Source: Limnochordia bacterium (GTDB taxonomy: Bacteria; Bacillota; Limnochordia; Darwinibacteriales; Darwinibacteriaceae). Taken from it: 64,000 nucleotides of DNA. Below, piece by piece: positions 1 to 64,000 of the stretch (positions are counted from its first letter, which is position 1; the number at the start of each line of letters is the position of its first letter). Location of the stretch: assembly GCA_050952265.1 (NCBI GenBank), contig JBMNKP010000004.1, forward strand, positions 101,885 through 165,884, in the 5' to 3' direction. Both the position numbers and the translations under genes were made by a program. The notes below the pieces were generated by a model. The model was not told the origin of the DNA. It ran no database searches and was given only the letters and a program-made list of their open reading frames with translations.

Positions 1-1
1 A

Positions 2-1210
2 GCCCTGGAATCAAGCGAACCTCTGCTGAAGGAGCTGGAAGACATAGACCCCCGGGCTGCTGGTCAGGCCCGTTATATCCAAAACCATGGAGCCTATCCT
101 GTTTACCGCCATCAGTACTCGAAGTTCTACCCCCTGGGGGATGTGGCGTTTCCCGACATGCTCAAGGAGCTGGAACAGGCCGAACGCTTCATCTTCCTGG
201 AATACTTCATCATTGAGGCTGGCACGATGTGGAACAGCATCCTAGACATCCTCATCCGCAAGGCCAAGGCTGGAGTGGACGTGCGCCTCATCTACGATGA
301 CTTCGGCTGCATCTTCCGCTTGCCCAAAGATTTCGTCCAGCAGATGGCCGCCCTGGGGATCAAGGTGCAGCGTTTCCATCCGATCAAGCCGATGCTGGCT
401 CCGATCATGAATTACCGGGATCACCGCAAGCTGATGATCATCGATGGGCACACGGGCTTCACTGGAGGCATCAACCTGGCCGATGAGTACATCAACGTGG
501 TGGAGAAATACGGGCATTGGAAGGACTCCGCTTTCCTGCTCAAAGGCGAGGCGGTGTGGTCCCTCACTGTCATGTTCCTGGCCATGTGGGAGTACCTCAG
601 CGGCCAGCCGGACAACTTGGACGATTTCAGGCCGCCTTTTCGGGAAGATCCCGTCCCGACGGGCGGCTTTGTCCAGCCTTTTGCAGACAACCCGCTGGAT
701 GATGAGACGGTGAGCGAGACTGTCTATATCAACGTCATCAACCGGGCGAAAGACTATGTGTACATCGACACGCCCTATCTCATCCTGGACAGCGAAATGC
801 TCACGGCCCTCTGCGCCGCAGCCAAGACCGGAGTCGATGTGCGCATAGCCACCCCTCATATTCCGGACAAGCCCTTGGTTCACGCTGTCACCCGCTCCTA
901 CTACCTTCCCCTGCTCCAGAGCGGGGTAAGGATTTTCGAGTACACTCCGGGATTTCTGCACACCAAAGCAGTGGTCGCCGACGATCAGGTGGCGGTAGTT
1001 GGGACTGTGAACCTCGATTACCGCAGTCTGTACATGGCCTTTGAGGATGCGGTGTGGCTCTACGGCACCGAAAGCGTGCTGCAGATCCGGGACGACTTCC
1101 TGGACACCCTCCGCCTCTGCCAGGAGGTGCGCCTTGCTGACTACGAGAATATCCCTGCTCTGCAGCGCGCGAAATGGTCCTTGCTCAGGCTTTTGGCCCC
1201 TATTTTATAA
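2..1210 (+). CDS. cls: Cardiolipin synthase (phospholipase D family), 5'-truncated by the window edge
   Basis: Two HKD motifs (DHRKLMIID..GGINLADEY; HTKAVVADD..GTVNLDYRS). The frame is open from position 2, upstream of the ORF-track start at 143. Confidence 0.93.
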   Translation, partial: ALESSEPLLKELEDIDPRAAGQARYIQNHGAYPVYRHQYSKFYPLGDVAFPDMLKELEQAERFIFLEYFIIEAGTMWNSILDILIRKAKAGVDVRLIYDDFGCIFRLPKDFVQQMAALGIKVQRFHPIKPMLAPIMNYRDHRKLMIIDGHTGFTGGINLADEYINVVEKYGHWKDSAFLLKGEAVWSLTVMFLAMWEYLSGQPDNLDDFRPPFREDPVPTGGFVQPFADNPLDDETVSETVYINVINRAKDYVYIDTPYLILDSEMLTALCAAAKTGVDVRIATPHIPDKPLVHAVTRSYYLPLLQSGVRIFEYTPGFLHTKAVVADDQVAVVGTVNLDYRSLYMAFEDAVWLYGTESVLQIRDDFLDTLRLCQEVRLADYENIPALQRAKWSLLRLLAPIL

Positions 1211-1275
1211 CCAACCCGAAAAGGATCATGCCGGTTTATGTCGAATAAGCTGCGTATATTCGCCAGGTACTGGGG

Positions 1276-3633
1276 GTGCGCACTGTGCCCAGCTGGAAGT
1301 TCGGCAAGATACGTGACCGCGTTCTGGCTCTCTTTGTGATCATCGTTCTAGGTCTCACGGCAACTGTCATGCTTATCTCAGGTGTGCTCACCCGCTCCCT
1401 AGTAACCGATCTGGTGGCGGAAAATGCACAAGCTCTGGCACATCACCAGAGCGAGATCCTCTCTCTGTGGCAGAGAGAGCGCATGACTTACCTGCGCCAG
1501 CTGGCCAATTCTGAGCTGCTGCAGACCATGGATTGGGAGCAGATCGAACCGTTTCTGCAGCAGCAGATGGCGGAAGCTCCCCCCTATTACTTGATCTTGT
1601 TTGTGGCCGCACCTGACGGCAGTTACAACACAACCCTCGAACGCAGCGCTGGCTTTGTCAGCGACCGAGAATACTTCGGCCGGGTCATGGCCGGCGAAAC
1701 TCTGATCACCGGCCCTCTTCTTTCCCGGTCTACTAATCAGCGCGTCATCATCGCGGCCACTCCTATCTGGAACGCGGATCGCACGACTGTCCAGGGCGTC
1801 CTCGGACTCTCCATGGATCTGGAAGAGCTGATGCGCGTTTCCCGGGAACTCCTCTTGTCCGACCAGCGTTCCCATTTCTACTTGATGGATGAAGATGGCT
1901 ACTTCATCATCCACCCCGACAGCGACATGATCATGAACGCTCGCGTACAAGATTTCGTGCCCGAATGGGACCAACTGCCCCGGGAGAGCGGATCCATATC
2001 TGGCGAGGAGAACGGCGAGGGTTATCGGGCATTCTACCAGAAGCTGCCCGATCCCAGCAACTGGACGGTAGCAGTGAAAGTACCAGTCTCCTACTTCACC
2101 GGACCCGTGAACAGGTTGATCCTGCTGTTACTGGTGGCAGCTATCGTCGGTTTTGTGCTTGTGTTCTGGCTCGGCTCCTGGTTCGCTTCCACCATAACCC
2201 GGCCCATCGTGGAACTCAATAATGTCTTCCGGCGCGGTGCCGCAGGCGATCTCACCGTGCGCGCGGAAGTTACGACGAAGGACGAAATAGGCGAAACCGG
2301 TCAGGCCTTTAACCGGATGATGGAGACCATAGGTACCATGACCTTCTACGATCCCCTGACTGGGCTGCCCAACCGTCAGCACTTCATCACCAGCTTGACT
2401 AATGCCCTCGAGAGCGCAAGCACGGTCATCCTTGCCCTGGTCTCGATCCGGGATCTTCCCGAGATCAAGACATTCGTCGACCGGCCAATTCTTGACGCTC
2501 TGCTCGTCCATCTAGCTGGGAGACTTCAGTCAATCAGTACCGAGCAACTGGTTACGGGCCGGCTTTCCGAAGGAGAATTCGGCCTGATCATCCCCTCCAA
2601 CACGAACTCGGTCCTGCAGGTTATCGACAGGCTGGATCAGCTCGTGGCCAAGCCCCTTTCCTTTGACGAAAAGAGGCTCACCGTGCGGCTCTGTGGAGGG
2701 ATAAGCATCAGTGTGGATCGAAATCTGAGTGCCGATCTGCTCTATCAGCAGGCCCAGGCAGCCCTCTATGAAGCTGAGCACAGCGGCGATGAACCGCTGA
2801 AACTCTACAACCCCAGTGTCCACCATGCGCTGGTGGAACGGATGCGTTTTCAGACGGAGATCCGGACTGGACTTGAGCAGGGGCAGTTCACCGTCTACTA
2901 CCAACCTGTTGTCGATCTGCAGACGGGTAGGATCGCCGGCAAGGAGGCCCTGATCCGCTGGAACCATCCTACACGGGGCCTGCTCAATCCCAGCCAATTT
3001 TTGCCTGCTGTGGAGCAGGGGGGCTTGGTTGAACAGATCGGGGAGTTCATGCTTGACCAGGTATGCGCTCAGCACGAACAGTGGGTGAAAGCCGGTTTTG
3101 ACCCTGGATGGGTGTCGGTGAACGTTTCGGCTCACCACTTCCGCTCGCCCCATTTTCCCGCCCAGCTGCAGTCAATCCTCAAGCGCTACGAGCTTCCGAA
3201 GGGGCTGCTGCGCATCGAAATCACTGAGGAGGCCATGCTCAAACCGACTCCCGAAGTCCTTGAAAACTTCCAGAGCCTGCGAGAAATGGGCATATACATC
3301 GCCATCGATGATTTTGGGACAGCCTACTCCTCCCTGCATTACCTCGCTCGCTACCCCATGCAGGCTCTGAAAATCGACAAGGAGTTCATCGATCGTGTCG
3401 ATAAGAGCTCCCGCATGGCGGGGCTCGTGCGTTCCATCATCGGCATGGGCATCAACCTATCCATGGAGGTTGTGGCGGAAGGCGTTGAGCGCCAGAACCA
3501 GCTGGAGCTGCTTCAGCACATGGGCTGCCGAGAAGCCCAGGGTTACCTGTTCAGCATGCCCGTGCCCTGGCAGGATTATCTGGAGGTGCAGCGCGGTCTG
3601 GCCGGGCGGTTGGCCAGTCTCCTTCCGGTCTAA
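1276..3633 (+). CDS. Membrane c-di-GMP phosphodiesterase: Cache-type sensor + HAMP + degenerate GGDEF + EAL
   Basis: Two TM segments flank an extracellular domain; HAMP (ITRPIVEL..GDLT..DEIGE); YDPLTGLPNR; GGDEF replaced by SEGEF; intact EAL motifs (EAL, NVS, EITE, DDFGTAYSS, KID, EGVE, QGY). Confidence 0.9.
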   Translation: MRTVPSWKFGKIRDRVLALFVIIVLGLTATVMLISGVLTRSLVTDLVAENAQALAHHQSEILSLWQRERMTYLRQLANSELLQTMDWEQIEPFLQQQMAEAPPYYLILFVAAPDGSYNTTLERSAGFVSDREYFGRVMAGETLITGPLLSRSTNQRVIIAATPIWNADRTTVQGVLGLSMDLEELMRVSRELLLSDQRSHFYLMDEDGYFIIHPDSDMIMNARVQDFVPEWDQLPRESGSISGEENGEGYRAFYQKLPDPSNWTVAVKVPVSYFTGPVNRLILLLLVAAIVGFVLVFWLGSWFASTITRPIVELNNVFRRGAAGDLTVRAEVTTKDEIGETGQAFNRMMETIGTMTFYDPLTGLPNRQHFITSLTNALESASTVILALVSIRDLPEIKTFVDRPILDALLVHLAGRLQSISTEQLVTGRLSEGEFGLIIPSNTNSVLQVIDRLDQLVAKPLSFDEKRLTVRLCGGISISVDRNLSADLLYQQAQAALYEAEHSGDEPLKLYNPSVHHALVERMRFQTEIRTGLEQGQFTVYYQPVVDLQTGRIAGKEALIRWNHPTRGLLNPSQFLPAVEQGGLVEQIGEFMLDQVCAQHEQWVKAGFDPGWVSVNVSAHHFRSPHFPAQLQSILKRYELPKGLLRIEITEEAMLKPTPEVLENFQSLREMGIYIAIDDFGTAYSSLHYLARYPMQALKIDKEFIDRVDKSSRMAGLVRSIIGMGINLSMEVVAEGVERQNQLELLQHMGCREAQGYLFSMPVPWQDYLEVQRGLAGRLASLLPV

Positions 3634-3677
3634 AGGCACCTTTCCCCTGTGCTCTGACCGTCAAGAATACTCGCGTT

Positions 3678-3711
3678 AAGGGCCTGCCAAAACGGCAGGC
3701 CCTTCTTTTTT
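3678..3711 (+). terminator. Rho-independent terminator
   Basis: Inverted repeat aagggcctgcc-aaaac-ggcaggccctt followed by a T-run, between convergent genes. Confidence 0.8.
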
Positions 3712-3720
3712 CCACTAAGC

Positions 3721-5190
3721 TTACAGGAACGTCTCGGCAAAATGGTAGAGCAGGCGCACGCCCACGCCAGTGGCGCCCTGCACCATGTATTCCCTGTCCT
3801 TCTCCGCAAAGGCAGTCCCCGCGATGTCCAGATGCAGCCAGGGCCTATCCTGAACGAACTCCCCGACAAACAGGCCGGCAGTTATGGTCCCCGCATCCCT
3901 TCCGCCTACATTGCGCAGGTCGGCGTAGGGTGTCTTGTTCTGTTCCCTGTACTCGGGGAAGGAAGGCAGCCGCCAGACCCTTTCCCCGCTCTTCGCAGAG
4001 GCCAGCTCAAGCCGCTGATAGAGCTCGTCGTCGTTTGTGACAACTCCTGTGGCGGCATGGCCAAGAGCGACGATCACCGCCCCTGTGAGGGTCGCCACAT
4101 CCACCACGAGCGAGGCCTTTTCTTTGGTGATGGTGTAGTGGACGGCATCGGCTAAGGTGAGCCTGCCTTCCGCATCGGTGGTCTCTACAAAAACGCTCTT
4201 CCCCGCCATGGTACCGATCACATCGCCAGGACGGTACCCGCGACCGGACACCAGGTTTTCACAGGCAGCCACCACGGCCACCACGTTAAGGCGCAGCCGT
4301 TCCCTGGCAAGAGCGCTGATGGCTCCAATAACAGAAGCGGCGCCTGCCATATCGAAGAACATCATCTCCATGCCCTTGGCCTGCTTAAGGGATAGGCCGC
4401 CGCTGTCGAAGGTCAGCCCCTTCCCCACAAGGCCGAGCACCCGGTCGGGCTGTTCGGGATCACCCAGGTACCGCATGGTGATCAACCTGGGACCGTTGAC
4501 ACTGGCCCTTCCCACGGCAAGGAAGGCCTCCATGCCCAAGGCCGCGATCCCATCTTCGGCCAGAACCTCCACCTCAAAACCGTACTTCTCCCCCGCCTTC
4601 TTGGCCTCGGCGGCCAGGCGCTCTGGGGTCATCACATTGGCCGGCTCGTTGACCAGATCCCGGGCCAGATTGGTCGTTTCCCCCAAGGTCTGGCCGAGCT
4701 TCAGCGCGGAGAGCACTTCCTTTTCGTGCTCTGGCGAAAAGCCGATCTGCAGTGAGCGCACAGAACACGGCTTCTTCTCAGCGAGATACCGGTCGAAGCG
4801 GTAAGACGCCAGCAGGAAGGCTTCGGTCACTGCCCGGGCAGCTTCACCTGTGGACAGCCTCCCGCAGGTCCAGGGCGCAATTGTCAGGGTCTCGATCTTC
4901 TGCTTGGCTGCCTCTTTCAACCCGGCTCCAAAGGACCGGCGCACCTTCTCAAGGGTCAGCTCCTCGGCCTTACCCATGCCTGCCGCGATTGCTCTCCGCG
5001 GTCTGCCGGCTCCTTCAGAAAGATACACGCACGAAGCCGTTTCCCCAAGCTTTCCGGTAAACCCCTGTGCTTCGAGCAGCTGCTTCAGGACGGGCTGCGG
5101 CCAGGCGTACTCCTTACAATCCTCTTCTGTCAGCATGAGCAGCAGATCGTCTGCCGCTTCGGTGCTGAACTTGACAGCACGTACTTCCAC
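3721..5190 (-). CDS. pepA: Leucyl aminopeptidase (M17 family)
   Basis: VGKGLTFDSGGLSLK, DMAGAA and TDAEGRL metal-binding/catalytic motifs. Confidence 0.95.
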   Translation of the reverse strand: MEVRAVKFSTEAADDLLLMLTEEDCKEYAWPQPVLKQLLEAQGFTGKLGETASCVYLSEGAGRPRRAIAAGMGKAEELTLEKVRRSFGAGLKEAAKQKIETLTIAPWTCGRLSTGEAARAVTEAFLLASYRFDRYLAEKKPCSVRSLQIGFSPEHEKEVLSALKLGQTLGETTNLARDLVNEPANVMTPERLAAEAKKAGEKYGFEVEVLAEDGIAALGMEAFLAVGRASVNGPRLITMRYLGDPEQPDRVLGLVGKGLTFDSGGLSLKQAKGMEMMFFDMAGAASVIGAISALARERLRLNVVAVVAACENLVSGRGYRPGDVIGTMAGKSVFVETTDAEGRLTLADAVHYTITKEKASLVVDVATLTGAVIVALGHAATGVVTNDDELYQRLELASAKSGERVWRLPSFPEYREQNKTPYADLRNVGGRDAGTITAGLFVGEFVQDRPWLHLDIAGTAFAEKDREYMVQGATGVGVRLLYHFAETFL

Positions 5191-5246
5191 TTGTCTTCCT
5201 CTTTTCTCCGTAATTTCCCTGAACGCGAAGGCGTCGCCTTCGAGAA

Positions 5247-6518
5247 TCAGTCAACATCAAAGAGTTCCAGTTTGCTTTTGGCTGCCACAGCGTTGCTGTC
5301 CCCGTGGCGCACCTGGCTCATGGTGATGAAAGCCAGGATCGAGAAGAAGGTGGCATAGGGGAACAGGGTCCAGTAGCCGACGTGCTCCATGAAGAATCCC
5401 GAAACGATGGGCGTGAGGATCTGGGCGGACATGGAGGCGGTGTAGTAGTAACCCGTATACTTACCGATATCCGCACCCTTGGCCATCTCCACCACCATGG
5501 GGTAGGAGTTGACGTTGATCGCTGCCCAGGCAAACCCGATGATAACGATCAGCGCGTTGAACAGCGGGTTAATGGTCTTGAAGAAAGAAGCAGCCAAAAG
5601 GCAGAGTCCCAAGACGGTGATCCCCGCGAGGATGGTCTTCCGCCGGCCGATCTTGCCGGCGATCATCCCTGCCGGGATAAAGGCGATGATCGCTGCCACC
5701 GTAGCCAGCATGAGGCTGTCGGCAAAGCGCCCGCCAACCATTCCTAGATAATCCTGTGCATATTTGGAAAAGGCGGTGGTTACCGCGTTGTAGGCGAAGA
5801 ACCAGAGGAAAATGGAGGCCAGGATCAACCGGAAACTGCGCTGAACCGCAGGATCCATGGACCGGCCCTTCTGAGTCCCCTCCTCAGTCCCTTTCTCATC
5901 CTGTTCATAGGTGCGCATCTCGGAAGCGATCTTTTTTTCCTTGACAGTGAGGAAGAGTACCGCCACCGCTACTGCCATGAAGGCCGCTGTGCCCGCGAAA
6001 ACGGGCAGGTAGTTCGGCTTTTCCGAATGCACAAGAAGCCTGATCAAAACCAAGGAGAAGACCCCGCCGACCGCACCCATCAAGTTGATAATCCCGTTGG
6101 CCTGAGAACGGAGAGGCTTGGGAGTCACATCGGGCATGAGGGCTACCGCCGGAGAACGGTAGGTACTCATCGCCACGAGGGCGACCATCAGCGAAGCAAA
6201 GAAGAGGACGAAGTTGGCGGCATTGTCCGCCAGAGGAATGCCGACCATCGCGAGGACAGCCACGGCCGTACCGCCCAGGATAAACGGCATGCGCTTGCCG
6301 ATCTTCGTGTCCACCCGGTCAGAAAGGGCACCGAACAGCGGCAGCATGAACAAGGCCAAGACGTTGTCCAGGGCCATGATCGCCCCCGATAGGGTGTCAC
6401 CGACTCCAAAGGTGCGTTTCAAGATCAGGGGAATGATGCTGTCGTACATCTGCCAGAAAGCGGAAATAGACATGAAAGCTAAGCCGATAAAGAACGTCCT
6501 GCGGTAGTTCAGCTTCAA
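5247..6518 (-). CDS. MFS transporter, GPH/maltose-sucrose-like
   Basis: About 12 hydrophobic segments and the GALSDRVDTKIGKRMPF loop motif. Start placed at TTG 6518 behind GGGAGGAG rather than the ORF-track start. Confidence 0.85.
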   Translation of the reverse strand: MKLNYRRTFFIGLAFMSISAFWQMYDSIIPLILKRTFGVGDTLSGAIMALDNVLALFMLPLFGALSDRVDTKIGKRMPFILGGTAVAVLAMVGIPLADNAANFVLFFASLMVALVAMSTYRSPAVALMPDVTPKPLRSQANGIINLMGAVGGVFSLVLIRLLVHSEKPNYLPVFAGTAAFMAVAVAVLFLTVKEKKIASEMRTYEQDEKGTEEGTQKGRSMDPAVQRSFRLILASIFLWFFAYNAVTTAFSKYAQDYLGMVGGRFADSLMLATVAAIIAFIPAGMIAGKIGRRKTILAGITVLGLCLLAASFFKTINPLFNALIVIIGFAWAAINVNSYPMVVEMAKGADIGKYTGYYYTASMSAQILTPIVSGFFMEHVGYWTLFPYATFFSILAFITMSQVRHGDSNAVAAKSKLELFDVD

Positions 6519-6683
6519 CGCGCAAGCTCCTCCCATGTGGTGATATGACCGTTTTCTTTTTCTCTTTTTTCTCCACACCAAGCCGATTCCCTGCCTGTGG
6601 AAATCGGCCAAAACGGGAGAAGGGTTATGCCCATGCAAGTAGAAATCAGTAATCGATCCCATTACAGAAGGAGGCGGTGGATC

Positions 6684-7400
6684 ATGAAGGAATTTGGCCC
6701 GGGCTGCCAGCGTCCCAAAGGACAGCCTAGACCCGTCGTGGAAACCGAAGTGGTTCAGGAAGTCAAGAAGGGAGACGAACGGAAGATGATCCAGGTCGGC
6801 AAGCCGGCGCCGCTGTTCAGCGCGCCCGCGTTTTACCAAGGCAAGTTCGTGGAGGTGGATCTGGAGGAATTCAAGGGCAACTGGATGATGCTCTGCTTCT
6901 ACCCAGGTGACTTCACCTTCGTCTGAGCAACGGAAGTCTCAGCAGTTGCTGAGAAATACCCTGAGTTCGCCGAGTTGGGAGTGAAGGTCTTTTCCATCAG
7001 TGTGGACAGCGTCTATGTTCACAAGATGTGGAACGATCACGAGTTGAGCAAGATGCTGGACGGGAAAGACATCCCCTTCCCCATGCTGTCAGATCAAAAC
7101 GGCAATATCGGCCGGCTCTACGGTGTGTACGATGAGGAGTCCGGCGCAGAGACCCGCGGACGTTTTCTCATTGACCCCGACGGCATCGTACAAGCCTTCG
7201 AAGTAATGACACCGCCAGTGGGACGCAATGTTCAGGAAACCCTCAGACAGATCAGAGCCTTCCAGTACGTGCGGGAGCACAAGGGTACCGAAGTAACCCC
7301 AGCGGGATGGCGCCCTGGCAACCCGACCTTAAAACCAGGACCGGGACTGGTAGGCAATGTTTGGAAAGAGTGGAACCCTAAGCAGAATCTGAAGGACTGA
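6684..7400 (+). CDS. prxU: Selenocysteine-containing AhpC/TSA peroxiredoxin (PrxU-like); in-frame UGA at 6924-6926
   Basis: ORFs 6597..6926 and 6975..7400 share one frame. The TGA sits exactly at the peroxidatic Cys position (FYPGDFTFV-U-ATE), and a hairpin follows 10 nt later. RBS AGGAGG precedes ATG 6684; an alternative start is 6786. Confidence 0.92.
6924..6954 (+). promoter_or_regulatory. Bacterial SECIS-like stem-loop
   Basis: UGA-GCAACGGAAG-TCTCAGC-AGTT-GCTGAGA: a perfect 7-bp stem with a G-containing loop 17 nt after the UGA. Confidence 0.75.
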
Positions 7401-7466
7401 GGAAAAGAACGGATAACAGCCAGGAAGATGGGCATAGTAGCAGAAGAAGATGCGGCTTAAGGAGAG

Positions 7467-8615
7467 TTGATCTTGGGCAGCACTGTGCTCATCTTGGGAG
7501 GAGGTACGGCGGGAGTTGCCGCCGCCAACCTGCTGGCTGACGTTCTGCCCCCAGGCAACGAGGTGATATTGGTGGACCGCAGCCCGGTCCACCTTTTTTT
7601 CGCGGCCCTGCCCCTCCTGCTGGTGGGACGCCGCCGGCGGGAACAGCTCACCCGCCCACTTGCCAATTTCCGAGAACGGGGCATCCAGTTCCTTCAAACG
7701 GAGGTCGAGGGGCTTGATCTCCACAGCCGGACGGTCTTCACCCGGGCAGGGGGGCTTCCCTATGACTGCTTGCTGGTTGCCCTCGGCGCTGAGCGGTCGG
7801 CAAGCCGCATCCCCGGTCAGCATTGGGCGTTTGACCCGTACAATCTAGATGAAGCTGAGCAGTGCCGGGAAAGGCTTTTCCGTTTCCCAGGAGGACGCAT
7901 CGTGCTGTTCGTCGCCAGCCTGCCCTTTACTGGTACGGTGGCCCCATATGAGATCGTTCTTCTCCTCCACGACTACTTCCGCAGGATGGACCGCAGGCGT
8001 CAAATAGAGATCGTGCTCATCACACCGGAGGAGCGCCCCTTCAGCTTCGCCCCGCCAGAAGTGAGCCGTTCCGTCCAGGAGCTCTTAGACGATGCTGGGA
8101 TCCGCCTGGTCCTGGAGGATCGCGTTCAGCAGATCACAAAGGCCGGCGAAATCCTTACCGAACAGCATGTGCTCACGGCAGACCTGATCCTGGGCATTCC
8201 AGACCATCAGGCGCCCTCTTTCCTGCGGAACTCACCTCTGGCAGGACCAGAGGGCTGGCTGGAAGCGGATCCCCACACCCTGGAAACGCGCTTTGCCGAT
8301 GTCTACGCCCTGGGCGATGTTACGGGGCTGAGAACGCCAAACGGCCACTGGCTGCCTAAGGTTGGTTTCTTCGCCCACTACCAGGCGGAGGTAGCCGCCC
8401 GTAACCTGGCTCTAAAACTGAGCGGTAAGGATCCTGACTTCAGATTCCGCGGCGGTGCTGCCGGAGCGTCCATGTTCACAGGTCTCGGAATGGGCTGCTT
8501 CGTTTCCATCGGAGCCTACAGCGATCCCGTGGTCATGAACGTGTCCCGCCCCAACCGCCTGGCCTACCTTGTCAAGGCTCTTTTCGAGAAGTACTGGCTG
8601 ACCGCCTGGTTCTAA
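7467..8615 (+). CDS. FAD-dependent oxidoreductase, sulfide:quinone oxidoreductase/FCSD-like family
   Basis: N-terminal GGGTAG Rossmann motif, YDxLLVALG, APYE, VYALGD and PKxG..AHYQAEVAARN. Confidence 0.8.
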   Translation: MILGSTVLILGGGTAGVAAANLLADVLPPGNEVILVDRSPVHLFFAALPLLLVGRRRREQLTRPLANFRERGIQFLQTEVEGLDLHSRTVFTRAGGLPYDCLLVALGAERSASRIPGQHWAFDPYNLDEAEQCRERLFRFPGGRIVLFVASLPFTGTVAPYEIVLLLHDYFRRMDRRRQIEIVLITPEERPFSFAPPEVSRSVQELLDDAGIRLVLEDRVQQITKAGEILTEQHVLTADLILGIPDHQAPSFLRNSPLAGPEGWLEADPHTLETRFADVYALGDVTGLRTPNGHWLPKVGFFAHYQAEVAARNLALKLSGKDPDFRFRGGAAGASMFTGLGMGCFVSIGAYSDPVVMNVSRPNRLAYLVKALFEKYWLTAWF

Positions 8616-8654
8616 TTGACCAGGCGGTTCACTTTTTTCCTAGAATTAACTTTT

Positions 8655-8698
8655 GATAATGAGAATCACTTGCACATCTTTCTGCTCCATGCTATACT
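8655..8698 (+). promoter_or_regulatory. Sigma-A promoter of sod overlapped by a Fur/PerR-like box
   Basis: TTGCAC-N17-TATACT (8670-8698). GATAATGAGAATCACTTGC (8655-8673) matches the Fur consensus at 15 of 19 positions. Confidence 0.65.
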
Positions 8699-8750
8699 GA
8701 AGACAAATAAATCCTTACCGATTAAGTTAGGATTGCAAGGAGTGGATAAG

Positions 8751-9368
8751 ATGTTCGAGCAGATCAAACTGAGCTACGACTTCGCCGCCCTGGAACCTCA
8801 CATTGACGAACTGACCATGCAGACTCACTACGGCAAGCATCACGCTGCCTATACCAATAACCTGAACAGCGCCCTGGAGAAGCTGCCCGGTCTTGCGGGC
8901 AAAAGCATTGAAGACATCCTGCAAAACCTCGAAGCAATAGACGACCCCGCACTCAGAACAACTGTACGCAACAACGGTGGAGGCTACTACAACCACAATC
9001 TATACTTTGATATCCTCAGTCCCCAAGGCGGGCAGCCTCCCCAGGGAAAACTTGCCGAACAGATTGAAGCTGATTTCGGCTCGCTGGAAGAGCTTGTCAA
9101 GAAACTGACTGCGACTGCTGCATCCGTGTTCGGTTCCGGCTGGGCCTGGCTGTCCAAAGACCCCTCCGGAAAACTGGTAGTAACCAGTACGCCCAATCAG
9201 GACAATCCCCTCATGACGCACGGTGGCCAGCTGACCCCCATTCTGGGCATCGATGTGTGGGAACACGCCTACTACCTCAAGTACAAGAACATGCGCGCCG
9301 ACTACCTCAAGGAAATCTTCAAGGTTATCGACTGGAACAAGGTTGCACAACGATACACCGAGGCGTAG
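8751..9368 (+). CDS. sodA: Superoxide dismutase, Mn-type signature
   Basis: HYGKHH, NGGGYYNH, TPNQD and DVWEHAYY; RBS-supported ATG at 8751. Confidence 0.95.
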   Translation: MFEQIKLSYDFAALEPHIDELTMQTHYGKHHAAYTNNLNSALEKLPGLAGKSIEDILQNLEAIDDPALRTTVRNNGGGYYNHNLYFDILSPQGGQPPQGKLAEQIEADFGSLEELVKKLTATAASVFGSGWAWLSKDPSGKLVVTSTPNQDNPLMTHGGQLTPILGIDVWEHAYYLKYKNMRADYLKEIFKVIDWNKVAQRYTEA

Positions 9369-9392
9369 GCCCGGCTAACCGAACACTGTTTG

Positions 9393-9424
9393 AGGTGCTG
9401 AACACCCGTTCAGCACCTTTTTTT
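9393..9424 (+). terminator. Rho-independent terminator after sod
   Basis: aggtgctgaac-accc-gttcagcacct followed by a T-run. Confidence 0.85.
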
Positions 9425-9500
9425 GATCCAAAATAGGAAGTCGAAGCCAATTCCGTTTTCCTGCCCCTGAATACTATATCCCAAGAAAGGGGGGTGTACA

Positions 9501-9707
9501 TTGGGGAACCTGTTTTCCACCAGCAGGGGCGCGGGTACGTGGGAGAACCCGGTGTCTGACCTGCTCCCGGCTTTCATGGAAGCCATCCCTCTGCTGTCCT
9601 CAATCCTAAAGCCATCCGAGGATGGCTCGCCGCCGCTCCTGTCTCTGCTCCAGCGGCTGGCGACAGCCGTGCCGGGGTTAGAAGGGGTAGAAAAAGCAAA
9701 GGAGTGA
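9501..9707 (+). CDS. Small hypothetical protein (68 aa)
   Basis: TTG start behind AAGGGGGG; first of three closely spaced small ORFs. Confidence 0.55.
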   Translation: MGNLFSTSRGAGTWENPVSDLLPAFMEAIPLLSSILKPSEDGSPPLLSLLQRLATAVPGLEGVEKAKE

Positions 9708-9712
9708 AGAAA

Positions 9713-9805
9713 ATGGGCAGACCCATCTGCTGCGGGATTGACCCGACCACGGCCATTTTCATCTTGTTCCTGGTTGCCCTGGTCATCATCGCCGCAAACA
9801 TCTAG
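9713..9805 (+). CDS. 30-aa single-TM micro-peptide (MGRPICCGIDPTTAIFILFLVALVIIAANI), reminiscent of YjcZ/SscA-like sporulation peptides
   Basis: RBS AAGGAG 5-6 nt upstream; hydrophobic C-terminal helix; not in the ORF track (below its size cut-off). Confidence 0.6.
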   Translation: MGRPICCGIDPTTAIFILFLVALVIIAANI

Positions 9806-9817
9806 CCAAAAACGGGG

Positions 9818-10090
9818 GTGCAAGCCTTGAAACGGAAGGAAGGCGAGGGAGGTTCCTCCTTCGATGCGCTGCTCAAACTCCTGCCTGCTCTGGCCTTGAG
9901 CTATCCAGCACTCACTTCTTTGGTGAACCAGCTCACAGGCCAGCCGGCAGATAACAAGACTACTGTTCAAGAAGCGGTGCCCAAGATCACCCAGGCCTTG
10001 GCCGCCATGGATGAGAGAAAAAAGGAAGAACTGGTGCGGGAGCTGCTGCGCTTTTTCCCAGAACTGGAGAAGCTGCTCAAGCAGGGATAA
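9818..10090 (+). CDS. Hypothetical helical protein (90 aa), paralog of 11449..11727
   Basis: Shares DAxL..SYP..L..QL, E.xP.x.QAL and PELE.x motifs with the 11449 protein. Confidence 0.65.
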   Translation: MQALKRKEGEGGSSFDALLKLLPALALSYPALTSLVNQLTGQPADNKTTVQEAVPKITQALAAMDERKKEELVRELLRFFPELEKLLKQG

Positions 10091-10105
10091 TGTGCTGACT
10101 GTGCC

Positions 10106-11131
10106 CTAGGAAATGGAACCTGGGGCACTTGTCTTTGCCTGGATAAGGTAGTACTGGTACTCAAGGGGAGTGACATACACCCGTTTCAGCATATCCCCAT
10201 CGCCCAGTCTCCAAAACAACCCCTTGTCGGGCTTGCCGTTTACCTCCAAGACCCAGGGTTTTCCTTCTTTGTCCAGGAGAAAGTCGACACCCAGTTCGCC
10301 CAGGCCGCCCATATTACCATCGAGCGCTTCTGCAGCCTGACGGCCCAAAGCGTGCAGCTCGTCCATTGTCCCGGGTGGTACCACATCGCGAGCCGGGACA
10401 ACCGCATGGTAACCGTTAGTTAGGAGGTTTTCTGCAGCCGTCACCCTGCTCAGCTCACCAGTAACCTCCCATTTCCCCTCCGCGTTTTTCTGAAAGACGA
10501 GGCGCACATCGAATTTGACGCCGCCCCTTTCCAGACTGTCGATGTACTGCTGAACCAGGTACTGGCCGGAAGGAACAGACGCAGCGAGGATCGGAAGGTA
10601 AAGAGCTTCTCCCCAGACAGGAAAGGAAAGGCCATGGGAGGTGATCAGCACCAATTCAGGCCCGAGCAGGGTCAGCTTGAACACCCCTGCCCCACCGTGT
10701 CCTCGGCGGGGTTTGAGGATCAGCGACTTGTGCTCCTGCAGAAGCTGTGACAGATCCTGAGGCTCGAAAAGGTAAGTCTTTGGCAGGCATGCGCCCAGCT
10801 GTGCAGCGCTGAGGATCTCCCATACTTCCCATTTGTCCAGCTGGGTTCGCTGATTAAACACGTTTTCCGGGCCGATGGCCTCGCTGAGCTTGGCTAAGAG
10901 CGCCCTCGGTTCTGGGAAGCAGCGGTTGTAGACGGTCCTTGGAAGGGTGTACTCCCCCATCCGCCACACTCCCTTGCGCAGCCTCAAGCCCGTGACCGTT
11001 CGCCGCTCCCAGTCGATTCCCCTTGGTTCAAAAAAGAGGAGCTCTCCGCGGACGTCTCGCCAGTGATCGCGGTAATACGGCACTTCCTTGAGCGCGGTCA
11101 GCAGCAGCCCCCTGTCTATCCTCGGCGTCAA
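10106..11131 (-). CDS. YheC/YheD-family ATP-grasp protein (endospore coat-associated)
   Basis: LPRTVYNRC, DKW, LPKT, LILKP..G.GG.GV, YLVQQYI, FDVRLVFQK and ELGVDFLLD..G.PWVLEVNGKP; TTG start behind GGGGG. Confidence 0.85.
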   Translation of the reverse strand: MTPRIDRGLLLTALKEVPYYRDHWRDVRGELLFFEPRGIDWERRTVTGLRLRKGVWRMGEYTLPRTVYNRCFPEPRALLAKLSEAIGPENVFNQRTQLDKWEVWEILSAAQLGACLPKTYLFEPQDLSQLLQEHKSLILKPRRGHGGAGVFKLTLLGPELVLITSHGLSFPVWGEALYLPILAASVPSGQYLVQQYIDSLERGGVKFDVRLVFQKNAEGKWEVTGELSRVTAAENLLTNGYHAVVPARDVVPPGTMDELHALGRQAAEALDGNMGGLGELGVDFLLDKEGKPWVLEVNGKPDKGLFWRLGDGDMLKRVYVTPLEYQYYLIQAKTSAPGSIS

Positions 11132-11250
11132 GCAAGACACCCCCCTAGGCTGAAAACGGGAACCAGGCATGATAACCGACCCGCCCCAGCTTCATAACTT
11201 AAGAGCAAGAAGGCTAACTTCTTAATCTGCTCACCGAGGGGGTGCACTGA

Positions 11251-11331
11251 ATGAATGATAATCAGGAGACCTTCATCGTCTTCGTGGCTTTGATCCTCAT
11301 CGTCGTTCTGGCTGTGATCCTCTTGGCCTAG
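11251..11331 (+). CDS. 26-aa single-TM micro-peptide (MNDNQETFIVFVALILIVVLAVILLA)
   Basis: RBS GAGGGGGTG upstream; hydrophobic helix; same position relative to a 90-aa gene as the 9713 peptide. Confidence 0.55.
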   Translation: MNDNQETFIVFVALILIVVLAVILLA

Positions 11332-11448
11332 CCGCTACCGAGGATGGGGCGCGCCCCCATCCTCATCTTCTTGCTTTATTTATATACCCACAGCCGTCAA
11401 ACGGTGACTGAGATTCCTTATCTCGTGAAAAGGAGGCTGCGCCTGGAA

Positions 11449-11727
11449 ATGAGCAGTGAACAGCGGGCAGAAACTCCCAGCGTCGTAGATGCGATCCTGC
11501 AGATCTGCGTCTTTGCCCTCACCAGTTACCCGGTCATCTCGCCTCTCCTCAGCCAGCTGAGGCAGGAGCTGCGGGAGACCTTTGAGCGGGTCATAGAAGT
11601 GCTGCCGCGCCTGAGCCAAGCCTTGGGCGAAGTCCAAGTGGACAGCCGGCTGACCGAGCAGTTTACCAACCAGCTGCTGGAGAACGTTCCCGAACTGGAA
11701 CGCTTCTTTCGGAGACTGCGGGATTGA
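11449..11727 (+). CDS. Hypothetical helical protein (92 aa), paralog of 9818..10090
   Basis: AAAGGAGG upstream of ATG 11449; motif similarity to the 9818 protein. Confidence 0.65.
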   Translation: MSSEQRAETPSVVDAILQICVFALTSYPVISPLLSQLRQELRETFERVIEVLPRLSQALGEVQVDSRLTEQFTNQLLENVPELERFFRRLRD

Positions 11728-11740
11728 GCGAGGAGATCCG

Positions 11741-11777
11741 AAAAAGCTGGGAGGCGGAATGACCTACCCAGCTTTTT
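11741..11777. terminator. Bidirectional terminator
   Basis: aaaaagctggg...cccagcttttt between convergent genes. Confidence 0.75.
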
Positions 11778-12220
11778 TATGCCTCTGCCTCAGTATCCAA
11801 CCTGCGAAGGAGGAGCGCCAGTACTGCTCCCCACATGACAGCACCCACAAGCGTCGAGATCAGGGTGCCGGTGGTTGTCCTGACCAAGTTGGGGACCTTG
11901 AACAGGACAACGATAGACTCCTCAAGGAAGCTCACGATCACACTGAAGATGACCGCCTTGCCGATCAGTCCTTGACTGCCGATACTCCGCAGCAGATAGA
12001 CAAAGAAGATGCCGCGCAGGCCTGACCATACGAGCTGCATAAACAGGGCCAGCACAACCTGGACCGCTGTCCGCGGCAAGACTCCGAAGACCATCATCCC
12101 CGCCCAATCCAAGAGCCTCCGCTGGGTCAGACCCAGGATATGGTAGGAAAAGAGACTCCAGGCATTGAGGGGAACAGCCGCGACCATCCCCGCCACGAAT
12201 CCCCGGTAAAACCGATCCAC
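11777..12220 (-). CDS. Hypothetical integral membrane protein (about 4 TM)
   Basis: Hydrophobic segments; GTG start behind GGGGA. Confidence 0.7.
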   Translation of the reverse strand: MDRFYRGFVAGMVAAVPLNAWSLFSYHILGLTQRRLLDWAGMMVFGVLPRTAVQVVLALFMQLVWSGLRGIFFVYLLRSIGSQGLIGKAVIFSVIVSFLEESIVVLFKVPNLVRTTTGTLISTLVGAVMWGAVLALLLRRLDTEAEA

Positions 12221-12291
12221 ATCGTCCCCCGCCTTTCCAGGCATAGGGTGTCCAAGAGGAGCAAAAGCATGCCCCCTCTGCCGCAGCGCGG

Positions 12292-13848
12292 CTAGAAGAC
12301 CAAAGGCGTTGAGGCTTGTGCTCCTGGAATAAAGAGGAGATACTGGAAGTAGTCAGTGGTCACGCCACTGGCAGGACTGACCTCGGTCAGTTTCCAGATC
12401 AGCTCCTCGGTGAAGGGTGAACCAGCACTGTCCAGTTTTGCGAGAAGCGGCTGACCACCAGCCAGCTCAGGCAAGACCTGGGTACTGCCTGCGTAGGTAG
12501 ACAGGGGCATGGTCTGCGAACCATCCTGACTGAGCCGCTCGCCGCCAGAATAGACCAGCACCATACTGAAGACGGAGTCTGAAAACCCTTCGGTGCGGGC
12601 GATTTTGGAGGCCAGCCAGTCCACGCCCAGCACCTGCCCCTGAAAGACGTGGTGCAGTCCCCACTGCCCGAAGTACTTCTGCCCGTCATCTGGCGAAACC
12701 TGTCTGACGAAGTTCTCGTACATGGCCTGTTCCCGGCTGCTGTCCCAGGCCAAGCCGCTGAAGGTCTGCAGCTGCAGGCCTGCCAAGAGGCTCGAGAGGA
12801 CAAGCTCAAACTCTCCCGCCAGTTCGCCCAGCTCGGCCCGGACTGCCTTCTGCTGCAGCTCCAAAAGCAGGTCTTGAACGAAGCTGAGGGCTTCGTTGTA
12901 GTCTAGGCTGAGTTCGCCCCGGAGGATCCGGTCGATCTGGCCCAGCTTGGATTGGGACAGGATGCTGCTGTCTATGCGGTCTAGATGACGCTGCAGATAA
13001 CTCAAGGCCAGAAGAGGCTGATGCTCTACGTCCAGACCGATCAAGCGCAGCTCTTTGCCTTCAGGAAGAGACTGGTACAGATCGTGCACCTTCTGCCAGT
13101 GGACGTAGTTCTCCTCGGTGAAAAAGTAGGTGCCTTTCACCAAGGAAAAGACCTGATCCAGAAGGGCCTGATCGCCCGTTTCCAGATACTCCCGCAGAAA
13201 ACCGACGAGGCTCGGCGAGAGTTCGAGCAGCAGATTCTGAACTCCGCCTTGGCGGACCAGGAACTCCAACAGGGCCGACTCCAGCTGCTGGTTGCAGGCC
13301 GCCCCGTGCGTTTCGCCCACCAAGAAGACCCGGTAGTCTGCCAGTTCACCGTCAAGGTACTCCGCGATATCCTCCCAGCGGGCGACGGACCAGCTCCAGG
13401 CTTTCAGGTACTCCCGCAGAACGGCTTGATCCGCGCCAGAAGTTCCTTCCAGGTCAAACCTGAGAGCGGTCTTGGCGAGTTCGGCGAGGGCAGGCTGTTC
13501 AGTCACCAGCTCCAGGACGCGGCGCCCACTTCGCCCCACCATCTCGGGGGGATGAAAACCCAGGAAGAGCTCTTCGAGGGCCTGAGCCTCGGCTTCGGTC
13601 TCGGTGAGCACCAGGTTCACCTGGACACCGCCCGTCGGGGTGCCGAACAGGTAGTTCTTCAAGACAACAACCGTGACGCCAAGCCGTTCAGAGAAAACCT
13701 GAAGATCGCCAGCCCCTGCCGCATATTCACCCAGCAGAATCCAGTCTTCGGGCACAGAAGCCAGATCGAGGCGGGTGCCTTCATCCGCAGCACTCACGGC
13801 GGCAGACAGCAGGCAGATGGTCAGCAAGATGCACATTACTCGCCACAT
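12292..13848 (-). CDS. Secreted protein with a C-terminal erythromycin-esterase-like (EreA/TIKI-type) domain
   Basis: Signal peptide; FLVGETHG, LLLELS, GLDVEH, REQAMYEN and GQWGLHH motifs. Confidence 0.65.
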   Translation of the reverse strand: MWRVMCILLTICLLSAAVSAADEGTRLDLASVPEDWILLGEYAAGAGDLQVFSERLGVTVVVLKNYLFGTPTGGVQVNLVLTETEAEAQALEELFLGFHPPEMVGRSGRRVLELVTEQPALAELAKTALRFDLEGTSGADQAVLREYLKAWSWSVARWEDIAEYLDGELADYRVFLVGETHGAACNQQLESALLEFLVRQGGVQNLLLELSPSLVGFLREYLETGDQALLDQVFSLVKGTYFFTEENYVHWQKVHDLYQSLPEGKELRLIGLDVEHQPLLALSYLQRHLDRIDSSILSQSKLGQIDRILRGELSLDYNEALSFVQDLLLELQQKAVRAELGELAGEFELVLSSLLAGLQLQTFSGLAWDSSREQAMYENFVRQVSPDDGQKYFGQWGLHHVFQGQVLGVDWLASKIARTEGFSDSVFSMVLVYSGGERLSQDGSQTMPLSTYAGSTQVLPELAGGQPLLAKLDSAGSPFTEELIWKLTEVSPASGVTTDYFQYLLFIPGAQASTPLVF

Positions 13849-13879
13849 GGCCATTCTCCTTTGCGAATTTTCTAAATCC

Positions 13880-13908
13880 AGTATAACATCTTCTCGGCCG
13901 CTGCTCAA
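13880..13908 (-). promoter_or_regulatory. Sigma-A promoter for the esterase-like gene
   Basis: Minus strand TTGAGC-N17-TATACT with an extended TG. Confidence 0.55.
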
Positions 13909-13917
13909 GGTTAGCAA

Positions 13918-13946
13918 TTGACTGCAAACGTCCGTTCGTCTATTAT
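13918..13946 (+). promoter_or_regulatory. Sigma-A promoter with a LexA (Cheo/SOS) box between -35 and -10
   Basis: TTGACT-N17-TATTAT. The spacer holds CAAACGTCCGTTCG (13925-13938; reverse complement CGAACGGACGTTTG), one mismatch from GAAC-N4-GTTC. Confidence 0.75.
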
Positions 13947-13962
13947 GGAGGCAGAAGGGTAG

Positions 13963-16278
13963 GTGTGGCCTGTGGGTGTTGAAGAAGCACTCCGCAAACT
14001 AGAGAGTAACCCCCGTTTCATGGCAAATGTCACGTTCCGCCATACCATAGAAGCGCAGGAAGGGGTATATGAGCCCATCCCAGAGTTTGTTCACCCCGAG
14101 GTGCAGGCTCTCCTGCGGCGCCGGGGCATTGAGCAGCTCTACTCGCACCAAGCGGCAGCCCTGCGCGCCGTGCAGGCTGGAGAAAATGTGGTGGTAGTTA
14201 CCCCCACGGCCTCAGGGAAGACGCTCTGCTACAACCTGCCCGTGCTTCAGACCCTTCTGGCCGATGAAGAGGCAAGGGCACTCTACCTCTTCCCCACAAA
14301 GGCCCTGGCCCAGGACCAGGTGGCCGAACTCATGGCCTGGAGCGATGAGCTGGGCGGGAAGATCAAGACCTATACATACGATGGAGATACGCCTGGAGAT
14401 GCCCGTATCGCCATCCGCGCTGCCGGCAGCATCGTGGTGACCAACCCAGACATGCTGCACTCCGGAATACTGCCCCATCATACCAAATGGATGCGCCTGT
14501 TCGAGAATCTTAAGTATGTGGTCATCGACGAACTGCACATCTACCGCGGCGTCTTCGGTTCCCACGTGGCCAATGTGCTCAGAAGGTTGGAGCGCATCTG
14601 CCGTTTTTACGGCGCCAATCCCCTTTTCATATGCACCTCAGCGACCATCGCCAACCCCAAGGAACACGGTGAGACGCTCCTGGGCAGGCCGGTGACCGTC
14701 ATCGACAAGAACGGCGCCCCCCGCGGGCGCAAAGACGTCTTCTTCTACAATCCCCCGGTGGTCAACCAGCCACTCGGTATCAGGCGCAGCTCCCTTCTGG
14801 AGGCTGAAGGCATCGCCCGGGAGCTGATCGCAAACAAGATCCCCACCATCGTCTTCGCCAGGAGCCGGCTGGACACGGAAGTGCTCGTCACCTACCTGCG
14901 CAAGGCCTTCCACAAACTTGGGGAACCGGCCGAGACCATCCGGGCTTACCGCGGCGGTTATCTCCCAAGGCAGCGCCGGCAGATTGAGCGCGATCTGAGA
15001 GACGGCAAGGTGCTGGGTGTGGTCAGCACCAACGCGCTGGAACTGGGGATAGATATCGGTACGCTTCAGGCTGCGGTCCTGACAGGGTTCCCGGGCACAA
15101 TCGCCAGCACCTGGCAGCAGCTGGGCCGCGCCGGGCGCACCCACGAGGCTTCCCTAGCTGTGCTCGTGGGCACGTCAAGCCCCCTCAACCAGTTCATGAT
15201 CCAGAACCCGGCCTATTTCATGGACCGGGGTGTGGAACATGCCCGCATCAACCCCAATAACCTGTTCATCCTGGTTTCTCACCTGAAATGTGCAGCCTTC
15301 GAACTCCCCTTCCAGGAAGGCGAGAAGTTCGGTGCGGTCGATCCCACGGAGATCCTGGACTACCTGACGGAACAGATGATCCTGCGCAAGGTTGAGGGCC
15401 GCTGGTACTGGATGAGTGAGAACTACCCGGCTGCGCATATTTCACTGCGAAGCGCGTCCACTGAGAACTTCGCGATCATCGACACCACCGATGGGAAGAC
15501 AGTCGTGATCGGTGAAGTTGACCGGTTCAGCGCCCCCATGCTCATCCACGAAGATGCCATCTACATCCACGAAAGCAAGACCTACCATATCGACCGCTTG
15601 GATTGGGAAGGTCAGAAGGCCTACGCCCGGGAAGTGGAGACGGACTATTACACAGATGCCAACCTGGACGTGGAACTGAAAGTGCTCGATGTGGTCGCCG
15701 AGGACATTCAGCCCTGTGTCCGGCGCAGCTGGGGCGAAGTGATGGTTACCGCCAAGACGCACATGTACAAAAAGATCAAGTTCTACACCCATGAAAACAT
15801 AGGCTGGGGCTACATCTCCCTGCCAGAGCAGGAGATGCACACCACTGCCTACTGGTTCAGCGTTCCCAAGGACTTCGCGGGAAACCTGGATCAAGGGGCT
15901 CTGCAGAGCGCACTGATCGGTGCCTCCCATCTCCTGGGCAACATTGCCTCCCTGGAGCTGATGTGCGAACCAAGCGATCTGGGGGTAACCGCTCAGATCA
16001 AGTCTCCCTTTACGGGTGAACCGACTGTCTTTATCTATGAGAAATACCCTGGTGGAGTCGGCTTCAGCGAGCAGCTCTTCGAGGCCCACGGCAGACTGCT
16101 CTGGCGAGCCATGTCCATCATCAAAAACTGCCCCTGCGAAGCGGGCTGCCCGTCCTGTGTGGGTCCGGCCCAAGAAGTAGGGACCAACGGCAAAGCACAC
16201 ACTCTCTGGCTCTTGAGGGGGGCGTTGGGACATGGATCTCACCAGCAAGCTTCGCCAGCTGCTGCCCCAGAAAAGTAG
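13963..16278 (+). CDS. mrfA: DEAD/DEAH helicase with C-terminal DUF1998 (MrfA/YprA/Hrq1-like)
   Basis: TPTASGKT, DELH, SAT, QxxGRAGR and C-terminal CPCEAGCPSC. Confidence 0.9.
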   Translation: MWPVGVEEALRKLESNPRFMANVTFRHTIEAQEGVYEPIPEFVHPEVQALLRRRGIEQLYSHQAAALRAVQAGENVVVVTPTASGKTLCYNLPVLQTLLADEEARALYLFPTKALAQDQVAELMAWSDELGGKIKTYTYDGDTPGDARIAIRAAGSIVVTNPDMLHSGILPHHTKWMRLFENLKYVVIDELHIYRGVFGSHVANVLRRLERICRFYGANPLFICTSATIANPKEHGETLLGRPVTVIDKNGAPRGRKDVFFYNPPVVNQPLGIRRSSLLEAEGIARELIANKIPTIVFARSRLDTEVLVTYLRKAFHKLGEPAETIRAYRGGYLPRQRRQIERDLRDGKVLGVVSTNALELGIDIGTLQAAVLTGFPGTIASTWQQLGRAGRTHEASLAVLVGTSSPLNQFMIQNPAYFMDRGVEHARINPNNLFILVSHLKCAAFELPFQEGEKFGAVDPTEILDYLTEQMILRKVEGRWYWMSENYPAAHISLRSASTENFAIIDTTDGKTVVIGEVDRFSAPMLIHEDAIYIHESKTYHIDRLDWEGQKAYAREVETDYYTDANLDVELKVLDVVAEDIQPCVRRSWGEVMVTAKTHMYKKIKFYTHENIGWGYISLPEQEMHTTAYWFSVPKDFAGNLDQGALQSALIGASHLLGNIASLELMCEPSDLGVTAQIKSPFTGEPTVFIYEKYPGGVGFSEQLFEAHGRLLWRAMSIIKNCPCEAGCPSCVGPAQEVGTNGKAHTLWLLRGALGHGSHQQASPAAAPEK

Positions 16279-17443
16279 CCCTGCACCTTCTCGGCGCACC
16301 GCTGATCTAGATCCCTATCTGCACGGCGCCGAAGCGGTTACTCCCCTTGGCCCCTGTTATGTGGTTACCAGAGAGCTTCCTCTCGACCACTACCACGGCC
16401 GCTCGACTCTCGGGGAGGCTTGCCAAGCAGCCTACAGCCAGCTGTCTCGCTTTGGGCCAGAAAACGGCGACCAGCTGCGCCTTGACGAGACCATATTCTT
16501 GGATACGGAAACAACCGGCCTCGCCGGCGGCACGGGAACATACGCTTTCCTAGTCGGCCTGGGATACTTCACTGCCAACGCCTTTGTGGTAAAGCAGATC
16601 CTCATGCGGGACTACAACGAAGAGCTGGCCCTTCTCCACCTGGTGGAAAAAGAACTGCGTCAGAAGAAGACAATCGTCTCCTTCAACGGCAGGGTGTTTG
16701 ACGTGCCTCTCCTCCAGACCAGGTTCGCCCTGGCGCGCTTGGGTTTTTCCGGAGCCACAGGCATGGCCCATTTTGACCTGCTCCCCATCTCCCGCCGCCT
16801 GTGGAGGCAGAAGCTGGAAAGCTGCAGTCTCAACAGTCTTGAGGAGAACATCTTGTGCCTGGAGCGAAGCGGAGACATCCCGGGCTATGAGATCCCCCAG
16901 CGCTATTTCGACTTCCTCCATACGGGACAGGGCTGGCTCCTCGCGGATATTGTTGAGCACAACTTCCTGGACATCGTCTCCATGGCCGCCCTGCTCTACA
17001 GCATCGAGACGATCCTGCAGACGGAGCCGGGCAGGTGCAGCTGCCCCTATGAGGCAGAAGCCTTGGCACGGCTGGCTGCGGACGGGGGTGACCTTCCCCT
17101 GGCCCTTCGCTACCTGGAAAAAGCAGCGGAGCTGGCCCGAGACGACGAACTCTACCTGCGGATCATCAGGCAGATTGCCTTCCTGCTCAAACGCCTTGGG
17201 GAGCACCGCAGGGCGGCCGTACTCTGGCAGGAAATCCTCTCCCTTGCGGCCTCAGATCTCGCGAGTGCTGAAGAACTGGCCAAGTTCTATGAGCACAGAG
17301 CCAAAGACCTCTATGCCGCCAGGCAGGTCACAAGGCGGGCTCTAGCTCTCGCCTGGGCCGAGCGTTCCCCCCTTGTCGGTGCCTTCGAACACCGCCTGCA
17401 AAGGATAGAAAACAAGCTCCGCAGGCAGGCTGCGGAGCTCTAG
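16232..17443 (+). CDS. mrfB: RNase_H_2 (DEDD) exonuclease with TPR-like C-terminus (MrfB/YprB-like)
   Basis: FLDTETTGL, SFNGRVFDVP, HFDLL and HNFLDI; overlaps the end of mrfA. Confidence 0.88.
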   Translation: MDLTSKLRQLLPQKSSPAPSRRTADLDPYLHGAEAVTPLGPCYVVTRELPLDHYHGRSTLGEACQAAYSQLSRFGPENGDQLRLDETIFLDTETTGLAGGTGTYAFLVGLGYFTANAFVVKQILMRDYNEELALLHLVEKELRQKKTIVSFNGRVFDVPLLQTRFALARLGFSGATGMAHFDLLPISRRLWRQKLESCSLNSLEENILCLERSGDIPGYEIPQRYFDFLHTGQGWLLADIVEHNFLDIVSMAALLYSIETILQTEPGRCSCPYEAEALARLAADGGDLPLALRYLEKAAELARDDELYLRIIRQIAFLLKRLGEHRRAAVLWQEILSLAASDLASAEELAKFYEHRAKDLYAARQVTRRALALAWAERSPLVGAFEHRLQRIENKLRRQAAEL

Positions 17444-17499
17444 GAGCCGCAGAAGCCCCGCAGAAGCCGCTGCGGGGCTCAACGCGATCAAGTGTCACT

Positions 17500-18801
17500 T
17501 CATTTGGTGTACTGGGGCTCGTAATCCACCTCGACGCCGCGGGACAGAAGCGTCTGGATGGCCCCCATGGCAGCCGATCCAGGCGTCAGGTCGAGGTAGT
17601 TCTTTTCCAGATGGACCACATCGTCCCGGCCCAAACCGCTGTTGTCGACCAAGGCAGAAATGTCGCTGATCCTGTTCTCGGCCAAGTTCAGCATACGCAG
17701 TTCCGTCAAGCCCTCCAGGTACGAAATATCCTCTATCTGATTGTCCTGGAGGTCCAGATCCCAGAGCTGGCGCATAGCTGCCAGAGGACTGATATCCGAG
17801 ATCTGGTTGCCGCCCAGATAGAGATGGTGCAGGATGGTCATTTCCGGCAAGATAGAAATGTCAGTGATCTGGTTTCCTGACAGATCGAGAATCAGCAGCG
17901 TCTTGAGGTTCAACAAGCCGCCGATGCCTGAGATAAGGTTATCCCCCAGGTTCAGGAAAGCCAGATTCGTCAGGCCGGAGAGAGCACCGATGTCTGCGAT
18001 CTGATTGCCTGCCAAGTTGAGAGCTCCCAGATCCCGAAGGGCAGTGAGCGGAGAGAGATCGTCAATCTGGTTGTTGGCAGCACTCAGCGACGAGAGGTTC
18101 GACAGCTCTTCCAGAGGGCTCAGGTCACTGATCTGGTTGTCGTCCAGTTCCAGATCCCGCAGCCCCTGGAGCAACCCTAACGGTTCGATATCAGTTATCT
18201 TGTTCCCGGAAAGCTTAAGCTGCCAGAGCCTGCTGTTTCGGCCGAAGGGCGTGAGGTCGCTGATCTGGTTGTAGCGCAGGTCGACCATTTCCAGGTTCGG
18301 CAGATGCTCGAGTCCTTCCAGGCTCTCGATACCGCGGCCAGGCGCAGAAAGGTTCTTTACCTCAACAACATCAGTATAGGTGATGTCTCCTTCGGGTTTT
18401 CGCACCAGCTCCCGGATAACCTCTTCCAGATTCTGATCAGCAAAGGTGATGGTCAGACCATTATGAGCTGGCTCCTGCACAAAGACGGCAGTTACCGCCA
18501 TTTCTGTGTCCAGCTCCACCGTTGTGGTCGCTGAATTCTCGTCAGATACATCACCGATCCAGCGGTCAAACCTCCAGTGCTCGGCCGGGACTGCCTGCAG
18601 CTCCACAACCGGCGTGTCGAGTTTCCAATGCGAAAGGACTGTTGTGACTTCGCCTTCACCCTCAGTTGAGATCCTCAGCTTGTGCTGCCAAACCGGCGGC
18701 TTTCCTCCTCCGCCGCCTACACATCCGCTCAGCAAAAGCACAGTGACTAACAGCAAAGCGATCCCGGCCAAAACGCGTCTTCTGCTTCCCATCTTCTGCA
18801 T
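17500..18801 (-). CDS. Lipoprotein with an InlB B-repeat-like domain and internalin-type leucine-rich repeats
   Basis: Lipobox LLLSGC; about 10 copies of 22-aa LxxLxLxxNxIxDIxxL; F.D.NLE..IR LRR cap. Confidence 0.88.
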   Translation of the reverse strand: MQKMGSRRRVLAGIALLLVTVLLLSGCVGGGGGKPPVWQHKLRISTEGEGEVTTVLSHWKLDTPVVELQAVPAEHWRFDRWIGDVSDENSATTTVELDTEMAVTAVFVQEPAHNGLTITFADQNLEEVIRELVRKPEGDITYTDVVEVKNLSAPGRGIESLEGLEHLPNLEMVDLRYNQISDLTPFGRNSRLWQLKLSGNKITDIEPLGLLQGLRDLELDDNQISDLSPLEELSNLSSLSAANNQIDDLSPLTALRDLGALNLAGNQIADIGALSGLTNLAFLNLGDNLISGIGGLLNLKTLLILDLSGNQITDISILPEMTILHHLYLGGNQISDISPLAAMRQLWDLDLQDNQIEDISYLEGLTELRMLNLAENRISDISALVDNSGLGRDDVVHLEKNYLDLTPGSAAMGAIQTLLSRGVEVDYEPQYTK

Positions 18802-18908
18802 CTCCTCGCTGGAAAGATTTCTCTAGCTAGATTACGACCGAAAACGCGGCAATCGTGCTGGTCAGGGCGGGTCGCCAGCGCAAAACTGATCTACCGTACT
18901 CGAGCGAG

Positions 18909-18934
18909 GGGCTTACCGGGTAACCGGTAAGCCC
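18909..18934. terminator. GC-rich hairpin downstream of the GH43 operon
   Basis: Perfect 11-bp stem gggcttaccgg-gtaa-ccggtaagccc; no clear U-tract. Confidence 0.5.
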
Positions 18935-18961
18935 CTATCCATATCACAACATCCCAGTTGA

Positions 18962-20482
18962 CTACTGAGTTAGCTGCTTCACAGTGAAATAATCGAAGCA
19001 AACTTCGCCCTTGCTGGCAAACAAGCCCAGGTAGACCCCGGTGAAGGTCATCGTCATGGTCCCTTCAGTACACAGTCCCGCCGTCTTGCCCGTGCCCAGG
19101 GTGATCCATTCGCCACCCAGGCGGTACTTGAACAGATAGTCATCTTTGCCCGTCTCGATCTGGAGCTCAAGCTCGCCGGAGAAGTCAATGGGCCGCTTTT
19201 CCGCAATATGGTAGATGTCATGGACCTTTTTGGCCAGGACAACATAGTGCTGACCGGACTCTTGTGTGACATAGATCTCGTAGTGGTAATCCATGTTGTA
19301 GTACGCCGCGATCCCCGCCTGCTGCCCTTCCCCCATCTCCTCAACGAGCAGTTTCGCACAGGCCACCAGTTCGAACTCCTTCTGCCTGATGCCCACAAAG
19401 GTTGGATGGAAGTCGTTCAGCGTTTCTTCCCCCGCTGACAACCGCAGGAAGCCTTTTTTTGCTGTCAGGCTGTAGTTCTCCCGCCGGGGATTGCGGACGA
19501 AGTTCCACTCCATGCCGAGCACGTCGCTGTCAAAATCATCGGTGAAATCCGCAGTTATCGCCTTTCCAGTTAAGGGTGCTGGGAGCTCCGCCTCCATCTC
19601 CAGGGCGATGCGGCCTTGGTTCCCCACAACCGGCCAGCCATCATCATCCCACTTCACGGGAGCGAGAAATGTCTCCCGCCCCAAGTTGTGCAGCAGCGTT
19701 GTGGGCAGCGGCCTGATCGCCAAGCATACCAGCCACCAACTGCCCGCGGCATCCTCCACCAGATCCGCGTGTCCGGTGGCCTGGATGGGTGAACCCATGT
19801 AGTCCTTGTGGGAAAGGATTGGGTTATGCGGACAGGGTTCATATGGGCCCCAGGGGCTGCGGCTGCGGAAAATGGTTTCCATATGGCCGTATTCGGTGCC
19901 GCCCTCGGCGATCATGAGATAGTACCAGCCGTTGATCTTGTAGAGATGCGGAGCTTCTGGGTGTTTACCGCCTGCTCCATAACTGATGATCTCCGTCCTG
20001 CTCAACTTCTCACCTGTGAAGGGGTTGATCTCAAACAAGGCAATGCCCTGTCTTCCCCGTTCATCCAAGGCGGTACCGCAGTAGTAGACTCTCCCGTCAT
20101 CATCAAACAGCAGTGAGGGGTCGATACCCACATGGTCGATCCAGTGCGGCTCCGACCATTTCCCCCGGATGTCCTTGGTATGTACTATGAAGTTGCCCCT
20201 ATGGGAGACATTGGTGGTGATCATGAAAAAGGTCCCATCATGGTAGCGGATGGTAGGTGCAAAGATCCCTTTCGAACAGCCGCAGTTTTCCAAGTTGAGC
20301 TGGCTGTCCTCCGTTAAGCAGTAGTTGATCAACTCCCACTCCACCAAGTTCCTGCTGTGGAAGATGGGAACCCCTGGGAAGAATTCAAAGGTGGATGTGA
20401 CTAAGTAGAAATCACCGCCGACCCGGCAGATGCTGGGATCAGGGTTAAAGCCCTTGATGATCGGATTTTGGTACCTGTCCAT
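18962..20482 (-). CDS. GH43 beta-xylosidase/alpha-arabinofuranosidase
   Basis: NPIIKGFNPDPSI, YLVTSTFEFFPG, GIDPSLLFD, PEAPHLY and GGT..GH; C-terminal beta-sandwich. Confidence 0.92.
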   Translation of the reverse strand: MDRYQNPIIKGFNPDPSICRVGGDFYLVTSTFEFFPGVPIFHSRNLVEWELINYCLTEDSQLNLENCGCSKGIFAPTIRYHDGTFFMITTNVSHRGNFIVHTKDIRGKWSEPHWIDHVGIDPSLLFDDDGRVYYCGTALDERGRQGIALFEINPFTGEKLSRTEIISYGAGGKHPEAPHLYKINGWYYLMIAEGGTEYGHMETIFRSRSPWGPYEPCPHNPILSHKDYMGSPIQATGHADLVEDAAGSWWLVCLAIRPLPTTLLHNLGRETFLAPVKWDDDGWPVVGNQGRIALEMEAELPAPLTGKAITADFTDDFDSDVLGMEWNFVRNPRRENYSLTAKKGFLRLSAGEETLNDFHPTFVGIRQKEFELVACAKLLVEEMGEGQQAGIAAYYNMDYHYEIYVTQESGQHYVVLAKKVHDIYHIAEKRPIDFSGELELQIETGKDDYLFKYRLGGEWITLGTGKTAGLCTEGTMTMTFTGVYLGLFASKGEVCFDYFTVKQLTQ

Positions 20483-20512
20483 TTCTGACCCTCCACAGTG
20501 CGATGTTGTTGA

Positions 20513-21370
20513 TCAGGATTTGAGCCCCGACATCTTAATACCCTGGATGAAATACCTCTGGAAGGTGAAGAACGTCACCAAAACCGGCAGCAGGGTAACC
20601 AGGGACACGGCCATCATCTGCCCGATCTGTATGTTGCCGTAGGCGCTCTGGAAGAACTGCAGGCCAACGGCAATCGTGTACTTGCTCGTGGTGCTCAGGT
20701 AAATCAGGGGCGTGAAGAAGTCATTCCAGTGGTAAACGAGGGACATAACCGTCACGGCCAGAATCACAGGCTTGACAGTAGGCAGCATGATCCTGGTGAA
20801 AATCTGCAGAGAGCTGGCTCCATCGATTTCCGCAGCCTCATCTAGTTCCCTTGGGATCGTCCTGAAGAACTGGATGAACAGGAAGATGTTAAACGCTCCG
20901 CCCCCAAGCCAGGCCGGGATGATGATGGGCCAGTAGGTGTCGATCATCCCCAACCGGTGAAAGAGTATGTACTGGGGAACGATGGTAACCTGGGAAGGAA
21001 GCATGATGGTTCCCAGCAGAACAACGGTGAGCAGCCCGGAAAGCCGCGATTTGAAACGGGCAAAGCCATAGCCAACAAAAGCCGAAGAAAACACCGTGCC
21101 GATCGTAGCAGTGGCTGCCAGAAGAACTGTGTTTTTCGTGTAGGTGGTGAAATCGGAATAGCCCCAACCCTTAGGGTAATTGTCAAGTATAGGCCGTTTG
21201 GGGATCAACGTGGGAGGCACCATAAAGATTTCCCGCATTGACTTAAACGAAGTCGACACCATCCACAAGAACGGGATGACGCAGATCAGCGCAGCTGCGA
21301 TAAGCACAAGGTATATGAATACGCGGTTGCTCTTCGCCCTTATCTTTCTCAGAACCTTTGACAAACCCAA
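20513..21370 (-). CDS. Carbohydrate ABC transporter permease
   Basis: EAA motif IPRELDEAAEIDGAS; WNDFFTPLIYL. Confidence 0.92.
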   Translation of the reverse strand: MGLSKVLRKIRAKSNRVFIYLVLIAAALICVIPFLWMVSTSFKSMREIFMVPPTLIPKRPILDNYPKGWGYSDFTTYTKNTVLLAATATIGTVFSSAFVGYGFARFKSRLSGLLTVVLLGTIMLPSQVTIVPQYILFHRLGMIDTYWPIIIPAWLGGGAFNIFLFIQFFRTIPRELDEAAEIDGASSLQIFTRIMLPTVKPVILAVTVMSLVYHWNDFFTPLIYLSTTSKYTIAVGLQFFQSAYGNIQIGQMMAVSLVTLLPVLVTFFTFQRYFIQGIKMSGLKS

Positions 21371-21418
21371 GCACCTCGTTTTCTTTCAGATTAGCTCTCG
21401 TTAATCGCCAGTCTGCCA

Positions 21419-22324
21419 TCAGTCGCCGTAGAACACCCACTTCTTGGAGCTGCCCAAGATTATCAGCGTGATGACCATAATCACAACGAATAGGCACCAG
21501 GCGATCATGGCTGCATAGCCCATCCTTCCGTACTGAAACGCATTGGTGAACAGATGCATAACCACGGTACGGGTCGCATTTAAGGGCCCGCCGTTGGTCA
21601 ACACATACGGCTGCGTAAACAGCTGGAAAGCCCCAATGGTCGTAAGGACGAGGTTGAAAAAGATAGTTGGTGTGGCCAAGGGGATGGTGATGGTGAAGAT
21701 GCATCTGAACTTGCCCGCACCATCGATCTGGGCGCTTTCATAGAGGGTTTCTGGGATATCCTGAATGCCCGCCAGCATGATGATGATGTTATTGCCAATG
21801 GTCCACAAGGACAGGATCACGATGGAAATCATGGCCCAACTAGGATCACCCAGCCAATCGGGCCCCTGGATGCCCAATAAGGATAGTGAGTAATTGAGCA
21901 GTCCGTAATCGGCGTTAAAAATCCAACCCCAGAGGATGGTTACAGCGACACCGGCTGTAACATAGGGCAGGTAGAAAATCGTTCTGAAAAGGCCCAGGAA
22001 CTTGACTCTCTGACTGAGCATCAGCGCGATCACAAAGGAAAGCACCAAACTGGCAGGCACAAACATGGCAACGTAGTACAAGGTGTTCTTAAAGACCACC
22101 AGGAACCGCGTATCTTCCTTAAGGGCGTAGTACAAGTTACTCAACCCCACAAACTCACCGGGGTCCGTGAGCGTACTGCTGGTGAACATCAAATAGAAAG
22201 AGTGCAGGATGGGATAGAGTGTGAGAACCAAAAAACCGATCAGCCAAGGGGATATGTAGAAATAGAACCTGAGGGCATCCCTCCTCGCCTTGGCGGTAGA
22301 TGGCACAAAGCGTTTCGGTTTCAT
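21419..22324 (-). CDS. Carbohydrate ABC transporter permease
   Basis: LAGIQDIPETLYESAQIDGAG; ATG 22324 chosen as the likely start. Confidence 0.92.
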   Translation of the reverse strand: MKPKRFVPSTAKARRDALRFYFYISPWLIGFLVLTLYPILHSFYLMFTSSTLTDPGEFVGLSNLYYALKEDTRFLVVFKNTLYYVAMFVPASLVLSFVIALMLSQRVKFLGLFRTIFYLPYVTAGVAVTILWGWIFNADYGLLNYSLSLLGIQGPDWLGDPSWAMISIVILSLWTIGNNIIIMLAGIQDIPETLYESAQIDGAGKFRCIFTITIPLATPTIFFNLVLTTIGAFQLFTQPYVLTNGGPLNATRTVVMHLFTNAFQYGRMGYAAMIAWCLFVVIMVITLIILGSSKKWVFYGD

Positions 22325-22482
22325 ACGGAACTCGTCTAACATGTACGCATCACACCCCATTTCAAATCGGTATCAAGGAGCAGACAAAAGCAACAAGGTG
22401 AAGGGACACTGCTAGGTATGTGCCTCCCACAGCGTCCCTTCTTTGCTACCAGGTCACAGTGGACCTTCCATCCAAGACTGAG

Positions 22483-23763
22483 CTACTTGCTGAGGTTCAA
22501 CTCAAAGAATTCCTTCTCGAGCAGCGGGACGTATTTCTCCTGTGCTTCTGCAGCGGACATACCCGCAACGTTGACGCTGTCCCACATCTCGGTCCAGATG
22601 TCGCCAACGGTGGCCAAGGCGCCGCCCCAGATGTTCAGCCTGGAGGTCTCCATCCCCTTGAGGTACAGGGCGTTGGAAACATTTCCGTGGCTCATCTTGG
22701 CGTAGACTTCATTGGCAACCTTCTTGTTGGCCGGCATACCGATCTGGGCTGTGAACATGGCCATCTCATCGTTGGCAAAAGACGCTTCTTTCAGGAACTC
22801 CCAAGCGGCTTCTTTGTTCTTGGCGTCTTTGTACATGGCATAGCCAGTCGCGTAGGTGATGTTGGTGTTCTTTCCATCGGGGCTGTCCTTGGGAGGAAGT
22901 ACAGCATCCCACTCGAACCAATCGTCGATCTCCTGTGCCAGAGAAGCGATTTCAAAACCGCCCATCGGGTAAATGGCAGCCCTCTCGGTAATGAACAGCT
23001 GCTCTGAAGGCATGGTTTGAGCCGCAGACTGGCTGGGAATGGCCTGCGCTTCCACGATCAGGTATCTGAACAGATCCAGACCAGCCCTGACCTCTTCACT
23101 GTCCATGTAGATGTCGGAGAAGTCATCCGCATATGGCACACCGCCTTGGCAGATGATCGCGAAGTTGGGCAGTACCCAGTGGCGTACCATGGCATAGGTG
23201 CGGTTGACGCCTGAACCAGTTACGAACTTAGGTGCCATTTCGGCGAAGTCCTGCCAGGTCCAATCGTTGGTGGGGTACTCCACACCGAACTCGTCAAACA
23301 TGTTCTTGTTGTAGGCAAAGACGAACACGTTTGCAAGCAGCGGAAGTGCTTCCAGCTTGCCATCGGGGCGGTAGTAGTCATCGAGCATGCCCTCGGTGAT
23401 CACTTCGTTCAGATCGATTCCGTCTCTTTCCACATAGGGCCTCAGGTCTTCATAGTACTCGGTCAACAGGCCGTAGTAGTCAGGAGACATCTGGATGACA
23501 TCAGGCGCGTTTCCTGCTGCAAACGCAGCTGCCTGCCTCTGATCCCACACCTGGTCAGCTGTGGGAATAACCGAATGGATGACTTCCAGGTTGGGATGCT
23601 TCTTGGCAAAGGCTTCAACGGCCTTCTCCCGCATCTCCGCTTCATGCCCAGCTCCCCACGACCAAATCGTCAGCGTTCCCGTGAGCTCTTTGGCAAATAC
23701 CAGGTTAGGCAGCAAACCAACAACCAAAAGACTTACGAGTAACAGCAGCCCAATCCTCTTCAA
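22483..23763 (-). CDS. Sugar ABC transporter substrate-binding protein
   Basis: Signal peptide; TLTIWSW, AGNAPDV, AYNKNMFDEFG..P..DWTW and KNKEAAWEFLK. Confidence 0.9.
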   Translation of the reverse strand: MKRIGLLLLVSLLVVGLLPNLVFAKELTGTLTIWSWGAGHEAEMREKAVEAFAKKHPNLEVIHSVIPTADQVWDQRQAAAFAAGNAPDVIQMSPDYYGLLTEYYEDLRPYVERDGIDLNEVITEGMLDDYYRPDGKLEALPLLANVFVFAYNKNMFDEFGVEYPTNDWTWQDFAEMAPKFVTGSGVNRTYAMVRHWVLPNFAIICQGGVPYADDFSDIYMDSEEVRAGLDLFRYLIVEAQAIPSQSAAQTMPSEQLFITERAAIYPMGGFEIASLAQEIDDWFEWDAVLPPKDSPDGKNTNITYATGYAMYKDAKNKEAAWEFLKEASFANDEMAMFTAQIGMPANKKVANEVYAKMSHGNVSNALYLKGMETSRLNIWGGALATVGDIWTEMWDSVNVAGMSAAEAQEKYVPLLEKEFFELNLSK

Positions 23764-23820
23764 CGGTCACACTCCCTCTGCTTTATTGTTGCGTGTGCCA
23801 GATATCAAACCTCCTGCAGG

Positions 23821-23847
23821 CTGTATACAGGTCTGATGTCTGACACC
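23821..23847. promoter_or_regulatory. Possible GntR-type operator palindromes upstream of the sugar ABC operon
   Basis: CTGTATACAG (perfect palindrome) next to GATGTCTGACACC (one mismatch); no regulator gene nearby. Confidence 0.3.
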
Positions 23848-24197
23848 TTTGATCAGTATTGGACGCTTACGCGAAATTTCCTCCCATCTTGTTGATTTTT
23901 TGTGTACCGCAGTCAACTTTCTGAACGCTTCGCAGCTGAGAGAAAAGGTGTTTCAAGGTGCGCAAAAAAAGAAGCTTCCCGCGTATTTCGCAGAAAGCCC
24001 CTGAAATCCACTGTGCTTCAGTTGACGGTCTGCCTAGTTCACAAAATCAACGAAGATGAAAGGCTGGATGATCATCTCAGGTCTTGGCACAAACCTGATG
24101 GCCCTGAACCGCACTTCCCGCCACGAGACTGAACGCCACTAAAAGCAGAACTGAAGACCGTCTATGCTTCTCGCATATCGATCCTCTCTCTGCCAGG

Positions 24198-24386
24198 CTA
24201 CTTCGAATTCCGTGCCGCATCGCACTCCAGACACAGACCATCGGGTGTGCGCTCTTTGTAGGCCAGATCCTGCCCGCAAACCGGGCAGAATGGGCCGAGG
24301 AAATGCGGCCGAGATCCACCACCTGTTACCTTCTCCAAATCCTCGTCCATAAGTTTCTTCACTTCGGGTTTGCCCTTCATTTCCAT
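24198..24386 (-). CDS. 62-aa peptide with a double-glycine-type leader and a CxxC-x14-CxxC core
   Basis: RBS GGGAGGA; leader ...KLMDEDLEKVTGG; core contains CPVC and CLEC. Confidence 0.7.
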   Translation of the reverse strand: MEMKGKPEVKKLMDEDLEKVTGGGSRPHFLGPFCPVCGQDLAYKERTPDGLCLECDAARNSK

Positions 24387-24566
24387 GACAAATCCTCCCT
24401 CTGAATTGGTCCATCCCTCACGGGATCTTCAAAGCACGTTCAACAGCGGCAGCCAGCAAAAAGGCAGGTTACCAAAAGCTTACGATGTGGAGGACATCAG
24501 CACTGTCGTTTAGAATACACCGTCAGGCACCTGGTTGCACAATCGGTTGGATGGGAGTGCAGAGCA

Positions 24567-25703
24567 ATGGTGAACGGGCCCAGAGACACTCAGTTTGTCA
24601 AAAGAGCCATCCTTTTAGCCGGATTGGTGCTGGTCATCGTGTATTTCAACCAGGTCCTGAAGGCTGCCAAATCTGTCTACGACATTGTGCTTCCGCTTGT
24701 CTTGGGCTTCATCATCGCCTATGTAGTGAACATACTCATGCGCTTCCTGGAGCGGCACTACTTCCCCAAGGCGGAAAAGCCGTGGATCGCCAGAACAAGG
24801 CGGCCCGTCTGTCTCCTCCTCTCTTATGTCCTGATCCTCCTGATCCTTGCGGCGGTAATCACCCTAGTGCTGCCGAAGGTGGTGGATACCATCAAGGCCC
24901 TTTCTGCAGTACTCCCTGGATATTGGGAGCGGATCAGCCAATGGGTCGACGATCACAAAGACCAGTGGTCCTTCGTCAGCGAATGGATGGACAAAGACGC
25001 CTTGAGCTGGGACAGCATTACAGATAACATCAAGTCCAATGCCCCGCAGAGCCTCCGCGGCATCTTGACCTCATCGCTCACCGTGATTTCCGGGCTGACA
25101 TCGGGACTCTTTGACCTGGTCGTGGGCTTAGCTTTCTCAGCTTATCTCCTAGCTAGCAAAGAGAGGCTGCTCGCCCAGGCAGAGAAACTTCAAAAGGCCT
25201 TTTTGCCGCCGAGCACAGCTGCCAGGTTCAACACAATCCTTGCCGCTGCCAACGAAAGCTTCGCGAGTTTTATCACGGGACAGTGTACCGAAGCAGTGAT
25301 CTTAGGGGCCCTCTGCATAGCGGGCATGCTCATCTTTGGCTTCCCCTATGCTACCTCCATCGGCATCTTCGTCGGCGTTACCTCTCTGATTCCCATCCTT
25401 GGCGCCTATTTGGGAGCAGCCGTGGGAGTGCTCCTGATCTTCCAGGCAGATCCCGCCAAAGCACTGTTGTTTGTTGTCTTCATCATCGTGCTGCAGCAGC
25501 TGGAGGGAAACCTGATCTACCCCAGGGTGATGGGCACATCCCTCGGCCTGCCAGGGCTGTGGGTATTTGCTGCCGTGGTCATCGGCGGCGGTTTGGGGGG
25601 TATCGTGGGAATGCTGTTTGGGGTGCCAACCGCGGCAACGATTTACAAGCTAGTTCGCGCAGCAGCCGATGAGAGAACAAAGGCGCAGGCTCAGCGCACC
25701 TGA
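24567..25703 (+). CDS. AI-2E family (PerM-like) membrane transporter
   Basis: F..FITGQCTEA.ILG.L, SLIPILGA.LG and QQLEGNLIYPRVMG.SLGLP motifs. Confidence 0.9.
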   Translation: MVNGPRDTQFVKRAILLAGLVLVIVYFNQVLKAAKSVYDIVLPLVLGFIIAYVVNILMRFLERHYFPKAEKPWIARTRRPVCLLLSYVLILLILAAVITLVLPKVVDTIKALSAVLPGYWERISQWVDDHKDQWSFVSEWMDKDALSWDSITDNIKSNAPQSLRGILTSSLTVISGLTSGLFDLVVGLAFSAYLLASKERLLAQAEKLQKAFLPPSTAARFNTILAAANESFASFITGQCTEAVILGALCIAGMLIFGFPYATSIGIFVGVTSLIPILGAYLGAAVGVLLIFQADPAKALLFVVFIIVLQQLEGNLIYPRVMGTSLGLPGLWVFAAVVIGGGLGGIVGMLFGVPTAATIYKLVRAAADERTKAQAQRT

Positions 25704-26002
25704 GCTCGTCCCCTCTACCAAGAGCCAGACCACAAGGTGCCGATGGGAATGCAGAGCGCTGGGATGTTTGTGCAAGGGCATGGCGGTGCAGCATGCCGTA
25801 GACTGCCACGGCAAACGCCTTGAAGGGCGAGGCCATGGGGAATATGGTATAGGGTACGAATTGATACGGCACGTTTTCCACCCACCGGCTGGGCATCTAC
25901 AGATCAGTTCGACCCCGCAGAACCGTCTCCTTTCCATTCTTGGGTCTGGCCCCTAGCTGGGCGAAATTTAACGTGCCTGGAAGGACAAGGTCCTTGGACG
26001 GC

Positions 26003-26038
26003 AAAGAAAAACTCCCCCTGCGTACCTGCAGAGGGAGT
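26003..26038 (-). terminator. Terminator after the FMN-binding protein gene
   Basis: actccc..gggagt stem with an A-run on its 5' side (U-tract on the minus strand). Confidence 0.6.
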
Positions 26039-26078
26039 GAGTTATCGGTCTTGTAATCTATGAAGTTGAATCAGTTCG

Positions 26079-26600
26079 TTAGTTCTTCAGAGCGTCCTGA
26101 GCAGCGGCCCAGACAGCTGCCAGATAACCGTAGGTGTCAACCAGGGTGGCGCCGGTTACCATGTCGACGGCAGCGGCCGGCTCGGTGGTGTTCAGCAGAG
26201 CTTCGAGCTCGCTGACGGTCATGCCGATAACGAACTGCTCGATGGCCTTGAAGTTGTCAGCGATGGAAACGGTGGAACCGGACTTGGCCATGTTTGCGCT
26301 GTAGAAATCGCTGTTTACCTTCTTGGAACCCAGCCACTGCTCCGGATTGGCAAAGGCATTGCCGAAATCCTTGTCAGCGTTGGGAACGCCAACGGTGTCG
26401 GACTTGGCCATCATCTGGTACTCATCGATGTAGGCGCCGACAATGGTCTCGCCCTCAAGCACAACAAAGGCAACGGTAAAGCACCTGGTTCCATGAGCGG
26501 CCCATTCGGCCTTGCCCAACTTAAGCTCTGCGGCCAGGCTCGAACCAGCGACGGCCAAGAGTGCCATGACGACAAGAACTGCTACAAGACTTCTCTTCAT
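26079..26600 (-). CDS. Secreted FMN-binding-domain protein with a flavinylation motif
   Basis: Signal peptide; IVGAYIDEY, WLGSKK, NFKAIEQFVIG and C-terminal VDMVTGATL ([S/T]GA[S/T]). Confidence 0.7.
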   Translation of the reverse strand: MKRSLVAVLVVMALLAVAGSSLAAELKLGKAEWAAHGTRCFTVAFVVLEGETIVGAYIDEYQMMAKSDTVGVPNADKDFGNAFANPEQWLGSKKVNSDFYSANMAKSGSTVSIADNFKAIEQFVIGMTVSELEALLNTTEPAAAVDMVTGATLVDTYGYLAAVWAAAQDALKN

Positions 26601-26662
26601 ATACTCCGCCTCTTTCTTCGTGTTTTTGCACTTCATCAAGTGCGTTTTATGTTACGTTTCTA

Positions 26663-26691
26663 ATTATACGGGTCTTGTCTCGGGGCGTCAA
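26663..26691 (-). promoter_or_regulatory. Near-consensus sigma-A promoter
   Basis: Minus strand TTGACG-N17-TATAAT. Confidence 0.75.
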
Positions 26692-26738
26692 TAGCGTTTG
26701 TGTTCATTTTCTCAATCCTAGGATTAACTTAATGAACG

Positions 26739-26767
26739 TTGACGAGATGATCACAGCATCGTAATAT
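26739..26767 (+). promoter_or_regulatory. Sigma-A promoter for the S9 peptidase
   Basis: TTGACG-N17-TAATAT. Confidence 0.6.
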
Positions 26768-26839
26768 TCTCACCTGGCAGGAAAAGGCTGGCGAACACGG
26801 AAGATCACTGGCAGTGCCACACGGAAAGGATGATCTAAC

Positions 26840-28843
26840 GTGGAAACCCTGCGCCTTGACGACTTCACCAAGTACAAGTTTCTATCCGAGATCAAGCACA
26901 GCCCCAGCGGACATCTTGCCTGCTTCGCAGTGCATGAAGCGGATTGGGAGAAGAATGGCTACCGCTCTTACCTCTGGCTCTGCAATCTCGAGAGCGGAGA
27001 ATGCTTTCAGCTCACGGGATTTGGGGAGGAGCGCTCCTTCACCTGGTTGAACGACGAAGAGATACTCTTCTCTGCCCTGCGCAGCCCCAAAGACCAGGAA
27101 AGGCAGAAGAAAGGTGAGGACTTCACTGTTTTCTACAAGATCCGCGTGACGGGCGGCGAGGCGCTGGAAGCGTTCCGCATCCCCCAGCGGGTGCTGCAGA
27201 TCGAACCCCTTCCCCACGGCCGCTTCCTCCTCACCTGCCTGTACAGCCCTGACCGCCCGGATTTGAACAGCATGGACGAAGCGGAAAGGTCGGCCGAGCT
27301 GCAGAGGCGGGAAGAAGAGAAAAGGTACGAAGTGCTTGAGGAGATTCCCTACTGGAGCAACGGCCGGGGTTTTGTCAGCCGCTGCCGCTCACGCTTGTAC
27401 CTTTATGATCAAGAAGCCAACACTCTGGAACCCTTAACAGGGGAGTACATGCAGGTGAGCAGTTTCGAGCTCAACGCGGCCAGGGACAAGGCGGTGCTCG
27501 TGGCCGCCGAATACCAGGGTGTGATGCCGATCGCCAACCATCTCTACCTGGCCGACCTGGTAGAAAAGACGGTGCGCAGGATCTCTCCAGAAGAACCCTT
27601 CGACTACCACGAGGCCCACTTCCTGGACGATGACTGCCTGATCTGCTCTGGTTCAGATGGCAGCCGCTACGGGTTGAACGAAAATCCCCATTTCTACCTG
27701 ATCAACCCCGCCGACGGAACCAAGACCCTGATTACGCCAGATTTTGATGCGAGCATCGGCAACTCAGTCAACTCCGACTGCCGCTACGGGGCCAGAAACA
27801 GAAGCCAGGTGGACGGCGGTTACCTCTACTTCGTCACCACCGAAGGCTTCAGTTCCTACCTGAACCGCATAGACCGTTCCGGCCGCGTGGAGCGCCTCAC
27901 TGCGGAAGAAGGCTCGGTGGACTGCTTCAGCGTCAGGGGCGGCGGTATCTTGCTTGTCGCCCTGCGCGGTCTCGCCCTCCAGGAGCTCTACGCCCTGGCG
28001 AACGGCCGGGAGATCAAGCTGACCTCGTTCAACGCCTGGGTGAGCAGCGAGCGCAGCCTTTCTGAACCTGAACATCTCTCCGTGGAGACCGCTCCCGGAA
28101 CAACCATAGACGGCTGGGTGCTGAAGCCCGTGGGCTACACTCCGGGGCAGCGCTATCCCGCCATCCTCAACATCCACGGCGGACCCAAGACCGCCTACGG
28201 GACAGTCTTCGTCCACGAGATGCAGTGCTGGGCGAATCAGGGTTACTTCGTCCTGTTCTGCAACCCCCGGGGCAGTGATGGCAGAGGAAACGAGTTTGCT
28301 GACCTGCGGGGCAGGTACGGCACCATCGACTATGACGATCTGATGGGCTTCACCGATGCCGTGCTCCAGCGCTATCCAGACATCGACCCAGGCCGCCTCG
28401 GCGTTACGGGCGGCTCCTACGGAGGTTACATGACCAACTGGATCATCGGTCACACGGAGAGGTTCAAGGCAGCCGCCTCCCAGCGCAGCATTGCAAACTG
28501 GTTCTCAATGGGCTTCACCACGGATATCGGCTACTTCTTCACACCCGATCAGATCGGTGCCACCCCATGGTCTGATCCAGAGAAGCTCTGGGAGCACTCA
28601 CCGCTCAAGTACGCGGACCGGGTGAAGACGCCGACCTTGTTCATCCACTCCGATGAAGACTACCGCTGCTGGCTGCCTGAAGGACTGCAGATGTTCTCTG
28701 CCCTGAAGTATCACGGAGTTGAGGCCCGGCTCTGCCTGTTCAAGGGGGAAAACCACGAACTGAGCCGCAGCGGCAAGCCCAAGGCCCGCCTGCGGCGCCT
28801 GGAGGAGATCACCAACTGGTTCGACCGCTTCTTGAAGGAATAA
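26840..28843 (+). CDS. S9-family acylaminoacyl/prolyl oligopeptidase
   Basis: N-terminal propeller; IHGGP, NPRGS.G.G, GGSYGG (Ser), HSDED (Asp) and GENHEL (His). Confidence 0.93.
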   Translation: METLRLDDFTKYKFLSEIKHSPSGHLACFAVHEADWEKNGYRSYLWLCNLESGECFQLTGFGEERSFTWLNDEEILFSALRSPKDQERQKKGEDFTVFYKIRVTGGEALEAFRIPQRVLQIEPLPHGRFLLTCLYSPDRPDLNSMDEAERSAELQRREEEKRYEVLEEIPYWSNGRGFVSRCRSRLYLYDQEANTLEPLTGEYMQVSSFELNAARDKAVLVAAEYQGVMPIANHLYLADLVEKTVRRISPEEPFDYHEAHFLDDDCLICSGSDGSRYGLNENPHFYLINPADGTKTLITPDFDASIGNSVNSDCRYGARNRSQVDGGYLYFVTTEGFSSYLNRIDRSGRVERLTAEEGSVDCFSVRGGGILLVALRGLALQELYALANGREIKLTSFNAWVSSERSLSEPEHLSVETAPGTTIDGWVLKPVGYTPGQRYPAILNIHGGPKTAYGTVFVHEMQCWANQGYFVLFCNPRGSDGRGNEFADLRGRYGTIDYDDLMGFTDAVLQRYPDIDPGRLGVTGGSYGGYMTNWIIGHTERFKAAASQRSIANWFSMGFTTDIGYFFTPDQIGATPWSDPEKLWEHSPLKYADRVKTPTLFIHSDEDYRCWLPEGLQMFSALKYHGVEARLCLFKGENHELSRSGKPKARLRRLEEITNWFDRFLKE

Positions 28844-28847
28844 ACAA

Positions 28848-28869
28848 CGGGGCGGCATCTGCCGCCCCG
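28848..28869. terminator. Hairpin between convergent genes
   Basis: cggggcggca-tc-tgccgccccg. Confidence 0.6.
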
Positions 28870-28872
28870 CCT

Positions 28873-29499
28873 TTATTTCAGAATGTAGTTGAGCTCCAGC
28901 CTGAGCTGATCCGGGCTCTGGTAGTGGATGCCCTTGATGCCGAACTCGCTGGCTCCAGCAAGGTTGGCCAAAGAATCATCGATGAAAACGCATTCTTCGG
29001 GGATCAAGGCACAGCTTGCCAGGAGGATCTGGTAGATCGCTGGTTCTGGCTTGAGCACTTGATGCTGATAAGAGATAACCAGACCATCGAAGAGGCTGAA
29101 CCAATCGTATTTCTCACAAATAAACTCAAACGCCGCTTTGTGGAAGTTGGAGAGGACATAGAGGTTGTAGCCAGAGCTCTTGAGACTGCGCACCACTTCC
29201 ACGTTGGGCGAAATTGGCTTAAGGATGTTGAACCAGTCGGCAAACGTTAGGGTGATCTCCGAGGCCAAGTCTGGATGCTGCTTGATCAACCGCTCAACCG
29301 CCTGCTCCTGGGTGATCACTCCCCTGTCGAGCATAAACCACTCGGGTCCGGAAAAAACGGCTCGATGCAGGCGGTCCACCAGCTCAGCATCGTCAAAGAG
29401 GCTCAGGAGATACTCATCCGGCCTGAACTTCACTAGTACGTTCCCTAGGTCAAAGATGACGTTCTGAATCCTGCGCACACAACCGCTCCTCAGCTGCAA
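28873..29499 (-). CDS. HAD-family phosphatase
   Basis: FDLGNVL, LSN, KPEPAIY and FIDDS.ANL; exact start uncertain. Confidence 0.88.
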   Translation of the reverse strand: MQLRSGCVRRIQNVIFDLGNVLVKFRPDEYLLSLFDDAELVDRLHRAVFSGPEWFMLDRGVITQEQAVERLIKQHPDLASEITLTFADWFNILKPISPNVEVVRSLKSSGYNLYVLSNFHKAAFEFICEKYDWFSLFDGLVISYQHQVLKPEPAIYQILLASCALIPEECVFIDDSLANLAGASEFGIKGIHYQSPDQLRLELNYILK

Positions 29500-29615
29500 A
29501 GTAAATTCTTCTGTTCTTTCGCCTCCCTCCCCCGCTGTTCCTGCTTCGTCGCGTAATTCGTACCAGATGGAAGCGCAAGTGCGAAGGACTATCCCGCCTG
29601 AGCGGGAAATGGAAA

Positions 29616-30368
29616 GTGAGAATGCTCACTGAAGAGGTGATAGACTTGCGTCGAAGATTGATCCTGCAGCTAGTTTTCACAGCGGTTCTCACTGCACTTC
29701 TCGCCCTGCCTGTGCACGCCCTCGATTACGCCCAGGTCGATGCCCTGATCATCAGCAAAGACGTGGCTGAGATCGAAAGAGCCATCGAAATGCTGGAAGA
29801 ACACCTGGGCCAGCAGCCTCAAGATGGTGAGGCCCTCTGGCTGGCCGGCAAAGCCTATCTCTACCTGGGCGACCGGACCGATGGGGACAGATTGAGGGTC
29901 TTCGAAAAAGGGAAAGAGTACACCGACAAAGCCGTGGAACTGGTTCCGGACTCTCCCGATGCCCACTACTGGTTGGCCGCCCTCATCGGGAGGATCGGAC
30001 AGACCAGGGGCATTTTGAGCAGCTTGTTCATGGTGCGCCCCATGAAGGATGCCCTAGACCGCGCCTTGGAGCTGGATGAGAACTATGCCCCGGCCTACTG
30101 GGTGCTCAGCCAGCTCTATCAGCAGGCACCCGGTTTCCCCCTGAGCATCGGTAACAAGAAGCAAGCCCTGGAAAACGCTCAGCGCGCCGTGGAACTCGAG
30201 CCGCAGAACTTGGAATTCCAACTCCAGCTGGCCCGGGCGCTGGATCACAATGGAAAAGAAAAGGAAGCTCGGGACCTCCTGCAGCAGATCCGGAGCAATC
30301 CCGCGCTGAAGGCCGATCCTGAAATACTCCAGGAAGTGGAGGAGCAGGCCAGCGAGTGGAAGCTCTAG
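29616..30368 (+). CDS. Exported TPR-repeat protein
   Basis: Signal-like N-terminus followed by TPR helices (AVEL.PDS.DAHYWLA; ALELD.NYA.AYW.L). Confidence 0.8.
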   Translation: MRMLTEEVIDLRRRLILQLVFTAVLTALLALPVHALDYAQVDALIISKDVAEIERAIEMLEEHLGQQPQDGEALWLAGKAYLYLGDRTDGDRLRVFEKGKEYTDKAVELVPDSPDAHYWLAALIGRIGQTRGILSSLFMVRPMKDALDRALELDENYAPAYWVLSQLYQQAPGFPLSIGNKKQALENAQRAVELEPQNLEFQLQLARALDHNGKEKEARDLLQQIRSNPALKADPEILQEVEEQASEWKL

Positions 30369-31135
30369 TAGCCCAGAAGGGAAATGCTGCTGTTGCTCGT
30401 CTTGACCTCTAGGTGCGGCCCTTCACCGCGCTTGATGACCACAGTGTTACCACCAACCTGCTGGTGCTCGCCGAGCATCGCTTCTACCCTGCCATTGGAA
30501 GTGGCGGCCTGAAGAGAGCCCCGCGTGCTGTGGGGCAGGCGCAGCCGAATACCTGCGTTGCTGGTGACGATACGGTAGAGACCTTCACCTGCCAGTTCGA
30601 GCTGTCCTTCGATACCGGCGTTGGAGGTGATCAGCGTGCTGGGGCGGGTCAGGATCAGCTTGGCGAAGTTGATCCGGGCGTTGGAAGTCTGAGCATTGAC
30701 CTGCCCCACTACTTCCCCCAGGTTGATCTGCCCGTTGGAGGATGCCAGGTCAAGGACGCCCTCCACGGGCGTTTTCACGCGTATGCTGCCGTTGCTGGTA
30801 CGGGCGCGAAATTCCTTGATCTGCTCGGCCGGGGCGAACACCGTGAACCGAACCTGCAAGGTGAACCAGCCGATCGTCCGTTTAGGATGCACCGCCCTGA
30901 GCACCAGGGACTGACCGCTGCTGCTGTTCTCGATCCTCATTTCCTCCAGCAGCTTCTCGACAGCCTTCTCACTCATACCCTGGACTTCCTTCTCCGCCAC
31001 CACGCGGGGAGCCTGGCCGTTCAGCGGTTCCCAGACGATGGAACCGTTGTACCCGCTCAGCTCGATGCTCCGCACATCAGGACCGATGGGGAATTCTTCC
31101 ACGGCCCGCACTTTCGAATAAAACACTCCGCTCAC
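30365..31135 (-). CDS. DUF4097-like beta-strand repeat protein
   Basis: Repeated TSNG/TSNA..I motifs. Confidence 0.75.
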   Translation of the reverse strand: MSGVFYSKVRAVEEFPIGPDVRSIELSGYNGSIVWEPLNGQAPRVVAEKEVQGMSEKAVEKLLEEMRIENSSSGQSLVLRAVHPKRTIGWFTLQVRFTVFAPAEQIKEFRARTSNGSIRVKTPVEGVLDLASSNGQINLGEVVGQVNAQTSNARINFAKLILTRPSTLITSNAGIEGQLELAGEGLYRIVTSNAGIRLRLPHSTRGSLQAATSNGRVEAMLGEHQQVGGNTVVIKRGEGPHLEVKTSNSSISLLGY

Positions 31136-31313
31136 GTCCTTTCCTCATCCTAGACCGAGTCTAACAGCTGGAAGCCCGATGTACGAGGGACTGGGATTGG
31201 ACTTCGCCTCCGTCTGGAGACCGATTCCTCAATCCTGCACAATTTTGCCAGACGGAGCAGGAATCCATTTCTAAGTGCCGAACTCAGTATTGACTTCTCA
31301 GAGGAGGGATAGC

Positions 31314-31829
31314 ATGGAAAAACGCAAGGTCACCATGAAAGGCAGAGAACTGACGGTGCGCGGCCCCGAACTCCAGGTAGGCCAGAAGGCCCCAGATTTT
31401 CGCTTAGTGGGAAATGACCTCAACCCCAAGACCCTCGCAGATTTCGGCAGGCAGCTCAAGCTGATCAGCATCGTCCCCTCGCTGGACACGGGGGTCTGCG
31501 ACTTCCAAACCAGGCGCTTTAACGAAGAACTCAGCAAACTTGAGGGCGTTGTGGTGATCACGGTCAGCATGGATCTGCCCTTTGCCCAGAAGAGGTGGTG
31601 CGGCAGTGCAGGCTTGGATCAAGCCATCACCCTTTCCGACCACTTGGATGCCTCCTTTGGCGAGGCCTATGGCGTGCTCATTGAGGAACTGCGCCTTTTG
31701 GCCCGAGCAGTGCTGCTCCTTGATCAGGACAACATTATCCGCTACGTGGAATACGTGGATGAAGTATCTTCTCACCCCAACTACGAGGCTGCAGTGCAGG
31801 CAGTTAAATCGCAGATCGCAGCTGGCTGA
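31314..31829 (+). CDS. tpx: Thiol peroxidase (atypical 2-Cys peroxiredoxin)
   Basis: [29 protein letters not shown] and LLARAV; RBS GAGGAGG. Confidence 0.93.
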
Positions 31830-32000
31830 GGAAAAGGCCGGGACTCAGACCATCTGAGATGCCCGGCTTTTCTATTTTGTCGGTTCAGAGCTCTCCTGCC
31901 ACCCGCATTGCGGGCACCTACCTGCAGCCCTCCAGCATTCCAAGTGTGCCGTGGCGCCGCACTGTGGACAGACCTGGATGATTCCTCGCCGTCGCAGGCT

Positions 32001-32522
32001 CTAATCCCCACGGTTCCAGGTTACGATCTCTTCAAGGTTCTTGCGTTTCTTCACAGGAACCGGTCCTTCGCCCGGGTATCCCAGAGGGATGAGCACAACG
32101 GGCTCCAGATTCTGCGGCAGATTGAGAGCGCTGCGCACTTTATCAGCATCGAAGGCGCACACCCAGCAGGTTCCCAGCTCCAGCTCGGCTGCGGCCAGGA
32201 TCAGGTGATCAACGGCGATGGCTACATCGACATCGCAGTGGTCCTTGCCATCACGGCGCTTCCAGGACTGCCCATGGTCCCCGCAGGCCACGATGATCAC
32301 CGGTGCCGTGCGCATCCATTCACCGCGATAGGCCTCCCAGATTTCTTCCTTTAGGTCTTGGTCAGTGACCACAAAAAAGCGCCAAGGTTGGTAGTTCACG
32401 GCACTGGGCGCCAGCCTGGCCGCTTCCAGGACTCGCAGGATCTTCTCCTTTTCCACGGGCTGCTGGCTGTAGCTGCGCACCGAATAACGGGCAGCGGCCA
32501 GATCCAAAAACGAGCTCCACAT
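32001..32522 (-). CDS. Nitroreductase family protein
   Basis: RYSVRSY, APSAVNYQPWRF and LGTCWV. Confidence 0.92.
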   Translation of the reverse strand: MWSSFLDLAAARYSVRSYSQQPVEKEKILRVLEAARLAPSAVNYQPWRFFVVTDQDLKEEIWEAYRGEWMRTAPVIIVACGDHGQSWKRRDGKDHCDVDVAIAVDHLILAAAELELGTCWVCAFDADKVRSALNLPQNLEPVVLIPLGYPGEGPVPVKKRKNLEEIVTWNRGD

Positions 32523-32534
32523 GGTGCATCCCCC

Positions 32535-33872
32535 TTAAGCGTCTTTTTCTCCGCGGGCTTTGGTCACCCGCTTAAATTCATACAACCGCCTATCGGCCCT
32601 GTTCAAGGCGTCCAGGTAGCTGGCATCGCCGGGTTGGAAACGGGAAGCCCCCAGCGATATGCTGGTCCGGACCCTTTCTCCTCCAAACTGGAACTCGAGG
32701 GCGGAGACGGATCGAACGATCCGCTTAGCCAGCTTCTCTTCGTTGGCCTTCGGAGCCACAATCACGAACTCATCGCCTGCCCAGCGGATCACCTCGCCAG
32801 AACTCCCAACCACTCTCTCCACTTCGGCGGACAGCGCCTGCAGGACCTGGTCTCCTGCCGAGTGCCCGAAGGTATCGTTGATCTTTTTCAGGCTGTCAAC
32901 GTCGCACATGAAGATCACAGGGCTTTCTTCCCCCGCTTGGAACTCCTCAAATGACGAACCCAGCAGCGCAACTCCGCTCCGACGGCTCTTGGCGCCGGTG
33001 AGGAGATCGATGCTTACCTCCTGAACAAGCTGAGCTGTGTGGCTGCGGAAATAGAGGTATTCGGCGAGCAGCACCAGGCCCAACGCGGTTACGACCACCA
33101 GCACCAAGATCAGCACCAGCCGCAGGGAAAGCAGAACGGCCAGCTTGCCGCCGGCCTGGGCCGTTTCTTCCGCATAGCGCTCCAGTTCTTCTCTGTGAAC
33201 CCCCATGGCGATCACCAGGTTCAGGTCCTCTAACCTTTGGGTGTAGGCAAGCTCGTCACCGCCTTCGGGACCTGGTGGTGCCTGGCTGATGGAAACCCAG
33301 GTTCCGCTGCCCAGTTCCAGCTCTGCAACCATCTGCCGTATTCGATCCTTTATGGCGGCGTCCACCGCGCTCCTGGGTACACCCCACAGAGCAGCTAACT
33401 CACCCTGCGCGAGTCCATCATAGTACAGCAGGTCCTCGAAGGGCTCGTCCACCTGCAGCTGTCCCCTCTGGTAGATGATCTCACCCGTGGCGCGGTTCCA
33501 GAGCGCCGCAGTAAGGGAGGGTTCAGCCTCCATGAGAGACGCTAAAAAGCGCGGGAAATCCTCCTCTGAGAGATCCATGCCCAGCTCCAGCAGCCTGTGC
33601 CGGTCCTGGACAAGGGTCTGCCAGGCCAGCTCTTCAGACTTTTTCAGAGCGTCGATTTCCCGTACCAGATTCTTTACGGTCGTCTGCAGAAAGTCCAGTT
33701 TGATCTCGGCTACGGCACGTTCCGTCTCAGCCAGATAGATGGCGGCCACATGCTGAAAAGACCACCAGAACGCGAGACCACTGGCAGCACAGATCAGCAG
33801 CACTAAAATGGCCATGACAATATTATGGTTGTGCCTGTCTGAAGGCACCACCCTGCGCTGCTTGGCCTTCAT
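32535..33872 (-). CDS. Membrane diguanylate cyclase (AGDEF variant)
   Basis: Two TM segments; DLLTG, DVDSLKKINDTFGH.AGD.VL and RWAGDEF. Confidence 0.85.
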   Translation of the reverse strand: MKAKQRRVVPSDRHNHNIVMAILVLLICAASGLAFWWSFQHVAAIYLAETERAVAEIKLDFLQTTVKNLVREIDALKKSEELAWQTLVQDRHRLLELGMDLSEEDFPRFLASLMEAEPSLTAALWNRATGEIIYQRGQLQVDEPFEDLLYYDGLAQGELAALWGVPRSAVDAAIKDRIRQMVAELELGSGTWVSISQAPPGPEGGDELAYTQRLEDLNLVIAMGVHREELERYAEETAQAGGKLAVLLSLRLVLILVLVVVTALGLVLLAEYLYFRSHTAQLVQEVSIDLLTGAKSRRSGVALLGSSFEEFQAGEESPVIFMCDVDSLKKINDTFGHSAGDQVLQALSAEVERVVGSSGEVIRWAGDEFVIVAPKANEEKLAKRIVRSVSALEFQFGGERVRTSISLGASRFQPGDASYLDALNRADRRLYEFKRVTKARGEKDA

Positions 33873-33951
33873 TCCGCAACCCTTCTTACCCCCGGAATAT
33901 CTGCTGCACCTATTCACCAACACCAAGCGGTTTCCCTGCCGGAACCACTGG

Positions 33952-34755
33952 CTAGTCTTCTGGCTGTATCAACACAATTTCATACACGCTCGACCAGAGC
34001 TTGCCCGTGACAACGATCCGCCCCGTATCTGGGTCGTAAGCGATCCCGTTCAACACATCGGCCCCTGGGTTCTTCTGCGGTTCTTCGGCGGCGAGCTCGG
34101 AAAGATCGATCCAGCCCAGAACCTCGCCGTTTGATGGATCAATCCGGCAGATCCGGCTGGTCAACCAGACATTGGCCCAGATCTCTCCCGCCACATACTC
34201 CAGTTCATTTAGGAAAAGAACATCTCCGCCAGCAGCCTTCACCCGTACGCGGCCCACTGTTTCCAGGGTCTCGGGATCGAGAAAGCGGAGAACGCTGGAA
34301 CCATCGCTCATAATCAGGTGAGTTCCATCGGTGGTCAGGCCCCACCCTTCTCCCTGGTAGGTAAACTCGCCCACCTTCTCCAGATTATCCAGTTCAAAGA
34401 TCAAGCCCGTCCCCTCGCGCCAGGTCAGCTGGAAAACCCTTCCGTTCAGGACAGCCGCGCCTTCCCCAAAAAAGCCGGCATCGAGTTCAACGCTCTGCAG
34501 CACTGCGCCATCTTCCAAGCGCACGCGCCGCAGGGACGATTCTCCATAGAGCCCCGTACTCTCGTAGAGAAATCCGTTCCAGAAGAACAACCCCTGAGTG
34601 AAAGCGGAGCTGTCATGGGGATAGCGCTGCACCACTTCTACCTGGTACAACGGTTCCGCGGCCAAGCTGGTGGAGAAGGCAGCGCCCAGCGCGAGGATCA
34701 GGACTGCCAGGTTACAGCACAGGACCGACTGCCTTTCAGTCCTCAACCACTCCAT
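33952..34755 (-). CDS. Glutaminyl-peptide cyclotransferase (Glu_cyclase_2 type)
   Basis: YPHD..AFTQGL, YESTGLYG.S, FGEG, EGWGLT, MSDGS, LNELE, WANVW and VLNGIAYD. Confidence 0.92.
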   Translation of the reverse strand: MEWLRTERQSVLCCNLAVLILALGAAFSTSLAAEPLYQVEVVQRYPHDSSAFTQGLFFWNGFLYESTGLYGESSLRRVRLEDGAVLQSVELDAGFFGEGAAVLNGRVFQLTWREGTGLIFELDNLEKVGEFTYQGEGWGLTTDGTHLIMSDGSSVLRFLDPETLETVGRVRVKAAGGDVLFLNELEYVAGEIWANVWLTSRICRIDPSNGEVLGWIDLSELAAEEPQKNPGADVLNGIAYDPDTGRIVVTGKLWSSVYEIVLIQPED

Positions 34756-35407
34756 AGACCTCCTGCACCTCCTGGACGAAGATGATGCCCTTACCCGGCT
34801 CATCGATCTGGAGTTCGTCCCGCACCGCCAACACGATCTTGTCAGCCAGCTGCGGACGGGCCAAGATCAGCACCATTTCCTTCTCCGGTTCTATCTCCAG
34901 GTTCAAAAACCTGCTGGTTTCGTGGATGCTGGACCCGCGGGCGTTGATAATCGTGCCGCCCTTGGCGCCGGCGGCCTTCGCCGCATCCATCACCGCTTCG
35001 CCCTTTCCTTTGTCAACCACGACAAAGACTGCTCGGTACATGCTGCCTGCACCTCCATCCTGGGTCCTAAACTCGTAAGCGTAGCTGCCGGTTCCGAGAA
35101 ACGCGCCCAATGGCATGGAGAAGGCGATGCCGTGCTTGGGCTTTTTCAGATGCAGTTCGTCGGCGAACATCTTAAGAGCATTGCGGCCGAGCAGCTTTTC
35201 GGCAACGAGGAACACGATCTCTTTGCGGGTATCTGTTAAGCCCAAAAGCTCTGCCAGGCGCCCGGTCACGGTCCCCCGGCCCAGGGCGATCGTTCCCCCG
35301 CTGATGCCGTTCTTTTTGGCCATGGTCACGACTCTGCTGCCGAGACCGAAGTCCACGATCACACAGAGCAGCTCATACTGTCTGCCGCCCGTGTTCGGTG
35401 CAGTCAT
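34736..35407 (-). CDS. Tandem P-II-like regulator (two P-II-like domains)
   Basis: Two repeats of V.VD.G.G..V...AK..G..GGTI..GRG..; PGKGIIF. Confidence 0.85.
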   Translation of the reverse strand: MTAPNTGGRQYELLCVIVDFGLGSRVVTMAKKNGISGGTIALGRGTVTGRLAELLGLTDTRKEIVFLVAEKLLGRNALKMFADELHLKKPKHGIAFSMPLGAFLGTGSYAYEFRTQDGGAGSMYRAVFVVVDKGKGEAVMDAAKAAGAKGGTIINARGSSIHETSRFLNLEIEPEKEMVLILARPQLADKIVLAVRDELQIDEPGKGIIFVQEVQEVYGVVED

Positions 35408-35423
35408 CTACCTCAACTCCTTG

Positions 35424-36902
35424 TCACTTGGACTGAACCCGAAAGAGAACACCCAGAGCAAGCAGCGTCACAATTCCAGCCATGGCAACGAGCGCGATCA
35501 TGCCCAGCCCGTCCCGCAAGAGGTCCGCTCCTGGAAAGGCCCCGGCTGCCCCTTGGATGAACGCCAGGATAAAGGTGGTCGTGAGCGGGCCCGTTGCCAC
35601 GCTCCCCGCATCAAAGCCTATGCCCACAAACAGATTGGGTGCGAAACGCAGGAGGATAAGGGCTGCTGCGTACCCGGGCAGCAGCAGGTGCCAGAGGGTG
35701 AGCCCTGGCAGCAGTATGCGGACTGCAGAAAGAAGGATTGCCAGTCCAACCCCGGAGGCCAGCGAAAGGGCGACGACGCGGCCCTTCACCGAACCAGCAG
35801 TCACCTCTTCGATCTGGCGGTTCAGCACATAAACGGAAGGCTCGGCCAAGACTGTGACGAACCCCAAGGCAAAGGAAGTCATCAGCAGCCAGATCCTATT
35901 GTCCAGAGACGCCAGACGATAACCCAGCTGGCTGCCGAGCTCCATGAAGCCTCCATCCACGCCCACGAAGAACAGAAACGTGCCCAGCAGCGTGTAGATG
36001 AAACCCTTCAGCATGCGCTGAAACTGCTTTTTCTCCAACTTGAAAAGAACCCGCTGCAAAATGAGGAAGGAGACGGCCAGCGGGAGCAGTGCCACAATAC
36101 TGCTGCGCACCGCCTGCGGCGCCACACCCCAGAAGGGGCCCATAACTGAACCCACTTCAGCCGTGGTCGGTTCCAGGCTGATCAGTGGGTATTCCCTGAT
36201 GGGCTTCAGGATATTCATGATCATAACTCCCAAGATGGGACCTACGGCGCCTGCACCAACGAGGCCGAAACTGTCCTCTTCCGCCTGCTTGCTGTCCTTG
36301 CGCAGCTTGGAGATGCCCACGGCCAGGGCCATTATGAAGGGAACAACTAAGATACCGGTGACCGAGCCCGAGGAGTCAAAGCCGATGGCCAGGAACTCGG
36401 GCGAACTGCGCGCCGTGATCCATGCGAGCACAAGGATGGCCGCGTAGGCGATGGTGAAAAAGAGCCGCATGGAGGTGTGGAGAAAGACCCGGGCATAGCC
36501 CAGGGCGATCATGATGGCAAACCCGGCTGGGATCACTGCCAGAAGCAGTGAAGAGGATATACCCCCGGCGGTGACGTACTCTATCTGGCCGACCAACACC
36601 AGCAGGCCTGGTTCCGCCATGGATACGAAAAAGCCGAGCAGGCCTCCTGCCAGCAGGAAGATCCACAGTTTGCTTGTCTTAACGAGGGAAGAACCGGTCT
36701 TTTCGCCAAAGGGTGAGATGCCGAGATCTACACCTGCAAAGAAGACCGAGAGTCCTACGATGAGCGCTGCGGCACCAGCTAGAAACCGCAGCAAGACCGG
36801 GGCGGTCAGCGGCGCCAGGGTGAAGTTTAGTATGAGGACGATGATGACAATCGGTAAAACAGCTTGGGTGTTGCTTTTCAGATAACTAACAAGTATGTTC
36901 AA
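35424..36902 (-). CDS. DUF1538 membrane protein (two fused domains)
   Basis: AEP twice, FDSSGSVTG and FDAGSVATGP; adjacent to the P-II-like gene. Confidence 0.85.
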   Translation of the reverse strand: MNILVSYLKSNTQAVLPIVIIVLILNFTLAPLTAPVLLRFLAGAAALIVGLSVFFAGVDLGISPFGEKTGSSLVKTSKLWIFLLAGGLLGFFVSMAEPGLLVLVGQIEYVTAGGISSSLLLAVIPAGFAIMIALGYARVFLHTSMRLFFTIAYAAILVLAWITARSSPEFLAIGFDSSGSVTGILVVPFIMALAVGISKLRKDSKQAEEDSFGLVGAGAVGPILGVMIMNILKPIREYPLISLEPTTAEVGSVMGPFWGVAPQAVRSSIVALLPLAVSFLILQRVLFKLEKKQFQRMLKGFIYTLLGTFLFFVGVDGGFMELGSQLGYRLASLDNRIWLLMTSFALGFVTVLAEPSVYVLNRQIEEVTAGSVKGRVVALSLASGVGLAILLSAVRILLPGLTLWHLLLPGYAAALILLRFAPNLFVGIGFDAGSVATGPLTTTFILAFIQGAAGAFPGADLLRDGLGMIALVAMAGIVTLLALGVLFRVQSK

Positions 36903-37053
36903 CCAACCACCTCGCTCTTGATGTGATCGCTCTTGGGGTTAAAGGGTGAGAAGGGCTCCCAGCAGCGCTTTAGGTGGCGTTGCTTTCGCAGACGCGCCAA
37001 AAAAGCTGTAGGCTGCTGCCGGCAGCTAGGAACCCTCTTCTGCTACCCCTATT

Positions 37054-39426
37054 CTATGGGCGGGCGTACCGTTCGTCAAGCAAGCGGACAGCAGCTGCCG
37101 CACTCACCGGCCTGGAGAACAAGAAGCCTTGGAGGAAATCGCAGTTGTGCTTGATGAGGTAGTCCCTCTGAACCTCCTGCTCCACGCCCTCCGCGACCAC
37201 GCTGTGCCCAAGGCGGTGGGCCATGGAGATAATATCTCCTGCAATGACCTGGTTTCCTTCCGGCGTCGTGACGCGGTCGATGAAACTCTTGTGGATCTTC
37301 AGGCAGTTCACATTCAGCTCCTGTTCCCGTGCAAGCGACGAATAACCCGTGCCGAAATCGTCGATGGCGATAGTTATGCCAACCTGCTTCAGAACGGCCA
37401 GCTTCTCGTTGATAGATGCGTAGTTCTGGGCAAAAACAGACTCGGTGATCTCCAGGCAGAGCTGGGAGGGCTCAATGCCCGCTTCACTTATGATCTCCAG
37501 AACCTCGTCGACAAAATCATCCTGAGCAAGCTGGATGGCGGAGACGTTGATGGAGATGGTATGACCCTTGTGCCCCCTGGCTTCCAGGACGCGCAGGAAG
37601 GCGCAGGCCTTGCGGGCAATCTGCTTGCCGATGGGTACGATCAGCTGGCTCTCCTCAGCGAGGGGTATGAACTCGCCAGGAGAAACGATGCCCAAAGCTC
37701 CCCCGTCCAGCCGCGCCAGCGCCTCAAAGGCGTAGATCTCGTCGGTGTCTGCATCGATGATCGGCTGGTATTCCAAAAAGAGGGCATCTTCCCGGCCTCC
37801 GTATGCCACATCGAAGAGAATCTCCTCGATCTCGCTCAGCCTGTTCAGCTCCGCGGCCATGTCCTCGTCGAAGAAACGGTAGGCAAAGGGACTCGTGCGA
37901 TCAGCACGCTCGGCGCTGATCCCCGCGTGGTGGATCAAGTCCTCTGGCTCAACCGCCTCGTCCTCGATCTGGCGGATGCCGATGCCGCAGCCGTAGGTAC
38001 TGACAATATCCACGCTCTTCAGGGTCTCGACCAGTTCAGCGCAGAACTGAACCAGTTTGCCTCGGCTGAGGGGTTCCTGGATGTAGAAGGCGAAGCGGCC
38101 ATAGGCAGCGTTGTACAAGCTGCGGGTTGGGGTACAGTGGGCGGCCAGGCGCTGGGCTACGTTTCTCAACAGAAACTCGCAGAAGCTGAAGCCGTAGATC
38201 GCGTTGATCGTGTTGATCCTGCGCATGTTGAGGAGGACTACGGCACGGCTTGGGTAACGCCCGCTTTTGCCGTCCTCATCCATCACCGCCCGCAGAGCTC
38301 GGCGGTTAGGCAGCCCCGTGAGCATATCCAGCTCGCTCATCCTCTTGAGCTGGAGTTCACTCTGTTTGCGCTCAGTAATATCTATGATGATCCCCTCGAG
38401 GGCTTCCACCTCACCGCGGTCATTGAAGACACCCTGACCCATCTCCAGAACCCATTTGCGCTCGCCGCGAGCAGTGATGATTTCATACTCATACTCAAAA
38501 GATCTCTTCTCGGGCAGCACTTCCTGCCATTTCTCCCAGAGAGCCTCGCGGTATTCGGGCGCAATTAGATCGTTGAAAGACAGGTCGCGGTTGTACAGCA
38601 GGCTTTCTGCGGGATAGCCCGTCAGAGGCTCGCAGCCTTCCGAAACAAACTGCATGGTCCAGGCCCGGTCCAGGAGATAGCGGTAGGCCATGCCGGGAAG
38701 GTTCTTGAGCAGGACTCCCTTACTGCGTTCGCTCTCGGAAAGACGTTCCTCCACTTTCTTGCGGTCGGTGATGTCCTTGATGAGCAGGATGGTCTTTCTT
38801 CCTGCATTCCCAGGGAGCTCGTAGGGTGCAGCCGTCATCTCCACCCAGACCAGAGATCCGTCGGGCTTGATCAGGCGCTGCTCCATGCTGTAATTCGAGA
38901 TAAGGCCCTTCTCCAGCAGCCGCTGCTGAACACTGCCTTGAACCGCATCCTCTGGATGGAGCACCTTTTCCCAGCCAAGTTTGGTCAGATCAACCCGGGA
39001 ACGGCCTGTGATGCGGAGAAAGGCCTGGTTGACAATGGGAAAGAAGCTGTCGTAAGCATCGGCAGGTTCTGCGGACAATCCTACTGCGATACCCAGCGAA
39101 TGCTGGCTGAAAATGGCATTGAGGAGGGCGGCGTGGTGGGGGTGAGCGCTGGTGAGCGCCTGCTGCAGCCCCTCTTCGTCATTGATCAGCGCCACCGGGA
39201 TGCTGAGCGGACCGACGGCGGCCTCCAGCTGCTTGGCCAGATCATAGCCATCGAGGTCCCCCTGCTGGCGGCAGATAACGATCAAGTAGATATCGCTGTT
39301 CTTTTGAATCTCGGCGGCAGCTTCTGCCACGGTACTGGTCGCGATAGTCTCGAATCCACCCGGGGCACCTCGCTGCTCTTCTAGGCCTGGGAGGCAGTCT
39401 CCCACGATCAGAATCTTCCCCGGCAT
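37054..39426 (-). CDS. Pseudo-REC + PAS + PAS + degenerate GGDEF + EAL phosphodiesterase
   Basis: PAS/PAC motifs (HPED..; LPGMAYR..W..QFVSEG); DMLTGLPNR; GGDEF lost; EAL, EITE, DDFGTGYSS, EGVE and QGF present. Confidence 0.88.
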   Translation of the reverse strand: MPGKILIVGDCLPGLEEQRGAPGGFETIATSTVAEAAAEIQKNSDIYLIVICRQQGDLDGYDLAKQLEAAVGPLSIPVALINDEEGLQQALTSAHPHHAALLNAIFSQHSLGIAVGLSAEPADAYDSFFPIVNQAFLRITGRSRVDLTKLGWEKVLHPEDAVQGSVQQRLLEKGLISNYSMEQRLIKPDGSLVWVEMTAAPYELPGNAGRKTILLIKDITDRKKVEERLSESERSKGVLLKNLPGMAYRYLLDRAWTMQFVSEGCEPLTGYPAESLLYNRDLSFNDLIAPEYREALWEKWQEVLPEKRSFEYEYEIITARGERKWVLEMGQGVFNDRGEVEALEGIIIDITERKQSELQLKRMSELDMLTGLPNRRALRAVMDEDGKSGRYPSRAVVLLNMRRINTINAIYGFSFCEFLLRNVAQRLAAHCTPTRSLYNAAYGRFAFYIQEPLSRGKLVQFCAELVETLKSVDIVSTYGCGIGIRQIEDEAVEPEDLIHHAGISAERADRTSPFAYRFFDEDMAAELNRLSEIEEILFDVAYGGREDALFLEYQPIIDADTDEIYAFEALARLDGGALGIVSPGEFIPLAEESQLIVPIGKQIARKACAFLRVLEARGHKGHTISINVSAIQLAQDDFVDEVLEIISEAGIEPSQLCLEITESVFAQNYASINEKLAVLKQVGITIAIDDFGTGYSSLAREQELNVNCLKIHKSFIDRVTTPEGNQVIAGDIISMAHRLGHSVVAEGVEQEVQRDYLIKHNCDFLQGFLFSRPVSAAAAVRLLDERYARP

Positions 39427-39524
39427 GCTAACGCCCCTCTCCAACGGTAAAAACAATGTTGCCACTCAAGTTAGTTCCACATCAACCAGTGTCCTCCTGC
39501 CCCAGCTCAGATTTCGGCGTGAAT

Positions 39525-42500
39525 TCATGCAAGCTGCTGGGAGAGAAGGGGCATCTGCTCCGGGACTTCTCCCAAGCAGTGGACGGCAAGTTTGTCCGCT
39601 GGCAGGATGCTCTGGGCCTGCTGCACCAAGGCCAGATGATGGGTGAACAAAATAACCTGCGTCCTCTCGGCCAGCTGGGCGAGGACACCTAGCGCTGCCC
39701 CGCTCCGGAAGTCATCGAAGTTGACCAGCAGGTCATCGGCGATGAACGGCAGAGGTTCGCCTTGATCGAGGAAGTTCTCGATCGCAGCCAGACGGAGAGC
39801 TAAATAGAGCTGGTCTTGAGTACCATCGCTCATCCCTTCCACTCCGACCAAGTCTCCTCCCCGCAGGCCCTTGATGACAGGCCTGCCCTGCTGATCATAG
39901 TCCGCCACCAGATCCTGGAAGTGATCGGCGGTGAGCTGAGCAAACAGCCGTCCAGCCCGTTTGAGCACCGGGTCCTGGTACTCTTCCTGATAGCGCTCCA
40001 CCGCCCGCTGAAGGATCAGGCCAGCAGCCCGCAGCTGCAGGTATCTCCCGGCGGCCTTAGCCAAGCTGGCCAGGGTCTCCTGGGCCTTTTCGGCAGCCTG
40101 GGCGGCCTTCGTTTGGCTTCCCTCCACCTTTTCGTCATACTCCTTTTTGATCACTCCGAAGCGCTCGTGGAGGTCGTTCTTCTGCTGGCGCCAGCTCTGG
40201 ATCTCCGCCTCCAGGCGCTCCAACTGGTAGGCGATGGAATCAAGTTCCACCTCCTGCACCTCGGCCGCCAGCTGCGGCAGGGACAGCCCTCCGCCGCTGA
40301 GGAGCAGCTGGTCTTCGAGTTCGCCAAGCCTTTGCTTCAGCTCCCGCTGCCTCTCCTGCCGGTCGAGCAGTGCGGCCAATTCTTCCTGGGTCTGTACCGC
40401 CGCTTCAGCCATCAAATCCTCCAGCCCCGTCTTGGCCCGTTCCAGCTCAAGATCGAGTTCCGCGAGGCGCTGCTTCTCCGCGTCCAGCTGCCTTTCCTTC
40501 TCTCTTCGGGCGGCTTGAGCACTGGTCGCTTCCCGGCTCAACTCGGCGAGAGTCTCCACCAACCTGTCGGCAGTGAAAACCTCGGGATCCAAGCCGATCT
40601 GGCTGGCAGCCTCCGCTGCCTTCCTGCTGAACGCGGCTGTGAAAACTGCCGCCTTCTCCACCCTTCCCTCTGCCTCCCGCAGCCTCTCCACGAGGTCCAG
40701 GAGCTCAGCGGCCGCGGTGAAGAACTGTTCAGCGCCCTGCACTGTAGTTGCGGGCGGAAGGCCGACTGTCTGCAGCAGCCCCTGCCATTCCTGCTGCCAG
40801 GTCTCCCGGGCCGATGAGAGCTCAGCAAGGCGCGCTTTGGCCTTTTCCGCCTCCGCTTCCTGCTCACGCAGGCGTTCGATCAGGAGGCGGTGTTCGCCCC
40901 GGCGCTGCAGTGCTTTCTGGCAGAAAGCCTCTGCTTGTGTCCTCAGTTCGGACAGGCCGCCTCGAGCTGGCTGACCCACATCGTTTAGGGCAGCTTCCAG
41001 CCTCTGGGTGAAGTGCTGAATTCTGCCCTCGAGTCCGGCTGCATCCCGCTCTGCCGCCAAGGCCTGCTGGTACTTTTCTAAGAGCTTCTGGGTTAGCTCA
41101 AGCCACTGCTTCATCTCCTCCGGGCTGCGTGGCTCGATTTTCACCGGCTCCCAAAGCCCTTTCCACTCTTCGTCAAAGGCGCGCTCCCTTTCGGCCAGAC
41201 CCGCCAGTTCTGCCTCTCTTTGGCGCAGATCCTGTTCGACCCCTTCCTTCTGTTCCTTGAGCGCCTGATAACGAGCAGCCCGGTCAGAAGCGGCCAGAAG
41301 TTCGTCTGCGACCCTATCGGCGGCAGCCACGCTCTGTTCATATGCCTCCGCCAGGGACTTGTCCCCGGCAAAAGCCATCCGGGCTTCTTGATCGACAGAT
41401 CCCTGCAGCCAGGCTTTCCGCACCAGCTGCCAGCCGGTATCCCGATGGTCGCGGCTTTTCTGCAGGTCAGCCTGGGTCGGGATGCCGCCTGTCGCGGCCA
41501 GTCTGGACAGTTCTTTGTCCAGGGTGTCCCGCTGTTTCTGCAGCTCCTGCACGGCCCGGCAGAGATCGCGCCTTTCCTGAGCCAGCTCACCAGCGCGAGC
41601 GGCAGAGACGGCAACAGTGGCTGGCAGGGGCAGTCTTGCTGCGGCCAGGTCTTCCATACTGCCGGTCCAGGGGGTAAGTCCCCGCAGGGCCATTTCCAGC
41701 GAAGAACGCAGCGCCTTGGCTTCCTTGAGTTTTTCGTCGCGGGCCTGCTCCAAATCGCCCGCTCTGTTCAGCTCACTTAAGAGGGAATCCAGCATGGTCG
41801 TGTCCGCCAGGGGGCCGAAGTCCTCCAGCGCTCTGCGTGTGGCCTCGAGTTCAGTGCCTGTCTTAAGCTGATCCTGCCCTGCCGCTGCCAAGTCTGTCTC
41901 CAGCGCGCCGAAACGAAGGGCGAGCTCCTTGGCGGACTCAACGAGGTGCACAGGCAGGCGGAAGCGCTCTATGCCCTCCAGATCATAGGCAGATGGATCC
42001 AGTTCCCACAGTTTGTTCAGGGCCTTCTGCCGGCTCGCATCCGCCTGTTCCTGAAGTTTCGGCAGCTCTTCAGCTGCCTGGCGGTACTGCCCCAGTCCCT
42101 GCTGGAGTCCATCAATTGCCGCGGCTTGCGCCAAGACTTCCTGAGGGACGCTCAACTCGGCGAGTTCCTGTTCCAGCCGTTCCTGACGGCTGACCGTGCT
42201 GCGCCTCTCCTCGGCGGCTTGGCGCAGGGCCGTGGAGTACTCAGCAAAGCGCTCACGGCTGTCTGGGGCTAGTGGCGGCAGACTGCCCAATTCCTCCAGT
42301 TCAGCGAGTACGACCTGACGCTGGGCAAAGATGGGCTTGGTGATGGCGATGCGGTTCAGCTTCTGCTGGCAGCTGACCGCTTCTGCAATCTTCCGCTCCA
42401 GCTCTTCCAGCTGCTGTCCCATCTGCTTGTAGGCCTTTTCGAGCTCTTCGAACTTGCCGAAGGTAAGGATCTCGGCATTCAGTTCCTGCTTCAGCGTGTG

Positions 42501-43064
42501 GAAGTCTTTGGTGAGGCTGTTCACCGACTGTTTCGAACCCCGCGGCTTGAACAGGTCACCGGCCTCGCTGTTCAGCTGCTCCAGCCGGCGCCTCAGTGCC
42601 TGAAGGCCGGATGCAGCCGAAAACAGGCTTTCTGCGAGGCTGCCGCCTGCTTCCAGCAGTTCTCTGCCGCCCTTACGGAGACGCATGTGGTCCAGGCCGA
42701 ACATGCTCTCAAACTCGCTGCGTGTCAGCCCGCCGGTGAACCTTGCCAGAACGTCCTCATCCAGCGGTCTGTCGTTGAGGTCAAAGAGGGCTTTTTTCAA
42801 GGCCTTGCGGCGCCTGAAGGCGAGCTGCGTTCCGTCGGACAGGCTCAAGCCGGCCTCAATGCGCAGGCTGTCCGCGCGGTGTATGAAGTCCGCTTTTGAG
42901 TCCCGGGGAATGCCGAACAGCGCGTCGGATACCGCCTGCAGCAGAGTGCTCTTCCCCGCTTCGTTGCGCCCGTAGATGATGTGCAGGCCTTTGTCAGGGG
43001 CGAAGTGGATGGTCTCGTCCGTAAAGAGGCCGAAGGCCGGGAGCCGCAGATAGTCAATCCTCAT
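39525..43064 (-). CDS. yhaN: YhaN-like SMC/SbcC-type AAA ATPase
   Basis: Walker A GRNEAGKST, long coiled coil, signature MSDGTQDQLYLALR and Walker B PFIADDLLVNFDD; ATG 43064. Confidence 0.88.
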   Translation of the reverse strand: MRIDYLRLPAFGLFTDETIHFAPDKGLHIIYGRNEAGKSTLLQAVSDALFGIPRDSKADFIHRADSLRIEAGLSLSDGTQLAFRRRKALKKALFDLNDRPLDEDVLARFTGGLTRSEFESMFGLDHMRLRKGGRELLEAGGSLAESLFSAASGLQALRRRLEQLNSEAGDLFKPRGSKQSVNSLTKDFHTLKQELNAEILTFGKFEELEKAYKQMGQQLEELERKIAEAVSCQQKLNRIAITKPIFAQRQVVLAELEELGSLPPLAPDSRERFAEYSTALRQAAEERRSTVSRQERLEQELAELSVPQEVLAQAAAIDGLQQGLGQYRQAAEELPKLQEQADASRQKALNKLWELDPSAYDLEGIERFRLPVHLVESAKELALRFGALETDLAAAGQDQLKTGTELEATRRALEDFGPLADTTMLDSLLSELNRAGDLEQARDEKLKEAKALRSSLEMALRGLTPWTGSMEDLAAARLPLPATVAVSAARAGELAQERRDLCRAVQELQKQRDTLDKELSRLAATGGIPTQADLQKSRDHRDTGWQLVRKAWLQGSVDQEARMAFAGDKSLAEAYEQSVAAADRVADELLAASDRAARYQALKEQKEGVEQDLRQREAELAGLAERERAFDEEWKGLWEPVKIEPRSPEEMKQWLELTQKLLEKYQQALAAERDAAGLEGRIQHFTQRLEAALNDVGQPARGGLSELRTQAEAFCQKALQRRGEHRLLIERLREQEAEAEKAKARLAELSSARETWQQEWQGLLQTVGLPPATTVQGAEQFFTAAAELLDLVERLREAEGRVEKAAVFTAAFSRKAAEAASQIGLDPEVFTADRLVETLAELSREATSAQAARREKERQLDAEKQRLAELDLELERAKTGLEDLMAEAAVQTQEELAALLDRQERQRELKQRLGELEDQLLLSGGGLSLPQLAAEVQEVELDSIAYQLERLEAEIQSWRQQKNDLHERFGVIKKEYDEKVEGSQTKAAQAAEKAQETLASLAKAAGRYLQLRAAGLILQRAVERYQEEYQDPVLKRAGRLFAQLTADHFQDLVADYDQQGRPVIKGLRGGDLVGVEGMSDGTQDQLYLALRLAAIENFLDQGEPLPFIADDLLVNFDDFRSGAALGVLAQLAERTQVILFTHHLALVQQAQSILPADKLAVHCLGEVPEQMPLLSQQLA

Positions 43065-44319
43065 CTTCCGTTCCCTCCTCGGGGCTGAGCACCAGCTCGG
43101 CCAGGCTTCTGGCTTCGTGGAGCAGGGCCTGGAAGGCTTGGGGATCCTCAAGGTCCAGCTCCGGGTACTCGGCAAACAGCTCGCCGGGGACTTTGGCTTT
43201 CATCTCTTGGAAGCAATCCTGCACTGCGGCGAGAAGCTCAGGGTCTTGATCTAAAGTGCTGAAGAACTGCTGGAGAAAACCGGCGGGCAGAAACTCCTGC
43301 GCCAGCTGCCTCTGGGGGCTGGAGGTGCGCAGCTTGATCTTTTCCACCCAACCTCCATCGCCCAGTTCCTCCTGGACAGCAGCCCTGATCTCAGCCTCGA
43401 GGCGGCCGGGGTTGCGCCGCAGATCTCGGTCGAGGGGCGTCTGGCCAGAGAGCTCAAACCGAAGTCCTAGACAGCGTCCTTGAGCGGCTTCCATCTCCTG
43501 CCGGACGCTGCTGCGCACCAGCTCCAGGAGTCCGTCGAGGTCTGCCGCGGGAGAGCAGTCGATGGGGCAGGAACACCAGCGCAGAACGTCCAGATCCCTG
43601 TGCTCCACCCTTGTCACCCTCCCGTGCTCCAAGGTGACCAGGGTGCAGCCTTTCGGCCCCGTCTCTCGTATATGCCGCCCCTGCAGGACTCCTGGGTAGA
43701 TGATCCAGGGTTCCTGATGTACCACCTCCCGGGCATGGACATGGCCCAGGGCCCAGTAGTCGTAGCCCTTGTTAACAAGCTCTTCGGCCGTGCAGGGTGC
43801 GTAGGGTTCGTGGCCTTCCCTGCCCTCAAGGGCGGTGTGCAGCAGCCCGATGTTGACCATCCCAGGTATGGGAGGGGGAAAGGTCCGGGCGAGGTTATCC
43901 GTTACGGCGCGTTGGGCATATCCCTGCCCGTGCAGGGCCACTCCCAGCTCGTCCAGGATCACGGTCTCAGGTTCAGCGCAGGAGAGCTCCCGCACATGTT
44001 CGGGGAGAGTTAACCGCAGAGCAATCTGGCTGGCCGCATCGTGGTTGCCGCGGATCCAGAAGACCCGGATTCCGGCTTCCCGCAGGCGGTTCATCTGGCG
44101 GCGGAAGTACAGGCCGGTGCTGTAGTCGCGCCAGTCACCATCGTAGAGATCGCCGGCGAGGAGCACGAAGCTGACCTGTTCATCGAGGGCCAGTTCGACC
44201 AGCCTTTCCAGGGCGTCGCGGGTTGCACTCCGTGCCAGGCTGGGAACTCCCTCATAGCGCTCCAGCCCCCGGAGGGGGCTGTCCAGGTGGATATCCGCGG
44301 CGTGGATGAACTTCACCAT
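43054..44319 (-). CDS. yhaO: YhaO-like SbcD/Mre11 metallophosphoesterase nuclease
   Basis: [24 protein letters not shown] and YWALGHVH. Confidence 0.9.
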
Positions 44320-46760
44320 GAACGCTCACTTCCCAGAACCACTTCGACCTCATGCTCGCCGCCACCGCAGAGGGGCAGCAGGTTACCCTGGATTTCCTGG
44401 CCGTCAACCGTGATCCGGGATACTCCCCCGCTCACATGCTGGGGATTGCGGATTTTGATGTTGTACACTGTGCCCCTGAACTCGCGCCGCACCTCGTAGC
44501 CATCCCACTCTGGGGGGATGCAGGGATCGATGCGCAGGCCGTCATAGTCAGGTTTGATGCCCAAAATGGCCTGGGAGATGGCCGCGTAGTTCCAGGCCGC
44601 CGTTCCGGTGAGCCAGGAGTTTTTCGCCTGGCCGAAGTTGACCGCATCGCGGCCGGCGATCATCTGGGCGTAGACATAGGGTTCAAGGCGGTGCAGGTCG
44701 GAAATGCTTTCACGGTAAGCCGGGCAGATCTTTTTGTAGAGCTGGAAAGCGCGCCCGCCCCGGCCGAGCACTGTCTCGGCGATCATCACCCAGGGATTGT
44801 TGTGGCAGAAGATGCCCGCGTTTTCCTTGTACCCGGGAGGATAGGAAGATATCTCCCCCAAGTACAGATAGTACCTGGAGTAAGCCGGGGTCTGGAGGAT
44901 GATCCCGTGTTCTGTCTCAAGGAGCCTGGCCACCGAATCCAGCGCCTGCTGGGCCCGTCCGTCTTCGAGACCGATCCCAGCCATCACGCAGAAACCCTGA
45001 GGTTCGATGAAGATCTGGCCTTCCGCGCAGGTACGGCTGCCCACCTTCTCACCAGAGGCATCGTAAGCCCTGAGGAACCACTCCCCATCCCAGCCATGCT
45101 CCAAAACAGCGCGCACCATCTCGTCCCGGTGCTCCTCGGCCGCCTCCGCTTCCTCCTCCAAACCCCGGCGGCGGCAGAGTTCGATGAAGTCGGGCGCAGC
45201 ATAGACAAACAGCCCCGCGATAAACACCGACTCGGCCACCGGCCCTTCAGACGGCCCGGTGGTCTGGAAGGATTCACCCGGTTCTTCCGAAAAGCAGTTC
45301 AGGTTCAAACAGTCGTTCCAGTCAGCGCGGCCGATCAAGGGCAGGCCGTGGGGTCCTCGGTTGTTCACCACATGGTAGAAGGAACGCTTGAGATGCTCAA
45401 AGAGACTGGCAGTGTTCTGGGGATCACTGTCAAAGGGCACCTCTTCATCGAGGATGGAGAAATCGCCTGTTTCTTTGATGTACGCCGCAGTGCCCACAAT
45501 CAGCCAGAGGGGATCATCATTGAAACCGGAACCGATGGCGTTGTTCCCCCGCTTGGTCAGGGGCTGGTACTGATGGTAGGCGCTGCCATCGGGGAACTGG
45601 GTGGACGCGAGGTCCAGGATCCTCTGCCTCGCCCGCTCGGGAACCTGGTGCACGAAGCCTAAGAGGTCCTGGTTCGAGTCGCGGAAGCCGATGCCCCGCC
45701 CGATACCCGATTCGAAATAAGAGGCGCTGCGGGAGAGGTTGAAGGTGACCATGCACTGATAGGGGTTCCAGATGTTGACCATGCGGTCCAGCTTCTCTTC
45801 GCCGCTCTTTACCTGGTATTTTCCGAGAAGAGAATCCCAGTAGCCCTGGAGTTCAGCCAAGGCCTGCCCAACCTGGGCCGGGGAGGTGAAGCGCGCTATC
45901 ATCTCGTGCGCCTTTTGCTTGTTGATCACGCCCGGCGCGGCCCATTTTTCTTCTTTTGGGTTTTCCACATAGCCGAGGATGAAGATGTACGTCTTAGTTT
46001 CCCCCGGAGCGAGCTCCAGTTGGAGATGGTGGGAAGCGATGGGGGACCAGCCGCTGGCTAGAGAATTGCACGAGCGGCCTGCCAGCACTACTTGAGGTTC
46101 GTGCAGCCCGTTGTACAGGCCAAGGAAGCTCTCCCGATCGGTGTCAAATCCCGTCAAAGGTGCATTCACGGAGAAGAAGGCGTAGTGGTTGCGCCGCTCC
46201 CGGTATTCGGTCTTGTGGTAGATCACCGAGCCCTCAACTTCCACTTCCCCTGTGCTCAGGTTGCGCTGGAAGTTGGTCTGATCGTCCTGGGCATCCCAGA
46301 GGCAGAATTCCAGGAAGGAAAAAAGAGATAGCGATTTCGCTTTTCCACTCTCGTTGGTCAGGGTGAGCTGCATCACCTCGCCCTGGAAATCCAGGGGTAC
46401 AAAAAACAGCTGCTCCACCCTCACTCCGCCCCTGGCTCCGGTGATCTTGGTGCAGCCCAAACCGTGGCGGCACTGGTAGAAGGACAGCTCTTTTTTCATG
46501 GGCCGATAGCTCGGTGACCAAACATCGGCTCCATCCTTTATATAAAAGCAGCGCCCTCCCTCATCGAGAGGTATGTTGTTGTAACGGTAGCGGGTGAGGC
46601 GCCTCAGCCTGGCATCACGGTAGAAGGAATAACCGCCTGCGGTGTGGGATATAAGGCTGAAGAAGTCCTGGCAGCCCAGGTAGTTGATCCACGGGTAGGG
46701 AGTGTGCGGCGTCGTGATCACATACTCCCGGTTTTGATCATCAAAAAAGCCGTACTGCAT
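44313..46760 (-). CDS. cbpA: Cellobiose phosphorylase (GH94)
   Basis: [65 protein letters not shown] and [10 protein letters not shown]. Confidence 0.92.
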
Positions 46761-46884
46761 GGCCATCCCCCTCTATGGCGTTTGCTAGCTAATTCTCCAA
46801 TCGAACCCCGTCTTCCTCTATGGCCAGAAAGCCGCGGTCGCTTGGAGTTTGCAATGCCGTAAACAGTCCCTAAAGACTTCGCGC

Positions 46885-46913
46885 TTTACAGGGATCCTGG
46901 CATGTGGTATTTT
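46885..46913 (+). promoter_or_regulatory. Sigma-A promoter upstream of the riboswitch
   Basis: TTTACA-N17-TATTTT with an extended TG. Confidence 0.5.
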
Positions 46914-46929
46914 AGTGTTGTGAAACATA

Positions 46930-46998
46930 ACTCATATAAGCCTGCAAATTTGGTGCAGGAGTCTCTACGTGGCAACCTATATTGCCTACGCTATGAGT
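46930..46998 (+). ncRNA. Purine (guanine-sensing) riboswitch aptamer
   Basis: P1 ACTCATA/TATGAGT; P2 CCTGCA-AATTTGG-TGCAGG; J2/3 AGTCTCTAC; P3 with a CC-starting loop; C at the discriminator position; upstream of a purine permease. Confidence 0.88.
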
Positions 46999-47160
46999 GA
47001 CTTATAAGCGCTTGATCAATGAGGGCTTCAGTGAAGCCGCTCATGACGTTTCCTTGCAGCTTGTCGATCACTCGATGAGTTTTTTTGTTTTTCCGGGCCC
47101 ATGGGGGAAAACTAACCCTCTGGAGATAAACCAAATTAGAGGCGGAGGAATGAGAAGCCA

Positions 47161-48522
47161 ATGGAGAGTTTCTTCAAGCTGAAGGAGAACGGCACTAATG
47201 TACGCACTGAAGTCCTGGCTGGATTGACCACGTTTTTTGCCATGGCGTACATCATCATGGTCAACCCCGACATCCTGTCGATGACGGGTATGCCCTGGGG
47301 AGCTGTCTTTCTAGCCACCATCGCTGCCTCGATCATCGGCACGCTGGTCATGGGATTGTTCGCCAATGTGCCCTATGCGCAGGCACCCGGTATGGGCCTC
47401 AATGCCTTTTTCACCTTCACGGTTGTGTTCAGTCTCGGCTTTACCTGGCAGGAAGCACTGGCCATGGTGTTTGTCTGCGGCCTGATCAACATCCTGATCA
47501 CGGTAACAAATGTCCGTAAACTGATCATCAAGTGCATCCCTGAGAGCCTGCAGAACGCCATCGGCGGCGGCATCGGCATCTTCATCGCCTACATCGGCAT
47601 CAAAAACGCCGGGCTGCTCAGTTTTGCAGCCGGCGTGCCGGAGCTGGTACCGTTTAACGATCCGGCTGTGCTGCTCACCCTCTTCGGCCTGGCCATCACC
47701 GTCATCATGCTGGTTCTGAATGTAAGGGGAGCCATCCTGATCGGTATCGTTATAACCACCCTTGTTGGTATTCCCTTTAACGTTACCGAGCTGGGAAGCA
47801 CCATCAGCCTGGGGCAGGCCTTTTCCGAGCTGCGCACCACCTTCTTTGCGGCCTTTGGGAATCCTGGACTGATTTCACTGTTCAGCGATGCGAGCAAGCT
47901 GCCCATGGTGCTCATGACCATCTTTGCCTTCAGCCTTACTGACACATTCGACACCATCGGGACGTTCATCGGTACTGGACGCCGGGCAGGCATCTTTTCT
48001 GCCGAGGATATGAAAGCGCTGGAGACCAGTTCTGGCTTCAAGTCCAAGATGGACAGAGCCCTCTTCGCAGACGCCACGGCGACTTCCATCGGTGCTATCT
48101 TCGGCACTTCCAACACGACGACCTACGTGGAGAGCGCTGCGGGTATCGGCGTTGGCGGAAGAACCGGTTTGACCAGTGTGGTCGTGGCCGTCCTCTTCGC
48201 CCTGAGCACCTTCTTCGTCCCGGCGATCAGCGCCATTCCTTCGGCCGCTACCTCCCCGGCCCTGATCATCGTGGGTATCATGATGCTGGCTTCCTTCAAG
48301 GAAGTAAACTGGTCCGATTTTGTCGAAGCCGTGCCTGCCTTCTTCGCCGGCATCTTCATGGCCCTGTGCTACAGCATCTCCTACGGGATCGCCGCTGGTT
48401 TCATCTTCTACACCCTTGTGAAGATCGCAAAAGGCCAGACCAAGGAAATCCATCCGATTCTGGCCATATCGACGATTCTCTTCATCATCAACTTCATCGT
48501 CCTGGCTGTGCTCCAAGGCTAG
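47161..48522 (+). CDS. NCS2/AzgA-family guanine-hypoxanthine permease (PbuG/PbuO-like)
   Basis: FFKLKENGT.VRTE.LAG.TTF, APGMGLNAFF, FDTIGT and YVES.AGI..GGRTGL. Confidence 0.93.
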   Translation: MESFFKLKENGTNVRTEVLAGLTTFFAMAYIIMVNPDILSMTGMPWGAVFLATIAASIIGTLVMGLFANVPYAQAPGMGLNAFFTFTVVFSLGFTWQEALAMVFVCGLINILITVTNVRKLIIKCIPESLQNAIGGGIGIFIAYIGIKNAGLLSFAAGVPELVPFNDPAVLLTLFGLAITVIMLVLNVRGAILIGIVITTLVGIPFNVTELGSTISLGQAFSELRTTFFAAFGNPGLISLFSDASKLPMVLMTIFAFSLTDTFDTIGTFIGTGRRAGIFSAEDMKALETSSGFKSKMDRALFADATATSIGAIFGTSNTTTYVESAAGIGVGGRTGLTSVVVAVLFALSTFFVPAISAIPSAATSPALIIVGIMMLASFKEVNWSDFVEAVPAFFAGIFMALCYSISYGIAAGFIFYTLVKIAKGQTKEIHPILAISTILFIINFIVLAVLQG

Positions 48523-48552
48523 TTAAGTCTTCAGACAGCCCCTTGCATCAAG

Positions 48553-48584
48553 AGACCACCGTCAGTTCTGGCGGTGGTCTTTTC
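48553..48584. terminator. Terminator between convergent genes
   Basis: agaccaccgtcag-tt-ctggcggtggtct followed by tttc. Confidence 0.75.
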
Positions 48585-50809
48585 TACGAGGCCAGTTGGG
48601 CCAAGGCATCTTCTTCTACCATCGGCCTGCTGTGGTAATACCCCTGCATGATATCGCAGTCGCTCTCCGCTAGGTAGCGCAGCTGCCGTTCGTGTTCCAC
48701 TCCCTCCGCTACCACCTCAAGCCCCATCTTGTGGCACATGGAGATCAGGTCTTTGATGAACAAGCGGTTTCGGTCCTTTTCCATGATGTTATCGATAAAC
48801 CGCTTGTCGATTTTGATGCAGTCGATAGGCAGCTCCTCAAGGCGGGAGAGCGCCGAGTAGCCGGTGCCAAAGTCATCGAGGGCAATGCTCACGCCCAAGG
48901 CACGCAGCGGCTGGAGTCTGGCATCCGCACCCGCGAAGTCCTCGATGATCACCGATTCGGTGATCTCAAGCTGGATCTGCTCCGGTGCTGTGCCGGTTTC
49001 TGCCAGGATCTCCGCCACCCGCTTTGGGAAGTCCTCCTGGACAAGCTGGAGCACGGAGATGTTCACCGCCACATGCTGGTCGCTGTGGCCATTTTGTTTG
49101 AGCCGCTGGATGAACCTGCAGGCCCGCTCTAAGACGAAGTAACCGAGGGGGGTGATCAGTCCCTGACGTTCAGCTATGGCGATGAACTCCACAGGCGAAA
49201 CCAATCCCAGTGAAGGCGAGTTCATGCGGGCTAAGGCCTCAAAACCGACAACCTTCCCGGTGGCTATCTCAACCTTTGGCTGGTAATGCAGGTAGACAGT
49301 GCCCAAATCGGGATTGCCCACAAAGCGGCGCAGTTCCTGGGCGATGATCTCCTCACGCCGAAGTTTGGCTGCCATCTCCACGTCGAAGAAAGCGTAACTG
49401 GGACCGGTTTTGCGGTTCTCCAGGTGCTGGACTGCCACGGCCGCCTGGGTGATCACCTCTGCAGGATCGCCGTGGACGCTCGCGAGTTCCACAATCCCTG
49501 TACCCACTTCTAGGTGGTGACCGATGGGTTCGAGACCCTCCTCTGCCTGCCCCCGGATCTTCTCAGCCAGCTCGACAAGTTCGTCTCTGCTCTGGTAACC
49601 CTGCACTAGAAAGACGAAACGATTGCCGGAGAAGCGGAACAACCGTCTTCCATTCTCAGCCAGAGCAGCGAGCTTCTCACCCACTTGATGCATGAGGCGA
49701 TCGCCGGCGTCAAACCCGTAGATCGAGTTGATGTCGTTTAGGTTCCGGAAGTGCACGAGCAGGACTGCGCTGCCCGAACGGTCTTTCCGCTCCACTAGAT
49801 CAGCCAGGACCTCTTCCAGCAAAACCTTGTTGGGCAGGCCGGTTAAGGTATCGTGGTAGGCTAAGGTGACGAGTTCCTGGTTATGCCTGAGGTTTGAGTA
49901 CATGACATAGACCAGGATCAAGCACACGAAGCTGGTTACGCCAAAGACGAGTAGGGTGGTAGTGCGCAGGGCAGCCAATGTGGAACTCGCTGACTTCCCC
50001 ACCACTAGGACGCCCACCAGTTCACCGTCAAGGTGAACCGGAACGAAGATATCGTACATCTCGTCACCATTAGTCTGACGGACCATGGAGTAGACCTCGC
50101 CAGACAAAACGGTCTCTCGCATCGCAGGATCATCGACGAGCAGACCAACATGATCGTGCGCGCTCGCGATGACCGTGAAGTCCGGACCCACAAAGCAGGC
50201 ATGGTCCACCAGCTGAAAACCGGCGATCTCACCGAGTGCCTTCTCCAGTTCAAACGCGGACAGGAAACTGCGGACCGAATCAGCACTGATGCCGAGCTGC
50301 ACGAAGCGCCCATCGTCCAGGCGCACATAGGCGTATTTGAAGTAGCGGTCAGACTCGCTGTCCTTCCGGATGTCTTCAACCAGGGACTCAGCGCCGCTGA
50401 TCATGAAATCGTACACGGGGTGCCCGGGCAGCGCCTCCCAGCCCAGGTACTCAGGGCGGGTGGAGACCTCGATGATCCCTTCGGGATTGTAGATGTAAAT
50501 CTCGTCCACGGACATGGACTCGGCAAGAGCCTGCAGGGCTTCGTCGGTCATCTCGTTGGAAAACAAAGCAGCGGTGCTGGTAGCAGCCAGGAGCCTGGCC
50601 TCCAAAAGGTTGTTGATCGCGCGGTAAGCTTCCCTGCTCTTCATGAGACTATGCGAGAAAACGCTGGCATAGCTGCGGCTTTCTTCCTCCAGTCTCCGAA
50701 GCAGCAAGGTGCGTATGTAGCCGACCAGAAAGTAGTTTAGGGCAGAAAAGACGAGGGCTATGAGAACGAGGGCTATGACGTACGGTTTGGTCTTGATGGT
50801 CCGCTTCAT
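48584..50809 (-). CDS. Membrane sensor + degenerate GGDEF + EAL phosphodiesterase
   Basis: Two TM segments; YHDTLTGLPN; GGDEF replaced by SGNRF; intact EAL/EITE/DDFGTGYS/KID/EGVE/QGY; ATG 50809. Confidence 0.88.
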   Translation of the reverse strand: MKRTIKTKPYVIALVLIALVFSALNYFLVGYIRTLLLRRLEEESRSYASVFSHSLMKSREAYRAINNLLEARLLAATSTAALFSNEMTDEALQALAESMSVDEIYIYNPEGIIEVSTRPEYLGWEALPGHPVYDFMISGAESLVEDIRKDSESDRYFKYAYVRLDDGRFVQLGISADSVRSFLSAFELEKALGEIAGFQLVDHACFVGPDFTVIASAHDHVGLLVDDPAMRETVLSGEVYSMVRQTNGDEMYDIFVPVHLDGELVGVLVVGKSASSTLAALRTTTLLVFGVTSFVCLILVYVMYSNLRHNQELVTLAYHDTLTGLPNKVLLEEVLADLVERKDRSGSAVLLVHFRNLNDINSIYGFDAGDRLMHQVGEKLAALAENGRRLFRFSGNRFVFLVQGYQSRDELVELAEKIRGQAEEGLEPIGHHLEVGTGIVELASVHGDPAEVITQAAVAVQHLENRKTGPSYAFFDVEMAAKLRREEIIAQELRRFVGNPDLGTVYLHYQPKVEIATGKVVGFEALARMNSPSLGLVSPVEFIAIAERQGLITPLGYFVLERACRFIQRLKQNGHSDQHVAVNISVLQLVQEDFPKRVAEILAETGTAPEQIQLEITESVIIEDFAGADARLQPLRALGVSIALDDFGTGYSALSRLEELPIDCIKIDKRFIDNIMEKDRNRLFIKDLISMCHKMGLEVVAEGVEHERQLRYLAESDCDIMQGYYHSRPMVEEDALAQLAS

Positions 50810-51054
50810 GGTACCGTACCTCCACAGAAACAGGGCATGCGGCGACCAATGGTGGGATCTGACCCTGTGCAAAACTCTTCGCTATCCACGGGCAAAACCC
50901 CTTCTGCACTTACCACATGACTTACGGTCGCTTAACGAAAAAGATCGGTTCCCTTGGCTGTTGGAACGCATAGACGATGTGGAACACAGATCGCTTTACC
51001 CACAGTGAAAGGTCTTTGGCGGGTTGTCCAACAGCACTACTCCCCAGCACCATT

Positions 51055-51343
51055 CCCGTGGCTTTTTCTGCTCGCAGAAGGTTTTGGGTTCCCATCTCCT
51101 GACTTCGATCCTTCTTCGTCCCTTCACACCACCTCTACGTCGTTTGCCTCGTGTTCCCACTTGAGCCTCACGTACCCGCTCTCCAAGCCAACATCGGTTC
51201 GCTCGCGCTGTGTTCCAAGGCGCCCCTCGGTTTCCTCCAGACGCCACTGCTGCCAGTGATGCCGTTGCCTGCGGTTACCTTCCCGCTGGTTGGGCGGTAC
51301 GGTTCCTCTCAACCCATCGGCACGGCAGACATGCCGGGCACAC
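51055..51343 (-). mobile_element. Group IIC intron remnant 1 (internally deleted; no IEP, no domain V/VI seen)
   Basis: Begins GTGTGCCCGGCATG directly after a terminator; block-wise similar to the remnant at 54240-55282. Confidence 0.8.
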
Positions 51344-51370
51344 AAAAAGCGATCCAGCTGCCTGGACCGC
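51344..51370 (-). terminator. Rho-independent terminator, insertion target of intron remnant 1
   Basis: Minus strand gcggtccag-gcag-ctggatcgc-ttttt, then the intron 5' end. Confidence 0.8.
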
Positions 51371-51627
51371 TGCGTCTGTCTGGCCGGATACTCGTACAGA
51401 CCCGGCCTCTTCATGGGAAGGCCGGTTTTCGTGTACGACTTGGTGAGGCCGTAGACGAGATTACCTTCCTCAAGACCAGGAAGATGGAAAATGTCCAAAA
51501 CCTCCACCACCATGGTGGCGCTGGCAGGATGTCCTCGGTGAAGGTCACCTCCTCGGCCCCGGGAGGTCATTTCCGCTCTGTGGCGAATAATGTGCTTCGG
51601 CACTTCAATCGCAAAGGATGAACTAGA

Positions 51628-52365
51628 TTGGCAGCTCGCTATCGCTTACTGGCTCTCGATCTTGACGGAACAACCCTTAACTCCCACGGCCGAGCTTCGC
51701 GCAAGACACGTTATTGGATCAGGAAGGCTTTGGAAGCGGGGGTTGTTGTGGTCTGCGCCACAGGGCGCGGCCGCCCCAAAGCCCAGGACTTGTGGGACAG
51801 CGTTTTCTCCGGGTCTCCCGCCATCTTCGCCAACGGCGGCGAAATCTGGCTCGACCCCGCCACCCTACTGGAACGCCGTTACATGGAAACCGACTGCGTA
51901 CGCCGTGTGTACGAGCTGGCTGCGGAAGTTGGCGGTGCCTTCTGGGGATACAATGATGAAGGGCTGGTGCATGGCCACGAGCTGAACCTAGACCAGCTGG
52001 AGGGCGGCTGGTACAAGTGTGTGGTCTTCCATCCGGACCCAACCACCACGGAGGCCGTCCGGGAATTGGTTGCTGCCTGGGCCGGCGTTTCCGTCACATC
52101 ATCCCACCCACGCATCGCGGAGATCGGCGCCAGGGGCGTATCAAAACGGGCAGCCGTGGAACGGCTCTGCCGGGAGTTCAGCGTCTCCATGGAGGACGTG
52201 ATGGCTGTGGGCGACAGCCAAAATGACATCGACCTCTTGCAGGCGGCAGGCCTGGGCGTGGCCATGGGAAACGCCCTGCCAGAAGTGAAAGCCGCGGCTG
52301 ATCGGGTAACCAAGTCGAATCGCGCCAACGGAGTGGCGTGGGCGATTCGCAAGTTCCTACTGTGA
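51628..52365 (+). CDS. Cof-type HAD-IIB hydrolase
   Basis: LALDLDGTTL, ATGR, GVSKRAAV and AVGDSQNDIDLL..AGLGVAMGNA. Confidence 0.92.
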   Translation: MAARYRLLALDLDGTTLNSHGRASRKTRYWIRKALEAGVVVVCATGRGRPKAQDLWDSVFSGSPAIFANGGEIWLDPATLLERRYMETDCVRRVYELAAEVGGAFWGYNDEGLVHGHELNLDQLEGGWYKCVVFHPDPTTTEAVRELVAAWAGVSVTSSHPRIAEIGARGVSKRAAVERLCREFSVSMEDVMAVGDSQNDIDLLQAAGLGVAMGNALPEVKAAADRVTKSNRANGVAWAIRKFLL

Positions 52366-52373
52366 GCCGTGCG

Positions 52374-52412
52374 CGCCGCGCCATATCCCTTCCATAACAG
52401 GGTGGCGCGGCG
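52374..52412. terminator. GC-rich hairpin between convergent genes
   Basis: cgccgcgcca...tggcgcggcg. Confidence 0.5.
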
Positions 52413-52502
52413 TCACCTACTCGAGGGGGAAATCCGCCGTTCCCACTCCCGGCTGCTCCCAGTTCATCTCTCCAGTTGACCGAAAATCTTCCGGTGATCC
52501 GC

Positions 52503-53639
52503 TTAGAATATGATCCGGTACTTTCCGCTCAGTGCCAGCAGGCTGAAGAAATAGAGACAGTTGTCGTAGTAGCGCCGCTTCCCCTGGCGGAGAGGAAGGT
52601 TCCAGAAGCGCTCCACAAAGGCCTTCCTGTGGGGCCCATCGCTGGCCAGTGAGGCAGCAGCGTTCGTTGCCAAGAGACCTACGGGATGGAGCGCCGGTTC
52701 TTCTATAACAGTACCATCCACCGCGTAGACCTTATATTCATCCATGGGCACATGGGCAAAGAACTCCTGGATGCGGTTGGACTGCTCAACCTGCCAGGGA
52801 TCGGCCCGGAACCACTCATAGTCGAGAGCCACATTAAGGGCAACACGGTACGAGTCGCTGTAGAAGTTGCCGTGGCCGCGGGTGAAGTTTGGTGTGCCGT
52901 CATACTCCGCATACTCTGGGGCAAGCCCGGTTACGGGATGGCAGGCGAGCTTGAGATAGCGTCGGCTGGCAGCAGCAGCCTCTTTCCAGAACTGACGATC
53001 CCCTTCCGGCCCCCAGAGTGAGAACAGTTCATAGAAATGGGGCAGATGGTACGAGGGGTCTGTCCAAGGAGTCTCCGGCACAAACTTGATCAGCTTGTTG
53101 GCCGGATCCCACATGGGGTCGCCTTCTTCACCGTCCTCGCCTTTGTGGACACAGGCGGTAAGGATCTGCTTGGCCTGCCTGCTGTAGTCAAAGGGGTACT
53201 CCCCATCCCCCCAGCGGTTGGAGGCAAACAAGAGCGCCATGGCAAAATACTCTTCCCCGTCAGGCGCCGGGCCTTGGGCAAGGCGGGTTCCGTCCGGCCG
53301 GCATGACCAGGCGAAGTAGTACTTGTACCGGCCGCTGTCATGCCACATATAGGTGTGGGTCCACTTCCAGATCCGGTTGAACAGCTCCTGATCGTCCATC
53401 TGCACGGCCATCATCATCCCATAGGACTGGCCTTCAGTGCGCACGTCCAGGTTCCCGGTGTCCAGCAGGTAACCCATATCGTCCCCGGCAGGGTAGTAGA
53501 TGCGGGTGTTGTCATCGCCAAAGAACAGCTGTTCAAAGGTATGGGCAACCTTCTTCTCGATCTCTTCCTCCGAGTAACCCAGCTCCAGGAAAACATTGCG
53601 GTACTTACGGGTGAAAAACGCGCCCTTTCCGTTGGTCAT
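52503..53639 (-). CDS. rex: GH8 reducing-end xylose-releasing exo-oligoxylanase (Rex-like)
   Basis: DVRTEGQSYGMM, GPAPDGEEY, TDPSYHLPHFY, YSDSYRV and RYYDNCLY; no signal peptide. Confidence 0.88.
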   Translation of the reverse strand: MTNGKGAFFTRKYRNVFLELGYSEEEIEKKVAHTFEQLFFGDDNTRIYYPAGDDMGYLLDTGNLDVRTEGQSYGMMMAVQMDDQELFNRIWKWTHTYMWHDSGRYKYYFAWSCRPDGTRLAQGPAPDGEEYFAMALLFASNRWGDGEYPFDYSRQAKQILTACVHKGEDGEEGDPMWDPANKLIKFVPETPWTDPSYHLPHFYELFSLWGPEGDRQFWKEAAAASRRYLKLACHPVTGLAPEYAEYDGTPNFTRGHGNFYSDSYRVALNVALDYEWFRADPWQVEQSNRIQEFFAHVPMDEYKVYAVDGTVIEEPALHPVGLLATNAAASLASDGPHRKAFVERFWNLPLRQGKRRYYDNCLYFFSLLALSGKYRIIF

Positions 53640-54239
53640 CTTTCTCCACTCCTTGGTCTACCTGGCCTAACTCCAGTTTTCGTACGGCTAGAATAACCAA
53701 CAAACAGCACACACCACCTTCAGCTGGCCGGAGACATCCGAACCTCACAGCTGACCAGGGGAGCACCAGTCCTCCGATGGACATGGCAAGGTAGACTCTG
53801 CCCCGTTCCGGGTCGTTCAATCTGAGGAGGTACTCGCCTGAGCGCTCCGCAAAGCCAGCGCTGTATGTGTGACCTTTGTAGAGAACTTTACGCCTGTGCA
53901 TCGGCCCCATCGCAGTCCGAATACGGGGGACCGTCGCCCTGATACTATGTCTATACTATGACACGCATCTGGAAATCCCTTTCTAGAGAGGAAACCTCCC
54001 TCAACCGACAGGCCAAACGACACCTCCAGCTCACGACGGGAGCGCCGCCTTATTCCCAAGCGGACCGGAGCGTTCACCGAGAAACGACACACCCTCGCCA
54101 CGGCCGACGGAGAAAACTTGCTGCGAAGGAAAGATCGAATAGGCGGCCGCTGGGTGAGCAACCTGGCGGCTTTCCTCTCCAAGGCCGGTGCGTGCGGGCC
54201 GGTCCTGAAGAATCTACCGCCGCCCACAGAGACGATGCG

Positions 54240-54680
54240 TCAATGGTCCAGTGTGTCAGAACACTTGGACAAGTCCATGTCCACCAGGTAAGTCAGTCCA
54301 CAGCGCCTTAGAAACTGCTCCGCTTTGGCAACTGCCGGAGCGCTTTGGACGATAACCGTAACTTGATGGATGGAAGTCTGGCTCGAAGATGGGCTCGATT
54401 ATCTCGCGTAGTGCCTGTCAGACCACCCGGCCTTTTGCCATGGGTATGCCATGAGGTCTTTTCCTTCCACCCTCTTTCTCGATTTCCGCCCGCCTCACTG
54501 GACTAGGCTGGTACGTGTTGGTTCAGCTCAGCATGGATAGCGGCCAAGTTCTCCTCAAGACGCGCCTGATAGTCCTTCACGGTCTCCCCATCTATTCCAG
54601 GAGCGCCGTTGCTGGACTTGACGTGTTTGAAGGTCGTCCATGGCACAGACTTTGCCCACCAAACTGTACCACTTGTGCAT
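54240..54680 (-). pseudogene. ltrA: Group II intron reverse transcriptase/maturase fragment
   Basis: Across frameshifts: MHKWYSLVGKV..NGAPGIDGETV..LEENL..YQPSPVRRAEIEKEGGRKRPHGIP..RVV*QAL..IEPIFEPDFHPSSYGYRPKRS..VDMDLSKCSDTLDH*; stops at 54418-54420 and 54240-54242. Confidence 0.85.
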
Positions 54681-55282
54681 GCCAGAGCCTCCGATTGTGC
54701 TGAGCGTCCACTTCTCCATCCCTGTGCTGGCACAGTTGCTTCGACCAGGGGCTGTTGTCAGCTCACAGTACGTTTCAGGCTCGCTTCTGCTCACTTCGAT
54801 TCTTCTTCGCCCCTTCACGTCACCGAAGGGCTTTTGACCCCAGAGCGCCTCTTGTATGCACAGACGTCCCCCGAGTTTTCGCCTCCCACCTGTTACCAGG
54901 GTTCACAGGCTTGGGGTTCATCTACTACGGGCCCATCTGCCACCCCCAATGCTTCGCTTGGCCTCGTGTTTCCACTTGCGCCTCACTTACCCGCCCCTTC
55001 ATATGGGACATTGGTGGCTTCCCCGGTAAGTCTACCTGCCCTGCCTTGAAGCCCTCCGTCCTAACTTGCAGGGTCATCCAGCTATCGGGCTTTCCCATCT
55101 CTTGCAGGGTTACCCACTCTTCAAGCCAACCTCGGTTCACCTGCGTTATGTTCCAAGGCACCCCTCGGCTTCCTCCAAAACCCGCTGTTCGCAGTGGCAC
55201 CCTTGCCTGCTGGTAACCTTCCCGCTGGTTGGGGGATAGGGTTTCTTTCAACCCATCGGCTCGTTAGACATGCCGCGCACAC
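54240..55282 (-). mobile_element. Group IIC intron remnant 2 (5' ribozyme domains plus the first part of the IEP; 3' end missing)
   Basis: Starts GTGTGCGCGGCATG right after the lipoprotein gene terminator; IIC domain-I motifs (GCAAGGGTG..GGAGGAAGCCGAGG..GGAACA; CTTACCGGGGAAG). Confidence 0.85.
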
Positions 55283-55318
55283 AAGAAGACCCCGCGGGTT
55301 CACCCGCGAGGTCTCTTT
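55283..55318 (-). terminator. Terminator of the surface-lipoprotein gene, insertion target of intron remnant 2
   Basis: Minus strand agacctcgcgggt-ga-acccgcggggtct-tctt, then GTGTG. Confidence 0.8.
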
Positions 55319-55347
55319 GTGTAGTAACAGTTTCCGATCTACCGCTA

Positions 55348-58300
55348 CTACTGTGCGACAGGTGTTTGGTAATCCAGTGTGGTCTGTAGACCCAGATCCA
55401 TGATTTTCACAGTGATGGTGACCAGCTCGCCTGCGCTTTTCTCGTCAACCAGCTGCTTGAAATCAGAGCCTTCGAACTTGATCTGACCCTCGCCTGCTGC
55501 AAAGTCAACGTAGGCAAGGCCTTCCTTGTCGGGATCGTTGCCTAAGGGCATGATCCCCGCTGTTGTGGTAGCCTTCTTGGCCCAACTCAACTCAACCTCA
55601 ACCGAGGTGGCCGTGAAGTCAGTCAACTGGTCGAATGCATCTTGGATCTTCAAACCAATGTCGCCAAATATCCACTCTGCAACTACCTTTGCCGGATCGC
55701 CGGGTGTGATTGTAATGAACTCATCGCTCATACCCCAGGCATACCAATCCAACTCATCAAACGTGACTTCAACAGTGAGGTTTTCACCCATCTTGCGAGC
55801 GGGCACCTCAACAGACCCAACCCCATGTTCGAATTTGAAGCGACGGTTGTACTTCTCCGAGTATCCGCTCCCGAACCACGGATCGTAGATCAGGACTTCG
55901 CCGTCGACTTCGCCGGTGAAGGTGTAGACGGTTCTATCTTCCCACCCGCTATTCGTCCACACGGAGTACAGCAACTCAACACTAACCTTCACCGTGTCAC
56001 CGGTCTTGTACTCGAGGGCATCGGTTGTGATCTTAACACCCGTCGGGTACGCGTCAACGGTAAACGGATCGGTCGTGACGGTGCCCTTGTAGAGAACCTT
56101 GCCATCGTCGTCCTTTACCTCGATAGTCAGATCCGCTACAAGGTCTTCTGCGATTTCCTTTCCATAGAACGGGTTGTCTAAGACCAACCAGGCTGTACCA
56201 CCCGAAAACTCATAGCTGGAGACAGCTTTCATGGGGTCGCACCCCGTGATCTCGACAACTGCTGAAGGACTGCTTCCGTCAAACCCCCAATATGACTTGC
56301 CATTCTTGTTCAAGGCCTTGAGCTTGAACCAAATCTGTGAGTACTGAACATAGGTTGGACGGACCTCAACAACAAGCTTGTCAAATGTATCCCATCTGCA
56401 GTCGTCGTTTCCGAACTCGATGGCCCGCTTGATATCTTGGATCGATGCGCATTCGAACTCCGAGAACCAGTAGATATAGTACGGCATCCTGTCGCGATGG
56501 AAGTCCAGCTCTTCATCCTCTAGATCGAAGTCGACCTCGATCCCGTACTCCAATATCGGAGTCACGGCGTCGAGCTTTTGAAGGAGGCCTTCCACAAGAT
56601 CCGCATCGGGTTCGGCTTTTTTGGATTCTTCAACGATATCCGCCACGATTGATGCGACACAGTCCTGGTTTACCCCATTCACTGTGCCTTGGATCTCCTC
56701 TGTCCAAATACTCAGGATTTCCTCCAACACTTCGGCAACAGGATCATCCGCCTTCGCCAGCCCGTTGATGCTGTCCTCGTCGAACGGCGAGAGATCTTTC
56801 AGGCGCTTCAAATACTCCTTGAGATTCTCGACGTAGACATAGTCAAAATCGGCGGCTTGGAGTGCAGCGTACAACTGTTCCTCGTTATTGGCGGCCTTCA
56901 CGTCGACTAGGAGATCTACATCATCAAACAGACCGGCCACAGCGTCTTTGTCGACGTACTCGTCCGATACATAAGGCAACCGGGACTTGGAAACGGACAG
57001 GCGGTCAGGATCAAGCCTTGCAAAACCCAAGACGATAGACTCTGCGAACTTGAGGGCGTTGATTACATCGATGATCTTCTGGAGATCTTCGATCAACACG
57101 AGTCTCAGGTCGATCTCAGCGATGGTGGTCATGTAAGCCTTAAGGATTTCCTGGTCCTCCAGGTTAAGGCGTTCAAAGTACCCCGCGTACTCAACGAGCG
57201 CCTTTTTAAACTCTGTCAGGTCTTTTGTCTTTGCAGCCTTGATGATCGCCTGAGTAACGTCACGGTCATTTTCGAGGTCGATGGCTTTCTCGACGATCTT
57301 CTCTTGGATGTAATTTACGCGCTCAAGGCCATCAGAAGGAGGAACAACGTCGAGCAGTTGCTTCTCCGCCAAGTACACGTAGATATCCAGATACCCGCGC
57401 TCGACATCCCAGAAGGCCTGCAGAGCGTCAAAGAACTCAAGGACCGAGTCAAAACCGAGATCCAACGCGTCGTAGACGGCTTCAAAGCGCTTGTTGTAAA
57501 TGTCGTCCACTTTTCCGCGCTTGATGTTGAGGCGCTTTTTCAACTCACTCCGCTCAAGGCCGTTGGGTACTTCTTCGACCGCTTTCAGTGCGTCTTCGAA
57601 GAGAGTCTCGAACTCGGAGACCTGTGCGTAGCGCTCAGGGCCTGTGAAGTCCTCCACTGCCTTGACAAGCTTCTCAGCTTTCTTCACAGGATCCGCTTTT
57701 ACGGTCACTGTGGCTGACCATACCCGCGGATCGCCTTCAACCTGAGTCTGGATGTCCTTTTTGAGCGTGAGAGAGGCAGTAAGGGTTACTGTCTCATCCT
57801 GAGCACTGCGAGTCACATTTCCATCTGTGTCGATCACTGCAGGATTGCTCGAAGTCCAGACAGCGGTAAACTCACGACCGTCGTCAAGTTTGAACGTCTT
57901 GGGAAGGTTGATCTTGTCACCGGTGATCGGTTCATCGGGCTTGATCAAATCGGTCAGATAATCCTGAGCATCTTGGTATGCCGGCTCGTCATCTTCTGGG
58001 ACAAAGAGCACGATTACCTTTATCTGGGCCTTTAGGCCATCAGGGTTCGTCAAACCCTCTACTAGTTTGAGAACACCCTCAAGTGTATTCTCTCCCGCCT
58101 TGTCAGGATCGTAATCGTCCTCGGCCCACTCAACCGCTAGGTCGACTTTGCTGTCATCACTCAAGGTGACTTCGACAGTGTCGGGTAGGTTCAGATCGGC
58201 AAAGGGCGTGCCGATGAGCACCTTCACGTCAGCTTGCGGGGCAACAGCTTTGATCGCGAGCGTTTCCTTGATAATGATCTTAATCGAAGCTTCGATGTTG

Positions 58301-58851
58301 TCCGGGTTGATGATGCCTTCCTTGAGCTGGAGAGCGCCCTTGAGCGTGTAGGTGCCGATCTTGGCCGGATCATAGTCACCTGCGGCCCACTCTACCTCAA
58401 GCTCTTCTTAGCTGCCATCATCCAAGGTCACTTCCGCCTTTGCGGGCAGATCCAGTTCGTCAAATGCCGGAGCTTCCCCGAGGAAGTATTCCTTGTCATC
58501 GAAAGACTGAACGGCCGCGATCTTCTTGTCGGTTTCCTGATCCGGGATAGCCTTGAAGTTGTAGGCTCCACTTGAGGTTACCTTAGCCTCTGCAGGGTCG
58601 AAAGAGTATCCGTCCTTAACAGGGACAATGATGGTACCCTCTTTGAGCTTCTTCAGCTCAGCCATACCGCTCTCGTTGGTTTCCGCAAGGAGAGTTCCGG
58701 TCTGCGATCCCTCGCGGATCTCCACACCGGCCACTTCTGGGTCGATTTGGACTGTGATGTCGAAGGTCTTCGGGCCAAAGCAGCCGGACAGGAGGGACAC
58801 AACGAGCAGCAACGCAACTACCGCCATGCGTTTGTTAAGCTTTAACAACAC
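55348..58851 (-). pseudogene. Large surface lipoprotein (Ig-like repeats + helical region), interrupted by one in-frame TAA at 58408-58410
   Basis: Lipobox LLSGC. ORFs 58408..58851 and 55348..58227 share one frame, and the sequence between them continues a Big_4-like repeat (VTLDDGS*EELEVEW..DYDP vs VTLSDDSKVDLAVEW..DYDP). An atrophied-Ig-like motif WTSSNPAVIDTDGNVTR is also present. Confidence 0.85.
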
Positions 58852-58857
58852 TCTTCA

Positions 58858-58890
58858 CCTCCATAGTTTTGGCCAGCGCATCCTGCGCTG
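58858..58890 (-). promoter_or_regulatory. Putative two-site CsrA target in the lipoprotein leader
   Basis: Minus strand CAGCGC-AGGAU-GCGCUG hairpin with GGA in the loop, 18 nt upstream of the AUGGAGG Shine-Dalgarno. Confidence 0.5.
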
Positions 58891-59374
58891 CGACTGTTTC
58901 CACCCCTACGAACGCATGAAGCATTTACCGCAGGCGCGGTTCTACAGCTACTGGTCCTTGAGAACTGTGCTGTATTATGCTGTCCTTCTCCCCCCTTCTG
59001 TCGGGTGCGCAACCCCCAGTAGTAGGACGCAGTGCACGCCCTTTATGCACACGTATCCGCAGGGTGTTTCCGTGTTCCCACCGCGTGGATACGCTTGCGC
59101 CAAAACTACGAACCCCCTCACTGGGCATCCCCGTCCAGATCAACCGGTTAGCTTCGCTTGCAGCGCACTTCTCAACCACAAATCAAAAAGGACAATCCAC
59201 CTCTGCTGAGCCGCTGCTGTGTCCTACAGCCGCAAGCAAAGCCACATGGATCGTCCTTGGGTATTCATCTTTTGCCAAGCTAAGGGCGTATGCCCGAACA
59301 ACTTTTCCTTGTTTTTTCGACGTACCGGGCGCAACTCCTTCTGCCCTTCCGCGTATGCACGCAAGAACTTCCCT

Positions 59375-59578
59375 CTACTCTAACCCCGCCGTATCGTGTT
59401 CTTCGTCAACGGACCGGTTGCCGTTGTTCTGTTCGTAAACCTCTCCCCGGGTTATACTCACATGCTTCGGCGCCTTGATCGCCAGGCGCAGGTCCCCCCT
59501 GCTGCTGCGCACCACCTTTACCATAATGTCATCGCCGATCATCACGTATTCCCCCGGTTTGCGTCCCAAAACGAGCAA
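59375..59578 (-). CDS. csrA: Carbon storage regulator CsrA (stand-alone)
   Basis: MLVLGRKPGEYVMIGDDI.VKVV....LRLAIKAPK.V.I.RGEVY; TTG start behind GGGGGTGG. Confidence 0.88.
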   Translation of the reverse strand: MLVLGRKPGEYVMIGDDIMVKVVRSSRGDLRLAIKAPKHVSITRGEVYEQNNGNRSVDEEHDTAGLE

Positions 59579-59887
59579 TGACGTTCCACCCCCTGTGCAA
59601 CTCACCCCAGTAGGTCAGCAGATCACGAGCAGCTGCCTGCTGCGGTCTCAACTGAGCCATAGTCTGCGACCTTGGGCACACCGCGATCGCCATCCGTGGT
59701 CCGTCCATTGCCTCGATTTCGAGCACCGTCGGAAATCGTCTGTTTACTGTTTTGAGGAGGTTTTCGCCATTTTGACACAAATTCCTGCTCGGGGGAACAA
59801 TTTTGCTAGCACTGAAAAATGTGCTGACCCGGGATAGCCGGCTGACTCTGTCGGGGCCACTTAAGCACTGCTCCCGGCACCTAATAG

Positions 59888-59913
59888 GAAGCTCCTACCT
59901 GCGCAGGAGCTTC
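59888..59913 (-). terminator. Hairpin downstream of oppC
   Basis: gaagctcct..aggagcttc; weak U-tract. Confidence 0.45.
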
Positions 59914-59930
59914 TTCGCCATGCCGCTTCT

Positions 59931-60806
59931 TTAACTCAGGTCCTGTCTGGGATCGAAGGCATCCCGCAGTCCATCGCCCACGAAGTTGATAGCAAGAACC
60001 ACAACGAAGATGGCTGTGCCTGGCGGAAGCCACATCCAGGGCATGTTGGCCAAGATGTGGAGGGGCCTTGCCCTGTTCAGCATGTTTCCCCAGGAAGGTG
60101 CCGGTGGGGGCACACCCAGACCCAGGAAGCTCAGCCCCGCTTCAGACAGGATCGCCGAGGCCACCTCAAGCGTGGCCGAAACGAGAAGGGGCGACAGTGC
60201 ATTGGGAAGGACATGCCGGAACATGATCCTGGCTGGGCTTGCCCCGATCCCTTCGGCCGCGGTGACGAAGTCTGTCGTCTTGAGTTTGAGGAATTCTGCC
60301 CGCAGCAGTCTCGCCGGTCCCGGCCAGGAAAGGATGCCGAGGATGACCATGGTGTTGTAAATGGATGGTCCGAAGATGGCAGCAATGGTGATGGCCACGA
60401 TCAGGAAGGGAAAGCTGTAGAAGATGTCCGCCAGCCGCATGATCACCGTATCCACAGCGCCGCCGAAGAAGCCAGCCAGAGATCCGAGGATCAAGCCGAT
60501 GCTCATGGAGATGCCCACGGCCACTAGGCCCACTGTCAGAGAGATCCTGCCCCCGTAAAGAGTCCGGGCGAGTATATCCCTTCCCATATCATCGGTGCCT
60601 AAGGGGTGTTCCCGGGAGGGCGGTTTGTTGCGATCCCGCAGGTTGTTGCGGTTCGGATCGTAGTCCGTGAGCCAGGGTGCAAAGATGGCGCTGAGTACGA
60701 ACAGAACCAAGACCACCAGCCCGGCTAAGGCCAGCCTGTTCCGGCAGAAACGTCTCCAGACTTTTTTCCCTGTTGTGAGCTGCTCTTGATGCAGTGCTGC
60801 GTCCAT
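59931..60806 (-). CDS. oppC: Oligopeptide ABC permease OppC/DppC
   Basis: F.RN.LA..G, HPLGTDDMGRD..R..YGGRISL and HVLPNALSP. Confidence 0.92.
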   Translation of the reverse strand: MDAALHQEQLTTGKKVWRRFCRNRLALAGLVVLVLFVLSAIFAPWLTDYDPNRNNLRDRNKPPSREHPLGTDDMGRDILARTLYGGRISLTVGLVAVGISMSIGLILGSLAGFFGGAVDTVIMRLADIFYSFPFLIVAITIAAIFGPSIYNTMVILGILSWPGPARLLRAEFLKLKTTDFVTAAEGIGASPARIMFRHVLPNALSPLLVSATLEVASAILSEAGLSFLGLGVPPPAPSWGNMLNRARPLHILANMPWMWLPPGTAIFVVVLAINFVGDGLRDAFDPRQDLS

Positions 60807-60817
60807 CTCTGTCCCCC

Positions 60818-61777
60818 CTACTCATAGCGGATGCGCGGATCGGCCAGGGCGTAAGAAATGTCTGCGACGATGCTTCCCAAGAAGATGAGCACGGCAAACA
60901 TCATGTCGATCCCCATGATCACCGGATAATTCCGCTCATTGACCGCCTGGATGGCCAGTGAACCTAGACCGGGCCAAGCAAAGATGCTTTCCACGATGAC
61001 TGCTCCCGAAAAGATGCCCGGGATCATGAACCCGAGCAGGGTGAGGATTGGCAGAAGGGCGTTGCGCAGCGCGTGTTTGTAGACAACCAGGCGCTCCGGA
61101 AGTCCCTTTGCCCGGGCGGTGCGCAGGTAATCCTGGTTGATCACCTCCAGGAGGCTCGCCCGCATGTACCGTGCCACCCCGGCGATGCTTGCCAGACCCA
61201 AGGTGAGCGACGGCAGGAGAAGGTAAGACACGTATCCCGCCAGAGTGCGGGCCTCACCCGCCATGAAGAACCCGCCCGCCGGCAGAACATTCAGCTTCAA
61301 GGCAAATACATAAAGCAGGATGAGTCCGAAAAAGAAACTGGGAATGGAAATCCCCACAAAGGCAAAGAAGGTGATGGCATAGTCGAAAACCGAGTACTGG
61401 TAGCGGGCCGACAGGATTCCGATGGGAATGCCGATCCCCCAGCCGAGAACGATGGAAGCTAGGGAAAGGGTGATCGTCGCCGGCATCCTCTCCTTGATCA
61501 GATCCGCCACGGGCCGGCGGGCTGAATCAAAGGATAGGCCCAGGTCAAAACGCAGTACCCGCCCCAACCAGTTCAGGTATTGCACAATAAACGGTTGGTC
61601 CAGGCCAAGCTGCGCTTTGCGCTGCTCGATCACGGAACTGTCCAGATTTGGCACACCCCGCAGATGGGTTACCGGGCTTCCTGGGGCGATGGTGATCACC
61701 AGGTAGAGCAAAAAGCTGAATCCCAGGAGCACTGGGATTCCCTGCAAGAAAATCCGGCGCATAATATACCGCCACAT
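60818..61777 (-). CDS. oppB: Oligopeptide ABC permease OppB/DppB
   Basis: LGLDQP..VQY, DLG.S, QDYLRTARAKGL..HALRNALLP and YALADPRIRY. Confidence 0.93.
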   Translation of the reverse strand: MWRYIMRRIFLQGIPVLLGFSFLLYLVITIAPGSPVTHLRGVPNLDSSVIEQRKAQLGLDQPFIVQYLNWLGRVLRFDLGLSFDSARRPVADLIKERMPATITLSLASIVLGWGIGIPIGILSARYQYSVFDYAITFFAFVGISIPSFFFGLILLYVFALKLNVLPAGGFFMAGEARTLAGYVSYLLLPSLTLGLASIAGVARYMRASLLEVINQDYLRTARAKGLPERLVVYKHALRNALLPILTLLGFMIPGIFSGAVIVESIFAWPGLGSLAIQAVNERNYPVIMGIDMMFAVLIFLGSIVADISYALADPRIRYE

Positions 61778-61844
61778 AAAAGCACCTCCCAGAAAGGGAA
61801 CAGCAGGAAACCTGCTGCTCCCTTCTCTTCCCTCTAGGTTCGAC

Positions 61845-63461
61845 CTAGTCTTCCAGCCAAATCGTGCTCAGCAGTTCCAGATCTACCAGGGGACCAAGCG
61901 GTCCAGGATTGGTGTCGATGCCCTTAACCCGCTGGTTGATGGCACCGATGGTCACACCGTAGCTGAGGAACATGGTGGGCAGTTCCTTGTTGATCAGCTT
62001 CTGCCATTCGGCGTAGATCTCCTTACGCTTTTCCGGATCGGTTTCCGTGCGCCCGGCCTCGATCAAAGCATCGGACTCTTCATTGTAGAAGCCTGGATCG
62101 TTCCACAGCGATGTGGAGTGCCAGATAGAATGCGGATCAGGATCCACGCTCAGGCTCCAGCCCATGGTGAAGGTGTCGAACTGGCGGGCGTCCACCCGGT
62201 CTACGGCAGCGCTGAACTCCATGAACACCAGGTTCACCTTGATACCCAAATCTTCCATGTTCTGCTGGAAGAGGAGAGCCATCTGCTCATTCTGGCGGCT
62301 GCCCTCAGGAACGAGGAACTCGAACTCAAGCTTCATGCCGTCCTTCTGCAGGATGCCGTCGGGCCCCTTGGTCCACCCCGCTTCAGCCAGCAGCTGTGCA
62401 GCCTTTTCGGGGTTGTAATCGTAGGTGTCGATCCCCTCAGTTGTGAAGGCCCACGATGCGGTGGGAACGGGGGCGTTGGCCACGATGCCGAAACCTTCCC
62501 TGATCACATCGACATAGGTCTGGCGGTCAAACCCATAGGTGATGGCCTGACGCACAGCGGCATCGGCAAACCTCTCCTGGCGCATGTTGAAGCAGATGTA
62601 GTTGTAGCTCAGCTCTTCATAGACATATACGTCGATGCCGGGCATCGCCTTGACCTGCTCGTATTGCTCAGGCGAAATGGCGATGAAGTCTACCCGGTTC
62701 TGCTGAAGGTATATGGGGATCGCGTCCTGGGCGACCTTCTGGAAGACGAGTGTGTCGATGTTTGGGGCGCCAAAGAAGTAATCCTTGTTGGCCTCCAAGA
62801 TCACGTGCTGATCAGTCTGGAACTCCACGAACTTGAAGGGGCCGCTTCCGATGGGATGGAGGTTAAACGGAGCCTGCTCCAGCTCGCCCACGGGGATATC
62901 CTCCAGCAGATGCGATGGGAGGATGCCGTAGGTAAAGGTGGAGAGAAGCGGGGCATAGGCCTCTTCAACAGAGAACTTGATGGTGTAGTCATCGATGACC
63001 TCAATGCCTGGCACGGTGTCGGTCTTGCCTTCTTTGTAATCCTTGGCACCCACCAGCTTGTTGAACTGACCGTAGCGCACGCCAGTGTAATCAGGGTGCA
63101 GGATGGTCATGTAGGTGTAGGCAACATCCTTGGCTGTGAGTTCCACTCCATCGTGGAACTTGATGCCTTGATGCAGGTAGAAGGTGATTTCCTTCCCGTC
63201 CTCCGAGATGTCCCATGCCTTGGCGATCATCGGCTGGGGTTGAAGGCTGGCATCGATGTAGATCAAGCCATCGTAGACAACGTCAATGATCAGTCCGTCG
63301 TAGACTTCCGTGTTGAGAATTGGGTTGAACATGCCCCGGGGATTGGTCGTGATCCCGTAGCGGAACGTCCCACCTTGTTTTGGGGCGTCGGCGGCCGACA
63401 CGATAACCGAAAGACTCAAGAGCAGAAACAGCGCAACAACCAGCGGTCTCTTCAAGAACAT
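61845..63461 (-). CDS. oppA: Peptide ABC substrate-binding protein OppA/DppA
   Basis: Signal peptide; F.L..G.KFHDG.ELTA.DV, PIGSGPFK, VRQAI..GFDR and YNPEKA..LL.EAGW. Confidence 0.92.
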   Translation of the reverse strand: MFLKRPLVVALFLLLSLSVIVSAADAPKQGGTFRYGITTNPRGMFNPILNTEVYDGLIIDVVYDGLIYIDASLQPQPMIAKAWDISEDGKEITFYLHQGIKFHDGVELTAKDVAYTYMTILHPDYTGVRYGQFNKLVGAKDYKEGKTDTVPGIEVIDDYTIKFSVEEAYAPLLSTFTYGILPSHLLEDIPVGELEQAPFNLHPIGSGPFKFVEFQTDQHVILEANKDYFFGAPNIDTLVFQKVAQDAIPIYLQQNRVDFIAISPEQYEQVKAMPGIDVYVYEELSYNYICFNMRQERFADAAVRQAITYGFDRQTYVDVIREGFGIVANAPVPTASWAFTTEGIDTYDYNPEKAAQLLAEAGWTKGPDGILQKDGMKLEFEFLVPEGSRQNEQMALLFQQNMEDLGIKVNLVFMEFSAAVDRVDARQFDTFTMGWSLSVDPDPHSIWHSTSLWNDPGFYNEESDALIEAGRTETDPEKRKEIYAEWQKLINKELPTMFLSYGVTIGAINQRVKGIDTNPGPLGPLVDLELLSTIWLED

Positions 63462-63758
63462 ACCCTCCTCGTGCATAATCTTGCACTGTTAGTTCTACCT
63501 CATTTCCCCCATTCCTTCTGAATGATCCCATTTTCCGGCTTTTTCCCATGATCTTAGGAAACGCAACATTTTCGATCGGCTGCCTTAACTGCAAGAAGTC
63601 TCATCGGGAACTCGCCTGAGGCGCCAAACAGCTTGGCACCACCAGGTACAGGAATCTTTTTCGCCGTGGCTCGCCGTCAGTAGGAAAATGGAAAAACCTG
63701 GAGAAATGTGTAACGGAAGGTTCTAGTTCGAGAAGGAAAACCAGAAGGGGGCAGGAAT

Positions 63759-64000
63759 ATGAAGCGATCGGTGCTTGTGTTCATCCTATTGATACTGTTG
63801 ACTGGCAGCGCTCTGGCCAGCGGATCGCTGGACCCGACGATGGCAGTCAGGGAGATGCTGAAACTGTACTGGTCAGGTCAGATCGACGAGGGTCTGAAGC
63901 TCTGGCATCCAGGAGTCGATCAACAGCTGGCCCGCACCTTTGCAGAGGAGATGCATGCCGCGGGGCAGCAGCACGGTTCGCATATCCTTGCAGACAGCCT
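63759..64000 (+). CDS. Secreted hypothetical protein, 3'-truncated by the window edge
   Basis: RBS-preceded ATG and signal peptide MKRSVLVFILLILLTGSALA; frame stays open to the window end. Confidence 0.7.
   Translation, partial: MKRSVLVFILLILLTGSALASGSLDPTMAVREMLKLYWSGQIDEGLKLWHPGVDQQLARTFAEEMHAAGQQHGSHILADS

What the first reader, a model, noticed from the sequence alone, without database searches (positions are those of the whole stretch)
9501..11727. Two paralogous micro-peptide plus 90-aa cassettes bracket a YheC/D ATP-grasp gene
Seen: the left cassette has 68-aa, 30-aa TM and 90-aa ORFs; the right has 26-aa TM and 92-aa ORFs. Both are on the plus strand, on either side of minus-strand yheC/D. 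The two ~90-aa proteins align by eye (SSFDALLKLLPALALSYPALTSLVNQL vs SVVDAILQICVFALTSYPVISPLLSQL; EAVPKITQAL vs EVLPRLSQAL; FPELEKLL vs VPELERFF). A CATAACTT at 11193 resembles a mother-cell sigma-E/K -10 box. Known: YheC/D proteins are spore-coat-associated ATP-grasp enzymes, and ATP-grasp enzymes can ligate or cross-link peptides. Inference: an uncharacterised spore-coat module, possibly containing the ligase substrates.
Basis: partly seen in the sequence, partly recalled or inferred. Interest (0 to 1): 0.6.

Follow-up and report, generated by a model that had tools for sequence, protein, structure and literature searches.

The report
Spore-type ligase with conserved micropeptide partners
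In a small group of uncultured spore-forming bacteria from anaerobic digesters, one peptide-bond-forming enzyme of a spore-coat family is always flanked by genes for tiny, almost invariant membrane peptides and small helical proteins, which are candidate partners or substrates for an enzyme family whose targets are unknown.

Summary
The two ~90-aa proteins are true paralogues (BLASTP E=1e-12). The 68-aa ORF is a third paralogue (hhalign 98%). The two micropeptides are not shown to be related to each other (hhalign 7.5%).

The module is conserved and lineage-restricted. 23 loci from 8 genera of two families keep the ligase next to a tmA-type peptide (23/23). 22/23 also have a tmB-type peptide. 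25/26 tmB genes are followed by a helical 'LLP' protein. The flanking genes differ between genera.

The micro-ORFs are coding: tmB pN/pS is 0.12, and 18/19 third positions vary against 0/19 second positions. Each tmB gene has a conserved ATAnnnT(A/G) box, a covarying 5' hairpin, a strong ribosome-binding site and a terminator-like hairpin. A composite promoter motif occurs only twice in the 2.25-Mb genome, both times in this module.

The genome encodes Spo0A, SpoIVA, SpoIIID, sigma-E and a split sigK. No Pfam, NCBIfam, fold or Atlas match exists for the small proteins.

Sporulation timing and a ligase-substrate relation remain inferences. This is a new variant of the uncharacterised YheC/D spore-ligase theme.

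The parts
9430..9478 (+). Promoter-like composite element upstream of the left operon: AAAATAGGA, 32 nt, ATACTATA.
   Evidence: This is one of only two matches to AAAAYRGGR-N30-34-ATANNNTR in the whole 2.25-Mb genome, with 0 in the reversed-pattern control. It is conserved upstream of the p68-type genes in the 9 sequences aligned.
9501..9707 (+). p68, a C-type member of the LLP helical small-protein family. It has a TTG start, begins Met-Gly-Asn, and is shorter than its congeners (68 against 73-83 aa).
   Evidence: ORF and ribosome-binding site. Profile-profile match to the A-type family: 98.1%, E=1e-13. Orthologues.
9713..9805 (+). tmA micropeptide, 30 aa: a Met-Gly-Arg-Pro..Cys-Cys..Asp-Pro head followed by one hydrophobic helix.
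   Evidence: AAGGAG ribosome-binding site. In 14 orthologues the mean column identity is 81%. M1, G2, C7 and D10 are invariant in 16 sequences from two families. pN/pS is 0.21.
9827..10090 (+). A-type LLP protein, 87 aa (90 aa if read from GTG 9818), all-helical.
   Evidence: The AlphaFold2 model has five helices with mean pLDDT 65. There is no Pfam or NCBIfam family.
10101..10128 (.). Hairpin between the convergent A-type gene and the ligase gene.
   Evidence: Terminator-like site in the consensus scan.
10106..11170 (-). YheC/D-type ATP-grasp ligase, 354 aa.
   Evidence: PF14398 E=1.5e-45. 42 columns are invariant in 23 orthologues. The nearest solved sequences are tubulin-tyrosine ligase and TTLL6, E about 2e-5.
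11153..11201 (+). Promoter-like composite element of tmB: AAAACGGGA, 32 nt, ATAACTTA.
   Evidence: This is the second of the two genome-wide matches. The box is conserved in 23/23 tmB upstream regions.
11207..11223 (+). 5' leader stem-loop: AAGAAG, loop GCTAA, CTTCTT. It begins 6 nt after the -10-like box.
   Evidence: 89% of cells are paired. 4 of 6 pairs show compensatory changes. 0/500 shuffles reach the observed value, and slid controls give 42-56%.
11251..11331 (+). tmB micropeptide, 26 aa: an acidic 7-residue head followed by 19 hydrophobic residues up to the C-terminus.
   Evidence: In 22 orthologues the mean column identity is 90%, with 13 invariant columns. pS is 0.60 and pN 0.072. 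In the helix, 18/19 third positions vary, and 0/19 second positions do.
11340..11364 (+). GC-rich hairpin with a pyrimidine tail directly after tmB (terminator or attenuator).
   Evidence: All 19 tmB genes tested have such a hairpin, dG -14 to -29 kcal/mol.
11449..11727 (+). B-type LLP protein, 92 aa, a paralogue of the A-type.
   Evidence: BLASTP E=1e-12 against the A-type. Orthologues. 25 of 26 tmB genes are followed by an LLP-family gene.

Best explanation
This is a lineage-restricted, co-functional gene module of uncultured, spore-forming Bacillota from anaerobic digesters. One YheC/D-type ATP-grasp ligase is kept together with two unrelated families of single-helix micropeptides (tmA and tmB) and one to three paralogous, all-helical 'LLP' small proteins.

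Shown: the small genes are real protein-coding genes under strong purifying selection, and they travel with the ligase. They also carry module-specific promoters with an ATAnnnT(A/G) box, a stabilising-type 5' hairpin and a hairpin after tmB. This is the anatomy of abundantly made small transcripts.

Inferred: the module is switched on in the mother cell during sporulation. The micropeptides insert into a membrane, most plausibly the outer forespore membrane. The LLP proteins sit on them. The ligase then acts on this small-protein assembly, either by adding amino acids to it or cross-linking it, as its nearest solved relatives TTL/TTLL do on tubulin tails, or by being anchored by it.

My odds: real co-functional module about 0.85. 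Sporulation-stage expression about 0.55. A small protein is the actual ligase substrate about 0.3.
For: Architecture:
- 23 loci were mapped.
- LLP-tmA-LLP-<ligase-tmB-LLP occurs in genus 1 (6/6 loci) and genus 10 (5 of 7 complete; one is cut by a contig end and one lacks the last LLP gene).
- <ligase-tmB-LLP-tmA-tmB-LLP occurs in genera 5 and 6 (4/4).
- tmA-<ligase-tmB-LLP occurs in family 3 (5/5).
- Genus 7 has p68-type, then tmA, then <ligase.

Linkage and distribution:
- Flanking genes differ: SOD and a helicase in genera 1 and 10, an S9 peptidase and Fe-ADH in genus 6, GH95 and GH4 in family 3.
- The second YheC/D gene of this genome has no such cassette.
- tmB was found in 23/95 genomes of the class, always at the module.
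- tmA was found in 6/401 genomes sampled across the phylum, all in this order.
- A scan of 185,579 species' genomes with two tmB patterns gave 16 loci, all from this group of MAGs.

Coding status.

Regulatory anatomy.

Sporulation machinery in the genome:
- Spo0A, SpoIVA and SpoVAC/EB.
- SpoIIID, sigma-E above its cut-off, and a split sigK.
- Similar ATAnnnT(A/G) boxes lie upstream of this genome's spoIVA, spoIIID and sigK genes.

[quoted passage not shown] YheD is a SpoIVA-dependent basement-layer protein (PMC7725329).

Nearest solved relatives by profile are the protein-tail ligases TTL and TTLL6.
Against: - There is no direct evidence of timing, location or chemistry.
- The -10 consensus letters for sigma-E/K are recalled, not read from a text. 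An ATAnnnTR box within 40 nt of a start has roughly an 8% chance expectation.
- The composite motif was derived from the two sites that it then 'finds'. The real result is only that nothing else in the genome matches.
- SpoIVA is present in 89/95 genomes of the class, so its co-occurrence with the module (23/23) says little.
- RNA-library contigs cover the module at depth 8-83 against 1e4-1e5 for the neighbouring SOD gene. They give no strand, start or sporulation information, and DNA carry-over cannot be excluded.
- The upstream motif matches the published SpoIIID site (TAGGACAAGC; passage in PMC11180830) at 7/10 in three genus 5/6 promoters. In the window it matches at only 3-5/10.
- The LLP model is of low confidence (pLDDT 65).
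Confidence: 0.5

Rival explanations
1. Conserved neighbourhood without shared function. The micropeptides and LLP proteins would be independent small membrane or stress proteins, for example linked to the adjacent, very highly expressed SOD gene, that merely sit beside a YheC/D gene.
For: In genera 1 and 10 the left operon lies directly behind SOD. SOD dominates the RNA-library contigs. No physical or chemical link to the ligase was shown.
Against: The small genes stay with the ligase, not with SOD, in genera 5, 6 and 7 and in family 3, where the flanking genes are unrelated. A terminator separates SOD from the left operon. All matches to the small-gene families in the genomes searched lie at the module, next to the ligase.
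Confidence: 0.15
2. tmB is mainly a regulatory leader peptide. Its translation next to the hairpin would control read-through into the downstream LLP gene (attenuation or nascent-peptide arrest), and the peptide itself would have no function.
For: A micro-ORF, a hairpin 8-12 nt after its stop codon and then a downstream gene are found in 19/19 cases tested. At 26 residues the peptide would still be inside the ribosome tunnel at termination (inference).
Against: The whole peptide is conserved, head and helix alike, across two families. It has the length and composition of a membrane helix (GRAVY 2.0). In genera 5 and 6 and in family 3 the downstream LLP gene has a promoter-like copy of its own. 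The equally conserved tmA has no such hairpin.
Confidence: 0.1
3. An ATP-grasp RiPP (graspetide-like) gene cluster in which the micropeptides are precursors of a secreted, cyclised natural product.
For: An ATP-grasp enzyme sits beside short, separately transcribed, abundantly expressed peptide genes, each followed by a leaky-terminator-like hairpin.
Against: There is no leader/core organisation and no repeated Thr/Ser/Lys plus Asp/Glu core motif; tmB has one Thr and tmA has none. The peptides are almost wholly hydrophobic. No protease or exporter is conserved in the flanks. The ligase's best family is YheC/D, not a RimK/MdnB-type family.
Confidence: 0.07
4. The micropeptides are type I toxin-like or phage-type small hydrophobic killers with neighbouring antidotes.
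For: They match in size, hydrophobicity, having their own promoter and having a structured 5' leader.
Against: They show strict single-locus synteny with an enzyme over two families, one or two copies per genome, and no mobile-element context. No antisense RNA was sought or seen.
Confidence: 0.03

Closest known systems
Bacillus subtilis YheC/YheD (Pfam PF14398, spore-coat-associated ATP-grasp proteins)
   Same: The same Pfam family is matched, far above its cut-off. The host encodes the sporulation programme. The promoter boxes are of the mother-cell kind.
   Different: Here a single ligase is used, not a yheCD pair or the multi-ligase operons noted elsewhere in this scan. It is tied to dedicated micropeptide and LLP genes. 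I found no description of these in the listings of two literature searches.
Tubulin-tyrosine ligase / TTLL polyglutamylases
   Same: These are the nearest solved sequences by profile (E 1.7e-5 to 1e-4). They are ATP-grasp enzymes that add amino acids to a protein rather than to a metabolite.
   Different: The similarity covers only about 30-80 residues around the ATP/Mg site. No acidic-tail substrate is evident. The terminal Glu of the p68-type proteins comes from the overlapping ribosome-binding site of tmA.
SpoVM (26-aa sporulation peptide that anchors SpoIVA); the name and properties are recalled
   Same: It is a micropeptide of the same length that works at the forespore surface as an anchor for a coat protein.
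   Different: SpoVM is an amphipathic, basic helix. tmB has no basic residue and a fully hydrophobic 19-residue stretch. No sequence comparison was run.
YjcZ / Tiny_TM_bacill sporulation micropeptides (PF09680)
   Same: They are tiny hydrophobic peptides of spore-formers.
   Different: The family model finds nothing in this genome even at E<=10, and the peptides do not hit it.
Graspetide (omega-ester peptide) RiPP clusters
   Same: An ATP-grasp ligase lies beside short peptide genes.
   Different: There is no leader/core structure, no core motif, no protease or exporter, and the ligase belongs to a different family.

Membership tests
YheC/D-like ATP-grasp (PF14398) | A match to the family model above the curated cut-off | tested here: met
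   155.9 bits against a cut-off of 26.8, E=1.5e-45, covering residues 104-342. Orthologues in other genera score E 5e-46 to 6e-62.
YheC/D-like ATP-grasp (PF14398) | Intact ATP-grasp nucleotide/Mg-binding residues | tested here: inconclusive
   K153, E309 and N311, in the LKP and LEVNGKP motifs, are invariant in 23 orthologues. Their catalytic roles are assigned from recalled knowledge of ATP-grasp enzymes, not tested.
YheC/D-like ATP-grasp (PF14398) | Mother-cell (sigma-E/SpoIIID) expression and a coat location, as in B. subtilis | not testable with these tools
   Only promoter-like boxes and RNA-library contigs without strand or stage information are available.
Graspetide-type RiPP cluster | A precursor with a leader plus a core carrying repeated Thr/Ser/Lys and Asp/Glu | tested here: not met
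   The tmB and tmA alignments show a 7-12-residue polar head and a hydrophobic helix. tmB has one Thr and tmA has none.
Graspetide-type RiPP cluster | A conserved protease or exporter in the cluster | tested here: not met
   Flanking genes differ between genera, and none is a conserved protease or transporter.
YjcZ_2 / Tiny_TM_bacill (PF09680) | A match to the family model | tested here: not met
   0 matches in the genome at E<=10. No Pfam hit for five micropeptides at E<=10.
Type I toxin-antitoxin | An overlapping antisense RNA and a stand-alone, often multi-copy, locus | not tested
   No antisense RNA was sought. The fixed synteny with the ligase and 1-2 copies per genome argue against it.
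HEAT-like repeat proteins | Tandem helix-turn-helix repeats recognised by a family model | tested here: not met
   There is no Pfam hit. The long hits of the profile search are HEAT-like and other repeat proteins that match 30-70-residue stretches. I read this as compositional likeness.

The most novel reading that the evidence does not exclude
The solitary YheC/D ligase acts directly on ribosomally made micropeptides. It could add residues to them. It could also join them through a free terminus: tmB ends in an invariant ...Ile-Leu-Leu-Ala carboxylate. tmA, the p68-type proteins and the partner protein of the second YheC/D paralogue all begin with an invariant Met-Gly, which would expose an N-terminal glycine amine. 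The product would be a membrane-embedded, ligase-stitched small-protein layer of the spore envelope. It would provide the first defined substrates for the YheC/D family.
Probability: 0.12. Interest if true: 0.85.

Novelty: new variant of a known kind. Interest (0 to 1): 0.58.

Why it matters
The listings and passages of the papers I searched name no substrate or product for YheC/YheD-type ligases, although these are widespread in spore-formers and have been known as coat-associated since the early 2000s. Elsewhere they occur in multi-ligase operons that give no hint of a target (AI notes, unchecked). This module is the simplest form seen here: one ligase plus a handful of tiny, extremely conserved, co-inherited proteins. 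That turns 'what do these ligases act on?' into a small bench experiment with six genes and one mass spectrometer. It also adds three unnamed small-protein families, two of them 26-31 residues long. None of the collection entries read for them carries a source name.

Tried and rejected
- Pfam and NCBIfam scans of all the small ORFs gave nothing above chance.
- The YjcZ_2 model found nothing in the genome.
- The profile search of 1.84 billion representatives found about 30 small relatives. The remaining hits are long repeat proteins such as HEAT-like ones, which I read as compositional.
- The AlphaFold2 model of the A-type protein has mean pLDDT 65. Foldseek against the PDB gave no match at E<=0.001. 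The ESM Atlas gave no usable hit.
- Complex prediction with the ligase and the A-type protein returned 'no answer' (score 0.02, mark 0.32). This is neither for nor against binding.
- The search for related loci with the LLP alignment found no conserved stretch to search with.
- The search for homologous proteins does not take queries under 40 aa.
- The word-based search for the partner of the second paralogue found only 2 proteins.
- The earlier-findings look-ups by place and by sequence were empty.
- RNA-library contigs: parts without cover, contig ends near 11149-11243 and depth differences cannot be read as transcript starts or expression levels.
- Isoelectric points did not separate 'acidic substrate / basic ligase'.
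- The terminal Glu of the p68-type proteins, considered as a TTL/RimK-like acceptor, was rejected. It is encoded by the AAGGAG ribosome-binding site of tmA.
- Iyer et al. 2009, the comparative-genomics paper on amidoligases, is not held. I saw only its title in a reference list. What it says on YheC/D is recalled.
- The strings I used for the SpoIIID site were not in PMC517825.
Full report
**What is there**

The window between 9430 and 11727 holds, on the plus strand, a three-gene operon.
- p68 is 9501-9707.
- tmA is 9713-9805.
- The A-type protein is 9827/9818-10090.

A YheC/D-type ATP-grasp gene lies on the minus strand at 10106-11170 (PF14398 E=1.5e-45). Again on the plus strand come tmB (11251-11331), a GC hairpin (11340-11364) and the B-type protein (11449-11727). 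Every small ORF has a GGAGG-like ribosome-binding site at a proper distance, here and in the orthologues, with ATG, GTG or TTG starts.

**Paralogy**

- The A and B proteins align at BLASTP E=1e-12, with 31% identity over 85 residues.
- The 68-aa protein is a third, shortened member of the same family. A profile of 9 p68-type sequences against 21 A-type sequences gives hhalign probability 98.1%, E=1e-13.
- I call the family 'LLP' after its recurring Leu-Leu-Pro-x-Leu helix starts. P27 is invariant, and P78 and L80 are nearly invariant, in 41 sequences.
- The two micropeptides are a different matter. A profile-profile comparison gives 7.5% probability over four residues. They are therefore two separate families, and the 'two paralogous cassettes' are not simple duplicates.

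**The micro-ORFs are genes**

- tmB was aligned in 22 copies. 13 of 26 columns are invariant and mean column identity is 90%.
- By contrast the neighbouring ligase is only 35-67% identical to the window's.
- At the DNA level pS is 0.60 and pN 0.072. In the hydrophobic stretch 18 of 19 third positions vary and 0 of 19 second positions do.
- tmA (14 copies, 81% mean column identity) has pN/pS 0.21.
- With family-3 and genus-7 members added (16 sequences), M1, G2, C7 and D10 stay invariant.
- Some public gene callers have predicted all five small proteins. None of the entries read carries a name from its source, apart from an unrelated MFS transporter lumped into the tmA cluster.

**Conservation and linkage**

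The own genome (2.25 Mb, 98% complete) has two matches to the A-type protein, and both lie in this locus. It has two YheC/D genes, and the other one has no such neighbours.

Among 41 relatives, 21 have a match to the A-type protein. Profiles raise this count: G026 also has one. I fetched and mapped 23 loci.
- Genus 1 (6/6) and genus 10 (5 of 7 complete; one is cut by a contig end and one lacks the last gene) read LLP-tmA-LLP-<ligase-tmB-LLP.
- Genera 5 and 6 (4/4) read <ligase-tmB-LLP-tmA-tmB-LLP.
- Family 3 (5/5) reads tmA-<ligase-tmB-LLP, with a 144-164-aa LLP protein.
- Genus 7 reads p68-type-tmA-<ligase, on a contig that ends 488 nt further on.

In counts, 23/23 loci have tmA and 22/23 have tmB. 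25/26 tmB genes are followed by an LLP gene. The profiles used for the final table were built from these same sequences. The independent step was the first tblastn with the window's proteins.

The flanking genes change between genera (SOD, oxidoreductase and helicase; S9 peptidase and Fe-ADH; GH95 and GH4). The unit therefore moves as a unit.

The distribution is narrow.
- tmB is in 23/95 genomes of the class, 5/52 genera.
- tmA is in 6/401 genomes sampled across the phylum.
- A pattern scan of one genome per 185,579 species gave 16 loci. All are MAGs titled Firmicutes, Bacillota, Clostridia or Peptococcaceae bacterium, many of them from digesters.

**Regulatory anatomy**

Upstream of every tmB gene lies a box CATAnnnT(A/G) (20/23) or AATAnnnT(A/G) (3/23). 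Six nucleotides later comes a stem-loop whose arms covary (AAGAAG/CTTCTT against GAGAG/CTCTC).
- 89% of cells are paired.
- 4/6 pairs show compensatory change.
- 0/500 shuffles reach the observed value.
- Slid controls give 42-56%.

A stem at the very 5' end of a transcript is a known mRNA-stabilising device in Bacillus (recalled).

All 19 tmB genes tested are followed, 8-12 nt after the stop codon, by a 9-11-bp GC hairpin (dG -14 to -29 kcal/mol) and a pyrimidine tail.

A second element, AAAAYRGGR, sits 32 nt upstream of the box, both before p68 and before tmB. The composite pattern matches exactly twice in the whole genome, at these two sites, and never in the reversed control. I derived the pattern from those sites, so the finding is the absence of other matches. 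The same composite occurs in 18 of 22 module loci of other genomes. In G026 it also lies directly upstream of the small partner gene of the second YheC/D paralogue. In three genus 5/6 promoters its core reads TAGGACA. That is 7/10 of the SpoIIID site given in PMC11180830 (passage). In the window the match is only 3-5/10.

**Sporulation context**

- The genome encodes Spo0A, SpoIVA and SpoVAC/EB and SpoIIID.
- It encodes sigma-E above the NCBIfam cut-off.
- It has a sigK gene in two halves about 4 kb apart. The halves are separated by a serine recombinase, a GH65 phosphorylase and a HAD hydrolase.
- Upstream of its spoIVA, spoIIID and sigK genes I read ATAnnnT(A/G) boxes with ATA- or AC-type -35 elements. 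These are like those of the module.
- The sigma-E/K consensus letters themselves are recalled. PMC517825 says in text only that both classes share identical -10 sequences.
- YheD is a SpoIVA-dependent basement-layer coat protein (PMC7725329, discussion passage). A preprint lists both among conserved coat enzymes (10.1101/2022.02.25.481979, passage).

SpoIVA is nearly universal in the class (89/95), so it does not discriminate.

**Expression**

24 runs from 21 studies hold the stretch in their contigs. Of these, 23 are recorded as RNA, and almost all are anaerobic-digester metatranscriptomes. I laid four of them.
- Contigs span 9356-10291, 9687-10476 and 11149/11158/11243 to beyond 12000.
- Their depth is 8-83, against 1e4-1e5 for the adjacent SOD gene.

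This shows presence in RNA libraries that are clearly not flat DNA. It shows no strand, start, level or developmental stage.

**What the proteins are**

- The ligase's nearest solved relatives by profile are tubulin-tyrosine ligase and TTLL6 (E 1.7e-5 and upward). These enzymes add amino acids to proteins.
- The LLP proteins are acidic to neutral. The A-type model is all-helical (five helices, pLDDT 65), and nothing solved resembles it.
- tmB has an acidic 7-residue head, no basic residue and 19 hydrophobic residues up to an invariant ...ILLA end.
- tmA has a Met-Gly-(Arg/Lys) head with Cys and Asp, followed by a helix.
- tmA, the p68-type proteins, and the unrelated 80-111-aa partner of the second YheC/D paralogue (MG-I/V-R..CC.CP...PPPP) all begin Met-Gly. 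This is a post-hoc observation and only a lead.

**Verdict**

The module is real, conserved and restricted to one order. A sporulation-stage role with the small proteins as targets or anchors of the ligase is the best reading (0.5). It rests on anatomy, context and analogy, not on expression or chemistry. Neither of my two literature searches listed a description of such a module (listings only). Earlier notes of this scan on YheC/D loci describe multi-ligase operons without micropeptides (unchecked AI notes).

Noticed in passing
L100 (G000:C6:82500-87800): 291-773, 642-3023(-), 3068-3730(-), 3804-4646, 4643-4993: The sigK gene of this genome is in two halves, Sigma70_r2 and Sigma70_r4. They are separated by about 3.9 kb carrying a GH65 glycoside phosphorylase, a HAD hydrolase and a large serine recombinase that abuts the 3' half. 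It looks like a miniature skin-like element with sugar-metabolism cargo.
   Followed up: partly
L003 699-1055(-) in G000 contig 5; L066 3992-4327(-), L070 5158-5400, L072 5060-5326(-), L073 5114-5371, L074 5028-5279(-): The second YheC/D paralogue type has its own conserved small neighbour: 80-111 aa, starting MG-I/V-R..CC.CP and ending in a Pro-rich tail. It has no Pfam family. In the window's own genome this gene appears to be split over two reading frames.
   Followed up: partly
L074 5332-5381(-): The composite promoter pattern of the module (AAAAYRGGR-N30-34-ATANNNTR) also lies directly upstream of that second partner gene in genome G026. This suggests common control of the small partners of both ligase paralogues.
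   Followed up: partly
window 8745-9368: The Fe/Mn superoxide dismutase gene just upstream has contig depths of 1e4-1e5 in four digester RNA libraries, about a thousand times its neighbours. Several contigs end at 9379-9385, just before the terminator hairpin at 9392-9419.
   Followed up: no
window 11365-11448, and the regions after tmB in L029, L030, L032 and L033: After the tmB hairpin there is a conserved TATATGA and a further GAAAACGG(G/T)RAC motif. In genera 5 and 6 this forms a full third promoter-like copy (AAAATCGGGAAC, 28 nt, TAATATCATA) in front of the LLP gene. In genus 1 the box is missing.
   Followed up: partly
window 9501-9707: The window's p68 is 68 aa, against 73-83 aa in the five other genomes of the genus. 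It has an in-frame loss of the stretch around ...LLKE-DPQAL....
   Followed up: partly
L065 5031-5315(-): In genus 7 the place of the tmB cassette, divergent from the ligase, is taken by a 94-aa protein with four CxxC pairs (zinc-ribbon hits). The contig ends soon after.
   Followed up: no
window 11777-12244(-) and 12292-13917(-): A 155-aa membrane protein with a weak DUF6789 hit and a 541-aa protein with a weak ChaN/Tiki-type haem-binding hit follow the module in genera 1 and 10 in variable order. They are absent next to the module in genera 5 and 6.
   Followed up: no
P0018, P0026, P0033, P0054: The LLP profile picks up single repeat units of HEAT-like and other long helical repeat proteins (E down to 4e-17). 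The LLP fold may therefore be a two- or three-unit mini-repeat, or the match may simply reflect shared composition.
   Followed up: partly

Follow-up and report, generated by a model that had tools for sequence, protein, structure and literature searches.

A conserved four-cysteine peptide with a double-glycine leader, a probable export precursor orphaned within a 64-kb stretch of a Limnochordia genome

The leaders and exporters of double-glycine-leader peptides are well understood, and to our knowledge the cargo of C39-peptidase ABC transporters (PCATs) has so far been described almost wholly as membrane-active bacteriocins, pheromones and heavily modified RiPPs. Leader recognition by PCATs follows a published pattern, L(-12)-x3-E(-8)-L(-7)...GG (PMC6363468). 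A three-gene set, TIGR03794, TIGR03796 and TIGR03797, makes up the export cassette of the NHLP/Nif11 type (Haft, Basu and Mitchell 2010, PMC2887384). The peptide described here resembles PCAT/AMS substrates (ComC/ComA, LahA/LahT, CtA/PCAT1) in its short leader with hydrophobic residues at -12, -7 and -4, an acidic residue at -8 and a terminal Gly-Gly, and in having a C39-peptidase ABC transporter encoded beside one of its homologues, with no tailoring enzymes. It differs from these systems in that the homologue's exporter is of the three-gene NHLP type, and in that no exporter is linked to it in the window, the 64,000-nucleotide stretch of DNA that we analyzed (57% GC).

The NHLP/Nif11 families are similarly close in some respects. 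The same three-gene cassette stands beside the homologue in two contigs, the last 13 or so leader residues resemble the ends of NHLP/Nif11 leaders, and long-leader precursors of a Nif11/DUF2624-like type in a sister genome carry similar four-cysteine cores. In contrast to those families, the leader is only 23 residues long and lacks a domain of the nitrile-hydratase or Nif11 kind, cyclodehydratase and LanM genes are absent nearby, and within the family the core shows strict conservation instead of hypervariability. Because its leader is short, the peptide is not a member of the NHLP/Nif11 families. It is a new family of the known double-glycine-leader kind, and not a new kind of system.

The precursor gene has the following features:

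24198..24386, minus strand: precursor peptide ORF, ATG start, 62 codons plus stop, 62 aa
24394..24399, minus strand: Shine-Dalgarno sequence GGGAGG, 7 nt 5' of the ATG, kept in homologous loci
24318..24386, minus strand: leader, residues 1-23, MEMKGKPEVKKLMDEDLEKVTGG, from the conserved motif and an AF2 helix
Codons 24323-24318, minus strand: predicted cleavage site after G22-G23, from the motif and the register of homologue L033
24201..24317, minus strand: core, residues 24-62, 39 aa, GSRPHFLGPFCPVCGQDLAYKERTPDGLCLECDAARNSK; Cys codons 24287-24285, 24278-24276, 24233-24231 and 24224-24222

The ORF and translation quoted in the original prediction agree exactly with ours, as do the elements it named: a strong ribosome-binding site (GGGAGG, 7 nt ahead of the ATG), a leader with L12 at -12, E15 and D16 at -9 and -8, L17 at -7, V20 at -4 and G22-G23 at -2 and -1 (G23 being -1), and a 39-residue core of the type CxxC-x14-CxxC (C34-x2-C37-x14-C52-x2-C55). 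When the window was simulated 200 times with a first-order Markov model and read in six frames, a loose form of the leader motif alone occurred 0.26 times per 64 kb. The leader followed by a CxxC...CxxC tail was seen 0 times in the 200 simulations versus the one real case, which is the single ORF with this combination in the 64-kb window. No paralogous leaders were found in the window.

Conservation within the leader is concentrated at the positions expected for PCAT recognition. G22 and G23 are invariant in all aligned homologues, and the double glycine, whose absence from homologues had been named as evidence against the original prediction, is therefore shared by the family. Positions -12, -7 and -4 remain hydrophobic across homologues. 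Alignments A1 and A4 retain L-12, D-8, L-7, V-4 and GG, with residues 2-11 free to vary, and the DLEKV stretch shows few, conservative changes (EMEKV in L033). The recognition-pattern residues are L12, D16, L17 and V20 in the window and I, E, M and V in L033. The window leader satisfies the published PCAT pattern, including a hydrophobic residue at -4, and the requirement for GG at -2/-1. L033 reads ...EKVKGG/ASRPHF (GGA at the junction), which fixes the cleavage register after G22-G23 in window numbering. The AF2 model, computed with the family alignment, is helical over residues 12-20 and disordered at the GGG.

A search with bacteriocin and Nif11-type models, which the original prediction had proposed as a check, did not lend support: the peptide stayed below every curated cut-off. 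The best matches among the NCBIfam leader and bacteriocin models were 12.6 and 11.9 bits (cut-offs 37 and 40), and TIGR01847 did not match. Nor did the models for the long nitrile hydratase alpha-like or Nif11-like leaders (TIGR03793 and TIGR03798); the leader of the peptide has only 23 residues.

The core has a computed mass of 4253 Da, with pI 6.7 and GRAVY -0.5. All four cysteines are invariant in homologues, and their arrangement, CPVC-x14-CLEC, has zinc-ribbon spacing. The RTPDGLC stretch is also invariant, and SRPxxLGPFC is kept with few conservative changes. AF2 models the core with a pLDDT of about 80 and a C-terminal helix that opens at the second CxxC, a predicted treble-clef or zinc-ribbon-like arrangement. 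CPxCG...CxxC is a signature typical of cytoplasmic zinc ribbons. Like C4 zinc ribbons such as the zinc form of ribosomal protein S14, LIM half-domains and the ClpX zinc-binding domain, the core has two CxxC knuckles, the first of them CPxCG, at a spacing of about 14 residues, and its second cysteine pair is predicted at the start of a helix. However, all matches to known zinc ribbons are sub-significant. Only zinc-ribbon models were returned by Pfam, below threshold (DZR_2 14.9 bits, DZR 14.3 bits; cut-off 27), and Foldseek with the peptide model gave zinc-binding domains only, all at E>1. Known zinc ribbons are moreover cytoplasmic, whereas this core lies behind a secretion-type leader. The core is hydrophilic and near neutral, unlike the cationic amphiphilic class II bacteriocins, from which the peptide also differs in escaping TIGR01847 and in its CPxCG-x14-CxxC spacing. 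These properties would make a folded signal, or a metal- or protein-binding role, likelier than pore formation.

A search of 5.8 billion proteins yielded homologues in 8 clusters (73-98% identity, each about 62 aa), the sole source name of which was 'hypothetical protein'. Genome and metagenome scans added further homologues down to 66% identity. The family is small, with about 10 sequence clusters or lineages from uncultured Bacillota of anaerobic digesters, and the GG and the four cysteines are kept throughout. The relatives derive from anaerobic-digester MAGs that carry the label Bacillota or Firmicutes, and for one linked protein the label is Limnochordia. When 1.84 billion representative proteins were searched with a profile, a single 50%-identity cluster and two marginal matches came back, and judged by these searches the family is narrow and part of no broad family. 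Pairwise dN/dS ranged from 0.14 to 0.25 across the ORF as a whole and from 0.08 to 0.25 within the core. About 20 metagenome runs of several studies, from digesters, sludge, compost and biofilm, contain the 2.1-kb stretch 23700-25800 at full word share. A 12-residue match in a Bdellovibrionales contig (L034 9119-9154, GGRRPHFLGPFC) was rejected; it has neither the leader nor further similarity and is probably due to chance.

In the relatives, the peptide gene belongs to a recurrent module. A gene for a 359-aa lipoprotein of no known family is followed by an AI-2E transporter gene, and divergent from these the peptide gene is followed by a gene for a secreted papain-like protein of 311-314 aa, which begins 19-27 nt past the peptide stop codon. 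The most divergent homologue (66% identity) lies in L033, and the same cluster is present on an independent 27-kb contig, L048. In both, the order is peptide, papain-like gene and then the export genes, which begin some 1.25 kb past the peptide's stop and match TIGR03794 (HlyD-like; 196.6 bits, cut-off 156.2), TIGR03796 (969.6, cut-off 853.3) and TIGR03797 (758.6, cut-off 709.4). The TIGR03796 protein, a peptidase/permease/ATPase, has an N-terminal C39 motif, QMETLECG...H...DP. When all loci were scanned for the motif, no second ORF with a GG leader turned up in the L033 and L048 clusters, where the peptide homologue is the sole candidate substrate. No tailoring enzyme is encoded within about 7-10 kb on either side, the flanks holding only uptake transporters, and none in any other homologous locus with called genes. 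Exporter adjacency was seen in one of about seven lineages, the remaining lineages having unrelated genes downstream (contigs L045-L047 stop at the papain-like gene).

A further link to an exporter comes from the closest leader relative among the 1.84 billion representative proteins, P0129 (ELTDADLEKVAGGGAQPHMLGTF), which has no cysteine. Its 1-kb contig, L052, contains:

L052 3-443: end of a TIGR03797-type gene
L052 655-840 and 879-1001: tandem GG-leader precursors, P0129 and one beginning MNKDHDKKKAQIEPTELADADLDKVAGG

P0129 is encoded directly 3' of the gene end, which scores 263 bits to TIGR03797 versus about 139 for the next ABC model and is 57% identical to the TIGR03797-type protein of L033. 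The double-glycine-leader reading of the original prediction is supported by the PCAT pattern, by the 66%-identical homologue beside a C39-ABC exporter and by the position of P0129 directly after an exporter gene.

We consider it likely, on the strength of these comparisons, that the peptide is a PCAT-processed, unmodified precursor of an exported four-cysteine mini-protein that has become genomically orphaned in the window. The 23-residue leader would form an amphipathic helix ending in Gly-Gly and would be recognized by the C39 cysteine-peptidase domain of a PCAT, which would sever the leader after G22-G23 and carry the 39-residue core across the membrane. The core would then form a small knot of the zinc-ribbon or treble-clef type, its four cysteines holding a metal ion or forming two disulfides. 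The product is probably unmodified and either class-II-bacteriocin-like or signal-like. Two stretches of the peptide are TPDGLCLECDAAR and GSRPHFLGPFCPVCGQDLAYK; the latter is the semi-tryptic N-terminus that cleavage after GG is predicted to leave. The original prediction had offered a trans-processed RiPP, a signalling-peptide precursor or an exported zinc-ribbon mini-protein. The signalling peptide or exported mini-protein fits best, and the RiPP fares poorly, with no tailoring enzyme in the window or the exporter cluster.

The papain-like neighbour matches PF12385 (Peptidase_C70; 27.2 bits, cut-off 19) and PF13529 (Peptidase_C39_2; 25.3 bits, cut-off 24), has a Sec signal peptide and belongs to a family with more than 1600 matches. 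PF13529 domains occur in phage endolysins too. A structure model has a papain-like fold, with cathepsins, staphopain, LahT and AvrRpt2 as the top Foldseek matches (probability up to 0.99, E-values 1e-3 to 0.1); a sequence search of the PDB with this protein found nothing. The active site of the family reads QQTTEWSCGN...H...D. In every peptide-linked orthologue, the cysteine is replaced by Ser or Ala (TEWSS or TEWSA), with the His and Asp kept:

L001 7227-8165: Cys-less papain-like orthologue
L033 3452-4378: Cys-less papain-like orthologue
L016, L020, L031 and L040: equivalent orthologues

Their dN/dS is about 0.10-0.13. No peptide gene lies upstream of the relatives that keep the cysteine (TEWSCGN), among them those of Acetoanaerobium, Tissierella and Bacillus rubiinfantis. 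We had considered the neighbour as a leader protease and rejected it, because it is secreted by the Sec route, its nucleophile cysteine is gone and its cysteine-keeping relatives are unlinked to the peptide. Going by its residues, the neighbour is a pseudo-protease, secreted and conserved, or at best a serine variant; its gene is probably co-transcribed with the peptide gene and can be lost. An analogue may be the CLD of HlyB-type transporters, a catalytically dead C39-like domain. Both have a C39-type fold without the nucleophile, and the neighbour keeps its His and Asp under purifying selection. Unlike the transporter-borne CLD, the papain-like protein is free, Sec-secreted and of the PF13529/PF12385 type.

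The N-terminus of the peptide core, SRPHFLGPF (window 24317-24290, residues 24-33), is partly common to the Cys-free P0129 (AQPHMLGTF). Its PHFLGPF portion bears some likeness to PxFGxW, the cleavage motif of AvrRpt2 (C70). The best Pfam match of the neighbouring papain-like protein is Peptidase_C70, the same class as AvrRpt2. As a lead only, the conserved start of the core may be a recognition element.

The window itself retains only part of the ancestral arrangement. Around the peptide gene we found:

24034..24176, minus strand: 143-nt pseudogene remnant of the secreted papain-like (C39_2/C70) gene, by tblastn, blastn and direct reading
23963..24002, minus strand: intrinsic-terminator-like hairpin, 14 pairs, then T7; the peptide transcript likely ends here
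24485..24534, no strand: conserved block of about 50 nt in the divergent peptide/AI-2E intergenic region, from alignment A3
24567..25703, plus strand: AI-2E (PerM/YtvI-like) family membrane transporter, PF01594, divergent from the peptide gene

The remnant sits between the peptide stop codon and the terminator. It keeps the end of the signal peptide, VLLLVAFSLVAGSAVQG, and the last 11 or so codons (QPFIFVDFVN*), with the junction near 24066; it is frameshifted, has an early stop, and about 794 nt are deleted. In blastn, window 24186-24066 corresponds to L020 993-1122 and window 24066-24033 to L020 1917-1950. The lineage of L009-L014 and L042 preserves other fragments of the papain-like gene (residues 62-78 and 184-211). 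Since the deletion patterns differ, the gene was lost twice independently, with the peptide ORF left intact. The AI-2E gene adjoins the peptide gene in all lineages but one, at 75-80% identity across loci (tblastn), and its NCBIfam matches are below cut-off. The gene for the 359-aa lipoprotein was not found in the window by tblastn.

A Pfam search of window ORFs of at least 150 aa, a few of which had no match at all, confirmed the earlier statement that no C39/ABC exporter, radical-SAM, LanM or YcaO gene is present, and a tblastn query with a PCAT had no match anywhere in the 64 kb. The description of the peptide as an orphan thus holds for the window, in which its orphan status results from the decay of neighbouring genes. 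The ancestral locus would have been lipoprotein gene and AI-2E transporter gene, divergent from peptide and Cys-less papain-like gene, to which at least one lineage adds the HlyD-like, C39-ABC and ABC genes. In the window lineage the lipoprotein gene has gone, no exporter genes lie in the 64 kb, and the papain-like gene is a remnant. These losses leave the peptide gene orphaned, to be served, if at all, by an exporter encoded outside the window. The window copy is a clean example of the orphaning of a precursor gene, the scar of the lost neighbour being still legible.

In 22 RNA-labelled runs at least 86% of the sampled words of the peptide gene occur, and in 18 of these runs all of them. Contigs from 8 of the 8 metatranscriptomes examined span the ORF with zero variants. 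In five of the 8 runs a contig ends at 24001, 24064, 23978, 24016 or 24011, at most about 65 nt from the predicted terminator; X31 and X39 each have one long contig that passes through it, and X33 has a separate 600-nt contig, 23911-24511. These contigs are unstranded assemblies that possibly contain DNA, so transcription is well supported and its strand is what we infer. An ORF neither transcribed nor conserved had been named as counting against the original prediction; the dN/dS of 0.14-0.25 and the (unstranded) contigs of the eight metatranscriptomes point the other way. The conserved block at 24485-24534 has overlapping -10-like boxes on its two strands (plus, TAGAAT; minus, TATTCT) and may be a shared promoter or operator. 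A simple sigma-70 scan of the intergenic region found no promoter, and an Rfam scan found nothing near the peptide locus.

The main weakness of an export function is that exporter linkage comes from one lineage and one leader relative. Also counted against it are that no curated HMM was reached, that the core is neither cationic nor hydrophobic and carries the CPxCG...CxxC signature, and that the window has no exporter. The peptide could instead be a small cytoplasmic zinc-ribbon protein, uncleaved, consisting of a charged helix, a flexible GGG linker and a C4 knuckle, with the leader match and the exporter adjacency both coincidental. The weak Pfam matches are all to zinc ribbons (14.9 and 14.3 bits), Foldseek yields zinc-binding domains alone (E>1), an exporter is absent near most loci, and the residues after GG, SRPHFLGPF, are conserved as strongly as the remaining protein. 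Nevertheless, coincidence would have to account for a sole candidate substrate beside a three-gene exporter in L033 and L048, for a nearest leader relative, P0129, that is Cys-free and lies in another exporter cluster, for the conservation of -12, -8, -7, -4, -2 and -1 while residues 2-11 vary, and for a combination of leader and four-cysteine core that never arose in the 200 simulations. We therefore regard a cytoplasmic protein as quite unlikely. Less probable still, and in our view improbable, is a modified RiPP in which enzymes encoded elsewhere convert the cysteines into, for example, thioether links of the sacti-, ranthi- or lanthipeptide type before cleavage at GG. NHLP-type exporters are classically tied to modified peptides, and Nif11-type precursors encoded apart from their enzymes are known (PMC2887384); the core is, besides, rich in cysteine. 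Yet radical-SAM, LanM, YcaO and other tailoring genes are absent from the window, from the surroundings of the L033 and L048 clusters and from the other gene-called loci, and the CPxCG-x14-CxxC spacing, the confident AF2 fold and the strict conservation of the core fit a folded domain better.

A different question, compatible with export of the peptide in relatives, is whether the window copy is a functionless relic of a decayed locus, transcribed yet beyond processing and export. Its papain-like neighbour is down to the 143-nt remnant, the 359-aa lipoprotein gene is missing from the window and no exporter lies within 64 kb. However, the ORF, the Shine-Dalgarno sequence and the terminator are intact, no variant occurs in the contigs of the eight metatranscriptomes, and the surrounding 2.1-kb stretch is wholly present in about 20 metagenome runs. 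The lineage of L009-L014 and L042 lost the neighbour by different deletions and retained the peptide ORF. Against partner-bearing lineages the dN/dS of the core is 0.1-0.2; the loss is too recent for relaxed selection to be gauged, a single change separating the window from L015. On balance a relic is unlikely.

Other GG-leader proteins are encoded in the clade. In a sister genome three of them have one long leader in common, and two of these form a tandem pair:

L010 1253-1573 and 1684-2013: two tandem long-leader genes, 106 and 109 aa, also present in L009 and L011-L013

Each has a DUF2624/Nif11-like helical leader ending in LDAVTGG, followed by a CxxCG...CxxC core of 35-38 residues. The pair lies 5.5 kb from the peptide gene, its neighbours being a YmzB-like gene and the genes of a 7TM histidine kinase and a LuxR-type regulator, and its proteins score 13-15 bits to the NHLP/Nif11 leader models (cut-off 32.3). 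P0133 has the leader of the L010 pair and a wholly different, Cys-free core. Swapped cores behind conserved leaders are a hallmark of exported precursors. The common leader ending in VTGG, with unrelated cores behind it in the L010 pair and P0133, indicates that GG is a leader/core boundary in this clade. P0130, a marginal match unrelated to the peptide and with its context limited to short contigs, has a leader that passes TIGR01847 (16.2 bits, cut-off 15.7) and a zinc-ribbon-like core. Together, the peptide family, the L010 pair and P0130 place zinc-ribbon-like cores behind at least three different GG leaders. Our literature searches turned up no account of a GG-leader peptide whose core is of the zinc-ribbon or CxxC type.

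These proteins may tentatively be drawn together in a wider proposal, which we think unlikely. The zinc-ribbon-like four-cysteine GG-leader peptides (the peptide family, the two L010 paralogues and P0130) would make up a class of PCAT cargo of their own, so far undescribed, in anaerobic Bacillota, in which a metal would take over from disulfides in stabilizing the exported mini-protein in strictly anoxic, reducing habitats. The Cys-less papain-like partner would be an extracellular binder (receptor, chaperone or immunity factor) and not a protease. The peptide family itself pairs a strictly conserved hydrophilic 39-residue core, bearing a zinc-ribbon signature, with a conserved pseudo-protease, and would widen PCAT cargo to folded, possibly metal-bound mini-proteins of uncultured anaerobes that are abundant in digesters.

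Three further observations concern the window at large. A purine riboswitch (RF00167, 56 bits) lies at 46912-47013 on the plus strand, just 5' of a xanthine/uracil permease gene (47161-48522). A match to group II intron domains D1-D4 (RF02001, 43 bits) lies at 55030-55198 on the minus strand; the adjacent ORFs have no recognizable reverse transcriptase, and the intron may be ORF-less or degraded. Four cyclic-di-GMP proteins with GGDEF and/or EAL domains are encoded at 1276-3633, 32535-33926, 37054-39465 and 48584-50872.

Follow-up and report, generated by a model that had tools for sequence, protein, structure and literature searches.

A conserved hairpin beside a short csrA in an operon with a surface lipoprotein gene of a Limnochordia-like bacterium

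Within a 64-kb window (the whole stretch of DNA that was analysed), a 727-nt region forms the regulatory core of an operon of two genes, csrA and one for a surface lipoprotein. The spacer between the two genes contains an RNA hairpin, labeled R1, that bears two candidate CsrA sites and is absent from Rfam and from the searchable literature. The locus is probably a derived form of a csrA-flagellin cassette in which the flagellin gene was replaced by the lipoprotein gene. Taken as a whole, an explanation that combines the operon, R1, candidate control of the lipoprotein by CsrA and the replacement of flagellin seems to us fairly probable. The features of the locus are collected in Table 1.

Table 1. 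Features of the csrA-lipoprotein locus (positions are those of the window)
Feature	Position	Strand	Details	Basis
P1, putative sigma-D (sigma-28)-type operon promoter	59762..59788	minus	GCAGGAATT-N11-GGCGAAA	pattern search
RNA 5' ends of operon transcript	59740..59756	minus	59756 and 59740	metatranscriptome contigs
csrA 5' leader	59579..59755	minus	degenerate copy of P-leader-R1 unit	alignment
csrA translation signals	59593-59585 (SD)	minus	TTG start; SD GGGGGUGGA
csrA	59578..59375	minus	67 aa, short C-terminus	Pfam PF02599 match
P2, second sigma-D-type promoter-like site	59315..59341	minus	GAAGGAGTT-N11-GTCGAAA	conserved 4/4 lineages
R1	59265..59179	minus	86-nt rod hairpin, spacer core	RNAalifold, covariance model
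R1 5' arm	59260-59247	minus	CCAAGGACGAUCCA, CsrA consensus CAnGGAnG
RNA processing site	59246..59247	minus	inside R1, just past 5' arm	run X19
R1 apical hairpin	59230-59216	minus	GCUGU-AGGAC-ACAGC
R1 3' arm and U-run	59199-59184	minus	UUUUU
Block 2 leader hairpin	59047..59100	minus	12-nt loop GGAACACGGAAA	RNAalifold, 4 lineages
Purine tract	58983..58999	minus	AGAAGGGGGGAGAAGGA, SD-like, no start codon behind	conserved 4/4
Conserved GGA site	58894..58906	minus	GGGGUGGAAACAG, GGA conserved 4/4 lineages, 39 nt upstream of SD GGA
Pre-SD hairpin	58890-58874	minus	CAGCGC-AGGAU-GCGCUG	minimum-free-energy fold
Lipoprotein SD and start	58846..58864	minus	SD AUGGAGGUG 58864-58856, conserved TTG start 58848
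Surface lipoprotein gene	55348..58848	minus	lipobox LLSGC, Big_4, aBig_2	Pfam
Terminator hairpin and RNA 3' end	55271..55315	minus	hairpin 55315-55286, 3' end 55271	sequence; X19 contig

The csrA gene and its product

The CsrA protein matched PF02599 with a score of 74.5 bits, the cut-off being 27 (E value 6.4e-21), and its residues 1-50 cover positions 1-50 of the 53 in the profile, which amounts to a full-length domain. The residues critical for RNA binding by CsrA are L2, L4, R6, V40/V42 and R44 (E. coli numbering), and alignment to E. coli CsrA (1Y00) found L2, L4, R6, V40 and R44 retained (MLVLGRK...; ...KHVSITRGEVY). The NCBIfam equivalog cut-offs were missed, with 61.9 bits versus 70.1 for TIGR00202 and 63.6 versus 73 for NF002469. 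Judged by its sequence, the protein belongs to a divergent, short CsrA subfamily of 51-67 aa in which the tail beyond residue ~50 is not conserved. Its nearest solved structure is E. coli CsrA, against which it scores higher than against the FliW-bound CsrA of Geobacillus. The public assembly collection lists the identical protein in 295 of its blocks.

A first-pass annotation of this DNA, made from the sequence alone, had placed csrA upstream of and co-oriented with a surface-lipoprotein gene, with no fliW or flagellar genes nearby. Both statements hold: the distance is 526 nt and the downstream gene encodes a Big_4 lipoprotein, and no FliW or flagellar Pfam families were found among the called genes within 10 kb on either side in strain-level copies of the locus. 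A tblastn search of the whole 64-kb window gave no match to flagellin, and inspection of 57 related loci by eye (not by HMM) revealed no fliW-like ORF abutting csrA; a fliW may lie elsewhere in the genome. The same annotation called this csrA stand-alone. It belongs instead to a widespread short subfamily that is flanked by R1, is usually located just upstream of flagellin and has sigma-D promoters.

Conservation and flagellin-linked relatives

A synteny search had been proposed for the order csrA-spacer-lipoprotein. Four lineages share this order, at 70-73% DNA identity, and the spacer is conserved block-wise among them. The spacers of strain-level copies (L001-L010) are identical and hence carry no comparative information, and a pattern scan of metagenomes found no lineages beyond the same four. 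The host, which comes from anaerobic digesters, is a Limnochordia-like bacterium of the phylum Bacillota that has not been cultured. Of 57 other genomes, 43 have a flagellin gene that begins no more than about 1 kb downstream of csrA, most often at 100-550 nt, and it is this position that the lipoprotein gene occupies in the four Limnochordia-like lineages. A Clostridium locus has the order R1 - csrA - R1 - flagellin, with no promoter of its own for the downstream R1. The candidate layout of a hairpin followed by the SD, noted earlier for the lipoprotein leader, recurs in the flagellin leader beside the homologous csrA in Clostridium as a GGA-loop hairpin and a GGA-containing SD.

Operon transcript and processing

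Metatranscriptome contigs place csrA, the spacer and the lipoprotein gene on a single RNA of ~4.4 kb that begins at 59756 and reaches the end of the lipoprotein gene, so that the spacer is transcribed, as the first-pass annotation supposed, and is physically part of one csrA-lipoprotein RNA. Individual contigs of 4.4-4.8 kb cover csrA through the lipoprotein gene, and the RNA ends at about 55271-55320. This evidence consists of assembled contigs, for which depth is a per-contig mean and strand is not given directly. Contig ends were seen at 59756 in runs X13 and X20 (an Illumina adapter was reported for X20), at 59740 with adapter in X15 and X19, at 59738 in X11 and at 59736 in X7. Upstream of these ends, in opp, the depth is 0-13, and the contigs of the lipoprotein have 5- to 90-fold the depth of the upstream opp (oligopeptide-transporter) genes.

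Run X19 contained two RNA species that meet inside R1. The upstream species (59740..59247) has an adapter-capped 3' end at 59247 and a depth of 53, while the downstream species (59246..55271) has an adapter-capped 5' end at 59246 and a depth of 748, and ends at an adapter-capped 3' end at 55271, where the depth drops from 748 to about 5. The lipoprotein part is thus ~14-fold over the csrA part after a cut seen in this one run, which lies 3 nt ahead of a stable hairpin; in other runs the lipoprotein part is likewise 8- to 26-fold deeper. A discrete spacer RNA, which had been suggested as something to look for, was not seen in the contigs, a type of data ill-suited to small RNAs; they read through R1, and none ends at the U-run near 59184.

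Promoters and the csrA leader

P1 resembles the sigma-D pattern TAAA(GTTT)-N11-(GC)CGATAA with a start just downstream, the adapter-capped RNA 5' ends lying 6 nt beyond it (59756). Its -35 departs from the sigma-D consensus. Its position relative to R1 and csrA is that of the TAAAGTTT-N11-nnCGATAt promoters of other Bacillota, and the promoter of one other taxon (L019; TTAAGGATTT-N11-TACGATAT) has an intermediate form between P1 and canonical sigma-D. The sigma factor acting at P1 is therefore likely to be of the sigma-D type. A sigma-H reading of the same site (RnAGGAnTT-N11-RnnGAAR) was dropped because other taxa carry canonical sigma-D promoters there and because of the flagellin context.

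The csrA 5' leader of the window contains an arm-like site, CACGGAUGG, while its apical loop now reads AGGCA and the U-run has been lost; it gave no match with the R1 model and folds with a z score of -1.4. Intact R1 copies scoring 64-92 bits are found upstream of csrA in the relatives L070, L011 and L073. Since the upstream copy of the window is degenerate, autoregulation may be weak here.

The GGA at 59338 falls within P2 as its -35. One suggestive step in depth, near 59285 in run X5, accompanies this candidate promoter, and no RNA 5' end was seen in the metatranscriptome contigs at its predicted start, ~59309. A possible third promoter at AGCGAAG (59158-59152), with a spacing that fits a depth boundary in run X22 (59147|59116), is doubtful, as it has no -35 and is not conserved. 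A simple promoter and terminator scan found nothing relevant on the minus strand.

The R1 hairpin

The spacer contains strongly conserved sites of the CsrA consensus, of which the best are the two in R1, CAAGGACGA in the 5' arm and AGGAC in the apical loop; a U-run stands at the end of the hairpin. In an RNAalifold alignment of 7 copies, 12 of 26 pairs were compensatory. The R1 model scores 87 bits in the window, and 46 matches to it were found within 12-kb loci of diverse Bacillota, nearly all of them within about 600 nt of a csrA. Covariation extends to 22 of the 26 pairs, with both GGA-bearing segments constant, and 92.8% of cells are paired, a share that sliding the 3' partners lowers to 34-52%. 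All 46 copies have the apical AGGA, and 45 have the arm GGA. R1 stands beside short csrA genes in Clostridia, Negativicutes, Paenibacillus and Limnochordia, and four genomes (L036, L019, L045 and L038) have 2-3 tandem copies upstream of csrA. Cultivable carriers include Clostridium tagluense and Paenibacillus hemerocallicola. R1 adjoins csrA specifically and not the other flagellin genes of the same locus.

No family of Rfam 15, TwoAYGGAY, Termite-flg and the CsrB clan included, reached its gathering threshold on R1, and none matched the R1 of the window even at E<=10. Nothing usable came from scanning the whole window at gathering thresholds, or from scanning the region and two strong R1 copies at E<=10; the L31-Firmicutes leader (22.7 bits versus a threshold of 33.3) was rejected, a match to Cyano-1 was set aside as unusable, and the L036 copy gave nothing relevant at E<=10. 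The only family overlapping any R1 copy was TwoAYGGAY (RF01731), which matched one Clostridium copy, and not the window, with 18.2 bits against a gathering threshold of 43 (E=7). Weinberg et al. (2010, PMC2864571) list this motif for the human gut, the Gammaproteobacteria and the Clostridiales. The AYGGAY of its name is reminiscent of the AUGGAC in the R1 arm of the Clostridium copy, whereas its architecture and gene context are unlike those of R1. Full-text searches of papers outside subscription turned up no account of an RNA that flanks csrA in Bacillota. The R1 alignment is suitable for submission as a new RNA family, and many genomes of Clostridium, Paenibacillus, Desulfosporosinus and Negativicutes would be better annotated with it.

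GGA motifs and other elements of the spacer

Eight ANGGA motifs had been counted by hand on the minus strand, and the exact count in 59374..58852 is indeed 8. The expectation of about two that accompanied this count was too low, as shuffles gave 2.8 (dinucleotide, p=0.004) to 3.7 (mononucleotide, p=0.025). No 523-nt segment on either strand of the 64 kb has more than eight (mean 2.16; 0.08% reach 8), while the plain GGA count of the spacer (18) is merely in the top 5%. Part of the enrichment needs no CsrA, because GGA-rich purine tracts also serve as SD-like stabilisers and the GGA at 59338 belongs to a promoter; those at 59256 and 59058 lie in stems, and those at 58991/58985 in the SD-like tract. 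The GGAs at 59256, 59224, 58901 and 58862 are conserved in all four lineages.

The leader has a fold z score of -3.2. The block 2 hairpin has 17 pairs, two of them compensatory, and GGAs in its loop in three of the four lineages; covariation in blocks 2-3 is thin because the lipoprotein version is carried by only four closely related lineages. The purine tract, which reads AGAAGGGGGGAAGGAGG or UAGGAAGGGAGGAAGG in all four, is a candidate stabiliser or CsrA site.

The hairpin described earlier just ahead of the lipoprotein SD is present and forms in the minimum-free-energy fold. It was said to be separated from the SD by 18 nt; in fact it stops 9 nt before AUGGAGG, and the distance from the loop GGA (58883) to the SD GGA (58862) is 21 nt, a loop-plus-SD pair within the 10-60 nt range of the known two-GGA layout. 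Its conservation is divided: the hairpin keeps its position in 4/4 lineages, but the loop GGA is found in only two; the L073 group has an AUGAU loop and UBA4996 a GAGAGU loop, although the hairpin persists. Conserved in all four instead are the GGA at 58901 and the SD GGA. Two short reading frames in the spacer, one of 46 aa (59364..59224) and one behind the purine tract, are not conserved (indels, missing starts in relatives), and a pairing of UGCGUCC (around 59020) with the SD suggested by RNAalifold is weak and without covariation.

Possible modes of regulation

In the explanation that we favor, the RNA starts from P1 at 59756 and extends over csrA, the spacer of 526 nt and the lipoprotein gene. 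CsrA dimers would bind R1 and the SD-proximal GGAs (58901 and/or the 58883 loop, plus 58862 in the SD) and so repress translation of the lipoprotein, as CsrA does on B. subtilis hag. CsrA might also feed back on its own synthesis via the R1-type leader, and the abundant GGA-rich lipoprotein leader might in turn titrate CsrA. Either CsrA bound at the 5' arm would open the terminator-like stem of R1 (antitermination), or R1 would act mainly as a 5' stabiliser after processing. A bolder form of this reading, which we put forward tentatively as a possibility, holds that R1 represents an unrecognised class of cis-encoded CsrA-binding RNA in a FliW-independent CsrA branch of the Bacillota. It would be a CsrA-sensing terminator or attenuator and decoy, made from flagellar sigma-D promoters and standing in for FliW with the short CsrA, and its circuit would have been rewired in Limnochordia-like bacteria from flagellin to a highly expressed, rapidly varying lipoprotein.

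The position of the cut in X19, 3 nt before a stable hairpin, and the greater abundance of the RNA behind it (14-fold in that run, 8- to 26-fold deeper in others) would also suit a spacer that is a long leader for mRNA maturation and stability with no specific role for CsrA in lipoprotein control. R1 would then be the csrA terminator and a processing signal, the inner hairpin left after cleavage would cap the very abundant lipoprotein mRNA and protect its 5' end, the purine tract would be a STAB-SD (an SD-like mRNA-stabilising sequence), and the excess of GGAs would simply follow from the -35, SD-like and stem sequences. Several GGAs can be accounted for in this manner (59338 by the promoter, 59256/59058 by stems, 58991/58985 by the SD-like tract), and the GGA of the pre-SD loop is not conserved. 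Such a leader leaves unexplained, however, why the exact CsrA consensus persists in both arm and loop of R1 across taxa while the stems covary freely, and why R1 is found beside csrA rather than beside other flagellin genes of the locus. We judge it rather unlikely; it and control by CsrA are not mutually exclusive.

The promoter-like site 50 nt upstream of R1 in 4/4 lineages, together with the terminal U-run and two high-quality candidate CsrA sites of R1, raises the alternative that P2 and R1 form a separate sRNA gene with its own sigma-D promoter and hairpin/U-run terminator. Its product, a decoy of ~125 nt, would titrate CsrA, compare FliW in B. subtilis and CsrB/RsmZ in Gammaproteobacteria, and the lipoprotein gene would merely be the next gene. 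The tandem R1 copies upstream of csrA in some genomes, the absence by eye of an abutting FliW-like ORF in the 57 loci and the sub-threshold resemblance to TwoAYGGAY (clan CL00106) also fit an sRNA. Against it, the contigs run through R1 at high depth with no end near 59184 and no start near 59309 (a short abundant RNA would be poorly visible in contigs), and the downstream R1 of Clostridium is promoterless, and we regard this alternative as improbable. That the GGA motifs and hairpin arose by accident in a purine-rich intergenic region, with the proximity of csrA meaningless, gains a little from the plain GGA count, which ranks no higher than the top 5%, and from the p value of 0.025 for ANGGA in mononucleotide shuffles. 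It is contradicted by the block-wise conservation of the spacer across four lineages, the covariation of R1, the co-transcription of csrA, spacer and lipoprotein gene, and the recurrence of R1 beside csrA across the phylum, and is extremely improbable.

Comparison with known systems

To our knowledge, almost all that is understood of CsrA in Bacillota comes from the FliW-CsrA-flagellin switch in B. subtilis, in which CsrA acts on hag at BS1, a hairpin-loop GGA, and BS2, which lies over the SD, with partner switching between FliW, CsrA and Hag. The present locus shares with that system a csrA directly upstream of and co-oriented with a structural gene, a sigma-D-type promoter, a hairpin with GGA in its loop followed within a few tens of nt by an SD that contains GGA, and homologous cassettes in other Bacillota with flagellin downstream. 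The apical loop of R1, AGGAC, also resembles BS1 of hag (AAGGAC). It differs in that no fliW adjoins csrA here or in the 57 related loci, its CsrA is short and nearer to that of E. coli than to the FliW-bound Geobacillus protein, the putative target is a Big_4 lipoprotein rather than flagellin, csrA and this target are on one RNA, and an extra conserved element, R1, flanks csrA.

RNA antagonists of CsrA are regarded as a trait of the Gammaproteobacteria; we know of none in Bacillota, and none was found in the searchable literature. As in E. coli csrA autoregulation and the decoys CsrB/CsrC/RsmX/Y/Z, hairpin-loop GGAs of the CAGGAUG type occur here in the transcript of csrA itself, with a potential for titration of CsrA, and several GGAs are in loops or single strands, two per R1 plus further conserved ones in leader loops. 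In contrast to those decoys, R1 consists of one rod hairpin that carries exactly two sites and a U-run, is linked in cis to csrA on one or both sides, and is under a flagellar-type sigma factor in Bacillota. The short csrA subfamily without adjacent fliW and bracketed by R1 offers a concrete candidate, easy to test, for the control of CsrA by RNA in Gram-positive bacteria, and the locus may be a natural example of a circuit moved from flagellin to another abundant surface protein.

In the cggR-gapA operon of B. subtilis, intercistronic processing uncouples the mRNA levels of the regulator and the structural genes. Here too the regulator gene comes first, an endonucleolytic cut falls in the spacer beside a stable hairpin, and the mRNA downstream of it is present at a much higher level; the difference is that the processed element, cut in the one run, itself carries candidate sites of the regulator.

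Variation of the lipoprotein gene

The conserved start of the lipoprotein is the TTG at 58848 and not the GTG at 58851. An in-frame TAA at 58410-58408 interrupts the ORF in the window, where the gene is a pseudogene in this strain, while other strains have an intact ORF of 1166 aa and the AAA allele is present in RNA runs. An apparently different downstream gene in L068 and L069 proved to be the same lipoprotein gene with a 5' deletion. The lipoprotein has been repeatedly knocked out or resized in wild populations, like many phage- or host-exposed antigens.

Gene organization and relatives

The csrA gene, a spacer and a surface lipoprotein gene form one operon, whose features are collected in the table. 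The SD of csrA (GGGGGUGGA) lies 6 nt 5' of its TTG start, and the product, which retains the CsrA RNA-binding residues and has E. coli CsrA as its closest solved structure, falls below the NCBIfam equivalog cut-offs. The lipoprotein carries an LLSGC lipobox, a Big_4 domain and an aBig_2 domain. The first-pass annotation had described this gene pair as lacking fliW or flagellar neighbors, and indeed neither flagellar nor FliW families were found among the genes called within ±10 kb of the locus.

The exact CsrA protein occurred in 295 blocks of the public assembly collection, and the RNA and DNA runs holding the region derived from digester, biogas, manure and similar metagenomes. A search of relatives for the arrangement recovered csrA, a spacer of ~500-540 nt and an orthologous lipoprotein gene in three further lineages: the P0006 Limnochordia group (loci L070-72; CsrA 81% identical), the P0002 group (L073-76; 87%) and Firmicutes bacterium UBA4996 (L011; 78%). 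A metagenome-wide pattern scan revealed no lineage beyond these four. The spacer is identical in strain-level copies and conserved block-wise across lineages, with an overall identity of ~70-73%.

Features of the csrA-lipoprotein locus, with conservation of individual GGA motifs across the four lineages
Feature	Position	Strand	Remarks
Promoter P1	59788-59762	minus	upstream of csrA
csrA	59578..59375	minus	TTG start; Pfam CsrA E=6.4e-21
Spacer	from 59374 down to lipoprotein gene	minus	
Promoter-like site P2	59341-59315	minus	between csrA and R1
GGA	59338		4/4; P2 -35
GGA	59308		3/4
R1 core	59265..59179	minus	RNAalifold and covariance model
GGA	59256		4/4; R1 arm
GGA	59224		4/4; R1 loop
Block-2 hairpin	59100-59047		17 pairs, two compensatory
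GGAs	59078, 59071		3/4; loop of block-2 hairpin
GGA	59058		3/4; stem
GGA	58991		3/4; purine tract
GGA	58901		4/4
GGA	58883		2/4; loop of pre-SD hairpin
GGA	58862		4/4; SD
Lipoprotein gene SD	58864-58856	minus	AUGGAGGUG
Lipoprotein gene start	58848	minus	TTG, conserved

A conserved structured RNA beside csrA

Using nhmmer, we found that the first conserved block of the spacer has a second copy upstream of csrA in the P0002 group, and alignment showed that the regions upstream and downstream of csrA share one plan in every lineage. RNAalifold on seven copies folded this element, R1, into a rod-like hairpin; compensatory changes occur in 12 of its 26 pairs, and a U-run follows 3'. The covariance model derived from these seven found a single strong copy in the window (87 bits) and, in csrA-homologue loci from reference genomes, 46 matches at E<1e-3, from Clostridium, Desulfosporosinus, Peptococcales, Paenibacillus, Negativicutes including Sporomusa, Alkalicoccus, Halalkalibacter, Tepidibacter and Limnochordia-like lineages. 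When all 46 sequences are aligned, pairing holds for 92.8% of cells, both sides are changed in 22 of the 26 pairs, and the covariation score is 0.64 (0.25 in shuffles, 0.07-0.09 with slid partners), figures that are biased towards structure since the sequences were aligned by fitting them to the model. Two segments stay constant while the stems vary, UCA[A/G/U]GGA[C/U]GA in the 5' arm and GCAGGA[C/U/G]GC in the apical hairpin; they lie 30-35 nt apart, and both fit the CsrA recognition consensus (CAnGGAnG, GGA in a loop). R1 is a conserved structured RNA beside csrA with invariant CsrA-consensus segments.

The 3' end of R1 lies mostly 20-140 nt 5' of the csrA start, and in many loci a second R1 directly follows the csrA stop, with two to three tandem copies in some. 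Some genomes have two to four copies (L038 4212-4805, minus strand; L045 1098-1642; L019 4461-5109; L036 5801-5971) and, between them, a second csrA paralogue; the sequences 5' of two matches encode ...RGE(V/I)YE, the CsrA C-terminus. In Sporomusa (L042, 7811-7892), R1 directly follows a flagellin gene.

CsrA itself and the general logic of a GGA hairpin plus SD are already known. No Rfam 15 family reached threshold on any R1 copy examined, the sole overlap being TwoAYGGAY (18.2 bits; gathering score 43), and no account of R1 was found in the searchable literature. Likewise, neither Rfam nor that literature yielded the link of R1 to a short csrA subfamily with sigma-D promoters and no adjacent fliW, or a csrA operon in which a variable surface lipoprotein takes the place of flagellin.

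A flagellin cassette in other Bacillota

A flagellin gene starts within ~1 kb downstream of the short R1-linked csrA in 43 of 57 reference loci, mostly at 100-550 nt. By inspection only, the recognizable genes upstream of csrA encode flagellin or FliS-like proteins, and no open reading frame abuts csrA in the manner of fliW, whereas in B. subtilis fliW abuts csrA. Clostridium sp. YIM B02505 has the order flagellin, promoter TAAAGTTC-N11-TTCGAATAA, R1, SD and csrA, second R1, leader and flagellin; the second R1 serves as the csrA terminator, and the flagellin leader contains the hairpin GUGGA-AAAGGAUG-UCCAC followed by CAAGGAGGG. The window locus is probably a derived form of this cassette in which the lipoprotein gene sits where flagellin would.

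In most taxa, canonical sigma-D promoters (TAAAGTTT-N11-nnCGATAt) precede R1 by 30-45 nt, and a Negativicutes form (L019, TTAAGGATTT-N11-TACGATAT) bridges these to the Limnochordia form, GAAGGAnTT-N11-GnCGAAA, which occurs exactly twice per Limnochordia-type locus, once as P1 and once as P2.

Transcription and processing

RNA evidence came from assembled metatranscriptome contigs only (runs numbered with X). Single contigs of 4.4-4.8 kb in X11, X13 and X20 begin at 59738 or 59756, cross csrA and the spacer and reach the end of the lipoprotein gene, so the spacer is transcribed together with both genes. Contigs end at 59756 (X13 and X20, with an Illumina adapter reported for X20), with adapters at 59740 (X15, X19), and at 59738 and 59736 (X11, X7). 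The -10 element of P1 lies 6 nt upstream of 59756, so that a sigma-D-type promoter precedes the 5' end of the transcript. Depth was 0-13 in the upstream oligopeptide-transporter (opp) genes versus 200-1150 in the operon, which excludes DNA carry-over in those runs. The adapter orientations would all fit minus-strand RNA if the libraries were dUTP-stranded.

The lipoprotein part of the RNA is far more abundant. In X19, two adapter-capped RNA ends adjoin, a 3' end at 59247 and a 5' end at 59246, which places a cut just past the R1 5' arm and 3 nt 5' of the inner hairpin; the upstream species (59740..59247) had a depth of 53 and the downstream species (59246..55271, both ends capped) a depth of 748. 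In other runs, 8- to 26-fold depth steps occur at differing positions: 59285 (X5), ~59400 (X10), 59147/59116 (X22) and 58894 (X4). The sequence AGCGAAG at 59152-59158, 6 nt upstream of the X22 boundary, resembles the P1/P2 -10 element; it lacks a matching -35 element, and the other lineages do not conserve it.

GGA motifs and the lipoprotein leader

The spacer was said to hold eight ANGGA motifs against about two expected. The count is exact and is the maximum of all 523-nt windows on both strands of the 64 kb (mean 2.16), but shuffling raises the expectation to 2.8 (dinucleotide, p=0.004) or 3.7 (mononucleotide, p=0.025). We compared the 18 GGAs of the window spacer across the four lineages, and sites near the lipoprotein SD are conserved. 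Since the promoter form recurs at P2, GGA 59338 is best read as a -35 element. The pre-SD hairpin CAGCGC-AGGAU-GCGCUG (58890-58874) singled out earlier appears in the minimum-free-energy fold, and a hairpin holds this position in all four lineages, but its loop GGA is kept in only two, the loop reading AUGAU in the P0002 group (L073-76) and GAGAGU in UBA4996. The fold of the whole lipoprotein leader has z=-3.2.

Proposed mechanism and alternatives

These data suggest a model in which CsrA would bind R1 and the SD-proximal sites, repress lipoprotein translation by analogy with hag, and feed back on its own synthesis, while the abundant leader would titrate CsrA. R1 itself might terminate transcription in a CsrA-sensitive manner or, after processing, stabilize the 5' end. 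The sequence features first noted are confirmed, and the dedicated CsrA control originally proposed for this surface protein is supported in part: the operon, the transcribed spacer and the conserved SD-proximal GGAs fit it, whereas the loop GGA of the pre-SD hairpin is kept in two of four lineages and GGA 59338 is best read as a promoter element.

Alternatively, the spacer could be purely a maturation and stability leader, a reading for which the adjoining RNA ends within R1 in X19 are relevant, or P2 and R1 could constitute a separate decoy sRNA gene; the contigs showed no RNA end at either the R1 U-run or the start predicted for P2. Both alternatives overlap with the CsrA model and do not exclude it.

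Strain variation and other observations

Many strains lack one base at 59782, in the P1 -35 element, and in some a 13-nt insertion (TTACTGTTTTGAG) is present at 59743, shortly after the transcript start. In most runs with the base at 59782 deleted, depth is low and even and there is no sharp 5' boundary, a correlation that is imperfect (X16, X21).

The lipoprotein gene is a natural pseudogene in the window strain because of an in-frame TAA at 58408-58410 (minus strand), which is AAA (Lys) in other strains. The TAA allele is shared with L004, L005 and runs X1, X2, X5, X6 and X8, and the intact allele is found in X3, X4, X7, X9, X10, X16-18 and X24. In the sister-lineage strains L068 and L069 (6390-7986), a deletion brings ~codon 612 of the lipoprotein gene up against the sequence immediately following R1, the fused segment having 82% identity to residues 612-1119 of L070; this is a second, independent route to inactivation. 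The number of repeats in the lipoprotein differs between strains: X7, X10, X17 and X18 skip 270 nt (window 58261-58532; one 90-aa Ig-like repeat), the L002 protein is longer (1357 aa), and L007 and L009 show other rearrangements. An early coding stretch (58683-58740) is without contig in X9, X15, X16 and X21, with an adapter-capped RNA end at 58741 in X21, and may represent either another processing site or a segment that varies between strains.

The region immediately downstream of the lipoprotein terminator contains a reverse-transcriptase-like open-reading-frame fragment (54503-54733) and a group II intron D1-D4 RNA match (43 bits; gathering score 32) at 55030-55198 (minus strand). Some contigs have a rearranged junction from 55288 to 54500 with 3144 letters between, and no long intact open reading frame is present in this region (~54500-55290), which is probably an intron insertion, either degenerate or polymorphic. 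Finally, a purine riboswitch aptamer (Rfam RF00167, 56 bits) occupies 46912-47013 (plus strand), upstream of an open reading frame at 47161-48522.
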